Source of the DNA: Verrucomicrobiota bacterium
GTDB taxonomy: Bacteria; Verrucomicrobiota; Verrucomicrobiia; Opitutales; Opitutaceae
Reading direction: 5' to 3'
DNA length: 64,000 nt
NCBI GenBank assembly: GCA_019510185.1
Contig: JAEKKV010000023.1
Coordinates: forward strand, 9,366 to 73,365
A program made the translations under genes and the position numbers. The notes under the pieces are model-generated. The model was not told where the DNA came from, made no database searches, and worked only from the letters and a program-made list of their open reading frames with translations. This document shows positions 1 through 64,000 of the stretch, piece by piece; positions within the stretch are counted from its first letter, which is position 1; every line of letters starts with the position of its first letter.

Positions 1-112
1 AAGCTCGACGGCGGCGAATATCACTCATGGCGGGAGAGCGAACGACGGGGATGCTGATGCTCCCGGCGGATGCTGCCAGTTGACGGCCAATACAGGGGAA
101 GAGCGTACCCGC

Positions 113-205
113 GAAGTTTGCACGCCGGGCGACAATCCAACGCTGGGGCTCGTGCTCTGCACCGACCAGAACGACGCTGTCGTCAAATACACCCTCGGCC
201 CGGAG
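113..205 (+). pseudogene. Fragment of a DUF1016/YhcG PD-(D/E)XK-family gene
   Basis: Translates as EVCTPGDNPTLGLVLCTDQNDAVVKYTLGPE, matching the C-terminal DNPTIGLILC...VVKY motif of YhcG proteins. No family-like sequence flanks it. Confidence 0.6.
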
Positions 206-366
206 CATGATTTAACCAACCGCCCTTGCGCGTCTCCATGGTGTCGCCATCGTCAAGCTCCGCTTTGCTCTCCAGCTTGACGAGGGCAGGGGGAGGCGCG
301 CTTATCCGGGGCGGTGGGGAAGTGGGCAGATTATCCACTCTTGGCCGGCCGGTTGCTGTCCGCTCT

Positions 367-1131
367 TCAACCGGCGGCTTGCGCGGCTGTTGGTTTGCGG
401 GGACGGCCGGCCCGCATGTCGCGACGGATGCGGTGGCGGGTGCAGAAGCGTCGAACGTCCTTCGTGCCGATGTCCAGACTCAGTGTGGCGAGGTGGACGC
501 GCAGGTCACGGGTGCGGTAGGCTTCGCGAGGGTGCCGCAGCATGTAAACCAGGGTGTGGAGCTTCCACCAGTCGGCGTAACCGATGGCGGTCCGGCGTTT
601 CGCCTTCTCCTCATACTTTTTCACGAACGACAGGGCGTCGTCCAAGTGTCGGAGCAATCGCCTTCGTCCCGACGGCAGCACCGATTCCAGCAACGCGAGA
701 CCGGCCCACCGGAGGGCAGGTGACGACTTCCCGGCGGCGCGCCATTCTCGCACAAGGAGGAACGTCCCCAAGTCGAGGGTGCCGGCTTGGTAGTGATGGA
801 TCAGTTGAACGACCTCGTTCCACGACAGCCCCCCGTAAAGCCGCGCTGGTATCTGTTCTTTCAACCGGCGCTGTTCTTCACGTAACGAGCCACCGTCATC
901 GGTGAGTTCCGCAAACCGGGTGATCTGCGGCCAATCGCCGTTCACGGCGATGCCGTCGATTTTCTCCCTCAATTTCGGATTCCGGGCGTAGTCCTCCCGC
1001 AGCCAGTGGCGCAGCTTCGGCGACTCCCGGTAGAGCTGGAGGAACAGGGCCACCGTGGCGCTCTCGTCGTCGTTTTCCGCCAGTCGCCGGAGGAGCACTT
1101 CGTCTTTCGCAGTGGAGGCTCGCGGCTTCAT
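367..1131 (-). CDS. Hypothetical protein (254 aa), basic C-terminus, possible winged-HTH
   Basis: 4-nt overlap with the upstream DUF3102 gene (translational coupling); protein-like composition; no recognisable family. Confidence 0.7.
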   Translation of the reverse strand: MKPRASTAKDEVLLRRLAENDDESATVALFLQLYRESPKLRHWLREDYARNPKLREKIDGIAVNGDWPQITRFAELTDDGGSLREEQRRLKEQIPARLYGGLSWNEVVQLIHHYQAGTLDLGTFLLVREWRAAGKSSPALRWAGLALLESVLPSGRRRLLRHLDDALSFVKKYEEKAKRRTAIGYADWWKLHTLVYMLRHPREAYRTRDLRVHLATLSLDIGTKDVRRFCTRHRIRRDMRAGRPRKPTAAQAAG

Positions 1132-1679
1132 GGCTGGTTCTTCTTAGAAAGCGACGAGCCGTTAAGGTTCTCCGACGGGCTGGGCTCGAAGAGCCGGCGC
1201 AGCCGGTCATAGAGCGCTCGCAGGTCTTGCCGGAATAGCTCCGGACTGGCTTGCGGTGTTTTGTCGTGGGTGTTCAGGGTTTCTAGGAGTCTGTTAGCCA
1301 GTCGAATATGGGCCGGGAGCTTTTCGACGTGCGGGGAGTCCGTCCGGCTCTTCGGCTCGGTCGCGATACCGAGACGCAAATACACTTGGCGCAGGCTCAG
1401 GCCTTGGAACTCCGACACGTCGGCCACGCTTTCGGCCAAGCGCATGTAGTTCTGAGCCGTGCGGCGCGACCCCTTGAAATTCTGTTCCAACCAGAATCCC
1501 CAGGCGGCGCCCATCGTGCGATAAACGCGTTTTTGCTCGGCCAGCAACAGCTGTCCGGCCTGCCACGCCGCCACCAAGGCGGCATGGAGGCATTTCTTGG
1601 AGTCCCCGGTCTGCCGGACGACTTCCTGATGCAGCCGGTTGATTTCCTGCGCTGGCGACGCAGGGGCGGGCGGGTTCAT
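1128..1679 (-). CDS. DUF3102 domain protein (phage/MGE associated)
   Basis: AGQLLLAEQKRV...WGFWLEQNFKGSRRTAQNYMRLA matches the DUF3102 pattern; coupled to both neighbours by 4-nt overlaps. Confidence 0.75.
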   Translation of the reverse strand: MNPPAPASPAQEINRLHQEVVRQTGDSKKCLHAALVAAWQAGQLLLAEQKRVYRTMGAAWGFWLEQNFKGSRRTAQNYMRLAESVADVSEFQGLSLRQVYLRLGIATEPKSRTDSPHVEKLPAHIRLANRLLETLNTHDKTPQASPELFRQDLRALYDRLRRLFEPSPSENLNGSSLSKKNQP

Positions 1680-1957
1680 GGCTGAAATCCCGTGTGGTGG
1701 CGGAAGCTTTCCGCCAGCTTGTGAATGTGCTGTCGGGTGCGGCCGGATACATCCCCGATGCGCGCGAGCGTGTCGCCGTCGATCAGGTCGGGCCGGACGC
1801 AGTAGAGCGCGACCGAGGTGCGCAAGCCGCGATCTTCGATGCTCGGGGCATCGGCCATCCAGATCAGCAGCCGGGTTATGACTTCGAGGGAGAGGACGCG
1901 GGCTTCCTGGCGGGGGTCGAGGGTTTCGACGAAGAAGGAATCATCATTGGTTTTCAT
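1676..1957 (-). CDS. Small protein with C-terminal helix-turn-helix (93 aa)
   Basis: Start chosen at MKTNDD (ATG 1957). C-terminal TLARIGDVSGRTRQHIHKLAESF is an HTH-like signature. Confidence 0.65.
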   Translation of the reverse strand: MKTNDDSFFVETLDPRQEARVLSLEVITRLLIWMADAPSIEDRGLRTSVALYCVRPDLIDGDTLARIGDVSGRTRQHIHKLAESFRHHTGFQP

Positions 1958-2043
1958 AGGTGGATTTGGGTTCGTCGCCACCTTACGCCCGGCTCGCATT
2001 TCAAAATAGGCCCAGCGCTCCGGCCCCGGAGCCGTGACCCCAT

Positions 2044-2063
2044 TCGGCAACACGTGTTGCCGA
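2044..2063. promoter_or_regulatory. Perfect 20-bp palindrome TCGGCAACACGTGTTGCCGA
   Basis: Read directly from the sequence; intergenic between the xis terminator and the HTH-DUF3102 operon. Function inferred. Confidence 0.5.
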
Positions 2064-2077
2064 TGCCTGGGATGTCT

Positions 2078-2118
2078 GAAAACAAAACGCCGCGCTGGCG
2101 GTGAAACCAGCGCGGCGT
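2078..2118 (-). terminator. Intrinsic terminator downstream of the xis-like gene
   Basis: 12-bp perfect stem ACGCCGCGCTGG/CCAGCGCGGCGT (2087-2118), followed on the minus strand by a U-rich tract (AAAACAAA on plus). Confidence 0.7.
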
Positions 2119-2137
2119 CGAATCCGGCGAAGAGCGG

Positions 2138-2365
2138 TCACCCGCGAGCCGGCACCTTCAGTTTCGTGCGGATGTGCTCCGACACCTCGGCGGGATCGTA
2201 ATAAACGAAGTGTCCTACGCGGTGATGCGGGATGCGACGGAGCTTGGTCCATTCCCGCAGCGTGCGGACGGACGGCTCCTTGCCTGCCGGGAATATCCCG
2301 CACAGGCGGAGGCCAAGGATGTCGGTGAGGCGGCCCTCATTCGAGGGCGTTGGAGGTGTGTTCAT
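2138..2365 (-). CDS. Excisionase-like/MerR-type HTH DNA-binding protein
   Basis: 75 aa, basic; PSVRTLREWTKLRRIPHHRVGHFVYYDPAEV is a typical Xis/HTH_17 pattern; directly downstream of the integrase. Confidence 0.8.
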   Translation of the reverse strand: MNTPPTPSNEGRLTDILGLRLCGIFPAGKEPSVRTLREWTKLRRIPHHRVGHFVYYDPAEVSEHIRTKLKVPARG

Positions 2366-2396
2366 GCCGCTTCCTGCCCGTCAACCGCCCCAGTCT

Positions 2397-3572
2397 TCAC
2401 GGTCCCGCTGGAGCGCCGCCGGTCCGCGTGGGCATGATGCCGAAGAACTGCGCGGCTTCCTCCGGGCTCTTCAAGTCGAGGTAATGCTTTTTGATGATGC
2501 TTTCGGAATTGCCGGCTTGGAGCGCCGCCTCGCCGAGGGATCGGAATTTCGCGACGTGCATCGAAATGAACGTGTGCCGCATCACGTCATGTGTGAGCCC
2601 GAACCGCTTCGCGATCTTCGCCCGGAATTTCTGGAGGTTGCGGATGATGATCGGGAATTTCTTCAGGGGATACGCGCGCAGCCACGCCGCGAGGTTGGGT
2701 TGAATCGCCACCGTGCGCAGTTCCTGCACCTTCGACACGTCCGGCTCGATGCGAATCACGCCGGTATCGAGCCGGACGTGCTCCGGCTTGAGCCGGAGGA
2801 TTTCACCGGTGCGCAGGCACGGACGGATGCCCGCAAAGAGGCAGAGGGCGAAGAACGGCACGAGACGGCCCCGCTGATAGGTTTCAACGTAGGCCATCAA
2901 CTCCTGGGCCTGCGCGGCGGTGATGGTCTTGGCGGAACCGCGCCGCCGGGCGATCCGGTGATGGGGAACTTTTTTGATGGGGTTGGTCGTGATCCATTCC
3001 TGCTGTTCGGCGAACTTGAGGAAGGTGGAGACGACCCCGCGCCGGTTGTTGTAGGTTTTGAGGCAGGCCTCTCCCCGTTGGAAATACGGGGTCAGGCGAG
3101 CGGGCGTAAGCTCGCCCACGGTCAGGCTGAGAAAGTGCTTTTTGAGCACCTTCATGTGGCGTTGAATCGTGATGAGCTGCGACGGCGAAATCAGCTTCCG
3201 CGCGTGCTCCTGGACCTTCATCGCGACGTAGGCATCGACCGCCCCGGCCAGCGGCTTTTGCTGCTCCGGCTCGCAGTGATTCGCCAAGGCGAAATCCACA
3301 TAGAAGGACAGGGACCGTTTGCGGTCGGCCAGACGGCGGAAAGCCGTTTCGGCTTCACGCACCTGGTCGGTGCTCAGGGTGGTGGTGACGGCGTGCAGGT
3401 TCGACGCGAGTTGCAGCGCCTTGATTTCGAGAGCGGCCTTTTCGGCGGCGGCTTCTTCTTGGGTCTTGAAGTTGCGGCGGATGCGGACGCCGTTCAGGCG
3501 TCCATCGACCCGCCACGAGAAAACCCCATTCCGGTTTTTGAACCGGCTGACGAGGAACGTAGGGTGACTCAT
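2397..3572 (-). CDS. Tyrosine recombinase/integrase
   Basis: Catalytic motifs GIRP, HDVMRH, AGNS and KKHY; N-terminal arm-binding-like WRVDG...RRNFKTQEEA. Start chosen at MSHPT. Confidence 0.92.
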   Translation of the reverse strand: MSHPTFLVSRFKNRNGVFSWRVDGRLNGVRIRRNFKTQEEAAAEKAALEIKALQLASNLHAVTTTLSTDQVREAETAFRRLADRKRSLSFYVDFALANHCEPEQQKPLAGAVDAYVAMKVQEHARKLISPSQLITIQRHMKVLKKHFLSLTVGELTPARLTPYFQRGEACLKTYNNRRGVVSTFLKFAEQQEWITTNPIKKVPHHRIARRRGSAKTITAAQAQELMAYVETYQRGRLVPFFALCLFAGIRPCLRTGEILRLKPEHVRLDTGVIRIEPDVSKVQELRTVAIQPNLAAWLRAYPLKKFPIIIRNLQKFRAKIAKRFGLTHDVMRHTFISMHVAKFRSLGEAALQAGNSESIIKKHYLDLKSPEEAAQFFGIMPTRTGGAPAGP

Positions 3573-3576
3573 AGCG

Positions 3577-3605
3577 TAGGTTGCCCACGTCAACCAGGCA
3601 ACCTA
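3577..3605. promoter_or_regulatory. 9-bp inverted repeat TAGGTTGCC-N11-GGCAACCTA upstream of the integrase
   Basis: Seen directly; lies between the tRNA 3' end and the integrase start. Confidence 0.4.
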
Positions 3606-3637
3606 GCTTCGAGTTTTTGCTCCTCAGAGGAGAAAAC

Positions 3638-3727
<90 letters not shown>

Positions 3728-3802
3728 GTTGCGTGGAGGCGAAAACGTAGAACCCCGCGCTCAAAACGGAAGCCGAAAGTTCGCCGGCTTCACGCGTTCC
3801 GC

Positions 3803-4210
3803 CTAACTGTGCTCGTCCTCACCCTGCTTGGGCACCCATCCGTTGGCCGGAAGATGATGCGTCAGAAACAGGTAGTAGCTCATCAGCCACCAACTACGTG
3901 AGGCGCGGTAAAACAGCATCGGAACCCCGATGGCGCCGATTCCGGCCAAGATGGAGGCAACGAGGCCCGAAAGCACGCCGGCGAGGTACAGGATCAGCAC
4001 GGGCACGAGAAATCCCACCAGGGTCACGCCGTAGTTCAACGACATGGAGCCGAGGAAAAATCCCTCGTCGCGCTCGATCTTGAGGCCGCAATCGGGACAT
4101 TCGCGGTTCAACTCGAACAGCGTCCCCTCCTTGAAGAGTTTTTTCGCGCCGCAGTTGGGGCAGCAATGGGTGAGGCCTCGGGCGATGATCTGGCCGCGGG
4201 TGACGTGCAT
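3803..4210 (-). CDS. DUF983 domain membrane protein
   Basis: CPNCG...CPDCG zinc-ribbon followed by two TM helices; start chosen at MHVTRG. Confidence 0.8.
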   Translation of the reverse strand: MHVTRGQIIARGLTHCCPNCGAKKLFKEGTLFELNRECPDCGLKIERDEGFFLGSMSLNYGVTLVGFLVPVLILYLAGVLSGLVASILAGIGAIGVPMLFYRASRSWWLMSYYLFLTHHLPANGWVPKQGEDEHS

Positions 4211-4278
4211 GGCGGCCACTAAGACGGCGGCCCGGGCGGAGCGCAAATCCGGAAGCCGGCGACGTCGCGGCGGGACAC

Positions 4279-4312
4279 AAAAAAGGCGCGCCGGAAAAAA
4301 CCGGCGCGCCTT
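4279..4312 (-). terminator. Intrinsic terminator of rpsB-tsf
   Basis: Perfect 12-bp stem AAGGCGCGCCGG/CCGGCGCGCCTT with an adjacent A-run (U tail on minus). Confidence 0.8.
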
Positions 4313-4338
4313 GAAGCGGAGCGGAGCCCGCGGGCGGC

Positions 4339-4932
<594 letters not shown>

Positions 4933-4956
4933 TAATTCAGAGGATTGTGAACGGGA

Positions 4957-5850
4957 TTATTCCTTGGGGGCGGCGACCTTCTTGCGGACGGCCGGGACCT
5001 TCTTCTTGGCGGCGGCGGGCTCGCCCTCGACGAGGGGGGCGACATCGCTCGGGATTTCGACCTTGGAGAGGTCGACTTCGCCTTCGGCGTTGACGGCGCC
5101 GGACGCGGCCGCGACGGCGGCGCTGACGGCCTTGAGGTCGGCTTGGCCGCGGGTGTTGCGGCGGGTCTCGCGCTGGGCGAGGCCGCTCTGCACCGCCTCG
5201 ACGATTGTCTCGACGATGATGCGGACGGACTTCACAGCGTCATCGTTGCCGGGGATCGGGTGCGAGAGCTTGGTGGGATCGGAATTGGTATCGACCAGGC
5301 CGATGCAGGGGATGCCGCAACGGGAGGCCTCGGCGACCGCGATCTCTTCATGATCGGCGTCGATGACGAACATGGCGGAGGGGAGGGCGGGCATGTCGAT
5401 GATGCCGGCGAAGTTTTTGTTCATGCGCACCATCTCGCGCTTGATGGCGGCTTCTTCCTTGGAGGAAAGCTTGGCGAGTTCGCCGGAGGTTTCCTGCTGC
5501 TGGTACTTCTTGAACTTCGCGATGGACTTCTTGACGGTGGCGAAATTAGTGAGGGTACCGCCCAGCCAGCGATCGACGCAGTAGGGCATGCTGGTGGCGG
5601 CGGCCGCTTCGCGGACGATTTCCTGGGCCTGGCGCTTGGTGCCGACGAAGAGCACGTTGCCGCCGGAGGCGACGGTTTCCTCGATGAAGGAGTAGGCCTT
5701 CTGGAGGAGCTCGTGGGTCTTGCCGAGGTCGATGATGGTGATGCCCTGGCGGTGGTCGAAGACGTAGGGCTTGGAGCGGGGGTTCCAACGCTTGGTCTGG
5801 TGACCAAAGTGGACGCCGGCATCGAGGAGGTCTTTAGCAGTGATGTTCAT
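4957..5850 (-). CDS. rpsB: 30S ribosomal protein S2 with Ala/Lys-rich C-terminal tail
   Basis: AGVHFGHQTKRWNP, RWLGGTLTNF and IPGNDDA motifs. Confidence 0.98.
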   Translation of the reverse strand: MNITAKDLLDAGVHFGHQTKRWNPRSKPYVFDHRQGITIIDLGKTHELLQKAYSFIEETVASGGNVLFVGTKRQAQEIVREAAAATSMPYCVDRWLGGTLTNFATVKKSIAKFKKYQQQETSGELAKLSSKEEAAIKREMVRMNKNFAGIIDMPALPSAMFVIDADHEEIAVAEASRCGIPCIGLVDTNSDPTKLSHPIPGNDDAVKSVRIIVETIVEAVQSGLAQRETRRNTRGQADLKAVSAAVAAASGAVNAEGEVDLSKVEIPSDVAPLVEGEPAAAKKKVPAVRKKVAAPKE

Positions 5851-6023
5851 GGGATCTATGTATCTGTTGAAACACAGGTCGGCCGATGGGCCGCCTTGCG
5901 ATCATGAGATGAGTGTTATGGTTGATGATTTCGCTGACGCTCTTTCGTGGGAAAGAGCGGAAAAGCACAGAGCGTGGAGCGGGGACTGGCAAGCGGAGAA
6001 TCGGGAATTTTTCAAAAAGGCCG

Positions 6024-6051
6024 TTGACAGGTCTTCCTGCAAAATCATGTT
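6024..6051 (+). promoter_or_regulatory. Candidate sigma70 promoter for tRNA-Met
   Basis: TTGACA at 6024-6029 and CATGTT 16 nt later, about 17 nt upstream of the tRNA. Confidence 0.4.
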
Positions 6052-6067
6052 CTCGCCCTCCCACTTG

Positions 6068-6145
<78 letters not shown>

Positions 6146-6155
6146 ATTTTCAGCT

Positions 6156-6197
6156 AAAGCCCGTTCGCAACAAAAGTTGCGAACGGGCTTTCTGTTT
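6156..6197 (+). terminator. Intrinsic terminator after tRNA-Met
   Basis: Perfect 16-bp stem AAAGCCCGTTCGCAAC/GTTGCGAACGGGCTTT followed by CTGTTT. Confidence 0.85.
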
Positions 6198-6369
6198 TAT
6201 CGAAAAGGTGCGGAAGACGAAATGACACGTCACTGTCCACGACCAAGTCGCTTCGGGTTTGGCGCTTACGCCGCAGGACTTAAGCGAGTGCAGCGTCAGG
6301 ATAAGCGGGGAATCAGCAAACTTATCACTGGGCAGTAAGATAGCCTTTCTACTGTCTAAGAAAACGGCC

Positions 6370-7242
6370 TCAGTTCTGGCGGTTTTGGATGTTGTTCAAT
6401 TGTTCGATTGCGCGGTCTCGCAGCGAACCTTGGGAGAGGGCTGCGACCCAACTCGGGGCCATGTCGGGGTCCTGAAAGGCGATCCGGGAGAGGAGCGCGA
6501 GGATGGTTTTGTTCTGATGCTCTCCCGCCGGGATTTGTTCGAAAACCAGTTGAGTGGCTTTGACGGGGTCCGTGTCGAACACCGTGAGCGCGATGCTTTC
6601 GATGAGGTTGTCGCGTTGCTGACCCGCAGATTGCGTGACGGCCCACTGGCACGCGGCCGGCAGGTCGGTCGTGGCCCAACGCGAGATGAGCCCTTCCAGC
6701 AGGCCATTGGGATTTTCGTCGAGCCGGTAGTCGATGGCGAGGGCGATGGCTTTTCGCGGATCGTTTCGGGCGACTTGGGTGCAGGCCATCGACATGGCAA
6801 CTTGTCGTTCGTAGGCGTTGTCGAAAGCGGCGCTTTTCGCCCACGAAAGCGCCTGCGTGGGATCGGTGGCACCCCAAACTTGCATGACGTGGAGCATGTA
6901 TTTCTTGCGCAGATCCTCATCAGGAATCGTGAGGATGAAATGGGCCGCGGCCGGCGCATCGCGGGTCGCCCAATCTTGGAGTAGCTCGTCGATCAATCCG
7001 GTTTTTTGAACGGAATCGTCCAAATTCAGAATGGCTGCGAAGGCTTCGGCGGGAGTTGGCGCCGGCTTCTTTTGGGTGGCAGCGGTGATGGGGGTAGCCT
7101 TGCCCGCAGGCAGGGATGTTGAAGGGAGCTGGCTAGGGTTTGCCGGTGCCCCCGCTATTTCCGGACGCGGCGCGTGGAGCAGCAGGAAGGCTGCTCCGCC
7201 TGCGACGGCCAGACCGGCGGCGAGGACGGGCGTGAGTTTCAT
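6370..7242 (-). CDS. Membrane-anchored/exported alpha-helical repeat protein (W-x3-DP-x2-A-x2-W family)
   Basis: N-terminal hydrophobic anchor, P/A/T-rich linker, repeats WATRDAPAAAHF, WGATDPTQALSW and WATTDLPAACQW. Confidence 0.85.
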   Translation of the reverse strand: MKLTPVLAAGLAVAGGAAFLLLHAPRPEIAGAPANPSQLPSTSLPAGKATPITAATQKKPAPTPAEAFAAILNLDDSVQKTGLIDELLQDWATRDAPAAAHFILTIPDEDLRKKYMLHVMQVWGATDPTQALSWAKSAAFDNAYERQVAMSMACTQVARNDPRKAIALAIDYRLDENPNGLLEGLISRWATTDLPAACQWAVTQSAGQQRDNLIESIALTVFDTDPVKATQLVFEQIPAGEHQNKTILALLSRIAFQDPDMAPSWVAALSQGSLRDRAIEQLNNIQNRQN

Positions 7243-8804
7243 GACTGCGGCTTCCAGGCGAGGCGGGCGAGCTGGTGGCCGACGACGAGCGCCTCGAAGC
7301 CGTCGCTGCCTTTCGGCAACACGCTGCAGACCGCCCGGTATTCAGGGCTGGACTGGCCGTCGATGATGACGATCCGTTGATCGCCTTTGCACACAGCATA
7401 GGCCACGTGCCGGCTGTCCGCCGAAAACGCGAGGGAGCCTGGCACGAGGCCTTCGTATTCGGGTTGGGCCGCGCCATCTATGACGATGAACCGGGTGTCT
7501 TTTTTCGAGGGATCGAGCTTGTAGAATTTCCCGGCTTCATAGGCGAGCCGCTGGCCGTCCGGACTGAAGACGAGGTGCGAGACCGTATCGAACTCCATGC
7601 CTCGTTTTTCATCGAGAACCGCCATCCGCTTGTCGCCGTTCCAGCCAACAAAGGCGAGGTGCTTGCTGTCGCGACTGAAGACAACGAGACCGGTGCCTCG
7701 ATCGAATTCCCCGCCGACGACATGGCTCGCAGAGCCGTCGAGCGCGGCGGTGATGACCTTCCATTTGTCATCCTGCTTGAGCGCTTGCGCGATCCGTTGG
7801 TTATCCGGGCTGAAGGTGGCGAAACCTTTGGCGAACTCTTCGCCGGTCGCGATCTCCGCGCGATCCACGATGAGCGTCCATTTTCCGGCTCGTTTGGCGT
7901 GGTAGGCGAGGTGTCGTCCGTCGGGACTGAAGACGAGGTTGTCCACTTGATCGTATTCGGGGCCGGCGAGGCCGTCGGTCACGACACGCCATTTGCCGTT
8001 CTCGGATTGTCCACCGTAGGCGAGGCGGCCGCCGTCGGGGCTGAAGATGAGGGAGGTTGCGGGGATGTTATCAAAGCCCGGGCCGGGCTGGCCGTCGAGG
8101 ACGACAACTTCGGGCTGGCCGTAGTTGCGAGCGGTGTAGGCCATGTGTCTGCCGTCTGCGCTGAAAGCGGGAATGGGGTTGCCGATTTTGTCGTAGGCGG
8201 GGCCTTCTTTGCCATCGACCACCACCACGGTTTTTGTGCCTTTCTTGGCGATATAGGCCAGACGCTGGCCGTCGGGAGAGAATTGCGGGGATTTGTAGGA
8301 GAGGGCGTCGTAGGGAAGCGACGTGGCCTGGCCATTGACGACGAGGCTCCACCGGTCTTTTCCGTCCACGATGGTGATGGCTCCGTAGGCGACGCTTTTT
8401 CCGTCGGAGCTGAAGGCGAAGCGGCTGATGCGGTCGTAAACCGGGCCGGCCTGGCCATCGATGACCGCGCGCCATTGGCCCTGCGGGCCGCAGCTGCTGC
8501 ATTCGGCGTCCTTGGTTTCCTTGACGATGGCATACGCGGTCCGGCCGTCGTGGCTTGAAACGAACGAGCTCTCGACGAAGGCACCGTCGAATTGAGGTCC
8601 GGCTGCGCGTCCGTCGAAAAAAATCCGTTTCGCGCCGCCTTCGGGAACGACGTAGGCCAGGTGCTGCTGGTCGGGCGTCAGAATCATGCTCACTGCGGCC
8701 GGGACGAGTCCGAGAGTGGATTCCGAGAACCGCGGGTTTTGACCGTGAACGGCCGATGCCAACAGAAGCGCCGCCACGGCGTTTCCGCATAAATATTTGT
8801 TCAT
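7239..8804 (-). CDS. Secreted TolB-like/PD40 beta-propeller repeat protein
   Basis: Signal peptide; 11 SPDG-x-RLAY-like repeats counted, with intervening DGxxGPxYD motifs; 4-nt overlap with the downstream gene. Confidence 0.9.
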   Translation of the reverse strand: MNKYLCGNAVAALLLASAVHGQNPRFSESTLGLVPAAVSMILTPDQQHLAYVVPEGGAKRIFFDGRAAGPQFDGAFVESSFVSSHDGRTAYAIVKETKDAECSSCGPQGQWRAVIDGQAGPVYDRISRFAFSSDGKSVAYGAITIVDGKDRWSLVVNGQATSLPYDALSYKSPQFSPDGQRLAYIAKKGTKTVVVVDGKEGPAYDKIGNPIPAFSADGRHMAYTARNYGQPEVVVLDGQPGPGFDNIPATSLIFSPDGGRLAYGGQSENGKWRVVTDGLAGPEYDQVDNLVFSPDGRHLAYHAKRAGKWTLIVDRAEIATGEEFAKGFATFSPDNQRIAQALKQDDKWKVITAALDGSASHVVGGEFDRGTGLVVFSRDSKHLAFVGWNGDKRMAVLDEKRGMEFDTVSHLVFSPDGQRLAYEAGKFYKLDPSKKDTRFIVIDGAAQPEYEGLVPGSLAFSADSRHVAYAVCKGDQRIVIIDGQSSPEYRAVCSVLPKGSDGFEALVVGHQLARLAWKPQS

Positions 8805-8840
8805 GGCAGGATATTCGTTTGAGGGTTCGCCTCAGCAAAA

Positions 8841-8871
8841 CTGCCTGCGGATCGAGGCGATCCGCAGGCAG
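8841..8871. terminator. Intergenic hairpin, probable terminator
   Basis: Perfect 14-bp stem CTGCCTGCGGATCG/CGATCCGCAGGCAG, preceded by AAAA on plus. Confidence 0.6.
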
Positions 8872-8902
8872 CGATTGAGGGCGATGTCTGCTGGATGAAC
8901 GA

Positions 8903-10036
8903 TCACCAGCCGCCGTCGCGGATGCCGAGGTTGTAGGCGCAGCCGCCGCCGCTCTCGTTATCCGTCCATTTCACTTCGCCGTTGAGGCTGTAGTAGGCTT
9001 CCCACGGGAACGCGGTGCCGGTGCAGGTACCGAGATCGCTGCTGCCGCTGGTGTGATCGAGGACGTTCGTGCCTGAGATCACCGTGACAATGGGCGGCGC
9101 GAGCACGCCGGATTTCACCCAGTATTCGGTCTCGTAACGAATGGTGTATTTCGAGGATCCGCTCGATTTCAACTGCACATTATCGCCATTGTGAAAGAGC
9201 TCGTAGGTGCCGAAGAGGTAGCCGACTTGGAACGTGACCCATTGGCCCGGCTGGCTGCGATAGGTGATGCCGGAGGGATAACCGGTCTGGACCTTCAGCG
9301 ACGACATGATGCCCGCAATGCCTGGCAACGTGACCGTGTTTTCCGTATACACCACCGGGGTGCCGGTGAGGTCGCCCGCGTCGTAGCAACTCACCGAGAA
9401 GCCCGGCCACCAGATTTTCATCGAGTTGGCCGAGTTGTCGGCGCAGCCATTGGCCACCATCGCGGCGGTGTTGTAGCTGCCGACCGGGAATTCCTGAGAC
9501 TGGGTGCCGCTATAGGTTCGCGCGCTCCAGAAGGTGGCTCCCGGGCTCACGAAGGCCCATTGCTGGTTGTAGCTGGTGGTGCCCGCCCAGAAATACTGAT
9601 CATCGCCATTCGTCGTTGATCCCAGGTTGTCGAGATAAAGGCCGTTGGCCACATTCTTGATCCGGTAGTAGCCGGTGCCCAAGTCCTCGATAACCCAGCG
9701 CTGGTTGTTGCTGGTGCTGCTCGTCCAGAGATTAACGATCGAGCCGTTGCCGGTATGTCCGACGGAATCGAGATACATGCTGTTGAGGTTGACCATCAAC
9801 TTCCAGTAGCCGGAGCCGCTGGAGAGCGTCCACAACTGGGCGGCGCTCCAGCTCTGGTCATACTGGCGGGCGGGATCGCCGTTGGTCGCACTCGAATAAC
9901 TGTCCAGATATTTTCCGGTGGCGCGGTTGACGAGGTTGTAAGTGCCATTGGCCGGGATGGCGGCGCTGGCGGAAGCGGCTGCAAGCAACAGGGCCGCACA
10001 GGCTCCTAAGAAGGAGGACTGGATGTTTGTTTTCAT
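8903..10036 (-). CDS. Secreted protein: ricin-B lectin (CBM13-like) + beta/gamma-crystallin-like domain + unknown C-terminal domain
   Basis: Signal peptide MKTNIQ...ASA; three QxW repeats (AQLW, NQRW, NQQW); then TFWSARTYSG...ANSMKI...YDAGDLTG...MSSLKV Greek-key pattern. Confidence 0.85.
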   Translation of the reverse strand: MKTNIQSSFLGACAALLLAAASASAAIPANGTYNLVNRATGKYLDSYSSATNGDPARQYDQSWSAAQLWTLSSGSGYWKLMVNLNSMYLDSVGHTGNGSIVNLWTSSTSNNQRWVIEDLGTGYYRIKNVANGLYLDNLGSTTNGDDQYFWAGTTSYNQQWAFVSPGATFWSARTYSGTQSQEFPVGSYNTAAMVANGCADNSANSMKIWWPGFSVSCYDAGDLTGTPVVYTENTVTLPGIAGIMSSLKVQTGYPSGITYRSQPGQWVTFQVGYLFGTYELFHNGDNVQLKSSGSSKYTIRYETEYWVKSGVLAPPIVTVISGTNVLDHTSGSSDLGTCTGTAFPWEAYYSLNGEVKWTDNESGGGCAYNLGIRDGGW

Positions 10037-10206
10037 TTTTTTGGGGTTGAGGGCTGTCGAACGATTCCCCCTCACGAATGGAGAAAAGCGCCCTTTCCGT
10101 TCGATCCGCATGGGGCGAGTCGGATTGGGAACGTCAGAATCCGAAGGGGTTGGGGATGGTGGTAAGAAGGCGGCCGGCCGGGGCCAAAGCTTTCGCCGTT
10201 CTAGCG

Positions 10207-11292
10207 CTAAACCGCGGGTGCCAACTGCGACGACGGGGGCTGCGGGGCCCGGACTTTCGCCGGAAGCGTGCCGCCCTCCTGCCAGCCGCCGTCCACCAGC
10301 ACCTCGCGGGCGAGCTTTGGCAGTCCGGTTTCATTGCGATACATGAGCTCGATCAACGTTTCGATGGCAGCGCGGCCGACTTCCTCGGAATTCTGGTGGA
10401 TGCCCGCATCGGCGTTTCCATCCAGTACGCTCGTTGCCGCCAGCCCGATGTCGCGCGGCACCTCGTGGCCGAGGTCCGCTAGCATCCCGCGCAGCTCCGC
10501 GACTTCGGAAAAGATCGCATCCGGCCGGTTCTCCCGGATCCAGGCGTCGAGCCGCTGGAGGTTCACTTTCCGGGAAGCGCCACGCTCGATGACATGCACC
10601 GGGAGGCGCTCTTCTTCGGGGAGGTTCATCTGGAAAAGAAAGACGCCCGCCTTGCCCCGCATCGAAGAACCGTCAAAGCAGGTGTATCCGATACGCCGAT
10701 ATCCGCGCTCGCGAATTTTATCGCAGGCAAGCAGCGTGCCCTGGATGTGATTGCCCGCCACGACGTGGGCGGGAAAATCGAGGAGGCTGTAGCCGAAGCG
10801 CACGACACTGTAGCGGCTCCAATCCAGGCTCAGGCGGTCGGGCTCCGTTCCGGCCATGCCGCCGTGGGGAGGGACGAGGATCCCCTGGATATTGCGGGCC
10901 TGTAGAATTTTCTCCAGGCGGGAGAAGGAAAGTTCGGGGCCGACGACGAATTCCTCCAGGCCGAAACCGTTGCGCTCGGCCGCTTCCAGCGCCCCCCGCC
11001 AGTAGAGATCAAATTCCTTATATCCCCGCAGCCGTCCCGGTTCCTGCCAGCGATTGATCCAGGCTAGCCCGGCGCAGATCGGATGCTCCATCGAGTGGCG
11101 GCGCTGGTAGGCGAGCGCCGCGGCATTCGGGTTCGGCCGATAGCCCATTTGAGTGGCGACCTGCTGGATCTCCGCGCGCCGCGCCGCGGGAATTTTCGGA
11201 TGTCCGCGCAACGCCAGTGATACGGTCATCACGGATACGTTCATGCTCTTGGCAACGTCACGAAGGGTCACTCTGGGCGTCAGGGCATTCAT
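10207..11292 (-). CDS. LacI-family transcriptional regulator
   Basis: VTLRDVAKSMNVSVMTVSLALRG HTH, MGYRPNPNAAAL hinge, sugar-binding domain; start chosen at MNALTP. Confidence 0.93.
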   Translation of the reverse strand: MNALTPRVTLRDVAKSMNVSVMTVSLALRGHPKIPAARRAEIQQVATQMGYRPNPNAAALAYQRRHSMEHPICAGLAWINRWQEPGRLRGYKEFDLYWRGALEAAERNGFGLEEFVVGPELSFSRLEKILQARNIQGILVPPHGGMAGTEPDRLSLDWSRYSVVRFGYSLLDFPAHVVAGNHIQGTLLACDKIRERGYRRIGYTCFDGSSMRGKAGVFLFQMNLPEEERLPVHVIERGASRKVNLQRLDAWIRENRPDAIFSEVAELRGMLADLGHEVPRDIGLAATSVLDGNADAGIHQNSEEVGRAAIETLIELMYRNETGLPKLAREVLVDGGWQEGGTLPAKVRAPQPPSSQLAPAV

Positions 11293-11532
11293 ACGGCAAC
11301 CAAGCGGGCGAAAGTCTCCGCTGGGACGGACTTCGGGTGAACGGAGGGGAGGGGTGGGGGAGGCAACTGACCGCTTTTGCAATAACCTGTCATCAATTGC
11401 CCTCATTTTGTTCCCGGAGGAACTCCGGCGTTGGTTTAACGGTATACCAGAGAAGTCTTCTTTGCTTGCCGTGCCAGACGTTAAGTTTCGCAGGAGCGGG
11501 CGTATTCCCGTGAACGTCCGTCAGCGCCTATC

Positions 11533-11994
11533 ATGAAAAAAGAACTCCTTGTCGTTGGGGTGCTGGCTGTCGTGGCCGTCGGCCTCGGATGGGCTGCGCG
11601 CGAGATGCGCGGCGATCATTTGCTGTCTCCGCCTGCCGTGGCTGTTGGCGAATTTCCGGCGAAGGTGGATCTCGCTGCTTTTAGAAAAATGGTGGAAGGA
11701 AAAACGGCGGTGATTTTCGATGCGAGGGCGAAAAGGTTTTATGACCAGGGGCATGTTCCCGGCGCGGTGAGCCTGCCCAAGCCGGATTTTGACCGCGAGG
11801 GCGTACGCCATCCGTCCTTGGCCGGCGTCGTCCCTACAGATTCAATCGTGGTGTATTGCAGCGGTCCGCAATGCCACGATTCCGGTCTGGTTGCGGATGG
11901 ACTCGCCCATCTTGGCTATGGGAAAATTTTCCTTTTCAAGGGCGGCTGGCATGAGTGGCGGGAGGCCGGCTATCCCGCGGAAAGCGCGCCATGA
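11533..11994 (+). CDS. Rhodanese-like domain protein with N-terminal signal/anchor
   Basis: DARAKRFYDQGHVPGA, VVYCSGPQC and FKGGWHEW rhodanese motifs. Confidence 0.9.
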   Translation: MKKELLVVGVLAVVAVGLGWAAREMRGDHLLSPPAVAVGEFPAKVDLAAFRKMVEGKTAVIFDARAKRFYDQGHVPGAVSLPKPDFDREGVRHPSLAGVVPTDSIVVYCSGPQCHDSGLVADGLAHLGYGKIFLFKGGWHEWREAGYPAESAP

Positions 11995-12464
11995 GACGGT
12001 GGAGATCATGGTTGGCGTGCGCGGCTCGTTGCGCGCTGGGCTGCGGTTTTCTGTACGCGGGCATGGTGAAATTTCAGGACCCCGGAGCGTTCGCCGGCGC
12101 GATCGCGGCCTTTCAACTGCTGCCACCGGCCGGCGTCGAATGGCTGGCCGGCAGTCTTCCTTCCTTCGAGATCCTGCTTGGGGCGCTATTGCTTACCGGC
12201 TGGCAGCTCCCGGCGGCCGCTCTTGCTGCCACGCTGCTGGCGTCGGGATTTGCCGCGGCTTTGGGCTTGGCACTTGCACGCGGTCTGGTCGTCGACTGCG
12301 GATGCTTCGGAGAAGGCGCGCCTTCCATCCGGCATACTTGGGTCGCTCTCGGTCGGGACATCGTTGTTTTGATCGCCGCTTGCTGGCTTTATCGTGTGGG
12401 TCGCGCAGGCCGAGCTTTGGCTCCGGTCATGAGCAAGGGGGCAGCGGATCCGACGCCTTCATGA
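11991..12464 (+). CDS. DoxX/MauE-family membrane protein
   Basis: FLYAGMVKFQDP, LPSFEILLG and VVDCGCFG motifs; ATGA overlap with the rhodanese gene. Confidence 0.85.
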   Translation: MRRWRSWLACAARCALGCGFLYAGMVKFQDPGAFAGAIAAFQLLPPAGVEWLAGSLPSFEILLGALLLTGWQLPAAALAATLLASGFAAALGLALARGLVVDCGCFGEGAPSIRHTWVALGRDIVVLIAACWLYRVGRAGRALAPVMSKGAADPTPS

Positions 12465-12490
12465 ATCATCGCCCCGGCAGTTTTGGCCGC

Positions 12491-12522
12491 AAAAAAGCCG
12501 CCTCGGAATCCGGGGCGGCTTT
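12491..12522. terminator. Terminator between convergent doxX and sodA
   Basis: AAAGCCGCCTCGG-AAT-CCGGGGCGGCTTT stem with an A-run on the left. Confidence 0.75.
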
Positions 12523-12544
12523 GAAATCAAAACGCAGACGACAC

Positions 12545-13177
12545 TCAGGCGATAGCGTTGAGGTATTTGGCCTCGGCGGCGTCCCAATCGACCACATTCC
12601 AGAAGGCGGCGATGTAGTCGGGCCGGCGGTTTTGGTAGTGGAGATAGTAGGCGTGCTCCCAAACATCGAGGGCGATGACGGGTTGGCCTTCGATGCCGGC
12701 GACGGCCTTGCCCATGACCGGGCTGTCCTGATTGGCGGTGGAGCCGATCGCGAGTTTCTTGTCGGCCGTGACGACGAGCCAAGCCCAGCCGGAGCCGAAG
12801 CGCGTGGCGCCGGCCTTGGCGAACTCTTCCTTGAATTTGTCGAAGCCGCCAAAGGTCGCAGTGATGGCTTCGGCGAGCTTGCCCTTGGGGGCGCCGCCCT
12901 TGCCCGGGCCGATGATTTTCCAGAAGAACGAGTGGTTGGCGTGGCCGCCGCCGTTGTTGCGCACCGCGCCGCGGATGGACTCGGGGACCTTGGAGAGGTC
13001 GGAGATGAGGTCGCACACACACTCGGGGCCGGTGATGCCCGCGGAGGCGAGGGCGTTGTTCACGTTGGTGATGTAGGCCTGATGATGCTTGGAGTGATGG
13101 ATCTCCATCGTCTTGGCATCGATGTGAGGAACGAGCGCGTCGTAAGCGTAGGCGAGTTTCGGAAGTTCGTAGGCCAT
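12545..13177 (-). CDS. sodA: Superoxide dismutase, Fe/Mn family (Mn-type signature)
   Basis: [18 protein letters not shown] and DVWEHAYY motifs. Confidence 0.95.
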
Positions 13178-13290
13178 GTGAGGTGGGTTTTAAAGGTTGA
13201 ACGAAAGAAGTCCCAACGTGGGCGGGCACGGCAAACGCGTCAACCATGCAAGGCGGATTCCACTTCGGGGAAATCCCCGAGGGCACGCGG

Positions 13291-13449
13291 TTAAAGTCCG
13301 AAATGCCGCGCCAGCCGCCAGCCGAGGTAAACGCCGAGAAGCGAACCGAGGCTGCTGAGAAAAAACGCCCACATGAACCCGAGCGGCTCCGCCAGATACC
13401 AGACCGCATAGGTCATGATCACCGAGCAGAGTCCGATCAGGAGTTTCAT
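13291..13449 (-). CDS. Small two-helix membrane protein (52 aa), not in the ORF track
   Basis: Hand translation MKLLIGLCSVIMTYAVWYLAEPLGFMWAFFLSSLGSLLGVYLGWRLARHFGL; starts 4 nt after the hprK stop. Confidence 0.7.
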   Translation of the reverse strand: MKLLIGLCSVIMTYAVWYLAEPLGFMWAFFLSSLGSLLGVYLGWRLARHFGL

Positions 13450-13452
13450 GGC

Positions 13453-14457
13453 TTAGGTGCCGGCGGCGGGCTCTGAGCGCTCGACGGGTTTGACCGTGCG
13501 GGTCTTTTCCTCGGCCTGGCGGGACATGAACTCGATCAGGCGGTCGTTGAAAGTCTTGGCGGGATCATGGCCCATTTTCTTAAGGGCCTGCACGAGCGCG
13601 GCGACCTCGACGAGGCGGGCGATGTCGCGGCCGGGGCGCACGTAGAGCTCCACGTGGGGAAGGCGCATGCCGAGGATTTCGTAAAAATTCTCTTCCAGTC
13701 CGGTGCGTTCCTCGATCACCTCGGGCGTCCATTCGCGCAGGGAGACGACCATGTCGATGCGCTGGTCGATACGGACGCTTTTGACGCCGAACATTTCCGC
13801 GATGTTGATGATGCCGATGCCGCGACACTCCATGTAGCCGCGGTTGAGCGGGCGGCTGGAGGCGATCAGGTCGCGTTCGTCGACGAGCTTGATGACGGTG
13901 AGATCGTCGGCCACGAGCGAGTGGCCGCGTTCGATGAGGGCGAGGGCGCACTCGCTTTTGCCCACGCCGGAGTCGCCGCGAAGCATCACGCCGACGCCCT
14001 TCACGTCGAGGGTGGTGGCGTGCTCGGTGGACGAGGGGGCGAACTCGTTGTCGATGCAGAGCGTGGCCAGGTTCACCCAGTTCATGGTGATCATGGGCGT
14101 GCGGAAGAGCGGCAGGTTGCGCTCCTGCGCGACCACGAGCAGCGGGTGCGTGGGGTGAAAATTGCGCGTGAGCACGATGCAGGGGATGCCCCGGTCGATC
14201 ATTTCATTGATGATCACGATCTGCTCCCGCTGGCCGATGCTCTTGAGGTAGGTCATCTCGGCCGCGCCGAGGATCTGAATGCGTTTGTTGGCGAAATATT
14301 TGAAGAAGCCGGTGAGGGCGAGCGACGGGCGGTTGATGGAGCCTTCGCGGATGAGGCGGTGCAGGCCGTCGGCGCCGGTGACGAGCTCGAGCTTGAGCTT
14401 TTCGCGGTAGGTTTCGAAAAAATGCGAGACCGTGATTCCGTGGATGGCCTTGAGCAT
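13453..14457 (-). CDS. hprK: HPr kinase/phosphorylase
   Basis: GVMLRGDSGVGKSECAL Walker A, LVADD and MECRGIGII signature. Confidence 0.96.
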   Translation of the reverse strand: MLKAIHGITVSHFFETYREKLKLELVTGADGLHRLIREGSINRPSLALTGFFKYFANKRIQILGAAEMTYLKSIGQREQIVIINEMIDRGIPCIVLTRNFHPTHPLLVVAQERNLPLFRTPMITMNWVNLATLCIDNEFAPSSTEHATTLDVKGVGVMLRGDSGVGKSECALALIERGHSLVADDLTVIKLVDERDLIASSRPLNRGYMECRGIGIINIAEMFGVKSVRIDQRIDMVVSLREWTPEVIEERTGLEENFYEILGMRLPHVELYVRPGRDIARLVEVAALVQALKKMGHDPAKTFNDRLIEFMSRQAEEKTRTVKPVERSEPAAGT

Positions 14458-14496
14458 GGGAGGAGGGCGTGGCTGGAGTCGGGAGCTGGGACCGGA

Positions 14497-15243
14497 CTAG
14501 AGGTTGAAATCCTTGCCGAGGTAGAACTCGCGGGCCTGGGCGTCGTTGATGAGGAACGCACCGGTGCCCTCGGTGAGGACGCGGCCTTGGTGGATGAGGT
14601 AGGCGCGGTCGACGATGCGGAGGGTTTCGCGGACGTTGTGGTCGGTGATGATCACGCCGATGCCGCGGGCCTTGAGATCGAGGATGATTTTCTGCACCTC
14701 CGCGACGGAGATCGGATCGATGGCGGCGAAGGGCTCGTCCATCAGCAGAAACTTGGGATTCGTGACGAGGGCTCGGGCGATTTCGAGGCGGCGGCGCTCG
14801 CCGCCGGAAAGGGTGTAGGCGGGCTGACGGGCGACTTGGGTGAGGTGAAGCTCCTCCAGGTGGCGTTGGACGATCCCGGCGCGTTCGCGGCGGGGGACGC
14901 CGATGGCCTCGACGATGGCGAGGATGTTCTCGGTGACGGTGAGCTTGCGGAAGGTGGACGGTTCCTGCGGCAGGTAGCCGAGCCCGAGGCGGGCGCGTTC
15001 GTGCATGCGCAGGTGGGTGATGTCGCGGCCGTTGAGGGTGACATTGCCCCGGGTGGCGGGCACGAGACCCACGACCATGTAAAACGTGGTGGTCTTGCCC
15101 GCGCCATTGGGGCCGAGCAGCCCCACGATCTCACCGGCATGGACGCGCAGATCGACGCCGTTGACGACGGAGCGCGGGCCGTAGGTTTTGACGAGGCCGG
15201 TGGTGACGATTTCCGCTGTGGCGGGGGAGGCGGGGGCGGTCAT
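14497..15243 (-). CDS. lptB: LPS export ABC transporter ATP-binding protein
   Basis: GPNGAGKTT, LSGGERRRLEIARAL, MDEPFAAIDP and TDHNVRETL. Confidence 0.96.
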   Translation of the reverse strand: MTAPASPATAEIVTTGLVKTYGPRSVVNGVDLRVHAGEIVGLLGPNGAGKTTTFYMVVGLVPATRGNVTLNGRDITHLRMHERARLGLGYLPQEPSTFRKLTVTENILAIVEAIGVPRRERAGIVQRHLEELHLTQVARQPAYTLSGGERRRLEIARALVTNPKFLLMDEPFAAIDPISVAEVQKIILDLKARGIGVIITDHNVRETLRIVDRAYLIHQGRVLTEGTGAFLINDAQAREFYLGKDFNL

Positions 15244-15818
15244 TTGGAGAGGACCGGTGACTGCATGGGCTTTTCCTTGTCGAAGCCGAGATCCTTGATG
15301 GGCGGCCCGGTCATTTCGATGTTGTCGCCGAAGAGACGGCGCTCGCCGCGGAGGAGAATGATGCGGGTGCCCTTGGCGACATAGGGACCGGAGCTGTCGA
15401 TGACGACGGGGCTTTCGGTAAGGACGACACGGTTTTCGAGGGGAAACACCTCGGCGCGGCCGCAGGTGACGTCGCGATCGCCCTGCACGATATGCACATG
15501 GCCGGTGGCGACGAGGGTCTTGAATTTGTCGAGTGTCCCGACGGTGGCCTCCTTGTCACCGAGGCGGCTGGCGAGCACGTCGAGGTGATCGCAGGTGATC
15601 CGCATGTTGTTGCCGGTGACGACGACGTTGTGATCGAAGATGGCGTGCGTCTCCGTATCGGTGCTGCGCATGTCCAGGGTCTTGCTGGTGATGACCGTGG
15701 GGATGATCGGACCGGAGCCGGCCGCGGGTTTTTCAGCGGCAAAAAGGGCGGCGGAAAGACTGAGCGCGAGCAGGCCGGTTCCCGCACGGAGAACGGAGGA
15801 CGAAAAAAGGAAACTCAT
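15240..15818 (-). CDS. lptA: LptA/OstA-family periplasmic LPS transport protein
   Basis: Signal peptide, beta-jellyroll pattern (AIFDHNVVV, ATGHVHIVQ); between lptC and lptB. Confidence 0.82.
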   Translation of the reverse strand: MSFLFSSSVLRAGTGLLALSLSAALFAAEKPAAGSGPIIPTVITSKTLDMRSTDTETHAIFDHNVVVTGNNMRITCDHLDVLASRLGDKEATVGTLDKFKTLVATGHVHIVQGDRDVTCGRAEVFPLENRVVLTESPVVIDSSGPYVAKGTRIILLRGERRLFGDNIEMTGPPIKDLGFDKEKPMQSPVLSK

Positions 15819-16258
15819 TTGATAATGTCTTTAAGCTCGTCGCGGAAAGTGACGCGCGCGTTGTTCTCGATCAAAACTCTTTTCTCCTGGTGAAAGTAGG
15901 TCCACTGCTCGCCGGTGACCTCCAGGTCGTCGCGCAGGAAGTGCACGGACTCATGGCCGCCGACGGTCTGCCGGTCGGTGTTGACCGTGGCCGACGGGCT
16001 GGTGAGCACGCTGTCGATCCGGCCGGAATTATCGCTGGTGAAGAGCGTGAGATTCATGTCCTTCGCGTCGATCCGGGTGTTGCTCACAATGACGGCCTCG
16101 GCCGCGCTCAAAAACGTGGTGCGGTGGCCATCCTTGTCGAAGGAGGGCAGCCGGAAGTTTTTGATCGGGGCGCTGCTTTTGACTTGGGGAGTGGATTGCG
16201 CCTGCAAGGCGGTGGTCCCGGTCAGGACGAGCAAGGCGGTGAGGAGGCGGAGGTTCAC
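15815..16258 (-). CDS. lptC: LptC-family LPS export protein
   Basis: N-terminal anchor, beta-rich OstA-like domain; canonical kdsC-lptCAB context. Confidence 0.72.
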   Translation of the reverse strand: MNLRLLTALLVLTGTTALQAQSTPQVKSSAPIKNFRLPSFDKDGHRTTFLSAAEAVIVSNTRIDAKDMNLTLFTSDNSGRIDSVLTSPSATVNTDRQTVGGHESVHFLRDDLEVTGEQWTYFHQEKRVLIENNARVTFRDELKDIIK

Positions 16259-16767
16259 GCGGGGAAGGTATGACCGTGGGCGGCGAGGATATGTTCACAC
16301 ACTTCGCGGACCGCGCCGCGGCCGGCGGGACGGCGGGTGATGTAGACGGAGGCGGAGATCGCGGCCGGCATGGCGTCGGGTACGCTGACGCCGATACCGG
16401 CCCAGCGGAGGGCGGGCGCGTCAATGTCGTCGTCGCCCATGTAAACGATCTGGGCGGCGTTCAAACCGAGGGTGGTGGCGAGCTCGCGAAGGGCGGTGAT
16501 CTTGTCCACGCGGCCCTGGACGAGGTGGGGAATTTTCAGCTCGGTGGCGCGGACGGTGGTCGCGCCGGAGAGGCGTCCGCTGATCCAGGCGGTGGCGATG
16601 CCGTGTTTGCCGAGGCGGACGAGTCCCATGCCGTCGAGGATGGAGAAGCTCTTGCTCTCGGTGCCGTCGGAGGAGACGTGCACGGTGCCGTCGGTCAGAA
16701 TGCCATCCACATCCATGGCGAAGAGGCGGATGGCGGCCCAGCGGTCGGAGGAGATGAGGGCTTTCAT
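16255..16767 (-). CDS. kdsC: KDO-8-phosphate phosphatase (HAD family)
   Basis: MDVDGILTDG, YMGDDDID and GRGAVREVCE motifs. Confidence 0.92.
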   Translation of the reverse strand: MKALISSDRWAAIRLFAMDVDGILTDGTVHVSSDGTESKSFSILDGMGLVRLGKHGIATAWISGRLSGATTVRATELKIPHLVQGRVDKITALRELATTLGLNAAQIVYMGDDDIDAPALRWAGIGVSVPDAMPAAISASVYITRRPAGRGAVREVCEHILAAHGHTFPA

Positions 16768-16773
16768 GGGAGG

Positions 16774-18810
16774 TTACCCGATCCAGGCGGCGATTTTTTC
16801 GATGAGGGAATCGCGGGCCGGACGATAGACCATTTCCAGCTCGGGGGCGAAGGGGACAGGCATGTCGAGGGCGGCGATGCGAAGCGGCGGGGCTTCGAGC
16901 GAGAAGAAGTGTTCCTCGGTGAGACGGGCGACGAGTTCGGCGCCGAAGCCGTGGGTGCGCCGGCCTTCGTGCAGGACGATGAGCCGGTGGGTGCGTTCGA
17001 GCGACGCCTTGATCGCGTCGAGACGGAGAGGGGCGAGGCCGCGCAGGTCGAAAAGATCGAAGGATTTTTCGTATTCGTTTTGGAAATAAGCGCAGGCCTC
17101 GGCAGCCGGCAGGGTCATCTCGCCGTAGGTGACGAAGGTCGCGTAATCGCCAGCGTGGAGACGCTTGGGCTGCCAGACCTCGCGATAGCCCGGGTCCCAA
17201 GCGACGGGGTGTTTGCCGCGGCGGTAGAGGCCCTTATGCTCGAAGATCAGGACGGGGTTGTTGTCCTCGTAGGCGGCGAGCACGGCGTTGAAGGCATCCT
17301 GTGGTGTGCTCGGATAGATCGCCTTGAGTCCGGGCATGGAGAGAAAGAGTGACTCGAGTTCCTGCGAGTGAAACGAGCCCATGGTGAGGCCGCCGCCGGC
17401 GGGCAGGCGGAAGACTAGCGGAACCGCGGCGCCGGCGCGGAAGTGGTAGGTTGCGGCGTTGAGGGTGATCTGGGTCACCGCTTCGGTGGAGAAATCGGCG
17501 AACTGAAATTCCTCGATGGGCCGGTGGCCGTTGAGCGCGAGGCCGATGGCATAGCCGGTGCAGGCGCTTTCGCAGAGCGGGGTGTTGAAGACCTTGGCGC
17601 GACCGAAATCCTTGAGCAGGCCCTCGGTGACCTTGAAGGCGCCGCCGTAGGTGCCGATGTCCTGGCCGAGAATGAGGGACTCGGGACGCTCGGCGAGGAC
17701 CTTGCGGAGGGCATGGTTGATTGCTTGGGCGAAGGTTAGTTGTTCGGCGGCGGCGGGCTCCGGCTTCCATGGGAAGGCGGAGGAGTCGGGCGCGAAGACG
17801 TCGGCGAGCATGCTGCCGGGTTCGGGGCGCGCGACGGCGAGCGAGACTTGGATGCAGGCCTCGATATAGGCGTTCAGCTCGGTCTCGATTTTTTCGAGGG
17901 CGGCGGCATGACCGGCGGCGACGAGTTGCGCGCGAAATTTCGGGAGGGGATCGGCGGCGAAGAAAGCGTCGGTCTCGCCGGGGAGCAGGTAGTCGCAGGT
18001 GTCGTAGGCGGCGTGGCCGCGCAGACGCAGCGTGTGCGCCTCGATGAGCACGGGGCGCGAGGTGGCGCGGACTTTGTCGATGGCGGCGGCGAGCAGGCGG
18101 GTGGTGGCGGCGACGTCGCCGGTGGCGTCGAGTGAAAAACCCTCGATGCCGTAGCCGGCGGCGCGTTTCCAAAGCTCGGTGCCGGCGGTGAACTGTTCGC
18201 TGACGGGGGTAGAGTAGGCGTACTTGTTGTTTTCGATCACGAACACGACCGGGAGCGAGAGGAGCGAGGCGAGGTTGAGGCACTCGTGGATGTCGCCCGT
18301 GCTGGACGCGCCGTCGCCGAAGAAGGTGAACCCGACCGCGGGTTTGCCCAGGCGGCGCTGCGAATCGGTCATGCCAAGGACGTTCGAGAGCATCGCGCCG
18401 AGGTGGCTGATCATCGGCAGCGAGCGGTTTTTGACGTCGCCGTGGTGAACGTTGCCTTCGCGGGCCCGGGTGGGGCTGCCGGCGTTGGCGAAATACTGGT
18501 TGAGATGATCGCAGAGGTGGTCGCTCCAGATCAGGTGCCCGCCAAAATCCCGGTGCGTGAACGAGATCACGTCGATGGCTTTGTCGGCGAGGAGGGCGAG
18601 GGGGACGATCAGGCCTTCGTTGCCCTGTCCGCCGGTGACGGTGCCGCGGATCAGGCCCTGACGAAAGAGATCGAGGATGCGGTTGTCGCCGGTGCGGGCG
18701 AAGTGCATCCACGCGTAAAGGCGCAGGAGGGCGGAGGTGGGAGCTTGATCAAGCTCGCCGGCGCGCAAGTCGCGCTCGGAGAGGATGGCGGGAGGTTTGG
18801 GAAAGGCCAT
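16774..18810 (-). CDS. 2-oxoacid dehydrogenase E1, fused alpha/beta subunit
   Basis: TPP motif GDGASSTG...ENN; beta-domain GQDIG...NTPLCE...EFQFADF. Start chosen at MAFPKP. Confidence 0.92.
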   Translation of the reverse strand: MAFPKPPAILSERDLRAGELDQAPTSALLRLYAWMHFARTGDNRILDLFRQGLIRGTVTGGQGNEGLIVPLALLADKAIDVISFTHRDFGGHLIWSDHLCDHLNQYFANAGSPTRAREGNVHHGDVKNRSLPMISHLGAMLSNVLGMTDSQRRLGKPAVGFTFFGDGASSTGDIHECLNLASLLSLPVVFVIENNKYAYSTPVSEQFTAGTELWKRAAGYGIEGFSLDATGDVAATTRLLAAAIDKVRATSRPVLIEAHTLRLRGHAAYDTCDYLLPGETDAFFAADPLPKFRAQLVAAGHAAALEKIETELNAYIEACIQVSLAVARPEPGSMLADVFAPDSSAFPWKPEPAAAEQLTFAQAINHALRKVLAERPESLILGQDIGTYGGAFKVTEGLLKDFGRAKVFNTPLCESACTGYAIGLALNGHRPIEEFQFADFSTEAVTQITLNAATYHFRAGAAVPLVFRLPAGGGLTMGSFHSQELESLFLSMPGLKAIYPSTPQDAFNAVLAAYEDNNPVLIFEHKGLYRRGKHPVAWDPGYREVWQPKRLHAGDYATFVTYGEMTLPAAEACAYFQNEYEKSFDLFDLRGLAPLRLDAIKASLERTHRLIVLHEGRRTHGFGAELVARLTEEHFFSLEAPPLRIAALDMPVPFAPELEMVYRPARDSLIEKIAAWIG

Positions 18811-18896
18811 GTCCAGGGCGCGACGGTGAAGGGTGCGCGCGGCGTGGGCAAGCGAGAGATTTGCGAGGCCGGCCGGAGCGCCGTGCGCGCGGCCGC

Positions 18897-19418
18897 CTAA
18901 TAGCGGTCCATGACGAAAAACATCACCCACACGAGGCTGATGTTTCCCAACGTAAAGAGGGCGATGATCGACACGAAAACCATGGGGTTCATCGGCAGCC
19001 GGAACGCGAGGAGGCCCACGGCGAGATTGAGCGCGCCAAAGAGGATCCAGAAGTCCTGCTTGCGCCGATTGGACCGGGGCGGAAGCGGTTTGAGCAGTTC
19101 GCCGGCCGCGGCCTCCTGCCGGGCGAGATTGCTCCGCAGCATCTCATGCACGCTGGTCGCTTGCGTGGGCGTGGTGGTGTTAACGGACTCGATCGTCTTG
19201 GCCGCCAGCGTAAAGACGGCCTTTTCCGGGAAAAGACCCGCGCTCAACCCTTCGCATTCGCGCAGCGGCAGCCAAGCTTCCGGCTCGTCTTCAAAGGCCA
19301 CCAGCGTTTCGCGGTCGATGACGCGAATCTCCGCTTTCTGGCAGAGCACGGCGAGGGTGTGCGGCCCGGTGCGACGTCCGTCCTCCATCAGAAAATAACG
19401 AGGCGACACGGGGCTCAT
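18897..19418 (-). CDS. GYF_2/DUF4339 domain membrane protein
   Basis: YFLMEDGRRTGPHTL...W N-terminus and two C-terminal TM helices. Confidence 0.7.
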   Translation of the reverse strand: MSPVSPRYFLMEDGRRTGPHTLAVLCQKAEIRVIDRETLVAFEDEPEAWLPLRECEGLSAGLFPEKAVFTLAAKTIESVNTTTPTQATSVHEMLRSNLARQEAAAGELLKPLPPRSNRRKQDFWILFGALNLAVGLLAFRLPMNPMVFVSIIALFTLGNISLVWVMFFVMDRY

Positions 19419-19421
19419 GGT

Positions 19422-20402
19422 TCAGGCGGCGGCGGACCGGGAGGAGGCGTCGATTTTTTCGAGCACGTCGGGCGTGAGGTGGGGAAGAAGATCGAGCGCC
19501 TCTAAGTTTTCCCGAAGCTGCTCCGGGCGAGAGGCGCCGAGGATGACGGTGCTGACGCGCGGATTTTTGAGGCACCAGGCGATGGCGAGGCGCGGCAGCG
19601 TGGTGCCGAGTCCGTCGGCGATGGCGGCGAGTTTTTTCACGGCGGCGAGCTTGGGTTCCGCGTCGGCACCGAGGATGGTTTCGCGCAGCCATTCCATGCC
19701 GGGGGTGCCGAGGCGGGAGTCGGCGGGCACGCCGTGATTGTACTTGCCGGTGAGGAGCCCGCTCGCGAGCGGCGACCAGGTGGTGAGGCCGAGACCGTTC
19801 CGCTGGTACAAGGGAGCGTATTCTTTCTCCACGCGGGAGCGGTGGAGCAGGTTGTATTGCGGCTGCTCCATCACGGGGGCGTGCAGGTTGAGACGGTCGC
19901 AGATGGTGAAGGCCTCCGTGATTTCGTCGACGGACCATTCGCTCGTGCCCCAGTAGAGAACCTTGCCTTGAATGATGAGGTCGTGCATCGCGCGAACGGT
20001 TTCCTGGAGGGGAGTTTCCGGGTCCGGCCGATGGCAGTAGTAAAGATCGAGATAATCGACCTGCAGGCGTTTGAGCGCGTCGTGACAGGCCTCGACGATG
20101 TGTTTGCGGGAGAGGCCGGTCTGGTTGGGTTTGTCGTCTTCCCAGCCGAAAAAGACCTTGCTAGAAACGAGGTAGCTGCTGCGCCGCCAGCCGCTGTTTT
20201 TGAGAATGTCGCCCATCACCAGCTCGGCTTTTCCGTCGGCGTAGCCCTCGGCGTTGTCGAAGAAATTCACGCCCGCGTCATAGGCGGTATGGAGAAGCTG
20301 TCGGGCGACGGGATCGCCGATCTGCCGGCCAAAGGTCACCCAGGCGCCGAAGGACAACGCACTGACTTTAAGGCCGGAACGTCCGAGGGGGCGGTAGTCC
20401 AT
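19422..20402 (-). CDS. Aldo/keto reductase (Kv-beta-like)
   Basis: [28 protein letters not shown] and [15 protein letters not shown]. Confidence 0.95.
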
Positions 20403-20459
20403 GCCGGAAAGATGGCGTGTTCGAGGCCCGCTGTCTAACGGCGAATGCGAAAGGTTTCG

Positions 20460-20993
20460 CTAGACCGGGGTGCGGGCGAGCGCGCGGGCGCGGCGTTTGA
20501 CCCAGAGGACGCGCGCGACGTAGATGACGACCACGAGGTTGAGCGCGAGGAGGCCGAATTTGATCGCGGTGGAATGCTTGATCAGCGCCGCGATTTCGAA
20601 AGGGAGATAGAACATGCCGCCAAGGACGGCGAGCCACTCGGCCCAGCCGCGGTTTTTCCACAGGCCGTAGGCCTCGGCGAAACGCATCGCCGAATAAAAA
20701 ATCGCCAGCATCGAAACCATCCAGAGCTGGGTATTGGTGACCTGGGACGCCAGCTGCACGAAAATGCGCGGGTAGTGGCTGGCGGGATTGAGCTGGAGCT
20801 GCCGCACGATGTTCTCGGCGATGCGGCTGGCGTCGCGATTGAGCAGACTGAGCGCGCCGACGCCGGCGGCCAGCACCAGCACGCCCTTCGTCGCCTCGAA
20901 GAAGGCGACGATGTGCAAGCCTCGGGAGAGGCGCACCGGCAGGTTCGCGTCTGGCGCGGCCTTGGCCGGCGAAACACGGGGGGACTCAGACAT
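20460..20993 (-). CDS. DUF2127 membrane protein
   Basis: AFFEATKG, EAYGLW...WAEW and YLPFE pattern. Confidence 0.85.
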   Translation of the reverse strand: MSESPRVSPAKAAPDANLPVRLSRGLHIVAFFEATKGVLVLAAGVGALSLLNRDASRIAENIVRQLQLNPASHYPRIFVQLASQVTNTQLWMVSMLAIFYSAMRFAEAYGLWKNRGWAEWLAVLGGMFYLPFEIAALIKHSTAIKFGLLALNLVVVIYVARVLWVKRRARALARTPV

Positions 20994-21435
20994 CGAGCTT
21001 TTCGATTTTTTGAATGCGGGCGATGTGGCGTCCGCCTTCGAATTCCGTGGCGAGCCACGTCCGGGCGATCTGGATCGCTTCGCTTTCGCTCACGGTGCGC
21101 TGGCCTAGCGAGAGCACGTTGCCGTCGTTGTGGGAGCGGTTCCAGATGGCGACCTGCTCGTTCCAGCAAAGACCGCAGCGGATGCCTTTGACCTTGTTGG
21201 CGACGATGGCTTCGCCGTTGCCGGAGCCGCCGAGCACGATGCCACGTGCAAACTCGCCGCGGGCCACGGCCTCGGCGGTGGGGCGGATGAAGTCCGGATA
21301 ATCGCAGGGAGCGTCGGAATAGGTGCCGAAATCGCGCACCGTATGGCCGTCGGCGAGGAGGGCGGCTTTGATGGCTTCTTTGTAAGCGAAGCCGGCATGA
21401 TCGGAACCGATGGCAATGGAGAAGGTCTTCTTCAT
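20986..21435 (-). CDS. rpiB: Ribose-5-phosphate isomerase B
   Basis: GSDHAG, DYPDF, GGSGNGEAIVANKVKGIR and FEGGRH. Confidence 0.93.
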   Translation of the reverse strand: MKKTFSIAIGSDHAGFAYKEAIKAALLADGHTVRDFGTYSDAPCDYPDFIRPTAEAVARGEFARGIVLGGSGNGEAIVANKVKGIRCGLCWNEQVAIWNRSHNDGNVLSLGQRTVSESEAIQIARTWLATEFEGGRHIARIQKIEKLDV

Positions 21436-21512
21436 GAAAGGAGGGGGCGGATCTGTAAGGTGTCGTTATTCGGGGCTCGTCCGGTGGCAGCAAATCAAAA
21501 TTCTCACACACC

Positions 21513-21938
21513 ATGAAGACTTCCATTCTTCTTTTCACGGCCTTGCTGGCCTTGTTGCTTGCCGGTTGCTCTTCGCCCTCGTCACGGATCGCCGCAAATC
21601 GGGAGGCTTTCGCCACTTACCCCGCCGAAGTGCAGGCCAAAATCCGCGCCGGCGAGGTGGCGGTGGGCTTTACGCCCGAGCAGGTCAAAATGGCTTTGGG
21701 CAAACCGGATCGCGTTTACACGCGCACCACGGAGACGGGCGTGTCCACCATTTGGGTTTATCGCGAGACTTCGGCCGGCTTCGGTTTTGGTCTCGGCGTG
21801 GCCGGCTACAGCGGCGTCTCTTCCAGCGCGGGCGCCGGAGTCGGGGTGGAAACCGGCTCGGGTGGCGCCGTGGACGACCGGCTGCGGGTGGTGTTCACCG
21901 CCGGCCGGGTGACGGCGATCGAGAAAATGACCCGGTGA
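21513..21938 (+). CDS. Lipoprotein, SmpA/OmlA-like
   Basis: Lipobox LLAGC; GFTPEQVKMALGKP motif; Gly-rich segment. Confidence 0.75.
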   Translation: MKTSILLFTALLALLLAGCSSPSSRIAANREAFATYPAEVQAKIRAGEVAVGFTPEQVKMALGKPDRVYTRTTETGVSTIWVYRETSAGFGFGLGVAGYSGVSSSAGAGVGVETGSGGAVDDRLRVVFTAGRVTAIEKMTR

Positions 21939-21971
21939 AAACACCGGGTGGGATTTTCCGCCGCGTCCGGA

Positions 21972-23366
<1,395 letters not shown>

Positions 23367-23437
23367 TTTACGGGAGGAAACGAGGCCAGCGGAGAGGATG
23401 GAGATGCCGTTCCTTCCGCTGGCTTCTGTTAAGGATT

Positions 23438-24652
23438 TTAAACGCTGAGCAGGAGCCGCGACGGGTCTTCGATGGCCTGCTTGACCTTCACGAGGAAGGT
23501 GACGGCTTCCTTGCCGTCGACGAGGCGGTGGTCGTAGCTGAGCGCCAAATACATCATCGGACGGATGACGACCTGGCCGTTGACGGCCATCGGGCGGTCA
23601 TTGATCGCATGGAGGCCGAGGATGGCGCTCTGCGGGGCGTTGAGGATGGGCGTCGAGAGCATCGAGCCGAAGATGCCGCCGTTGGTGATCGTGAAGACGC
23701 CGCCTTCAAGATCGGCGAGGGTGATCTTGCCGTCGCGCGCCTTTTTGGCGACGTCACCGATGGCTTTCTCAATCTCCGCCATGCCGAGCTGGTCGGCGGC
23801 GCGGATAACGGGGACCATCAGGCCTTTCTCAGTCGAGACGGCCACGCCGATGTCATAGTAATTGTTCTGGAGGATCTCGTCGCCGGCGAACTGGGCGTTG
23901 ATCGCGGGGACTTCCTTGAGGGCGTTGACGACGGCCTTGGTGAAAAACGACATGAAGCCGAGCTTGAGGCCGTGCTTCTTGACGAAATCGTCCTGGTATT
24001 TGGCGCGCAGAGCCATGACGGCGGACATGTCGACCTCGTTGAAAGTCGTGAGCATGGCGGCCTCGTGCTGGGCCTGGACGAGACGCTCGGCGATGCGCTT
24101 GCGCAGGGGCGTGAGTTTCTTGCGCGTCTGCTTTTCGCCGGAGGCGGCCGGAGCCGGCGTGAAGGCGGCGGGCTTCGGGGCGGCGGGAGCGGCCGGCGGA
24201 TTCGCGACTTGGGCTTTGGGTTCGGGAGTTTCCGCGGTGGCGGTCGCGGCAAGCATGTCGCCTTTGGTGACGCGGCCGGCCTTGCCAGTGCCGGTGACGG
24301 TGGCGGGGTTGAGGCCGGTCTCGGCGGCCACGCGGCGGACGGCCGGGGATTGGACCTCGTTTTTGGCGGCGACCTCGGGAGCGGCGGCCTTCGACTCGCC
24401 GGCGCCGGCGATCACGGAGGTGTCGAGGGTGGCGACGATCTCGCCGATCTTCACTTCGGCGCCAGCGGCGGCCTTGAGGCTGATTTTCCCGGCGGTCTCG
24501 GCCGTGCCTTCGGACGTGATCTTGTCCGTCTCCAGCTCGAAGAGCGGCTGGTCTTTTTTGACGATGTCACCGTCCTTGACGTGCCATTTGGCGAGGACGC
24601 CGGAGCTGATGGATTCGCCGAGGGGCGGGATTTTAACTTCGATGAGAGACAT
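23438..24652 (-). CDS. odhB: 2-oxoglutarate dehydrogenase E2 (dihydrolipoamide succinyltransferase)
   Basis: Lipoyl ETDK, E3-binding [12 protein letters not shown] and catalytic YDHRLVDG; start chosen at MSLIEV. Confidence 0.96.
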
Positions 24653-24690
24653 TGAAAAGGTTGGGAGTTGAAAACTGAGAGTGGGCCGGG

Positions 24691-27432
24691 TCAGAGCGTG
24701 AAGGCGTCCTTGAGGAAGGCGGCGAGTTCGAGTTTGTGGATGGCGAGGGATCCGACGGCCGGGGAGGCGGAGGCGTCGCGGCCGGCATAGGCGGGCTTGC
24801 GTCCGAAGATTTCCTCGAGCTGGGGGGCGATGAAGCTCCAGCCACCGTTGTTCTGCGATTCCTCCTGCACCCACACGAGGCGGGCGTTGCCGTGAGCCTG
24901 GGCGATCTCGGCCAGCTTGGCCTTGTTGAGCGGATAGAGCTGCTCAACGCGCACGATGGCGGTGTCGGCGATCTTGTGCGTCGTGCGGTAGGCATCGAGG
25001 TCGTAATAGACTTTGCCGGAGCAGAGCAGGAGGCGTTTGGCGGCCTTGGGAGCCTGCGCATCCTCGATGATCTCCTGGAACCCGCCGGTGGTGAAGTCGG
25101 CAAGCGGGGAGGTGGCGGCGGGAAGACGCAGGAGCGACTTGGGCGACATGACGATCAGCGGCTTCTTGAAGTCGCGCCGCATCTGGCGGCGAAGGGCGTG
25201 GAAATAATTCGCCGGCGTCGTGATGTTGGCGACCTGGATGTTGTCCTCGGCGCAGAGCTGGAGGAAGCGTTCGAGGCGGGCGGAGGAGTGCTCGGGCCCC
25301 TGGCCTTCGTAGCCGTGGGGAAGGAGCAGGACGAGGCCGCTGGTGCGCTGCCACTTCGACTCGGAGGAGGCGATGAACTGGTCGATCACGACTTGGGCGC
25401 CGTTGGCGAAATCGCCGAACTGCGCTTCCCAGATGCAGAGCATGCGCTCGTAATCGAGGGAGTAGCCGTAATCGAAGCCGAGCACGGCGGCCTCGGACAG
25501 AAGTGAGTTGTAGACGCAAAAACGTTCCTGCTTTTCGTCGAGGTTGAGCAGGGGGACGTATTTCTCGCGCGTTTCGAAATCGTAGAGGACGGCGTGACGG
25601 TGGCTGAAGGTGCCGCGTTCGCAGTCCTGTCCGCTGAGACGCACCGGAGTCCCCTCGACGAGGAGCGTGCCGAAGGCGAGCGCTTCGCCGAAGCCCCAAT
25701 CAACCGGGCCGCCTTCTTTGTGGGCCTGCACGCGTGTCTCGAGGAAACGCTTGATCTTGGGGTTAACCTTGAAGTTGGCCGGAACCTTGGTGAGGCCATT
25801 CACGACCTTGGCGATGATGTCGGCGGAGACGCCGGTGGGCACGGACGCGTGGCTGTAGCCGGGCTGGAAGATGGCGCTGGAGCCGCGGAACTGGTCGCCT
25901 TTTTCGCCGGCGGCGAGGCGGGCGGCCTCGGCGGCCTTGGCCTTTTCGAAGGAGGCTTCCATGGCGGCGGTGTACTCGGCCTTGATGGCCTCGGCCCCGG
26001 CGGCATTGACGGTGTCCTCCTTGTCGAGGCGCTCGGCGTAGGTCGTGGAGATGAGCGGGTGGGCGCCGATCTTCTTGTACAGCGTGGGCTGGGTGAAGGC
26101 TGGCTCGTCGCTCTCGTTGTGGCCGTGCCGGCGGTAGCAATACATGTCGATCACGACGTCGCGCTGGAACTTCACGCGGAACTCCAAGGCAAGGCGCGTC
26201 ACGTAACAGACCGCCTCGGGATCGTCGCCGTTCACGTGGAAGATCGGCGCCTCGATCATCTTGGCGACGTCGGTGCAGTAGCGCGTCGAGCGGGCGTCGC
26301 TCGGCAGGGTGGTGAAGCCGATCTGGTTGTTGATGACGAAGTGGACGGTGCCGCCCGTGCGATAGCCGGGGAGCTGCGAGAAGTTGAGCGTCTCGGGGAC
26401 GACGCCCTGGCCGGCGAAGGCGGCGTCGCCGTGAATGAGGAAGGGAAGGACGCGGCGGCGCTCGACGTCGCCGCGGATGCGCTGGCGGGCGCGGGCCTTG
26501 CCCTCGACCACGGGATTGACGATCTCCAGGTGCGACGGGTTGGCGGCGAGGCGGACCTCGATCGTCTTGCCGGCCGCGGTTTTCAATTCGGCCTCGTAGC
26601 CGAGGTGGTATTTCACGTCACCATCTCCGCCGACGGCGTGGGGAATGTAGTTTTCGGAAAATTGCTCGAAGAGAACCTCGAAGGGTTTGCGCAGAATGTT
26701 CGTGAGCACGCTGAGGCGGCCGCGATGGGCCATGCCCATGACGATCTCCTCTACGCCGACATCGGGGCAGTGCTCGATCAGCGCGTCGAACGCCGCGATC
26801 ATCGTTTCGCCGCCTTCGAGCGAGAAACGCTTCTGGCCGACAAAACGAGTATGGAGGAATTTTTCGAAGAGCTCGGCCTTGAAGAGACGGCGCAGGATGC
26901 GGACCTTTTGGTCACGGGCAAAGGCCGGGCGGTTGTGCGAGGCCTCCATGCGGGCCTGGAGCCAGTCGCGGGCGTCGAGGTCCTGCATGTGGAGGTATTC
27001 CACACCGATGTGGCCGCAGTAGGTTTCGTTGAGAGCGGCGACGAGCGCGCGGAGCTTCATCTGGCCGCCTTCCTTGAAATTGCCGACGGAGAACGACTCG
27101 TCGAGATCGGCGTCCGTCAAGCCGAAGTGCTGGTAATTCAGACGGCTGAACGGCGCGGGCGGGGGGCTGAGCGGATCGAGGTGCGCCTGCATGTGGCCGT
27201 GGGCGCGGTAGGCGTTGATCAGGCGCAACACCTGGGCCTGCTTCGAGCTGTCGAGCACCGAGACGGCGGCGCCGGTCGCGCCACCGAGGCCGGAGCCGTT
27301 GCTACCGAGGGAAAAACCTTGAAAGAAGGCCCGCCAAGTGGGGTCTACGGAATCGGGATTTTCGAGCCACGCGCTGTAAGCGGCTTCGATGACATCGGAG
27401 TTGGCGCGCGTGGACAGGGACAGGGAGTTCAT
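24691..27432 (-). CDS. sucA: 2-oxoglutarate dehydrogenase E1
   Basis: [33 protein letters not shown] and [13 protein letters not shown]. Confidence 0.98.
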
Positions 27433-27638
27433 GGAGGAGAAAAGAAAAGCAAACCGGACAGCCCAAGGGGAGAGCGCGCGGCTTGCTTATTGCATGGGAT
27501 CAATACAAAGGAAAAGTTGCCCAACGTGATTTAGAAGATTCCGTTACTCAAGCGCGTTCCCGCCTTCCTGAAAGCGCGGGACACGATGTGAATTTTTCTT
27601 ACAGCCACGCTTTATCTGATAAGTTTTATTAATTCAAA

Positions 27639-27905
27639 ATGGAGCCCGAAATCAAAGCCTCCCTCGTTGCCCTGTTGGCCGGAATCACGTCTGGCGATGG
27701 AAAGACCATCGCCGCGGAGATGGGGCGCCTGGATGGATTTCTGGAGGCGGGCAGGGCCACGCTTCACCCGCAACTGGTTCACTTTCTGGAGCGTAGGAGC
27801 TACGCCAAGGCGGTGATGTTTTTGGGCGGGGAAAGCGATATTCCCGTGGGGATTTGCGGGGGACGCGCGGGCCGCAGTCCGGCGCCGCCCGGGATCCGCG
27901 CATAA
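27639..27905 (+). CDS. Conserved-looking hypothetical protein (88 aa)
   Basis: ATG after an AT-rich promoter region; LHPQLVHFLERRSYAKA helix. Confidence 0.65.
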   Translation: MEPEIKASLVALLAGITSGDGKTIAAEMGRLDGFLEAGRATLHPQLVHFLERRSYAKAVMFLGGESDIPVGICGGRAGRSPAPPGIRA

Positions 27906-27937
27906 GATTGGTTTCCCGGAGACGTTTTCAATAGCTT

Positions 27938-28333
27938 ATGAGTAAAGAAAGGATTTCCACGGACGGGGGACGGGATCTCGGCCATAATCCCTTTGGGGCA
28001 TTGAGCGGATTGGGTCTGCCGGACAAGTCGCAGGGAGCTCCGCAGCCTGCCAAATCGCCGGCGGCCAGTCCGGCTGTGCCGGTGAAAAACCGCGGGCGCG
28101 TCGAGGTTTTGCGCACCACCGCGGGACGTGGCGGCAAGACGGTGACCGTTGCCCGGGCGTTCATCGGCATTGGGTTGCGGGAAAAGGAGCAGCTGGCAAA
28201 AAAAATGCAGCGGGTCTGCGGCTGCGGCGGCACCGTCAAAGACGGGCAGATCGAAATCCAGGGAGACAAACGCGACGAGGTCGCGCGGATTTTGACCGAA
28301 GCGGGCTTCCGACCGGTGATGGCCGGCGGCTGA
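27938..28333 (+). CDS. SUI1/YciH-family translation initiation factor
   Basis: GRGGKTVTV, CGCGGTVKDGQIEIQGD motifs. Confidence 0.9.
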   Translation: MSKERISTDGGRDLGHNPFGALSGLGLPDKSQGAPQPAKSPAASPAVPVKNRGRVEVLRTTAGRGGKTVTVARAFIGIGLREKEQLAKKMQRVCGCGGTVKDGQIEIQGDKRDEVARILTEAGFRPVMAGG

Positions 28334-28379
28334 GCCCGTTGGTAAAATTACCAACGCCAAATCCTCGCATGCCCCGCCG

Positions 28380-29258
28380 TTAGGCGGCCAGTCCGGCCGC
28401 GAGGGCGAGGGCGCTTTTGGCGCGATTGAGGATGTAGAGGTGATAACCGGGCGCGCCCTGCGCCAGCAGGTCGCGAATTTGCGTGAGCGCCCAATCGATG
28501 CCCACCGCTTCGACGGCGTCGGTGCTGTCGCCGGCGGCCTCGAGGCGCTTCACGAGTTTTTCCGGCAGCGTGGTGCCGCACATCGAGGTGAAGCGCTGGA
28601 TTTGCTTGAGGGAAAGCACCGGCATGATGCCGGGGACGATCGGCACGGTGATGCCGCGGGCGCGGCACTGCGCGACAAAGCGGTAGTACACGGCGTTGTC
28701 GAAGAAGAGCTGGGTGGTGACGAACGCCGCGCCCGCGTCGACCTTGCGCTTGAGGTGATCGAGGTCGGCGTCGAGCGAGGAGGCTTCGGGGTGTTTCTCG
28801 GGATAACCGCCCACGCCGAGGCAGAAGTCGGCATGGCGCGCCTTGAGCAAGGCGACGAGTTCGCTGGCGTAGCGCAGGCCGTCGGCGGCGACTTGGAACT
28901 CGGCTGCGCCTTTGGGCGGATCGCCGCGCAATGTCATGATGTTGCGAAATCCACCGTCATGAATGCGATCGGCCAGCGCGTTCAGCTCGGTGCGCGAGTG
29001 CCCGACGCAGGTGAGGTGGGGCATGACGGTGAATCCCAGCTCGTCCTTTAAGAGCGCCGAAACTTGGGCGGTCCGCTCGCGGGTGCTGCCGCCGGCACCA
29101 TAGGTTACCGAAACAAAATCCGGCGCGATCCGCTTGAGGGCAATGGCCGTCGCCCGCAGATGGCTTACGCCTTCATCGTCCTTGGGCGGAAAAAATTCCA
29201 GCGAACGCAGCGGACGGTCTTCGGCAAAAAGGGAGGAGATGGGCCGGTCGAGATTCAT
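28380..29258 (-). CDS. metF: 5,10-methylenetetrahydrofolate reductase
   Basis: EFFPPK, SVTYGAGG, HLTCVG, LRGDPP, YPEKH and TQLFFD. Confidence 0.96.
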   Translation of the reverse strand: MNLDRPISSLFAEDRPLRSLEFFPPKDDEGVSHLRATAIALKRIAPDFVSVTYGAGGSTRERTAQVSALLKDELGFTVMPHLTCVGHSRTELNALADRIHDGGFRNIMTLRGDPPKGAAEFQVAADGLRYASELVALLKARHADFCLGVGGYPEKHPEASSLDADLDHLKRKVDAGAAFVTTQLFFDNAVYYRFVAQCRARGITVPIVPGIMPVLSLKQIQRFTSMCGTTLPEKLVKRLEAAGDSTDAVEAVGIDWALTQIRDLLAQGAPGYHLYILNRAKSALALAAGLAA

Positions 29259-29327
29259 TACGAATCAACATATGCGTACTTGTTGATATGATGTAAAGCG
29301 GGACTTTTGACGAAGCTGGGAGGGCAT

Positions 29328-30014
29328 TCAAAGAAAGGGAAGATCTTTGATTTCGGGCAGGGCCTCGACTTTCAATCGCGAGAGCAGCCGGACGATGTCT
29401 GCGAGATCGTAGGCGCTGAGTAGGCGTTGCAGATGGTCGGCCAAGGCCTCGGCGGGGCCGCCGAGCAGGCGGAGTTCTTCGAGGCAGGTTTTGAGCACGG
29501 TGGTGCTGTGAAGTTCGGCGGCGACGGTCATGCGCGTGCGCAATTCCGGGGGCAGGATAATGCGCTCCAAATCGAGCGGCACCGTCTCGGGCGAGTCTGG
29601 CATGTCATCAAAACGGGCGCCGGGCACGCGCAGCAGGCAGGCGCAGAGATCTTCGAGCCGAAACGGTTTGACCAGCAGGCTGTCGCCGGCGGCGTGAATG
29701 GCATCGCAGTCGGTGTCACTGAGCAGCGCGGCGGTGTGATAGATGACAGGCACCGAGACCGGTAGGCCGTCGGCACGGAGGCTGGCGAGCAGGGCCGGCC
29801 CGGTGGTCTCGCCAAGCAGCAGGTCGACGAAGAGAATGTCCGGTGTGGACTGCGCAATGTCGCGGGCGTTGTCGGCATTGGCGGCGGAGGCGACGCGACA
29901 GCCGAGATCCGCGAGCAGCCGGGTGAGCAACAGCCGGTTGTCGCGATTGCCGTCCACCACGAGAGCGCGGACAGTTACGTCGGGCGCGAGAGAAGCGGCG
30001 ATAGGGAAGGGCAT
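29328..30014 (-). CDS. Response-regulator receiver domain plus helical tail
   Basis: ALVVDG, LFVDL (phospho-Asp), HTA and LLVKPF; C-terminal helices resemble the tail of hybrid histidine kinases. Confidence 0.75.
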   Translation of the reverse strand: MPFPIAASLAPDVTVRALVVDGNRDNRLLLTRLLADLGCRVASAANADNARDIAQSTPDILFVDLLLGETTGPALLASLRADGLPVSVPVIYHTAALLSDTDCDAIHAAGDSLLVKPFRLEDLCACLLRVPGARFDDMPDSPETVPLDLERIILPPELRTRMTVAAELHSTTVLKTCLEELRLLGGPAEALADHLQRLLSAYDLADIVRLLSRLKVEALPEIKDLPFL

Positions 30015-30102
30015 GGCGCGAGGGACCGGCGCCTTTCGATAGCACAGGACATGCCTCGTCAGGCGCCTGCGTCTTCTTGTCTGCGCGCCCTCGCGCCGTC
30101 GC

Positions 30103-31224
30103 TCAGGTTTGGCCGGTGGCCAGCTCGCGTTCCTTCTCCGTTTTCAGGCGCAACTGACCGCAGGCGGCATCGATGTCGTGGCCCTTTTCCCGTCGTAAGG
30201 TGACGGAAATACGCGCGGCGCGCAGCACGTCGGCGAAGCGTTCCTGCCGGGTGACTGACGGGCGTTTCCAGGGAAGTCCCTCGACGGTGTTGTAGGGAAT
30301 CAAGTTCACGTGCGCGTGGAGGTCGCGGGCGATGTCACGGAGATGCTCGGCCTGCTCGATCGAGTCGTTGATCTCCTCGATGAGAATGAACTCCAGCGTG
30401 ACCATGCGGCCGTGCTTTTCGTTGAACGCCTGGATGGCCGGCAGCAGTTTGGCCAGCGGGTAGGCCTTGTTGACCGGCATGATTTTTTCACGGACCTCGT
30501 CGGTCGCGCCGTGCAGCGAGATGGCGAGGCGGAGGCCGAGCGGTTCGTCCGCGAGCTTCAGGATCTTCGGGACGAGTCCGCTGGTGGAGAGCGTGATGCG
30601 GCGGGCGCCGACCCCGAGGCCCCATTCGGCGTTCACGATCGTGAGGGCGCGGATGATGTTGTCGTAGTTGGCGAGCGGCTCGCCCATGCCCATGACCACG
30701 ATGTTGTCGAAGGAGGCGAGCTCCATGCGCGCGCGCGGCGTGCGGGCGTCCTCGCGGTAGCAAACCTGGAGGAGCTGGGCGACGATCTCGCCGGCGTTGA
30801 GGTCGCGCTTGAGGCCGGCGAGGCCGGAGGCGCAGAACGCGCAGGCCATGGCGCAGCCGACCTGGGTGGAGATGCAGATGGTCTTGCGCGAATGATCGAG
30901 GCCGACGCCCTCCTGCGGCACGCGGATGATCACGGTTTCGATGAGCGAGCGGTCGCCCATTTCGAGGAGGAGTTTGTCGGTGACGTCGTGCGACTGCTTG
31001 CCGATCACGAGCGAAGCCGGCATGAGTTCGAAGGTTTCCTCGAGCCACGTGCGCAGGGGCTTGGAGAGGTTGGACATGTCGTCCCAGGACCGGGCGCGTT
31101 TTTTGTAAACCCACTCGAGAATCTGCTTCGCGCGGAAAGCCGGCTCGCCTTTTTCGCGCAGGCGCGCGGTAAGGGAGTCAAGGGTCTCGCCGGTGAGCGG
31201 CGGCTTGGCGGGCGTGAATTTCAT
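30103..31224 (-). CDS. rlmN: 23S rRNA/tRNA m2A methyltransferase
   Basis: CISTQVGCAMACAFC radical-SAM motif, MGMGEPL and DIDAACGQL. Confidence 0.96.
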   Translation of the reverse strand: MKFTPAKPPLTGETLDSLTARLREKGEPAFRAKQILEWVYKKRARSWDDMSNLSKPLRTWLEETFELMPASLVIGKQSHDVTDKLLLEMGDRSLIETVIIRVPQEGVGLDHSRKTICISTQVGCAMACAFCASGLAGLKRDLNAGEIVAQLLQVCYREDARTPRARMELASFDNIVVMGMGEPLANYDNIIRALTIVNAEWGLGVGARRITLSTSGLVPKILKLADEPLGLRLAISLHGATDEVREKIMPVNKAYPLAKLLPAIQAFNEKHGRMVTLEFILIEEINDSIEQAEHLRDIARDLHAHVNLIPYNTVEGLPWKRPSVTRQERFADVLRAARISVTLRREKGHDIDAACGQLRLKTEKERELATGQT

Positions 31225-31254
31225 GAAGGACGAGTGGAGCGTGGCGGACTGAAA

Positions 31255-31334
31255 GTTGAGAGAAAAATCGCAGAAGCCAAATCCAAGTCGGGCGTTGCTG
31301 TCCGACTCTCAACCCTCAACTCTCAACACTCAAT
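31255..31334. repeat. Intergenic heptamer (NCTCAAY)x4 tandem repeat with one inverted copy
   Basis: TCTCAAC CCTCAAC TCTCAAC ACTCAAT at 31307-31334; GTTGAGAG at 31255-31262. Confidence 0.6.
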
Positions 31335-31340
31335 CGCCCA

Positions 31341-32462
31341 ATGAAAATCCTCCACCGCCACATCTTTGCGAGCGTGCTGTTCACCTGCCTGGTGGCGGCG
31401 GGATTGTTCGCCTTCGTGCTGATCGTGGGGAACGCCTTCAAGGATTTGCTGGGCTACATGCTGGCCGGCCAGCTGACGGTGGAGGCCTTCTTAAAACTGC
31501 TTGTCCTGCTGGTGCCTTACGTGGGGGCGCATGCGTTGCCGATGGGCATGCTCACGGGCGTGCTGCTCGTGCTGGGACGCATGTCGGCGCAGCAGGAAAT
31601 CACCGCGATGCGGGCGGCGGGGCTGGGCCTCGGCTATGCGGCGCGCCCGATTTTCGTCATCGCGATTCTCGGGCTGGCCGCCGCGCTGGCCATCAACTTT
31701 TACTACATGCCCCGTTCGCGCACGGCCTACCGCGATACGCTGAGCGAAGCGGTGAGGCAGAACCCGCTGAGCTTTATCGTGCCGAAGACCTTCATCCGCG
31801 ATTTCCCCGGCGTGGTCGTTTATGTGAACGAGAAGCACGGGCCGGCGATGAAAGATGTCTGGATCTGGCATCTCGACGAGCAGAAGCGGGTGAAGGACTT
31901 CGCCCGCGCGCGTTCCGGCCATATCGATTATGTGGAGACCGACAACAAGCTGGTGCTGACGCTGTCGGATGTTTCGCTCGAAACGCGCGACGAAAAAAAG
32001 CCGGAGGATTTTTCCGTGGCGCATCCCATCGGAACGTCGAGCGAGGCGACGTTCGACCTCAAGCTCGACAATCTCTTCGGCAAGCAGCAGTTCAGCCGCA
32101 AGCTGAGCTGGCTCACCTTCGGTGAGCTGCTCGACGAGCAAAAACGGCTGGCGGGCGCCCACGCCTCCGCGCGGGAGCGCATGAAGGTTTCCATCGCGGT
32201 GCACGAGAAAGTCGCCGGCGCGTTCACCATTCTGGCGTTTACCGTCATTGCGATTCCCTTGGGCATAAAGGTCTCGCGCAAGGAGACCTCGGCCAACCTC
32301 GGCATCGCGCTGGCGCTCGCGTTGGGTTATTACTTTCTCAACGTGGTCGTGGGCTGGCTCGACAAGCAGCCGGCGCTCCGGCCCGACCTGCTGCTTTGGC
32401 TGGCGCCCGTGCTCTACCTTGCCTTGGGCACCTGGCTCTTCCGCCGCGTGGGCCGGGCCTAG
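31341..32462 (+). CDS. LptF/LptG-family LPS export permease
   Basis: ALPMGMLTG...QEITAMRAAG, periplasmic domain, IAIPLGI and C-terminal TM helices. Confidence 0.9.
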   Translation: MKILHRHIFASVLFTCLVAAGLFAFVLIVGNAFKDLLGYMLAGQLTVEAFLKLLVLLVPYVGAHALPMGMLTGVLLVLGRMSAQQEITAMRAAGLGLGYAARPIFVIAILGLAAALAINFYYMPRSRTAYRDTLSEAVRQNPLSFIVPKTFIRDFPGVVVYVNEKHGPAMKDVWIWHLDEQKRVKDFARARSGHIDYVETDNKLVLTLSDVSLETRDEKKPEDFSVAHPIGTSSEATFDLKLDNLFGKQQFSRKLSWLTFGELLDEQKRLAGAHASARERMKVSIAVHEKVAGAFTILAFTVIAIPLGIKVSRKETSANLGIALALALGYYFLNVVVGWLDKQPALRPDLLLWLAPVLYLALGTWLFRRVGRA

Positions 32463-32466
32463 ACGT

Positions 32467-32513
32467 CAGGACTCGACCACCGGCCCGTTTGGCGGGCCGA
32501 TGGCGGAGTCCTG
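32467..32513. terminator. Long hairpin between convergent lptF/G and leuA
   Basis: CAGGACTC/GAGTCCTG outer stem and CGGCCCG/CGGGCCG inner stem. Confidence 0.55.
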
Positions 32514-32534
32514 CATGCGTGCTGGTGCTCCTGC

Positions 32535-34202
32535 TTAGGCTTTGGCCAAGGCGCGGTTGAGGGCGCTGACGACGGCCTTGATGGACGCGAGCTCGATGTT
32601 GGTGTCGATGCCGGCGCCAAAGAAGGCGTGGCCGCGGTCGGTTTTGATCTGGATGTAGGAGACCGCCCGCGCCTCGGCGCCGCTGCCCAGCGAGTGCTCG
32701 GCATAGCTCAACAGCTCGAATTTCGGCAGGCCGGCGGCGCGCAAGGACTGCACGAACGCGTCGATCGGGCCGTTGCCCGTGCCGGTGACGATCTTTTCGG
32801 CGCCGTAGGCGAGCAGGTCGGCCTGGCAGGTGACGGTGTGGCCGCGCTCGATCGTGCGGAATTCCTTCAACGCGATCGGCGTGGAGCGTTCGATATACTC
32901 ACGGACGAAGACGTCATGGATGTCCTGCGACGAGAGTTCGGCGCCCTTGGCGTCGGCCAGATCATTGACGATCCGGCCGATCTCCTTGTGCATCAGCTTG
33001 GGCAACTGGTAACCGAAATCGTTCTCCAGAATGTAGGCGACACCGCCTTTGCCGGACTGCGAGTTGATGCGGATGATCGCCTTGTAGCTGCGGCCGATGT
33101 CGGCGGGATCGACGGGAATGTAGAGCACGTCCCACGGGCGGTCGGGCTTCTGGAACGGCCACGATTTTTTGATGGCGTCCTGGTGGGAGCCGCTGAAGGC
33201 GGTGAAGACCAGCTCGCCCGCGTAGGGATGGCGCGGATGCACCTCCATGCGCGTGCAGCGCTCGTAGGTTTCGCGGATGCCGTTGATGTCGCCGAAATCG
33301 AGGTTCGGGTGGATGCCGTGCGTGTAGAGATTCAGCGCGACTGTGACAATGTCGAGGTTGCCCGTGCGTTCGCCGTTGCCGAAGAGCGTGCCTTCGACGC
33401 GGTCGGCGCCGGCCAACAGCGCCAGCTCGGTGGCGGCCACGCCGGTGCCGCGGTCGTTGTGCGTGTGCAACGACACGATGGTGGCGTCGCGGCGCGTCAG
33501 GTGCGTGCACATCCACTCGATCTGGTCGGCGTGGACGTTGGGTGTGGCATATTCGACGGTGGCAGGGAGGTTGAGGGTGATCTTGTTCTCCCGGGTGGGC
33601 TGCCAGGCGTCGGAGACGGCCTCGCAGATCTCCAGGGCGAATTCCAGCTCGGTGCTCGTGAAGCTCTCGGGCGAGTACTCCAGGCGCAGGCGGGTGCCGG
33701 CGTCGGTCAGGACGCGGCCATGCTGCTTCAACAACGCGACGGCCTTGGTGGCGATGGCCACGATGTCGGCCTTGGTCGCGCCGAAGACGTACTCGCGCTG
33801 CTTGGGCGAGGTGGAGTTGTAGAGATGGAAGATGACGTTCTTCGCGCCGCGCAAGGCCTCGATGGAGCGCACGATGAGTTCCTCGCGGCATTGGCAGAGG
33901 ATCTGGATGGAGACGTCGTCGGGGATGCGGTTTTCCTCGATCAGGCGGCGGCAGAAATCGAATTCGATCTGGGACGCGGAGGGGAAGCCGACCTCGATTT
34001 CCTTGAAGCCGATCTTCACCAGCAGGTCGAAGAACTCGAGTTTCTCCTCGACGCTCATGGGCTGGGCGAGGGCTTGGTTGCCGTCGCGCAAATCGACGCT
34101 GCACCACACGGGGGCGCGTTCGAGCACGCGATCGGGCCACTGGCGGTTGGTCAGCGGAACAGGGGGAAAGGGACGGTATTTCTTAACGGGAGCGGATTGC
34201 AT
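32535..34202 (-). CDS. leuA: 2-isopropylmalate synthase (yeast/actinobacterial type)
   Basis: VDLRDGNQAL, EVGFPSAS, HTHNDRG, GNGERTGN and SGSHQDAI; start chosen at MQSAPV. Confidence 0.96.
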   Translation of the reverse strand: MQSAPVKKYRPFPPVPLTNRQWPDRVLERAPVWCSVDLRDGNQALAQPMSVEEKLEFFDLLVKIGFKEIEVGFPSASQIEFDFCRRLIEENRIPDDVSIQILCQCREELIVRSIEALRGAKNVIFHLYNSTSPKQREYVFGATKADIVAIATKAVALLKQHGRVLTDAGTRLRLEYSPESFTSTELEFALEICEAVSDAWQPTRENKITLNLPATVEYATPNVHADQIEWMCTHLTRRDATIVSLHTHNDRGTGVAATELALLAGADRVEGTLFGNGERTGNLDIVTVALNLYTHGIHPNLDFGDINGIRETYERCTRMEVHPRHPYAGELVFTAFSGSHQDAIKKSWPFQKPDRPWDVLYIPVDPADIGRSYKAIIRINSQSGKGGVAYILENDFGYQLPKLMHKEIGRIVNDLADAKGAELSSQDIHDVFVREYIERSTPIALKEFRTIERGHTVTCQADLLAYGAEKIVTGTGNGPIDAFVQSLRAAGLPKFELLSYAEHSLGSGAEARAVSYIQIKTDRGHAFFGAGIDTNIELASIKAVVSALNRALAKA

Positions 34203-34230
34203 AAGCGAAACAGGGAAGCATGACGGTTGG

Positions 34231-34359
34231 AACAATAACGCCTCGCCGGAAAAAACCGGCGGCAGGCGGACTTAACAACGGACGCACGATCAGCCGAACA
34301 CGCGGCCCTCTCGGATCGTGCGTCTAGGTAAGTCGAAGCGCCTGAATGATGTTTCGCAT
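34231..34359 (-). promoter_or_regulatory. Putative leuA leader peptide (MRNIIQALRLT, 34324-34359) and attenuator
   Basis: Short ORF with Ile-Ile and two CTT Leu codons; 11-bp stem 34281-34291/34314-34324; terminator-like stem 34239-34268 with UUAUUGUU tail. Confidence 0.55.
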
Positions 34360-34413
34360 CAAGACCGGACACATAGCCGCGCCCCGGAGGCGAAGTCAAG
34401 GAACGCGTTGTAA

Positions 34414-34440
34414 TGTAACCCCGCCGTCGCAGCCGCGTCT
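34414..34440 (+). promoter_or_regulatory. ECF sigma-type promoter, TGTAACC ... CGTCT
   Basis: GTAAC-N16-CGTC spacing, 35 nt upstream of the ECF sigma ATG; fits the general ECF (AAC/CGT) consensus. Confidence 0.6.
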
Positions 34441-34474
34441 TGCCTGCTGTGTATGTTGCATCTTCCATCGCCTC

Positions 34475-35068
34475 ATGTCCCCTGACGACGAGCCATTCGA
34501 CCTTGCCGGTTGTCTCGAACGCGTTCGGGCGGCCGACCAGGCGGCGGCGCGCGCGCTTGTCGGGCATCTTCACCCCATGGTCATCCGCATCGTCCGTGCG
34601 CGCCTGCCCCGGCGCGTGGCCGAGGAGGATCTTACCCAGGAAATCTTTCTGAAGATGTTCACCCGCCTCACCCAGTTTCAGGGAAACGTGCCCTTTACGC
34701 ACTGGGTCTCCCGCATCGCGGTGACGACCTGCATCGACCACCTGCGCGCGCAGAAGCGTCGCCCGGAGTTCCGCTGGTCCGATCTTTCCGAAACCGAGGC
34801 GGAGATGCTCGACACCGTGCTGACCACCGACAACGCCGTGCAGGCGGGCGACGCCCTTGCCGCGCACGAGCTGGTGCACAAGCTGCTGGATCAACTCAAA
34901 CCCGACGACCGCATGGTCCTGCAACTTCTCGATCTTGAACAAAAAACCCTCGCCGAGGTGGGCGCGCTCACCGGCTGGAACATCACCCTCATCAAGGTCC
35001 GCGCCTTTCGCGCGCGCCGGAAACTGCAAAAGCTCTTCGTTGATTTAAAGAAAAAGGAACGCGCATGA
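34475..35068 (+). CDS. ECF RNA polymerase sigma factor
   Basis: DLTQEIFLKMF, WVSRIAVTTCIDHLR and IKVRAFRARRKL; start chosen at MSPDDE. Confidence 0.93.
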   Translation: MSPDDEPFDLAGCLERVRAADQAAARALVGHLHPMVIRIVRARLPRRVAEEDLTQEIFLKMFTRLTQFQGNVPFTHWVSRIAVTTCIDHLRAQKRRPEFRWSDLSETEAEMLDTVLTTDNAVQAGDALAAHELVHKLLDQLKPDDRMVLQLLDLEQKTLAEVGALTGWNITLIKVRAFRARRKLQKLFVDLKKKERA

Positions 35069-35370
35069 ACTCCTCCCGCTCCGCTTGGAACCGCCTCGTG
35101 GCGGCCGCCCGTCTGGCCCCCGCCGACATGCGTGACGTTTCCGCGCCTCCCGGCTTCACCACGCGCGTGACGGCCCTCGCGTTCGCCGCCGGCGGCCCGC
35201 CTTCCGTTGCGACGATGCTTGCCCGTCTTTCCTGGCGCGCCTTGGGCGTCGCCGCGCTGCTCATGCTCGTGAGCATCGTTGCCAATTTTAAACCGCTGCT
35301 CACCTCGTTGGAGCGTGATTCCGCCGCGCTGCTGAACGATCCCGTCGGCGAGTGGCTGGACAACTCCTGA
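35065..35370 (+). CDS. Putative anti-sigma membrane protein
   Basis: ATGA overlap with the sigma gene; PPGFTTRV motif and a single TM helix. Confidence 0.7.
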   Translation: MNSSRSAWNRLVAAARLAPADMRDVSAPPGFTTRVTALAFAAGGPPSVATMLARLSWRALGVAALLMLVSIVANFKPLLTSLERDSAALLNDPVGEWLDNS

Positions 35371-35373
35371 ACC

Positions 35374-35874
35374 ATGACGCTCAACTGGAAAATCTTCGCC
35401 GTCTTCACCGGCATCTTCATCGCCGGCGCGGTCACCGGCGGCTTCGTCAGCGCGCGCATGATCCGGCATTTTGCCGAGAAACGATTCACGCCCGATCAGT
35501 TCGGTCCGCAGCAGATGAAGAAGTTCACCGAGCAGCTCAACCTCACGCCCGAGCAGCGCGAAAAGATCCGCCCCGTCATTCTGCAGACGGCGGAGGATCT
35601 CAAAAAAGTTCGCCGTGACGCGTTCAAGGCCTCGACGGAATTGTTCGAACACATGGAGGCCGGGATCGCCAAGGAGCTGACCGACGCCCAACGCGCCCAG
35701 CTGCGCGAAATCCAGGAAAAGGAGCGCGAGCGCCGAAAGCAGTGGATGCTGGATCGGGCGAAGCGCGGCGACGCCCGGCCCGGTCCGGGGCCGGACGGGG
35801 TGCCTCCGGGTCCACCGTCGATGCCGCCCGCTCCGCCCTCGGCACCGGTCGCGCCGACGGCTCCGGCCACGTGA
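35374..35874 (+). CDS. Periplasmic Spy/CpxP-like helical protein
   Basis: N-terminal TM anchor, LNLTPEQREKIR and LTDAQRAQL (LTxxQ) motifs, Pro-rich tail. Confidence 0.75.
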   Translation: MTLNWKIFAVFTGIFIAGAVTGGFVSARMIRHFAEKRFTPDQFGPQQMKKFTEQLNLTPEQREKIRPVILQTAEDLKKVRRDAFKASTELFEHMEAGIAKELTDAQRAQLREIQEKERERRKQWMLDRAKRGDARPGPGPDGVPPGPPSMPPAPPSAPVAPTAPAT

Positions 35875-35971
35875 GCGTTGGCATGACGTTGTCCGGGAGC
35901 GGTCGCCCGGCCTCGTTATCGCGGGCAAAGATTCTCGTTGAACCGGCCGTGGCGCCGCCCACTGTTCGCGT

Positions 35972-36069
<98 letters not shown>

Positions 36070-36201
36070 CCTCTTTTCCCCCGGTGCGGACCGCCCGCGC
36101 GGCGGGTAATTCCCTCCCGCCGATGATGTTTCGCCGTCGCGGCGCCTCCGCCCGACACAGGGATTGCATGCCGGCGGCGCGGTGCCCACGTTGGACCGCT
36201 T

Positions 36202-38010
36202 ATGGCGTTGTTCAGCTTGCTCGATGTTAATCTCTGCTTCGGTGGTCCGGCGATTTTGGAAAACGTGAATTTCCAAGTCGATCCCGGCGAACGGCTGTGC
36301 CTGGTCGGTCGCAACGGCGCGGGCAAATCCACCCTCATGAAAATCATCGCCGGCGAGATGAAGCCCGACACCGGCGCCGTCTTCCGCCAGCCCGGCGCGG
36401 TCTTCACCCGGCTCGTGCAGGAAGTGCCCACCGACCTCGTCGGCTCCATCACCGACATCGTCACCTCGGGCCTGCGCCCGCAAGGCGAGCACGAGGAGGA
36501 TTGGGAGCGCGACCTGCGGGTGGACACCCTCATCGAGAAACTCAACCTCCCCGCCCAGGCCGATTTCTCCGCCCTCTCCGGCGGACTCAAGCGTCGCGCC
36601 CTCCTGGCCCGCGCGCTCGCCGGCCAGCCCGATCTGCTCCTCCTCGACGAGCCGACCAACCACCTCGACCTTGAGTCGATCCTCTGGCTCGAAGACTTCC
36701 TGCTCAGCGAGAAGATCACCCTTTTCTTCGTCACCCATGATCGCGCCTTTCTGCGCAAGCTCGCCACCCGCATCGTCGAACTCGACCGCGGCCGCCTTGC
36801 GAGCTGGGCCTGCGATTACGACACCTACCTCGTCCGCAAGGAGGAGGTCATCGCCGCCGAGGAGCGCAATCAGGCCCTCTTCGACAAAAAACTCGCGCAG
36901 GAGGAGGTCTGGATTCGGAAGGGCGTGAAGGCCCAGCGTTCGCGTGCCGTGGGCCGCATTCACGCCCTTGAAAAAATGCGCGAGGAGCGCCGTGCCCGCC
37001 GCGATCGCACAGGCAACGTGACCCTCCGCCTCGCCGAGGCCGAGAAGACCGGTGTGAAGGTGCTCGATGCGGAAAACGTCTCCTTCGCCTATCCCGACGG
37101 CCGCGTGCTCCTGCGCGATTTCTCCACCGTCATTACCCGTGGCGACAAGATCGGCATCATCGGGCCCAACGGCGCGGGCAAAACCACCCTCATCAAGCTC
37201 CTCCTCGGCCAGCTCGCGCCCACCAGCGGCGTGCTCAAGCTCGGGACCAAGCTGGAGGTTGTCTATTTCGACCAGCTCCGCGCCCAGATCGACGACAACA
37301 AGACCGTGGCCGACAACATCGCCGACGGAAATACTAGCGTCACCATCGACGGCCGCTCGCGCCACGTCATCAGCTATCTGCAGGATTTCCTTTTCACGCC
37401 CGACCGCGCCCGCACTCCCGCCCGCGTGCTCTCCGGCGGCGAACGCAACCGCCTGCTCCTCGCCCGGCTTTTCACCAAGCCCGCCAACGTCCTCGTGATG
37501 GACGAGCCCACCAACGACCTCGACGCCGAAACCCTCGATCTCCTGGAGGACCTCCTCGTCGAGTATCAGGGTACGCTTCTCATCGTGAGCCATGACCGCG
37601 ACTTCCTGGACAACGTCGTCACGAGCACGTTCGTTTTCGAGGGCAACGGCGTGATCGGCGAGTACGTGGGCGGCTACGCCGACTGGGTGCGGGAAAAGGA
37701 AAAAATGGCCGCGCTCCCCGTCAAGGCGGCGGAGCCTTCTCGGACGGCCTCCACGCCGAAATCCGGCGTGGTCAAATCCACCCGCAAGCTCAACAACAAG
37801 GAGCAGCGCGAACTTGAGACCCTGCCCGCCCTGATCGAGAAGCTCGAAACCGAGCAGGCCGCGCTGACGGAGAAATTGGCCGACGTGGCGATCTACCGCC
37901 GCGAGCCTGCCGCGGCCGCCGCCGCGAAAAAGCGCCTGGACGAGATCGAGACCGAGCACGCCGTCGCCTTCGCCCGTTGGGAAGAGCTGGAGGCGGCCAG
38001 GAACGGCTGA
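36202..38010 (+). CDS. uup: ABC-F family ATPase Uup
   Basis: Two NBDs (GRNGAGKS, LSGG, DEPTNHLD; GPNGAGKT, DEPTNDLD) and a C-terminal coiled coil. Confidence 0.92.
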   Translation: MALFSLLDVNLCFGGPAILENVNFQVDPGERLCLVGRNGAGKSTLMKIIAGEMKPDTGAVFRQPGAVFTRLVQEVPTDLVGSITDIVTSGLRPQGEHEEDWERDLRVDTLIEKLNLPAQADFSALSGGLKRRALLARALAGQPDLLLLDEPTNHLDLESILWLEDFLLSEKITLFFVTHDRAFLRKLATRIVELDRGRLASWACDYDTYLVRKEEVIAAEERNQALFDKKLAQEEVWIRKGVKAQRSRAVGRIHALEKMREERRARRDRTGNVTLRLAEAEKTGVKVLDAENVSFAYPDGRVLLRDFSTVITRGDKIGIIGPNGAGKTTLIKLLLGQLAPTSGVLKLGTKLEVVYFDQLRAQIDDNKTVADNIADGNTSVTIDGRSRHVISYLQDFLFTPDRARTPARVLSGGERNRLLLARLFTKPANVLVMDEPTNDLDAETLDLLEDLLVEYQGTLLIVSHDRDFLDNVVTSTFVFEGNGVIGEYVGGYADWVREKEKMAALPVKAAEPSRTASTPKSGVVKSTRKLNNKEQRELETLPALIEKLETEQAALTEKLADVAIYRREPAAAAAAKKRLDEIETEHAVAFARWEELEAARNG

Positions 38011-38209
38011 GCCCGTACGCGAAGGATCGGATTTTTCCCCTCGGTGGACTGCAATCGCCGGGGACGGGCGCTTCGTGTTGTTTTGGGGTTTTCAAATCGA
38101 GCTTCTCGGCTACATTTCCGGGGTCGCCACCCCGCGATCCGGGTTGTTCGCATTTGCGCACGACCTCCTTTCTACCTCCCCAAAATGACTGTTCCCGACT
38201 CCTACCCCC

Positions 38210-39106
38210 ATGTCCACCTCCCTGCCATTCCGCACCCTTCTTGTGATGGGCGCCTCCGGCCAGCTCGGCCGCCGCGTTGTTGATCTGTTGATGGAAGCCC
38301 GCGCCGGCCGCGTCATCGCCGCCTCGCGCAACCCCGACAAGCTGGCCAACTACACGCTTTGCGGCGCCGAAGTGCGCGCCGTGGATCTCGACGACCCCGC
38401 TTCGCTGGACGCCGTGTGCAAGGGCGTCCACCGTATTTTGCTTATCAATACTGAGGCGCTTGATGTCTCCGGCCGCCGTTTGCAGCAGCACCGCAACGCG
38501 ATCGACGCCGCCGTGCGCGCCGGCGTGCAACACCTGGTGTACACGTCGATCAGCAACGCGTCGGCGGATTCGACGGTGCCGGGGGCGGCGGATCATCACG
38601 CGACCGAGCAGATGCTGGCGGGCACGCGACTCGGCTGGTCGGTTCTTCGCAAAAACATCTACGCCGAGGACCTGTTGCCCGCGCTCGCTCGGGCCGTGGC
38701 GACAGGACGGTGGGAGGCGGCGGCCGGCGAAGGCGCCGCCGCCTACGTGACGAGAGAGGATTACGCCCAGTCGGTGGCGGCGGCGCTCGGCTCGTCCTTC
38801 GACGGACACCGCATTCTGGACATCACCGGCCCCATGGCGGTGACGCACGGGATGATCGCGCGTTGGGTGACGGAGACGACGGGAAAGCCGGTGACCTATG
38901 TGCCCGCGGGAGTCCCTGCGCTGGCGGGCGGTTCGTCGGCCGAAAGCGGCGATCCGCAGGCGGAGCTGCAGGCGGCGTTGGACGCGGCGATCGCTCGCGG
39001 CGAATTCGCCAAGGCCTCGCGAGCGGTTTCCGAATTGGTCGGCCGCCCTCCGATGAACGTTCCCGCCTTCCTCCGCGCCCATCGTCCGCGCCTGATGGGC
39101 GAGTGA
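38210..39106 (+). CDS. NmrA-like atypical SDR (QOR2/YtfG-like quinone oxidoreductase)
   Basis: MGASGQLG, QHRNAIDAAVRAGVQHLVYTS and DHHATEQML. Confidence 0.85.
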   Translation: MSTSLPFRTLLVMGASGQLGRRVVDLLMEARAGRVIAASRNPDKLANYTLCGAEVRAVDLDDPASLDAVCKGVHRILLINTEALDVSGRRLQQHRNAIDAAVRAGVQHLVYTSISNASADSTVPGAADHHATEQMLAGTRLGWSVLRKNIYAEDLLPALARAVATGRWEAAAGEGAAAYVTREDYAQSVAAALGSSFDGHRILDITGPMAVTHGMIARWVTETTGKPVTYVPAGVPALAGGSSAESGDPQAELQAALDAAIARGEFAKASRAVSELVGRPPMNVPAFLRAHRPRLMGE

Positions 39107-39219
39107 GGCCGGCTCCGGCCCGCAGCTCGATTAACGACTGCGGGCCTGCGGACGGGAAAATGGGCGCCCGCCCGGCGCGCCATGGCTTGCTTCCGATGCT
39201 CGGATCGCGATACACGGGC

Positions 39220-39573
39220 ATGGGCGTGAAAATCAAATCGAACGATGACCGGATCAAGGCGGCCGCTATCGCAGTGTTGCTCCTTTCGCGCGACCAGCTG
39301 GCACGAGGCAGGTCCGGCGGACTCATCGCGGCGGCGCTGGATGCCTACCGGAACGATTACGCGGGATACAAGACGGCGCATCCGAAACGCGATCTGGCGG
39401 CGGCGAAGGATCTCAGTGTATTCAAGAATGCCCGCCAGCGGGCCGACTACGAAAGGCTGATCGCGGCCGTGGAGGGGTTGCTCGCCAGAATCGAACGCAA
39501 CCGCACGCAGTTCAGCAGTCTGGTCGAGTTGGATAATTTTTTGGCCTTCAATCTGAAAACCTTGGGCCTTTGA
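39220..39573 (+). CDS. Hypothetical protein (117 aa)
   Basis: 3' part of the 38710 ORF from MGVKIKSND; coding-like composition, ends before the ppdK terminator. Confidence 0.6.
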   Translation: MGVKIKSNDDRIKAAAIAVLLLSRDQLARGRSGGLIAAALDAYRNDYAGYKTAHPKRDLAAAKDLSVFKNARQRADYERLIAAVEGLLARIERNRTQFSSLVELDNFLAFNLKTLGL

Positions 39574-39591
39574 GGCCGTTGGGAGCGGCGC

Positions 39592-39621
39592 AAAAAACCC
39601 CGCGCCGGTAAAGGCGCGGGG
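39592..39621 (-). terminator. Terminator downstream of ppdK
   Basis: CCCCGCGCC-GGTAAA-GGCGCGGGG with an A6 run (U tail on minus). Confidence 0.75.
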
Positions 39622-39665
39622 CTTGGGGAGAGCACCTGCAAGCAGGCGGCCTGCGTTGGGAAGAA

Positions 39666-42479
39666 TTACTTCTTCTTGGCGACAGTCTTGGCGGCGGCGC
39701 GCTTTTCCTCGACCGCGGCTTGCGCGGCGGCGAGACGGGCGACCGGCACGCGGTAGGGCGAGCAGGACACGTAGGTGAGGCCGACCTGATGGCAGAACTT
39801 GACGGAGTCAGGGTCGCCACCGTGTTCGCCGCAGATGCCGAGCTTGATGCCAGGGCGGGTCTGGTTGCCCTTCTGCGCGGCGATCTTCACGAGCTGGCCG
39901 ACACCGGTCTGGTCGATCGAGGCGAAGGGATTCTTCTTCACGATCTCGTTTTCGGTGTAGGCGCCCAGGAAGGAGCCGGAGTCGTCACGGGACATGCCGA
40001 GGCAGGTCTGCGTGAGGTCGTTGGTGCCGAAGCTGAAGAACTCGGCGGTCTGCGCGATCTCGTCGGCCGTGAGGGCGCCGCGCGGGATCTCGATCATGGT
40101 GCCAACGGAGTAGGCGATCTTCACCTTCTTCTCCTTCTGCACGAGAACGGCGACCTCGTGAACGATGGCAACCTGGAGATCGAGCTCCTTCTTGAAGCCG
40201 ACGAGCGGGATCATGATCTCGGGCTTGGCCTTGAAGCCGGCCTTGGTCGCATCAGCAGCGGCCTCAAGCACGGCGCGGGCCTGCATGCGGGTGATCTCGG
40301 GGAACTTGATGCCGAGACGGCAGCCGCGGAAGCCGAGCATGGGATTGAACTCATGCAGCTCGTGCACGCGGTTCATGATCTTCTCGACGGAAACGCCAAG
40401 CTTCCGGGAGAGATCCATCTGCTGTTCCTTGGAGTGGGGGAGGAACTCGTGCAGGGGCGGATCGAGGAAGCGGATCGTGGCGGGGAAGCCCTTGAGCGCC
40501 TTGAAGATTCCGAAGAAGTCGTCGCGCTGGTAGGGGAGGAGCTTGGCGAGGGCGGACTCGCGGGCGTCGAGGTTGTCGGCGAGGATCATCTCGCGCATGG
40601 CGTCGATGCGGTCGCCTTCGAAGAACATGTGCTCGGTGCGGACGAGGCCGATGCCGACGGCGCCGAAGGCGATCGCCTGGCGGGCCTGCTCGGGGGTGTC
40701 GGCGTTGGTGCGCACGGAGAGCTTGGTGGCCTGCGCGCACCACTTCATGAGCTGCACGTAGTTCTTATACTTCTCGGTCTTCTGAGCTTCTTTGTCGTCG
40801 CTGAGGAGGCCGGAGATGATCTCGGAGGGAGCGGTCTTGATCTGGCCCGCGTAAACGAGGCCGGAGGTGCCGTCGATGGAGAGGAACTCGCCTTCGGAGA
40901 AGCTCTGGCCGTCGATGGTGGCGACTTTCTTCTCGTAATCGATGGAGACGGCGGCGGCGCCGCAGACGCAGACTTTGCCCATCTGGCGGGCAACGAGAGC
41001 GGCGTGCGAGGACACACCACCGCGGGCGGTGAGAATGCCTTCGGCGGCGATCATGCCGCGGAGATCTTCCGGGGAGGTCTCGACGCGGACGAGAAGGACT
41101 TTCTCGCCCTTGTCGGCGGCCTGCACGGCGCGGTCGGCGTGGAAGTAGATCTTGCCGGTGGCGGCGCCGGGGCCGGCGGGAAGGCCGGTGGCGATGACGG
41201 TGGCCTTCTTGACCTCGGAGAGATCGAAGATGGGAGCGAGGAGCTGCTCAAGCTGGTCGGCGGGGTTGCGCAGGATGGCGGTTTCCCAGTCGATGAGCTT
41301 TTCGCGGACCATGTCGGCGGCGAACTTCAGGCCGGCGGCGGCGGTGCGCTTGCCGTTGCGGGTCTGGAGCATGAACAGCTTGCCTTCCTGGATGGTGAAC
41401 TCGATGTCCTGAACATCCTTGAAGTGCTTCTCAAGCGTGGCGCGAACCTTGAGGAGTTCGGCGTAGGACTTGGGCATGACGTCCTTGAGCTTGATGACGG
41501 GCTCGGGGGTGCGGACGCCGGCGACGACGTCTTCGCCCTGGGCGTTGACGAGGAACTCACCGTAGAATTCGTTGGTGCCGTTGGCGGGATTGCGGGTGAA
41601 CGCGACGCCGGAGCCGGAGGTCTCGCCGGTGTTGCCGAAGACCATGGCCTGAACGTTGACGGCGGTGCCCCATTCCGTGGGGATGTTGTACTTGCGGCGA
41701 TAGACGATCGCGCGGTCGTTCATCCAGGAGGAGAACACGGCGCCGGCGGCTCCGCGGAGCTGGTCCCAGGCGTCATTCGGGAAGGCTTTGCCGGTGCGGT
41801 CCTTGACGAGGGCCTTGAAGCGCTTGACGAGTTCCTTCTGGTCGTCGGCGGTGAGCTTGGAGTCTTCGATGTCGGCGTGGTAACGCTCGTGCTTGAAGGT
41901 GTGGATCGTGTGCTCGAACGGATCGTGGTGCTCGCCTTCGCGCTTCTGAACGCCCATGACGACGTCGCCGTACATCTGGATGAAGCGGCGGTAGCAATCC
42001 CAGGCGAAGCGGGGATTGTTGGTGGTGTTTTCGAGAGCGATAACCGTCTGGTCGTTGAGACCGAGGTTGAGAATGGTGTCCATCATGCCGGGCATGGAGT
42101 CGCGGGCGCCGGAGCGCACGGCCACGAGGAGGGGCATGCCGGAGGTGGCGCCGAACTTGGTGCCCATGATCTTCTCCATGTTCTTCACGCCGGCTTCCAT
42201 CTCGGCCTGGAGCGAGACCGGGTAGGTCTTTTTGTTGGCGTAATAGTAGGTGCAGACGTCGGTCGTGATCGTGAAGCCGGGGGGCACAGGGAGACCGATG
42301 CGGGTCATTTCGGCGAGGTTCGCGCCCTTGCCGCCGAGGAGGGCTTTCATGCTGCCATCGCCATCGGCTTTGGCGGCGCCCCACGTGTAAACGTATTTGG
42401 GGGCCTTCTTGGAGGCGGGTTTCTTGACGGAAGGCTTGGCCTTCGCGGCGGGTTTCTTGGCTTTGGATTTGACGGCCAT
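39666..42479 (-). CDS. ppdK: Pyruvate, phosphate dikinase
   Basis: [26 protein letters not shown] (phospho-His), RTEHMFF and [10 protein letters not shown]; start chosen at MAVKSK. Confidence 0.98.
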
Positions 42480-42694
42480 ATGCAGGGTTTGTGGTTGGAA
42501 AAAACGAACGCCTCGCGCGCGGCGAGAAAAGGAAAAGGCAATAGGCTGCGGCGGGGGGCTGTCAACGGCGGAGGGGACCGGCCAAGGCGTTGAATGGCTG
42601 GCGGACAAGAGGAAGGGATGAATGAAGGGCTTTAAGTCTCGCCGTGGGAAAAAGCATGAGGAGAGTGGCAATACTTTGCTTTAAGCATGCCCCT

Positions 42695-44878
42695 ATGAAC
42701 GTTTTCAGATGCCATTATGTGCTGGGTTTGATTGCCATGCTGGCCGGTGTGGACGGTGCTTGGGCAGAAGCGACGCGGCCGGCGGTGGTCGTGGCAACTT
42801 GGAGCGACGTGTTGGCCGCGAAGGATGAGCTGACTTTTATCCAGCGTATCAGCGGCTATGCGCTCGGCTGTGAAGAGCGCGACTTCCAAGCACGCCTGCA
42901 AGAAAAGCCGGTCGCTTCTTCGGAGCGCGCTTCTTTAATAATGGAGGTCCTAACAGACGCTTGGCTAGCTCAAGAGCCCGGGCAAGCGATTGCCTTTTGG
43001 GAAAAGCAAGGATCAGGCTGGCCCTCGACCGTTCAGGCCAAATTTTTCGCAAAGCTGGCCGAAATCAACCCGAAGGCGCTGCGGGTGAAACTCGCGCAAT
43101 CTGCCAGCAGTCCTGCTCATGATGAATATATGGCGGCGGCAGTGCAGGGGCTGTCCGTGAAAACGCCGGATGCCGCCTTGGAGTTGGCTTTGTCGGCGGA
43201 TGAGAAGGGAAGGTCTTTTCTGGTGATGTTGGTGGTGTCATCCGTGGCCGCTACGGACATCCCGAAGGCACTGAAATATGCGGAGCAGATTTCCGATTTG
43301 GAGTCGCGCAGCCAAGCCATCGGTCACGTGCTTGAGGTGTGGTTTCAAAAAACACCCGCTGAGGCCCTGAATTGGGCCAACCGTGCAGCACTTTCGGATG
43401 AGCTTTTGAGCATGCTGGCTCAAAGTTTTTCGCATTATGCGCATGACGAAGAGGAGAAGGCGGATCGTTTACTGGCTGGTGTCACTGACGCACGGCTGCG
43501 CGCTGCGTTGCTGGCCGGTCTATTGTCACAAGCCATGCCTGCACAGCTTTGGGCACACGTGAAAAAGGGCGGCTGGACCGGCGTTTCAGACGAATCGCTG
43601 CAGGAGATGGTGGCATTTGCTGGAGAGCAAAAGGCGGAGGAGGCGACCCGGCTTTTCAAAAGCATCCCGGTCGAGCGGCTCAAAAACGAGGATCTGATCA
43701 AAAAGATGACACAGGCATGGGCTTGGCTGGACGCCGATGCGGCTGCGGCGTGGGCATCGTCGCTGCCCGTCGAAAGCGAGAGGGAAACGGCGGTGCTGCG
43801 CATGAATACCCTGTGGCTGTTGATCGCTCCGGAAAAGGCCTTCGCTCAAATCGAAGCCACGCCTTCGGGGCCTTTGCGCGCGCAGATGGTGCGCAACACC
43901 GCTCTGGGCATGGCCAAGATTGATGAGGGGATGGCGATCAACTGGGTTAATACCCAACCCGATGATCCGGGAAAGGAGGCGGCTTTGGAGTCCATAGTGA
44001 AGCTGGGCGCCGACTGGAATCCCGAGGAGACCGCCGTGTTGCTGGGCAAGCTTTCCGCCGGTCCGTACCGGTCGAAAACTTACAAAGAGTTCGCTTCAAA
44101 ATGGGCGGAGAACGATCCCGAGAGTGCGCTCGATTGGATGTTGGGCTTGCCGGAGGGAAATGAACGCAAAGCTGTTTCAAGGGAGGTGCTGGCCGGCATT
44201 GCCGGCAAGAATCCCGACTACGCCGCCGCGATGCTTGGAGAGATACGCGATCGTGATGAGCAGGGGGCCTTGGCGCGTGCTTTGATGCGCGACTATGTGG
44301 GAGGACATCCCGATGCGTTGCCGGGACTGGTCGCGGTGCTGCCCGAAGGAAAGATACGCACACGCGCCGTGGTGGAGGCCTTGACGGCGATTGCGAGAAG
44401 CCAGCCGGAGACGGCGCTGCACTATTTGGATGCCATGAATCTGGGCGATCAGCGCTTCGCCGGAATCAATGGGATCGTGACGGCGTGGTCCGCCACTGAT
44501 CCGCAGGCGGCGGCTCAGTGGGTGGCCGGGGTGCTTTATGCCCCGGCGGATAAATCCGCGGGCAAGGTCGCCGGAGCGTTGGTCAAAAACTGGGCCGGTC
44601 AGGATCCGCAGGCGGTGGCAGGTTGGGTGGCCCAGCTTCCGCAGGGGGAAATAAAAAACACGGCGACACAGGCTTTGGCGGCGGGGCTGATGGAGCGGTT
44701 TCCTGCCCGCGCTTGGGCCATGCTGACGGCATTGCCCGACGCTTCCAAGCGAGGGGCTCAATTGACTGAAGTGATCCGCCATTGGAATGAAAGCGATCCG
44801 GTGGCTGCGGAGCGTTTCATCGGCGAGAGCGGGCTGCCGGCGGATTTAAAACAACGTCTGTTGAAACTTAAAAAATAA
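42695..44878 (+). CDS. Large exported alpha-helical repeat protein (~727 aa)
   Basis: Signal peptide; repeats WAENDPESALDW, WSATDPQAAAQW, WAGQDPQAVAGW and WNESDPVAAERF; start chosen at MNVFRC. Confidence 0.85.
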   Translation: MNVFRCHYVLGLIAMLAGVDGAWAEATRPAVVVATWSDVLAAKDELTFIQRISGYALGCEERDFQARLQEKPVASSERASLIMEVLTDAWLAQEPGQAIAFWEKQGSGWPSTVQAKFFAKLAEINPKALRVKLAQSASSPAHDEYMAAAVQGLSVKTPDAALELALSADEKGRSFLVMLVVSSVAATDIPKALKYAEQISDLESRSQAIGHVLEVWFQKTPAEALNWANRAALSDELLSMLAQSFSHYAHDEEEKADRLLAGVTDARLRAALLAGLLSQAMPAQLWAHVKKGGWTGVSDESLQEMVAFAGEQKAEEATRLFKSIPVERLKNEDLIKKMTQAWAWLDADAAAAWASSLPVESERETAVLRMNTLWLLIAPEKAFAQIEATPSGPLRAQMVRNTALGMAKIDEGMAINWVNTQPDDPGKEAALESIVKLGADWNPEETAVLLGKLSAGPYRSKTYKEFASKWAENDPESALDWMLGLPEGNERKAVSREVLAGIAGKNPDYAAAMLGEIRDRDEQGALARALMRDYVGGHPDALPGLVAVLPEGKIRTRAVVEALTAIARSQPETALHYLDAMNLGDQRFAGINGIVTAWSATDPQAAAQWVAGVLYAPADKSAGKVAGALVKNWAGQDPQAVAGWVAQLPQGEIKNTATQALAAGLMERFPARAWAMLTALPDASKRGAQLTEVIRHWNESDPVAAERFIGESGLPADLKQRLLKLKK

Positions 44879-44881
44879 CCC

Positions 44882-47005
44882 ATGTTTCGTCTTTCATGTG
44901 TTTACCGTCGAGGATGGGTGGCCGGCCTTGTGCTGGCGGGTTTGCTGCCCGCGGCATGCCGTCGTTCCGAATCATCGGGCGGGGCGCCGAATGCGCGACT
45001 AGATCTGGCCGGCATCATGGGAGAACAAAACCCGGTGCGTCGCTTGCATGAACTGGCGAACTGGGTCGCGGCTCAAAACGAAGAAGCCTTGGGCAAGGCT
45101 TTCCTGAATGCGCCGCGTGATATTCAAGACGAATTGGGGTGGTTGATTGGTCTGCGGCTGGAGCAGCTGCATCCCGGAGAGGACGATCGGGCTCGTGCGA
45201 CGCGTTGGGAAAAGATGGTACGCACTGACAACGCAACAGCTCCGCTTGAGAAGCCCACGGTGCGAGAGCGTTTGTTAAAGCTCGCTCGTACAGATCCACG
45301 CGGCGCCCTGGCCGGCGTGCATGCCGAGCATCTACATCCCAACGATGCGCATGAGCTGCGGGTGGAGATTCTGAAAGAAGTGGCAAAATCGGATCCCAAG
45401 CTTGCTTTTACACTGCTCCAGGAACGGCGCGATGTGGATCGCGCGGAGGTCGGCTCCGACTTGGCGAAGGCTTGGGGGCGGCAGGCTCCGCAGGAGGCAT
45501 TGAAATGGCTGGCGCCCCGGCCCCGCTCCTACGCCACTGCTGTGCTCGGCGCTGCGGTGCTTGAGGGCTGGGCGGAGACGGATTTGCCGGCCGCGATGGA
45601 GGCCGCCGCCATGCTGCCGATCACCGAAGCCAACCACCACACGGTGCGCTCGATCACCGAACAGTGGCTGCGCTCGGATCCGAAGCAGGCGGCCGAGTGG
45701 CTTGCCAAGCAGCGCAAACTGGATCCGATCATCGTCGTCGCGGCGATCAGCGCATTGGAGGATTCAAATCCAGCATTGGCCGCGCAGATTTATACGACGC
45801 AGTTTCCTCCGGGAAGGCAGTCGGAATACGGAGACAGTTTGGTGGCGAGTTGGGTGAAAAAAGATCCCCAGGCCTGCATCGACTGGTTGCGGACATTAAA
45901 GCAGGGGGAATTTTATTTCCGATCGATGGCGGCGGCGGCAGAGGCGCTCGCGAGGGAAAAACCGGCGGCGGCGATTGCGTTGATGAACGAACTGCCTGCG
46001 GATGCGGACAGGCGGCAGATGATTTTGCTCATTGGCCAAGCGATTGCCGATCCGCGCGTGGCCATGGATTGGTTGGTGACGTTGCCGGAATCCGCCACCG
46101 TCAACGATGTCCTTCGGCGATTGATGGCCCAGGCGTCCGACCAAGATCCCGACGCCTTGCTGGGACTCGCCGGGCGGCTTCCTCCCGGCCCGCGTCAGGC
46201 CGCCGTGTATGCAGGCGTGGCCGAGGCTAAGTTTTCCAAAGATCCGGACAAGGCCATCGCCTGGATCAAGACTCTGAATAATCCGTCGTATATGGACGCC
46301 ATTGTAGCATCCGTGGGATCGCAGTGGGCGGAGGCCGACCCGCGGGGTGCGGCTGAGTTTGTGCGCGGTTTGAACCCGGGCGAAGGCCGGGAGCGCATGG
46401 TGGCGTGGGTTGCCAGCGTGTTGATCAAAAAAGATCCGGCGGCGGCGGTGGACTGGTCCTTGACGCTTGCGGAGAGTTACGCGGCTCGCATTGCGGTGGG
46501 GAATGCGTTTGGCGCGCTGGCGCGTTATGAGTCTGAAAAAGCCGTTCAAAAAGCAACGGCGCTTCCTCCGGGAAAAATACGGGACGAAGCGCTGCTATCT
46601 ACAGTGATCACACTGGCCGGCACGCGAATAGATTTGGGTATTCAGGTCGTGGTGCAGAGTTCACCCAAGGAGCAACTCCCGTTGGCTGAACGCCTGACCT
46701 ATGTTTGGAGCCAGCACGATCTTCCTGCTTCCATTGCGTGGGCCGGGGGATTGCCGACAGGCGCGCTTCGGGATCAAGCGATTCTCGGATTGGCCAATCA
46801 GGCCGCCGAAGCCAGCCCGTCAAATGCCTTGGCTCTGACCGGCACAATGGATGACGAGGGGCGGCGTTATTCGGCCACTTACCTTGTGCTGTGGGCGTGG
46901 TATGGCAAAAATCCGGAAACGGCTCTCGCCATGTTGGAAACCGTGAAACTGACCGACAAGCATCGCGCAGACATTCTGGCCCGCCTAAAAGCGCGAACCC
47001 AGTGA
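44882..47005 (+). CDS. Large helical-repeat lipoprotein (707 aa)
   Basis: Lipobox-like LPAAC; repeats WGRQAPQEALKW, WLRSDPKQAAEW, WVKKDPQACIDW and WAEADPRGAAEF. Confidence 0.85.
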   Translation: MFRLSCVYRRGWVAGLVLAGLLPAACRRSESSGGAPNARLDLAGIMGEQNPVRRLHELANWVAAQNEEALGKAFLNAPRDIQDELGWLIGLRLEQLHPGEDDRARATRWEKMVRTDNATAPLEKPTVRERLLKLARTDPRGALAGVHAEHLHPNDAHELRVEILKEVAKSDPKLAFTLLQERRDVDRAEVGSDLAKAWGRQAPQEALKWLAPRPRSYATAVLGAAVLEGWAETDLPAAMEAAAMLPITEANHHTVRSITEQWLRSDPKQAAEWLAKQRKLDPIIVVAAISALEDSNPALAAQIYTTQFPPGRQSEYGDSLVASWVKKDPQACIDWLRTLKQGEFYFRSMAAAAEALAREKPAAAIALMNELPADADRRQMILLIGQAIADPRVAMDWLVTLPESATVNDVLRRLMAQASDQDPDALLGLAGRLPPGPRQAAVYAGVAEAKFSKDPDKAIAWIKTLNNPSYMDAIVASVGSQWAEADPRGAAEFVRGLNPGEGRERMVAWVASVLIKKDPAAAVDWSLTLAESYAARIAVGNAFGALARYESEKAVQKATALPPGKIRDEALLSTVITLAGTRIDLGIQVVVQSSPKEQLPLAERLTYVWSQHDLPASIAWAGGLPTGALRDQAILGLANQAAEASPSNALALTGTMDDEGRRYSATYLVLWAWYGKNPETALAMLETVKLTDKHRADILARLKARTQ

Positions 47006-47008
47006 ATC

Positions 47009-47437
47009 TTACTTTTTGATTTCGGCCACGACCTCGGGATGGGTTTCGAGGTAGCGGTTGAGCTTTTCCAAGGCGTCGAAGGTCTCGGGGCTCACGTGAT
47101 GCTCCATGCCCTCGACATCGTGGGCGATGACCGTCTCGGCGAGGCCGAGCAGGGCGAGAAACTGGGTGAGGAGCGCGTGGCGGTGGGCAATGCGGGCCGC
47201 CACCTCCTCGCCCGCGCTGGTGAGCACCATGCCGCGGTATTTCTCGTATTTGACCAAACCCTCGCCATCGAGCCGCTGGACCATGGTGGTGACGCTCGCC
47301 TGGGAAATCTTCAACTCGGCCGCGATGTCCACGACGCGCGCATAGCCCTTCTTCTTGATCAGCTCGCTGATGCGCTCGAGGTAATCCTCGACCGCGGCGG
47401 TCGTGCGCGGCGGAGGTGGGGTGGGGTTTTCAGCCAC
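47009..47437 (-). CDS. DtxR/MntR-family metal-dependent repressor
   Basis: EDYLERI, SQASVTTMVQRL, RHALL and DVEGMEHHVS; GTG start inferred. Confidence 0.9.
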   Translation of the reverse strand: MAENPTPPPPRTTAAVEDYLERISELIKKKGYARVVDIAAELKISQASVTTMVQRLDGEGLVKYEKYRGMVLTSAGEEVAARIAHRHALLTQFLALLGLAETVIAHDVEGMEHHVSPETFDALEKLNRYLETHPEVVAEIKK

Positions 47438-47484
47438 GGTTAAACGGGCTCGGGCCGCGGTAAAACAAACGTGCGCGGGCCGGA

Positions 47485-47718
47485 TTATTTTTTCTCGGCC
47501 AGCTGGGCGCGCAGGACCGTGCGGAACATCTGCAGGGCGAGCCAGAACACGCCGGTCATGCAGGTGGCGGTGAGCCCGGCCCAGGCGACAACGACCTTGA
47601 GGTCTTGCGAGGGGACGTGATCGCGAAGGATGCCGAACATGATCGCGAAAAACCCGCCGGCCAGCACGAGGTCGACGAGGAGACTGACGGGCGAGACGGA
47701 TTTGAACAGCTGCGACAT
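47485..47718 (-). CDS. Small two-TM membrane protein
   Basis: 77 aa, two hydrophobic helices, adjacent to and co-oriented with the MntR-like gene. Confidence 0.65.
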   Translation of the reverse strand: MSQLFKSVSPVSLLVDLVLAGGFFAIMFGILRDHVPSQDLKVVVAWAGLTATCMTGVFWLALQMFRTVLRAQLAEKK

Positions 47719-47763
47719 GATGGAAAACCACACGCGGTGGGGGAGGGGTTGTCCACCGTTTTT

Positions 47764-48774
47764 TCAGGCGGATCGTGCGTCCGGCGGGCGCAGGGCAAGC
47801 GGGCAGGGCCGGCCGGCGGCGAAATCATCGACGCTTTTCAACGTGGTTTCCGCGATGTTGCCGAGGGCTTCGTGGGTGAGAAACCCTTGGTGGCCGGTGA
47901 CGAGCACGTTGGGCAGAGCGATCAATCGGGCGAGGGTTTCGTCGGCGAGGGGACCGGCGGAATGGTCTTCGTAGAAGAACCCGGCCTCGTTTTCATAAAC
48001 ATCGAGCCCCAGTCGCCCGAGCTGGCCGCTTTCGATGGCGGCAATGGTGGCGGGGGTGTCGATCAGGCCGCCACGGCTGGTGTTGAGAAGCGTGGCCCCG
48101 GGCTTCATGCGTTCCAGAGTGGTTGCGTTGATGAGGTGGCGGGTGGCGGGGACGAGCGGGCAATGGAGCGAAACGACGTCGGACCGGGCCAACAGTTCGT
48201 CGAGTTCGCAAAAAACGAAACCCGCCTCCCTGGCTTCGTCCGAAGGAAACGGATCGCAGGCGAGCACCCGGCAGCCAAAGCCTTGCATGATCCGGCCGGT
48301 GATCGTTCCGATGCGGCCGGTGCCGACGAGGCCGAAGGTTTTCCCTTCAAGGTCGAAGCCCATCAGCCCATCGAGCGAAAAATCGCCGCGGCGCACCCGT
48401 GCATGGGCCTGGTGGATGCGGCGGTTGAGCGTGAGCAGCAGGGCGACGGTGTGCTCGGCCACGGCATGCGGTGAGTAGCCCGGGACATAGACGACGGTGA
48501 GGCCGAGTGCGGCGGCGGCGACCAGATCCACATGGTTGTAACCAGCCGAGCGCAGCGCGATCAACCGCGTGCCGCCGGCGGCGAGGCGGGCGAGCACGCC
48601 GGCGTCTAGCCGGTCGTTGACGAACGCGCACACCGTTTCGCTACCGTGGGCGAGCCTGGCCGTTTCCGGCGTGAGGCGTTCCTCGTGGAAAGACAGCCGG
48701 TGACCGCGCGCCGCGTTGGCCGCGGTGAAATACCGGCGGTCGTAGGGCTTGGCGCTGAAGACGGCGATGGTCAT
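47764..48774 (-). CDS. ldhA: D-lactate dehydrogenase (2-hydroxyacid dehydrogenase)
   Basis: LRSAGYNHVD, YSPHAVAEH, GTGRIG, NTSRGGL, GLDVYENE and TGHQGFLT. Confidence 0.9.
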   Translation of the reverse strand: MTIAVFSAKPYDRRYFTAANAARGHRLSFHEERLTPETARLAHGSETVCAFVNDRLDAGVLARLAAGGTRLIALRSAGYNHVDLVAAAALGLTVVYVPGYSPHAVAEHTVALLLTLNRRIHQAHARVRRGDFSLDGLMGFDLEGKTFGLVGTGRIGTITGRIMQGFGCRVLACDPFPSDEAREAGFVFCELDELLARSDVVSLHCPLVPATRHLINATTLERMKPGATLLNTSRGGLIDTPATIAAIESGQLGRLGLDVYENEAGFFYEDHSAGPLADETLARLIALPNVLVTGHQGFLTHEALGNIAETTLKSVDDFAAGRPCPLALRPPDARSA

Positions 48775-48878
48775 GACCGGGACGGCGGACGACGGTGGCT
48801 GCGAGTGGATTGCATGCTGGCTGGGCGAAGACTGTTCCGCATTGCGGTCCGGCGTCGAGGCTCTACATTGGCCCTCCC

Positions 48879-49787
48879 ATGTCGTTGTCCGACTCTCCGG
48901 CCAAGCGTAGTCGAGCCCTCGTCGAGCAATTGAAACGCTCGGAGATCTACCGTGATTACGAGCAGGCGTTTCGCGACACGACCGGCCTGCCCCTTCACCT
49001 GCGCGAGTTGGAGGCCTTCGACCTGCCTCATCACAAAGATCCCAACGAGAATCCCTTTTGCGCGCTCATGGCCAAGAGCAACCAGTCGTGCTCCGCGTGC
49101 CTGCAACTCCAGAAAAAAGTCGAGGAGGAGGCGCGGCTCGAACCCAAGACGCTCAAGTGTTTTGCGGGCCTGTGCGACTCGGCCGTCCCCATCCGCGTCG
49201 GCGAAAATCTCATCGCTTTCCTGCAGACCGGTCAGGTGCTGTTGCACCAGCCGACCAAGGCGCAGTTTGCCAAGGCCACCCGGGAGCTGCTCAAATTCGG
49301 CACCGACGTGGACCTCAAGAAGCTGGAGGAGGCGTTCTTCCAGTCGCGCGTTGTCACGAAAAGACAATACGACTCGATCCTGCGCCTGCTCGCGATTTTC
49401 GCGCAGCACCTGGCCAGCCTGAGCAACCAGCTTTCGGTGAGAGAGGAAAACGCCGAGGCTCCCGCCATCGCCCGGGCGCGCATCTACATCACCGAAAGGC
49501 ACGCCGATGACCTCTCGCTCGACGAGGTCGCCAAGGCGGTGAACATGAGCGCGTTTTATTTTTGCAAGATGTTCAAGAAGGCCACGAGCATGACCTTCAC
49601 CGACTATCTTGCCCGCGTGCGCGTGGAAAAGGTCAGGAATCTCCTGCTCAATCCCCACAAGCGCATCAGCGAGGCGGCGTTTGAAGCGGGCTTCCAATCG
49701 CTATCCCAGTTCAATCGCGTATTCCGCAAGATCGCGGGCGAGGCGCCCACCGTCTATCGCACTCGGCTTCACGGCAGCGCGGCGTGA
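48879..49787 (+). CDS. AraC-family regulator with N-terminal PocR sensory domain
   Basis: NPFCALM...CSAC...KCFAGLCDSAVPI PocR pattern; C-terminal double HTH (LDEVAKAVNMSAFYF, AGFQSLSQFNRVF). Confidence 0.9.
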   Translation: MSLSDSPAKRSRALVEQLKRSEIYRDYEQAFRDTTGLPLHLRELEAFDLPHHKDPNENPFCALMAKSNQSCSACLQLQKKVEEEARLEPKTLKCFAGLCDSAVPIRVGENLIAFLQTGQVLLHQPTKAQFAKATRELLKFGTDVDLKKLEEAFFQSRVVTKRQYDSILRLLAIFAQHLASLSNQLSVREENAEAPAIARARIYITERHADDLSLDEVAKAVNMSAFYFCKMFKKATSMTFTDYLARVRVEKVRNLLLNPHKRISEAAFEAGFQSLSQFNRVFRKIAGEAPTVYRTRLHGSAA

Positions 49788-50275
49788 GTTTTTCCACCGC
49801 CGGCCGGTTTTGAGGCCGGGTGTTTTTCCCCGGCCGGTGTGTGCGCGCCAGTGCGGGCGGCCGGCGACTCGTGCCGATCCCGGCGTTCGTTGTGCAGGCA
49901 GAGCGCGCAAAAATTCGCGATCTCGCGCCGCGCGACGGTTTCCAGCGCCTGCTCCATTTCCTCCGCGTCGCGGATCTTGAGGGGCGCGTCTCCAGCACAG
50001 ACTGCCAATGCCTCGTGCAGCGAGAGCCGTGCGGTCGCGAAATAGGCGATCAGCGGATTCAATCCGCACGGGCAGGGCGGCCGCGGCGTCTGGCGGCGCG
50101 AGTGGGGCGCCGCCAGCTCGCGGAACAGCTGGTCCAGCGTCCACTCCATCAGGTACACGAGTGCGTCGGGGTTGGCCAGCGGGGAGGTCACGGGCGCGGC
50201 GCGCAGACGGGCCTCCCACTGGCGGTGCAGGGTGGGGCGGTAAGTTTGCAGGGCGCTGAGGCTGCGCTCGTCCAT
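49769..50275 (-). CDS. Hypothetical Cys-rich helical protein (168 aa)
   Basis: Start MDERSL; motifs CPCGLNP and FCALC; convergent with the AraC gene. Confidence 0.75.
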   Translation of the reverse strand: MDERSLSALQTYRPTLHRQWEARLRAAPVTSPLANPDALVYLMEWTLDQLFRELAAPHSRRQTPRPPCPCGLNPLIAYFATARLSLHEALAVCAGDAPLKIRDAEEMEQALETVARREIANFCALCLHNERRDRHESPAARTGAHTPAGEKHPASKPAGGGKTHAALP

Positions 50276-50281
50276 GCTTCC

Positions 50282-50426
50282 ATCCTGCCATTTTGCAGCG
50301 CGAGCCGCTTCGCATGGTTTGGCCAAGCATCCGCATCTTTTGCGGGCGGATTATGGGCCTCCTCGCAAAATATGCGCAGCCCTCGCCAAGGTGCGCGCAG
50401 AGGGTTTTCCGCGCGGCCGCTAGCAT
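50282..50426. promoter_or_regulatory. Bidirectional promoter with mirror-image tandem AraC-type sites
   Basis: Plus strand: CGCAAAATATGCG (50364) and GCCAAGGTGCGCG (50385). Minus strand: CGCAAAAGATGCG (50344) and GCCAAACCATGCG (50323). Each pair is 21 bp apart and followed 23 nt later by TAGCAT or CAGGAT. Confidence 0.65.
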
Positions 50427-50449
50427 GGGGACGCTTTCTGATGACCATT

Positions 50450-50674
50450 ATGAAAACTCCTCAACACCGCGAGCCCACCGAAGACGAAATCCGTCACGAG
50501 GCCTATCTTCTCTGGCTGGCCGACGGGCGTGTCCCGGGGCGCGAGCTCGAGCACTGGCATGCCGCCCGTGAAACGCTGCGCCATCGCGTCCATGTCTCCG
50601 CTCTTCGCGCGCTGCCGGACGGAGGCAACGTGCTGCATTTTCCCCCTGCTCGGAATGCCCGGCGCCAGTCCTGA
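50450..50674 (+). CDS. DUF2934 domain protein
   Basis: EDEIRHEAYLLWLADGRVPGRELEHWHAA matches DUF2934; alternative ATG at 50441. Confidence 0.85.
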   Translation: MKTPQHREPTEDEIRHEAYLLWLADGRVPGRELEHWHAARETLRHRVHVSALRALPDGGNVLHFPPARNARRQS

Positions 50675-50726
50675 GGCAGGCCGTTCCGAGCTTCGGGCGT
50701 TCGTTCCTCTTCAACCACTCCTTCCC

Positions 50727-51041
50727 ATGTCCGTCATTCCACTCACGCTGACCATCAGTCTCTGCCTGGTTTTCACCTTCGTCGTTTTTTTTCTGCGCGA
50801 ACAAAGCCGCCGTCATCTGAGCAGCGCCGAGAGCGAGGCGTTGCTGCCGCTCGCCGACGAGACGCCGCATGTTCTGGCCGCGCCGGCACCGGTTGAACCT
50901 GCGGCGCCGCCTGCGCACGCCCATGGGCATGCGCCCGGGCATGTCTGCCATGGCAACGGTTCCTGTAATTCCTGCCTTCGTCGCGCGGCGCGCCAGCAGA
51001 CGGCCGTCGTCTCTGCCCCCGCTCCTTCGCCTTCCGTTTAA
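50727..51041 (+). CDS. CcoS/FixS-like cbb3 maturation protein with His/Cys-rich tail
   Basis: MSVIPLTLTISLCLVFTFVVFF...LLPLADE N-terminus, directly upstream of ccoN. Confidence 0.65.
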   Translation: MSVIPLTLTISLCLVFTFVVFFLREQSRRHLSSAESEALLPLADETPHVLAAPAPVEPAAPPAHAHGHAPGHVCHGNGSCNSCLRRAARQQTAVVSAPAPSPSV

Positions 51042-51050
51042 TTTTCTCCC

Positions 51051-53357
51051 ATGTCCGACCGCAAAATCACGCTCGAATACAACGACAAGGTCGTCCGCCA
51101 GTTCATGCTCGCCTCCGTTCTCTGGGGTGTCGTGGGCATGCTGGTGGGCATGCTCGTCGCCTCCCAGCTCAATTATTGGCGTCTCAACTTCAACCTGCCC
51201 TGGCTGACCTTCGGGCGGCTGCGTCCGCTGCACACGAACGCGGTGATCTTCGCGTTCGTCGGCAACATGATGTTCGCCGGCGTCTATTACTCGACGCAGC
51301 GCCTGGTGAAGGCGCGCCTCGCGAGCGATTTTCTCTCGGCGCTCCATTTCTGGGGCTGGCAGCTCATCATTGTAGCGGCGGCGATCACGCTTCCGCTGGG
51401 TTTCTCGCGGGGCAAGGAATATGCCGAGCTCATCTGGCCGATCGACATCGCGGTCGCGCTCATCTGGGTCGTTTTCGCGGTCAACTTTTTCTGGACGCTC
51501 GCGCGCCGGCATGAGCGCAGCCTGTACGTGGCGATCTGGTTCTACATCGCGACGATCATCACCGTGGCGATGCTCTACATCGTCAACCACCTCTCGATCC
51601 CCACCTCGCTGCTCCACAGTTATCCGGTCTTCGGTGGTGTGCAGGACGCGCTGGTGCAATGGTGGTACGGGCACAACGCCGTGGCGTTCTTTCTCACCAC
51701 GCCGATCCTCGGCATCATGTATTACTTCCTGCCGAAGGCGGCGGAGCGGCCGGTTTACAGCTACCGCCTCTCGGTAATCCATTTCTGGTCGCTGGTCTTC
51801 GTCTACATCTGGGCCGGTCCGCACCACCTTCTCAACACGGCGCTGCCCGGCTGGCTGCAGGCGCTCGGAGTGACGTTTTCGGTCATGCTCTGGGCGCCGT
51901 CCTGGGGCGGCATGCTCAACGGCCTGCTCACCCTGCGCGGCGCGTGGCACCGGCTGCGCACCGATCCCGTGCTCAAGTTTTTCGCCGCTGCCGTGACCTT
52001 TTACGGCATGGCCACGTTCGAGGGCCCGCTGCTTTCGATCAAGCCGGTCAACGCCCTCGCGCATTACACCGACTGGATCATCGGCCATGTCCACGCCGGC
52101 GCGCTCGGCTGGAACGGCTTCATGGCCGCCGGCATGTTTTACTGGCTGACTCCGCGTCTCTGGAACCGGCCGCTGTTCTCCCAGGGCCTCGCCAACCTGC
52201 ACTTCTGGCTCGGGACGGTCGGCATCCTGCTCTACGTCGCCGCGATGTGGACCTCGGGCATCACTCAGGGCCTCATGCTCAACGCCACGACGGAGCACGG
52301 CACGGTGCTGGCGTATCCGAACTTCATCGACACGTTGAACGCTATCCGTCCGATGATGCTCTTTCGCGTGGTCGGCGGCGGGCTATACCTCGTGGGCTGG
52401 ATGCTGCTGGTCTATAATCTGTATCGCACCCTGCGCGGCGCCCGTCCGGTCAATGGCACGGTCGAGGTTTTCCTCTCCGAAAAAACCGGCGCCGACGAGC
52501 GCCTGGGCGTGGGCGGCATGCTGCTCAATCCGCCCGTGGTGTTTTCCGTGCTCGGTACCCTTTCCGCCTGCGCCTGGCTGTTTGGCGGCGATTTCCTGAA
52601 GCTCGCCGGGCTCTTCGGCACCGCCTTTTTTGTGATCCTCGCCTGGGTGCACTTCGAGGCCCGCAAACACCAGTGGGGAGCGTGGTACGACCGGCTGCTC
52701 GTCAGCGTCATGCCGTTCACGGTGCTCACCTTCGTTGCCGTGGCCGCCGGCGGCCTCATCCAGATCATCCCGACGACCTTGGTGAATCGCGCGGAGAACA
52801 TCGAGGACCGCCGGCAGATTCCCTACACGCCGCTGGAGCTCGCCGGTCGCGATCTCTATGTGAGCGAGGGCTGCTACAACTGTCATTCGCAGATGATCCG
52901 CACGCTGGTGCCCGATGTGCTCCGCTATGGCGACTATTCGCGCCTCGGCGAATCCATCTACGATTATCCCCACCAGTGGGGTTCCAAGCGCACCGGTCCG
53001 GATCTCGCCCGTGTGGGCGGCAAGTATCCGGCCGTCTGGCATTATCGTCACATGGAGGATCCGCGCTCCGTCTCGGCCGGTTCCAACATGCCCAATTACC
53101 CGTGGCTGCTTGCGCAAAAAACAGATGTAGCCGCCCTGTCCGCCAAGCTCTCCGTGCAACGCATGCTCGGCGTGCCTTATCCCCGGTGGACGGACGCCGA
53201 GATCGTCGAAAACGTCGGGCGGCAGGAACAGGCCATCGTCGCCGACCTCCGCGCCTCGGGCGCCTCCGTGCCGCCGGATCGCGAGATCGTCGCCCTGATC
53301 GCCTACTTGCAGACGCTCGGCCGCTCCGAGACACCGCCCAAGGCGGCCGCACGTTAA
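51051..53357 (+). CDS. ccoNO: cbb3-type cytochrome c oxidase fused subunits I/II (CcoN-CcoO)
   Basis: RLRPLHTN, WWYGHNAV, WAGPHH and GHVH ligands; C-terminal EGCYNCHSQMIR and WGSKRTGPDL. Confidence 0.97.
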   Translation: MSDRKITLEYNDKVVRQFMLASVLWGVVGMLVGMLVASQLNYWRLNFNLPWLTFGRLRPLHTNAVIFAFVGNMMFAGVYYSTQRLVKARLASDFLSALHFWGWQLIIVAAAITLPLGFSRGKEYAELIWPIDIAVALIWVVFAVNFFWTLARRHERSLYVAIWFYIATIITVAMLYIVNHLSIPTSLLHSYPVFGGVQDALVQWWYGHNAVAFFLTTPILGIMYYFLPKAAERPVYSYRLSVIHFWSLVFVYIWAGPHHLLNTALPGWLQALGVTFSVMLWAPSWGGMLNGLLTLRGAWHRLRTDPVLKFFAAAVTFYGMATFEGPLLSIKPVNALAHYTDWIIGHVHAGALGWNGFMAAGMFYWLTPRLWNRPLFSQGLANLHFWLGTVGILLYVAAMWTSGITQGLMLNATTEHGTVLAYPNFIDTLNAIRPMMLFRVVGGGLYLVGWMLLVYNLYRTLRGARPVNGTVEVFLSEKTGADERLGVGGMLLNPPVVFSVLGTLSACAWLFGGDFLKLAGLFGTAFFVILAWVHFEARKHQWGAWYDRLLVSVMPFTVLTFVAVAAGGLIQIIPTTLVNRAENIEDRRQIPYTPLELAGRDLYVSEGCYNCHSQMIRTLVPDVLRYGDYSRLGESIYDYPHQWGSKRTGPDLARVGGKYPAVWHYRHMEDPRSVSAGSNMPNYPWLLAQKTDVAALSAKLSVQRMLGVPYPRWTDAEIVENVGRQEQAIVADLRASGASVPPDREIVALIAYLQTLGRSETPPKAAAR

Positions 53358-53376
53358 ACCTCCTTCAACTTTCCCG

Positions 53377-53562
53377 ATGTTCCGCCGCCTTCTTTTCGAC
53401 GACTGGGTGATGATCTTTCCCCTCGTGGCCTTCATCACCGCCTCCTCCATCTACGCGACCCTTACCTGGCGCGCGCTCCGCATGCGTCGCTCGCAAGTCG
53501 AGCACTTCGCCCGTCTGCCTTTCGAAAACGAAACCACCGTCTCCTTGCATGAAGCCGAATAA
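53377..53562 (+). CDS. ccoQ: cbb3 oxidase subunit CcoQ-like
   Basis: 61 aa, single TM helix, ARLPF motif, between ccoO and ccoP. Confidence 0.75.
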   Translation: MFRRLLFDDWVMIFPLVAFITASSIYATLTWRALRMRRSQVEHFARLPFENETTVSLHEAE

Positions 53563-54094
53563 CTCCACGCCGCCCCCCGAAGATCCGGTGCGCCATCACG
53601 TTTACGATGGCATTCAGGAATATGACAAGCGCCTGCCCAACTGGTGGCTGCTCACGTTTTACGGGGCGATCGTCTTCTCCATCATCTACTGGCTCGTCAC
53701 GCAGCACTTCCCGAGTTCCACCGACGAATCCCGCCTCCATGCGGAAATGGCCGCGATCGAGACGGCGAAGCTGGCTTCGTCGTCCGCCACCCTGGATGAC
53801 GCGACGCTCTGGAAAATGAGCCGCAATCCCGCCTTCGTTGACGCCGGCAAGATCACTTATAATGCCACCTGCGCCAGTTGCCACAATGCGGCGCTCACCG
53901 GTGGCATTGGTCCTAATCTGCTCGACGAAGTCTGGATTCATGGCGGCCGCCCCACCGAGGTGCTGGCGACCGTCACCGACGGCGTGCTCGTCAAAGGTAT
54001 GCCAGGCTGGGGGCCTGTCCTCGGCTCGCAAAAAGTATCCGAGGTGGTCGCGTTTATCATGAGCCGTCACGACGCGCCGGGTGGCGCGAAATAA
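53549..54094 (+). CDS. ccoP: cbb3 oxidase subunit III (monoheme)
   Basis: HVYDGIQEYDKRLPNWW, one CASCH, GGIGPNL and GMPGW. Confidence 0.92.
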   Translation: MKPNNSTPPPEDPVRHHVYDGIQEYDKRLPNWWLLTFYGAIVFSIIYWLVTQHFPSSTDESRLHAEMAAIETAKLASSSATLDDATLWKMSRNPAFVDAGKITYNATCASCHNAALTGGIGPNLLDEVWIHGGRPTEVLATVTDGVLVKGMPGWGPVLGSQKVSEVVAFIMSRHDAPGGAK

Positions 54095-54106
54095 CGGGCA
54101 GTCCTG

Positions 54107-55579
54107 ATGAATGAAACGTCCAGTCCAGCGGAGGCGCGCGCCAAGTCGTCCGGACGCCCTACGTTCCGGCGCCCCGAGCGGGATTCCGTCACCACTATCC
54201 AGGCAGATGGTTCGCGGTTTTTTTTGCATCCGTCCGATGTGCGCGGCGTGTTTACGCGCGCCCGCCGGTGGTCGGGCTGGCTGTTGATCGCGCTTTATCT
54301 CGTGCTGCCTTGGATCCCGGTGGGTGGCTATCCGGCGGTGTTGCTCGATGTCGCCGCGCGCCGGTTTCACTTCTTCGGGCTGACCCTGGCGATTCAGGAT
54401 ACCTGGCTGCTTTTCTTTGGAATCACCGGGTTGGGATTTTCGCTTTTCCTCATCACCGCGCTGCTCGGCCGCGTGTGGTGCGGCTGGGCGTGTCCGCAAA
54501 CGGTTTTTCTCGATCATGTTTTCCGTCGGGTCGAACGCTGGCTGGAGGGCGATGCGATCGCGCGCCGCCAGCTCGACGCCTCGCGCTGGACGTCGGTCAA
54601 AATCGTGCGCCGGGGGGCGAAGCAATTCGCGTTTATCCTGCTTTCGGGGGTGATCGCGCACCTGTTCCTGGCCTATTTCGTCTCGATCCCCCGGCTCTGG
54701 GGAATGATGGGCGCCTCGCCGGGCGACCATTGGGCCTCGTTCGTGTTCATCTTCATTTTCACCGCGGTGCTGTATTTCAACTTCGCGTGGTTTCGCGAGC
54801 AGTTGTGCATCGTTCTCTGCCCTTACGGCCGGCTGCAATCGGCGCTGATCGACGATCATTCACTGGTCATCGGCTATGACGCGCGGCGCGGCGAGCCGCG
54901 GGGCAAGCTGCATGCGCCCGCGGCGGGAGCCTGCATCGACTGCAACCGTTGCGTGCAGGTCTGCCCGACCGGCATCGACATCCGCCAGGGGCTCCAGATC
55001 GAGTGCATCGGTTGCGCGGCATGTATCGACGCGTGTGACGACGTGATGACACGCGTGGGCCGTCCGCGCGGTTTGATCCGCTACGATTCGCTGACGGCCT
55101 TCGCCGGAGGGGTGACCCGCTGGCTGCGTCCGCGCACCCTAGTTTACGCAGCCTTGCTGCTGGCGGGCGCGGCGGTGGCGGCGTGGGCGTTATCCACGGT
55201 GCGCCCGGCGAATATCGGTGTCACGCGCATGACGGGAGCGCCCTACTTTGTGGACGCGCGCACGGTGCGAAACCAATTCCTCGTGCGCCTCGTGAACAAG
55301 CGGGATGTGCCCGCGCGTTTCATCATCGCCCTTTCCGGCGCGCCGGTTCCGGTGGAGCGCGAGGGATTGGACGGTGCGGTGGAGATCGGTCCGATGGCCG
55401 AGGAAGTGCGTCCGCTCATCCTGCAGGTGACGCGCACGGATTACGTGGGAAGTTTCGTGCTGACCGTGAACGTGACTGACGAGGCGGGCACCTTTACGTT
55501 GGCGCGCGAAGTGGAGTTTATCGGTCCGGATCCAGTCTTGCTGGGCATCCAAGGAGGCGGCCATGAAGGTGAAAAATGA
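54107..55579 (+). CDS. ccoG: cbb3 accessory 4Fe-4S protein
   Basis: CGWACPQ, CPYGRLQ, CIDCNRCVQVCPTGIDIR and CIGCAACIDAC. Confidence 0.95.
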   Translation: MNETSSPAEARAKSSGRPTFRRPERDSVTTIQADGSRFFLHPSDVRGVFTRARRWSGWLLIALYLVLPWIPVGGYPAVLLDVAARRFHFFGLTLAIQDTWLLFFGITGLGFSLFLITALLGRVWCGWACPQTVFLDHVFRRVERWLEGDAIARRQLDASRWTSVKIVRRGAKQFAFILLSGVIAHLFLAYFVSIPRLWGMMGASPGDHWASFVFIFIFTAVLYFNFAWFREQLCIVLCPYGRLQSALIDDHSLVIGYDARRGEPRGKLHAPAAGACIDCNRCVQVCPTGIDIRQGLQIECIGCAACIDACDDVMTRVGRPRGLIRYDSLTAFAGGVTRWLRPRTLVYAALLLAGAAVAAWALSTVRPANIGVTRMTGAPYFVDARTVRNQFLVRLVNKRDVPARFIIALSGAPVPVEREGLDGAVEIGPMAEEVRPLILQVTRTDYVGSFVLTVNVTDEAGTFTLAREVEFIGPDPVLLGIQGGGHEGEK

Positions 55580-55712
55580 CCGCATCCCCTGGTTATGGGC
55601 ATGGGTCGGCGGGGTGTTCACCCTGCTGATGATCGCTTGGGCGGTGTTGCTGACCGTGGTGGTGAAGCATCCGGTGGCCGAGGTGCCCCTGGCAACAAAG
55701 CCCCTTCGCTGA
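55563..55712 (+). CDS. Small single-TM protein (49 aa) at the FixH/CcoH position, not in the ORF track
   Basis: Hand translation MKVKNDRIPWLWAWVGGVFTLLMIAWAVLLTVVVKHPVAEVPLATKPLR; overlaps the ccoG stop and ends 2 nt before the next ATG. Confidence 0.65.
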   Translation: MKVKNDRIPWLWAWVGGVFTLLMIAWAVLLTVVVKHPVAEVPLATKPLR

Positions 55713-55714
55713 CG

Positions 55715-56410
55715 ATGGAACTCGCGAGCATCAGCACTCCGGCGGCGGCCTTTGTCGCGGGACTCGTGACGAGCCTGCATTGCGCGGGCATGTGCGGTCC
55801 GCTCGCCTGCCTGCTGACGCCGGCGCGGGACGAGAAGGCTGATCCGCAGACGGTCGCGACGGTCTATCATCTCGCGCGCCTCGGCGGGTATGCGACGCTC
55901 GGTGCGATCGCGGGAGCGGCGGGCCGGTTGCCGGACGCCTTGCTGGGCGGCGCGCCCGCGAAAGCACTTCCGTGGATCGTGGTGCTTTTTTTGGTGGCGG
56001 TGGCCTTTCGCTGGGAGAAGCGCCTGCCGCGCTTCGCCTTCTTCACGCGCCTGCAATGGCGGCTGCAACAGGCGCTGCGCGGCCGTTCCCGGCTGCGCGT
56101 GGCGGCGGTGATGGGCGCGGCCACGCCCCTGCTGCCGTGCGGGCCGCTTTATTTTCTGATCGCACTCGCGGCCTTGTCGGGGTCGGCGTTGCGCGGAGTT
56201 GAATTCATGCTGGCCTTCGGCCTGGGCACGGTGCCGTTGCTCTGGCTGGTGCAGGCCAACTCCGGATTTTTGCGCGCGCGGCTTTCGCCGGTGTGGCTGG
56301 CGCGTTTTCAAACCGGTCTCGCGCTCGCCGCCGCCGTGGTTCTCACCTGGCGCCTGCGTGGCACCCTGGGTTTCGGCGGACCGGCACTGGACGCCTTCAT
56401 CTGCCATTGA
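55715..56410 (+). CDS. DsbD_2/TauE-SafE-like membrane protein of cco clusters
   Basis: SLHCAGMCGP and LLPCGPLY motifs; start chosen at MELASI. Confidence 0.9.
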   Translation: MELASISTPAAAFVAGLVTSLHCAGMCGPLACLLTPARDEKADPQTVATVYHLARLGGYATLGAIAGAAGRLPDALLGGAPAKALPWIVVLFLVAVAFRWEKRLPRFAFFTRLQWRLQQALRGRSRLRVAAVMGAATPLLPCGPLYFLIALAALSGSALRGVEFMLAFGLGTVPLLWLVQANSGFLRARLSPVWLARFQTGLALAAAVVLTWRLRGTLGFGGPALDAFICH

Positions 56411-56412
56411 TC

Positions 56413-64000: not shown

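What the first reader, a model, noticed from the sequence alone, without database searches (positions are those of the whole stretch)
50282..50426. Mirror-symmetric operator/promoter array driving the cbb3 operon and the divergent Cys-rich gene
Seen: four 13-mers fitting SSCAA-N3-RY-GCG, arranged as two direct-repeat pairs pointing away from a centre near 50354. Plus: 50364 CGCAAAATATGCG and 50385 GCCAAGGTGCGCG. Minus: 50344 CGCAAAAGATGCG and 50323 GCCAAACCATGCG. Both pairs are spaced exactly 21 bp. Both are followed after exactly 23 nt by a -10-like hexamer (TAGCAT 50421-50426; CAGGAT 50287-50282). The leftward one places the TSS at about the ATG (50275), i.e. leaderless. Established: AraC-family activators bind 21-bp-spaced direct half-sites abutting the -35. 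Inference: this is the binding motif of the adjacent PocR-AraC, and it allows regulon prediction.
Basis: partly seen in the sequence, partly recalled or inferred. Interest (0 to 1): 0.7.

Follow-up and report, generated by a model that had tools for sequence, protein, structure and literature searches.

The report
Conserved AraC-type operators flanking cbb3 oxidase genes
Four short DNA boxes between a cbb3 oxidase operon and a divergent cysteine-protein gene are a real, widely conserved pair of regulator-dependent promoters in Opitutaceae bacteria, most likely bound by the neighbouring PocR-AraC regulator, which seems to take the place that FNR holds in better-known bacteria.

Summary
Four boxes sit at 50308-50323(-), 50329-50344(-), 50364-50379(+) and 50385-50400(+). 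They form two direct pairs offset by 21 bp, each followed after 23 nt by a -10-like hexamer. The degenerate 13-mer alone is not enriched in the window, so the significance comes from conservation. The same layout recurs in 20 species of the genus and in other Opitutaceae genera, including Geminisphaera colitermitum TAV2.

The central spacer varies from 15 to about 47 nt and the arms do not co-vary. So these are two independent promoter units, not one palindrome.

Where the divergent Cys-protein gene is absent, only the cco-side pair remains. In other families the PocR-AraC gene lies divergent from cco, with a single pair of the same core (ATATGCGnAG, 21 bp apart) overlapping a -35-like element. 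Genomes with ccoNO but no PocR-AraC lack the boxes.

In the window's genome the tandem motif occurs only here, so the predicted regulon is local. The genome has no recognisable FNR.

Regulator binding, the start sites, the sign of regulation and the signal remain inferred.

The parts
48879..49787 (+). PocR-AraC regulator gene (a longer ORF starts at GTG 48795; the conserved start is ATG 48879)
   Evidence: Pfam PocR 2.2e-25, HTH_18 3.6e-23 and HTH_AraC 6.3e-16. Orthologues are linked to ccoNO in seven families. Five sensor-domain cysteines are invariant.
49769..50275 (-). Cys168 gene: a 168-aa helical protein with invariant C68, C70, C123 and C126; target of the left promoter, predicted to be leaderless
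   Evidence: No Pfam hit. Conserved in Opitutaceae. AF2 model pLDDT 84.6, all-alpha, with weak globin-like matches at E > 0.4.
50282..50287 (-). Left -10-like hexamer CAGGAT (genus consensus CATACT)
   Evidence: CAnnnT in 20 of 20 species, always 23 nt from the outer box (22 nt in L021, which has a 1-nt indel) and 6-8 nt before the ATG.
50308..50323 (-). Left outer (promoter-proximal) box GCCAAACCATGCGAAG, predicted -48 to -33
   Evidence: 19.7-20.4 bits.
50329..50344 (-). Left inner (distal) box CGCAAAAGATGCGGAT, predicted -69 to -54
   Evidence: 19.3 bits.
50345..50363 (.). Central spacer; 15-22 nt within the genus and about 47 nt in TAV2, not conserved in sequence
50364..50379 (+). Right inner (distal) box CGCAAAATATGCGCAG, predicted -69 to -54
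   Evidence: 22 bits.
50385..50400 (+). Right outer (proximal) box GCCAAGGTGCGCGCAG, predicted -48 to -33
   Evidence: 14-15 bits. It is the most divergent from the common consensus but is itself nearly invariant between species.
50421..50426 (+). Right -10-like hexamer TAGCAT (genus consensus TAAGCT); predicted start site near 50433
   Evidence: TAnnnT exactly 23 nt after the outer box in 19 of 19 species aligned without indels, and also in L032, L034 and TAV2.
50441..50674 (+). DUF2934 gene (start at 50441 or 50450), first gene of the rightward unit in this genome
   Evidence: Pfam DUF2934 8.4e-11. Present at the same position in other genera (L027, L028, L031, L034).
50727..51041 (+). CcoS-like 104-aa membrane protein with a His/Cys-rich tail
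   Evidence: Conserved directly upstream of ccoNO in all relatives; no Pfam hit.
51051..56410 (+). ccoNO fusion, small ORF, ccoP, ccoG and a DsbD_2 protein (cbb3 oxidase and maturation genes)
   Evidence: Pfam COX1 + FixO, FixP_N + Cytochrome_CBB3, Fer4_18 + FixG_C, DsbD_2.

Best explanation
The 50282-50426 region holds two independent, back-to-back promoters that depend on a regulator. Each unit has two 16-nt boxes (consensus SSCAA-N3-RYGCG-SAG) in direct repeat, 21 bp apart and pointing towards the gene it serves. The proximal box ends about 20 nt upstream of a -10-like hexamer, so it covers the position where a -35 element would lie, and no TTGACA-like -35 is present.

The left unit starts transcription at or within 1-2 nt of the ATG of the Cys168 gene, giving a leaderless mRNA. 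The right unit starts near 50433 and transcribes DUF2934, then the CcoS-like gene, then ccoNO-ccoP-ccoG.

The boxes are most likely bound by a dimer of the adjacent PocR-AraC protein, one monomer per box with its two helix-turn-helix motifs reading the CAA and ATGCG halves. It would act as a class II activator in the manner of AraC at araI1-I2 or XylS at Pm. The regulator is local: these two units are its whole detectable regulon in this genome. The signal is probably low oxygen or redox state, sensed through the five invariant cysteines of the PocR domain.

Shown here: the anatomy, its conservation, its uniqueness in the genome, and its co-occurrence with the regulator gene. Inferred: physical binding, the start sites, activation rather than repression, and the signal.
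For: - Anatomy and coordinates.
- Conservation of the boxes, the 21-bp offsets, the constant-length but variable-sequence 23-nt gaps and the -10-like hexamers in 20 species.
- The same architecture in other genera, including TAV2.
- The units are independent: the central spacer is 15-22 nt in the genus and about 47 nt in TAV2, and the arms do not co-vary.
- Each pair goes with its transcription unit: only the right pair is present where the Cys168 gene is absent (L032, L034). In 80 further loci the left pair is found in 38 of 67 with the gene and 0 of 13 without, p = 1e-4.
- Link to the regulator: PocR-AraC is adjacent to ccoNO in 23 of the 28 genomes that have both, across seven families and three arrangements (tallied by hand).
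- In distant families one direct pair ...ATATGCGnAG, 21 bp apart, overlaps a -35-like AAGACA, then 17-18 nt, then a -10; the first gene is again leaderless in 5 of 6 loci.
- Four genomes with ccoNO but no PocR-AraC have no boxes (best pair sum below 0 bits).
- The tandem is unique in the 3.3-Mb genome, also with a PWM that leaves out this genome and its closest relatives.
- The regulator has the AraC double HTH with conserved recognition helices.
- There is no FNR box in the region and no CRP/FNR-type HTH above the family cut-off in the genome.
- No sigma-70 consensus promoter was found in the region, as expected for activator-dependent promoters.
Against:
- The promoter consensus of Verrucomicrobiota is not established, so the -10 assignment rests on conserved position and on A2/T6 only.
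- In this genome the left hexamer CAGGAT overlaps an AGGA that could serve as a Shine-Dalgarno 7 nt before the ATG. That alternative is not conserved in most relatives.
- A weak terminator-like hairpin (50687-50703) follows DUF2934, so read-through into ccoNO is unproven in this genome.
- PocR-AraC paralogues with nearly identical recognition helices exist at loci without cco genes and without detectable boxes.
- In family f17 the orthologue is not adjacent to ccoNO.
- A PWM trained on one genus found no tandem in 22 of 67 more distant loci, some of them truncated.
Confidence: 0.75

Rival explanations
1. The boxes are real operators, but the PocR-AraC protein represses rather than activates. 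By occupying the -35 region of both promoters it blocks RNA polymerase until a signal releases it.
For: The proximal boxes cover the -35 position. In distant families a fairly good -35-like AAGACA and a good -10 (TAATAT, GATAAT) lie under or next to the proximal box, so those promoters might work unaided.
Against: AraC/XylS-family proteins with this tandem geometry are typically activators (my own knowledge of AraC, XylS and RhaS; PocR and MtaR are activators, PMC13602510). In the window's family the -35 position reads GAGAGG or AWGCGG, unlike TTGACA, and no consensus promoter is detected.
Confidence: 0.15
2. The boxes are bound by a different, unlinked transcription factor, such as a global redox or oxygen regulator, and the neighbouring PocR-AraC gene is a bystander.
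For: No direct binding data exist. Paralogues with similar recognition helices have no nearby boxes. 41 of 69 ccoNO-bearing genomes in the order lack the regulator, so cbb3 genes can be controlled in other ways.
Against: A global regulator should have many sites, but the tandem is unique in the genome. The motif core follows the PocR-AraC gene through three gene arrangements and is absent from cco loci without it. No other regulator gene is conserved at the locus. There is no FNR box and no FNR-type protein.
Confidence: 0.07
3. The region is a structural inverted repeat (a cruciform, an RNA hairpin or attenuator, or a REP-like repeat), or a single large palindromic operator for one symmetric oligomer.
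For: The arms 50319-50344 and 50364-50389 are 77% complementary over 26 nt.
Against: The arms do not co-vary: agreement at variable columns equals the expectation under independence, and each box has its own fixed differences. The spacer between the arms varies from 15 to about 47 nt. One arm exists without the other in L032 and L034. There are no Rfam matches. The motif is not repeated elsewhere in the genome.
Confidence: 0.02

Closest known systems
AraC at araI1-araI2 (E. coli pBAD) and XylS at the Pm promoter (Pseudomonas putida TOL plasmid)
   Same: A regulator with the AraC double HTH. Two roughly 16-17-bp half-sites in direct repeat with a 21-bp period. The proximal half-site overlaps the -35 position of a promoter with a poor -35. 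The distal site is near -70 to -54 and the proximal one near -48 to -33. The comparison with AraC and XylS rests on my own knowledge; the geometry here comes.
   Different: The sensor is a PocR domain with five invariant cysteines, not the AraC arabinose-binding/dimerisation domain. The targets are respiratory genes. Two such units are placed back to back, one of them leaderless. No distal looping site (an araO2 equivalent) was found.
PocR (Salmonella pdu/cob activator) and MtaR (Eubacterium limosum methanol regulator)
   Same: The same domain architecture, PocR sensor plus AraC DNA-binding domain. Both are local activators of an adjacent operon (PMC13602510).
   Different: Those proteins respond to propanediol or methanol metabolism, and their operators are not biochemically defined; the MtaR paper only predicts an inverted repeat. 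Here the operator is defined by phylogenetic footprinting as a direct repeat, and the target is the cbb3 oxidase.
FNR/Anr/FixK-dependent ccoNOQP promoters of Proteobacteria
   Same: The same target operon, the high-affinity cbb3 oxidase and its maturation genes. A class II-type site overlaps the -35. A cysteine-rich sensor could plausibly report oxygen.
   Different: There is no TTGAT-N4-ATCAA box in the region and no CRP/FNR-type HTH above the cut-off in the genome. The regulator belongs to a different family, has a different operator symmetry (direct rather than inverted), and has a local rather than global regulon.

Membership tests
AraC/XylS-type class II activator site (tandem direct half-sites) | A regulator with two AraC-type helix-turn-helix motifs is encoded at the locus | tested here: met
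   Pfam HTH_18 3.6e-23 and HTH_AraC 6.3e-16 in window 48795-49784.
AraC/XylS-type class II activator site (tandem direct half-sites) | Two half-sites of about 16-17 bp in direct repeat, two helical turns (21 bp) apart | tested here: met
   A 21-bp offset on both sides in 19 of 20 genus species (the remaining one, L021, has 1-nt indels), and also in other genera and families.
AraC/XylS-type class II activator site (tandem direct half-sites) | The promoter-proximal half-site abuts or overlaps the -35 region | tested here: met
   The 16-nt proximal box ends 20 nt upstream of the conserved -10-like hexamer on both sides. In distant families it overlaps a -35-like AAGACA. This rests on predicted start sites, not mapped ones.
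AraC/XylS-type class II activator site (tandem direct half-sites) | The regulator physically binds the boxes and activates transcription | not testable with these tools
   Needs EMSA or footprinting and reporter or knock-out assays. Only co-occurrence evidence is available.
FNR/CRP-dependent cbb3 promoter | A TTGAT-N4-ATCAA box upstream of the cco genes | tested here: not met
   No match with up to 2 mismatches between 50276 and 50449.
FNR/CRP-dependent cbb3 promoter | An FNR/CRP-family regulator in the genome | tested here: not met
   PF13545 gives only one sub-threshold hit (23.9 bits against a cut-off of 27) in a 99.5%-complete genome; all 14 control genomes score above the cut-off.
Leaderless mRNA promoter (left unit) | The -10 element ends about 6-8 nt before the start codon, leaving no room for a leader | tested here: met
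   6-8 nt in 20 of 20 genus species and 6 nt in TAV2. The same holds for the first gene in 5 of 6 distant-family loci.
Leaderless mRNA promoter (left unit) | A mapped 5' end at the A of the ATG | not testable with these tools
Salmonella PocR-type regulon (propanediol/cobalamin) | The regulator controls pdu/cob or similar small-alcohol metabolism genes | tested here: not met
   The neighbours and the only motif-bearing promoters are the cbb3 oxidase genes and the Cys168 gene.
Structured RNA, cruciform or dispersed repeat | Compensatory variation between the arms, a match to a known RNA family, or further copies in the genome | tested here: not met
   No covariation, no Rfam match and no other copies.

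The most novel reading that the evidence does not exclude
Across the order Opitutales, a PocR-AraC protein whose PocR domain carries five invariant cysteines is the primary oxygen or redox sensor for the high-affinity cbb3 oxidase. It would replace FNR, which this genome lacks, and act through AraC-style tandem direct repeats. The co-regulated, leaderless, globin-like four-cysteine protein (Cys168, and the 165-aa first gene of the operon in other families) would be its feedback partner or co-sensor.
Probability: 0.35. Interest if true: 0.75.

Novelty: new member of a known kind. Interest (0 to 1): 0.55.

Why it matters
Control of the cbb3 oxidase is a textbook FNR/FixK/Anr function in Proteobacteria. 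Nothing comparable has been described for Verrucomicrobiota, and no paper in the searched library links PocR, AraC and cbb3.

This work gives a precise operator (four boxes, the consensus and the geometry), a named candidate regulator and a small, closed regulon. It also names a cultured strain, Geminisphaera colitermitum TAV2, that carries the complete layout. The hypothesis can therefore be tested directly with EMSA, 5' end mapping and oxygen-shift experiments.

It would also be one of the few operators defined for any PocR-domain AraC regulator, and it suggests that PocR domains can be cysteine-based redox sensors rather than only binders of small alcohols.

Tried and rejected
not enriched, 6 matches against 9.1 expected, so it was dropped as evidence.
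- **Rfam scan of 49500-51200:** no match.
- **Sigma-70 consensus scan:** no promoter found; consistent with activator dependence, but uninformative for this phylum.
- **Hairpin, cruciform or single palindrome:** rejected because the arms do not co-vary and the spacer length varies.
- **Sigma-54 reading of TGGCCAAGCATCCGCA in the left arm:** considered by eye and rejected, because the GG at the -24 position is not conserved in relatives.
- **FNR box:** none in the region.
- **Wider regulon:** whole-genome PWM scans found no further tandem above the control level, and the strict tandem pattern across 201 genomes of the order gave only control-level singletons outside the genus.
- **Targets of paralogues:** seven PocR-AraC paralogue loci without cco genes had no convincing tandems. 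The one hit, in L033 upstream of a B12-dependent ribonucleotide reductase, lacks the -10 geometry.
- **Homology of Cys168 to the 165-aa first gene of distant-family operons:** only marginal (BLASTP E = 4e-4 in one pair and nothing in another; hhalign E = 0.003, probability 11%), so it stays a hypothesis.
- **Fold of Cys168:** the model is confident, but the globin-like matches are not significant.
- **The TAV2 oxygen-response paper (PMC3749508):** not held.

Full report
**1. The observation**

- Plus strand: CGCAAAATATGCG at 50364 and GCCAAGGTGCGCG at 50385.
- Minus strand: CGCAAAAGATGCG from 50344 and GCCAAACCATGCG from 50323.
- Both pairs are offset by 21 bp.
- TAGCAT (50421-50426) and CAGGAT (50287-50282) each lie 23 nt beyond the outer box.
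- The left hexamer ends 6 nt before the ATG at 50275.

The degenerate pattern as written is not enriched in the window: 6 matches against 9.1 expected, with 82 of 100 shuffles reaching 6. Four of the six matches cluster here, but the pattern was fitted to those four, so this alone is weak evidence. The repeat finder sees the arms as a 26-nt inverted repeat, 77% complementary. No Rfam family matches, and no sigma-70 consensus promoter is found.

**2. Gene context**

Pfam gives the following map:

| Window coordinates | Strand | Gene |
|---|---|---|
| 47764-48774 | - | 2-hydroxyacid dehydrogenase |
| 48879-49787 | + | PocR-AraC regulator |
| 49769-50275 | - | 168-aa protein with no family ("Cys168") |
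| 50276-50440 | | the array |
| 50441/50450-50674 | + | DUF2934 gene |
| 50727-51041 | + | 104-aa CcoS-like membrane protein |
| 51051-53357 | + | ccoNO fusion |
| 53377 onward | + | small ORF, ccoP, ccoG and a DsbD_2 protein |

The rightward promoter therefore does not sit directly in front of ccoN. The organism is an Opitutaceae bacterium (Verrucomicrobiota); the nearest named records are Rariglobus MAGs.

**3. Phylogenetic footprint within the genus**

The Cys168 protein is found in 22 of 24 genomes of the genus. In about 20 species the order is the same: PocR-AraC, then the convergent Cys168 gene, then the intergenic region, then the CcoS-like gene and ccoNO.

Aligning the 20 intergenic regions on the boxes shows:
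- All four boxes are present in every species, with invariant CAA and (A/G)(T/C)GCG cores.
- Both offsets are 21 bp in 19 of 20 species; the exception, L021, has 1-nt indels.
- The central spacer varies in sequence and in length, 15-22 nt.
- The 23-nt stretch between the outer box and the hexamer varies in sequence but is constant in length on both sides.
- The right hexamer is TAnnnT (mostly TAAGCT) and the left one is CAnnnT (mostly CATACT), with A2 and T6 invariant.
- The left hexamer ends 6-8 nt before the conserved ATG.

The boxes extend to 16 nt (SSCAA-N3-RYGCG-SAG). Each of the four has its own fixed peculiarities. For example, column 8 of the left inner box is G in 19 of 19 species, whereas the right inner box has T or A there.

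**4. Not a hairpin and not one palindrome**

At variable columns the two arms agree exactly as often as independence predicts. The spacer between them varies, reaching about 47 nt in Geminisphaera colitermitum TAV2, which otherwise has the full layout: TACCAT and CACATT each 23 nt from the outer box, and the left hexamer 6 nt from the ATG. The mirror symmetry is therefore the by-product of two separate units placed back to back.

An extra plus-strand match between the two left boxes arises because TGCGCA and TTGSCAA are themselves near-palindromes.

**5. Each pair belongs to its own transcription unit**

In other Opitutaceae genera that keep the Cys168 gene (L027-L031), all four boxes are present. 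In two genera that lack the gene (L032, L034), PocR-AraC lies directly upstream of the cco genes on the same strand. There only the right pair remains, still 21 bp apart and still followed after exactly 23 nt by TAACTT or TATGAT.

In 80 further Opitutaceae loci, the left pair was detected in 38 of 67 that carry the Cys168 gene and in 0 of 13 that lack it (Fisher p = 1e-4). DUF2934 occurs at the same position in several other genera, so it looks like an ancestral member of the operon that most species of this genus have lost.

**6. Link to the PocR-AraC regulator**

Orthologues of the regulator (46-86% identity) occur in 34 of 201 sampled genomes of the order, and ccoNO occurs in 69. My hand tally from those two calls:

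| | ccoNO present | ccoNO absent |
|---|---|---|
| PocR-AraC orthologue present | 28 | 6 |
| PocR-AraC orthologue absent | 41 | 126 |

In 23 of the 28 genomes with both, the two genes lie within about 6 kb. This holds in seven families and in three arrangements.

In the families where the regulator is divergent from cco, the shared intergenic region carries one direct pair of boxes with the same core (for example GCGAAGATATGCGTAG, then GTCAGGATATGCGAAG 21 bp later). The proximal box overlaps a -35-like AAGACA or GAGACA, followed by 17-18 nt and then a -10 (GAGAAT, TAATAT, GATAAT, GACAAT). In five of six loci the first gene starts 6-8 nt after the -10, so it too would be leaderless. In five loci that first gene is a 160-170-aa protein; in one locus (L043) it is a hemN-like gene.

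As a negative control, four genomes with true ccoNO orthologues but no PocR-AraC orthologue have no tandem upstream. Their best pair sums are below 0 bits, against 30-40 bits at loci with the regulator.

Both recognition helices of the regulator are conserved. Helix 1 differs between the window's family (SAFYFCKMFKK) and the distant families (STRHFCKVFKQ). That parallels the change in the CAA half of the box while the ATGCG-AG half stays the same. This parallel is suggestive only.

**7. Regulon**

A PWM from all boxes finds the tandem only at this locus in the 3.3-Mb genome: 39.7 and 37.6 bits, against 14.9 for the next hit and 19.5 for the control maximum. Single boxes are not enriched, 56 against 44 in the control.

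A PWM that leaves out this genome and its three closest relatives gives the same answer: 39.0 and 36.6 bits, against 20.2 for the next hit and 20.3 for the control. So the motif does allow a regulon prediction, and the prediction is a local regulon of two divergent units. No box lies in front of the regulator gene itself in this family.

**8. Absence of the usual regulator**

There is no FNR-type box in the region. The 99.5%-complete genome has no CRP/FNR-type HTH above the Pfam cut-off, while all 14 control genomes do.

**9. Mechanism proposed**

With the -10 hexamers taken as -12 to -7, the proximal boxes cover -48 to -33 and the distal boxes -69 to -54 on both sides. This is the geometry of AraC at araI1-I2 and of XylS at Pm (my own knowledge of those systems).

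I therefore propose that a PocR-AraC dimer occupies each pair and activates a promoter that lacks a usable -35. The five sensor-domain cysteines, invariant in all cco-linked orthologues, make a redox, oxygen or metal signal plausible, but nothing here tests that.

From my own recollection, the cbb3 oxidase of strain TAV2 was reported as induced at low oxygen. The TAV5 genome note mentions only that the oxidase is present (PMC4358385).

**10. The co-regulated Cys168 protein**

Four cysteines are invariant (C68, C70, C123, C126). The AlphaFold model is confident (pLDDT 84.6) and all-helical. Its best structural matches are globin-fold proteins, but none is significant (E > 0.4, TM about 0.43).

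It aligns co-linearly with the 165-aa first gene of the distant-family operons, with the N-terminal motif, the CxC and the REI..C all lining up, but the statistics are weak (hhalign E = 0.003, probability 11%). One of those distant proteins gives a faint RsbRD_N signal (E = 0.26).

The left unit of the window has the same ATGCG-to-ATG distance (about 40 nt) as the single unit of the distant families (41-44 nt). A reasonable but unproven scenario follows: the leaderless promoter of the Cys-protein gene is the ancestral unit, and in Opitutaceae the gene became divergent while the cco genes acquired a second copy of the box pair.

**11. Caveats**

- Binding, start sites, the sign of regulation and the signal are all inferred.
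- In this genome CAGGAT overlaps an AGGA that could be a ribosome-binding site. This is not conserved in most relatives.
- A weak terminator-like hairpin follows DUF2934.
- Paralogues with similar recognition helices lack nearby boxes.

**12. Verdict**

The architecture is a known kind, AraC-type class II tandem sites. The regulator-target pairing, a PocR-AraC protein controlling the cbb3 oxidase in a lineage without FNR, was not found in the literature searched.

Noticed in passing
window 50441-50674: A DUF2934 gene lies between the right promoter and the CcoS-like gene. It is absent at this position from the other ~19 genus loci examined but present at the same position in several other Opitutaceae genera (L027, L028, L031, L034), so it looks like an ancestral operon member that has often been lost.
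   Followed up: partly
window 50727-51041: The CcoS-like protein (104 aa, no Pfam hit) has a CcoS-like N-terminal transmembrane helix and a His/Cys-rich tail (HAHGHAPGHVCHGNGSCNSC). The tail could bind copper or another metal during oxidase maturation.
   Followed up: no
L038, L042, L044, L045, L046 (distant families), between PocR-AraC and the ccoS-like gene: A conserved 160-170-aa protein (MNERLVSYLxDNRDQIIENWLTE..., with TCxC and a C-terminal CxxxxxxxxC) is the first, mostly leaderless gene of the cco operon. It may be a remote homologue of Cys168 (hhalign E = 0.003) and gives a faint RsbRD_N hit.
   Followed up: partly
L043 (G069), between PocR-AraC and the ccoS-like gene: A 484-aa hemN-like ORF (judged by eye from its YNVPGPRYTSYPTA motif; oxygen-independent coproporphyrinogen oxidase-like, not scanned against Pfam) takes the first position behind a box-like element. 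That fits a low-oxygen regulon.
   Followed up: no
window 49769-49787: The 3' ends of the convergent PocR-AraC and Cys168 genes overlap by 19 nt, so transcription of one could interfere with the other.
   Followed up: no
whole window: The FNR-like pattern TTGATNNNNATCAA with up to 2 mismatches occurs 26 times against 11.4 expected (0 of 100 shuffles reach 26), although the genome has no FNR/CRP-type HTH above the cut-off. None of the matches lies in the cco upstream region. Unexplained; it may reflect codon or palindrome bias.
   Followed up: no
L033 9145-9181 (G079, contig 17): A PocR-AraC paralogue (68% identical) that is not next to cco genes has one tandem box match about 2.2 kb away, roughly 170 nt upstream of a B12-dependent ribonucleotide reductase gene. 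There is no -10-like hexamer at the expected distance.
   Followed up: partly
window 50320-50335 (genus consensus GCCAAAGCGTGCGCAT): A fifth, plus-strand box-like match lies between the two left boxes in most species and is weaker in this genome. It probably arises because TGCGCA and TTGSCAA are near-palindromes, but it could be an extra contact site.
   Followed up: partly
family f17 genomes (G074, G099, G141, G159, G194): These have both a PocR-AraC orthologue and ccoNO, but on different contigs. They are the only family sampled in which the two are not adjacent.
   Followed up: no
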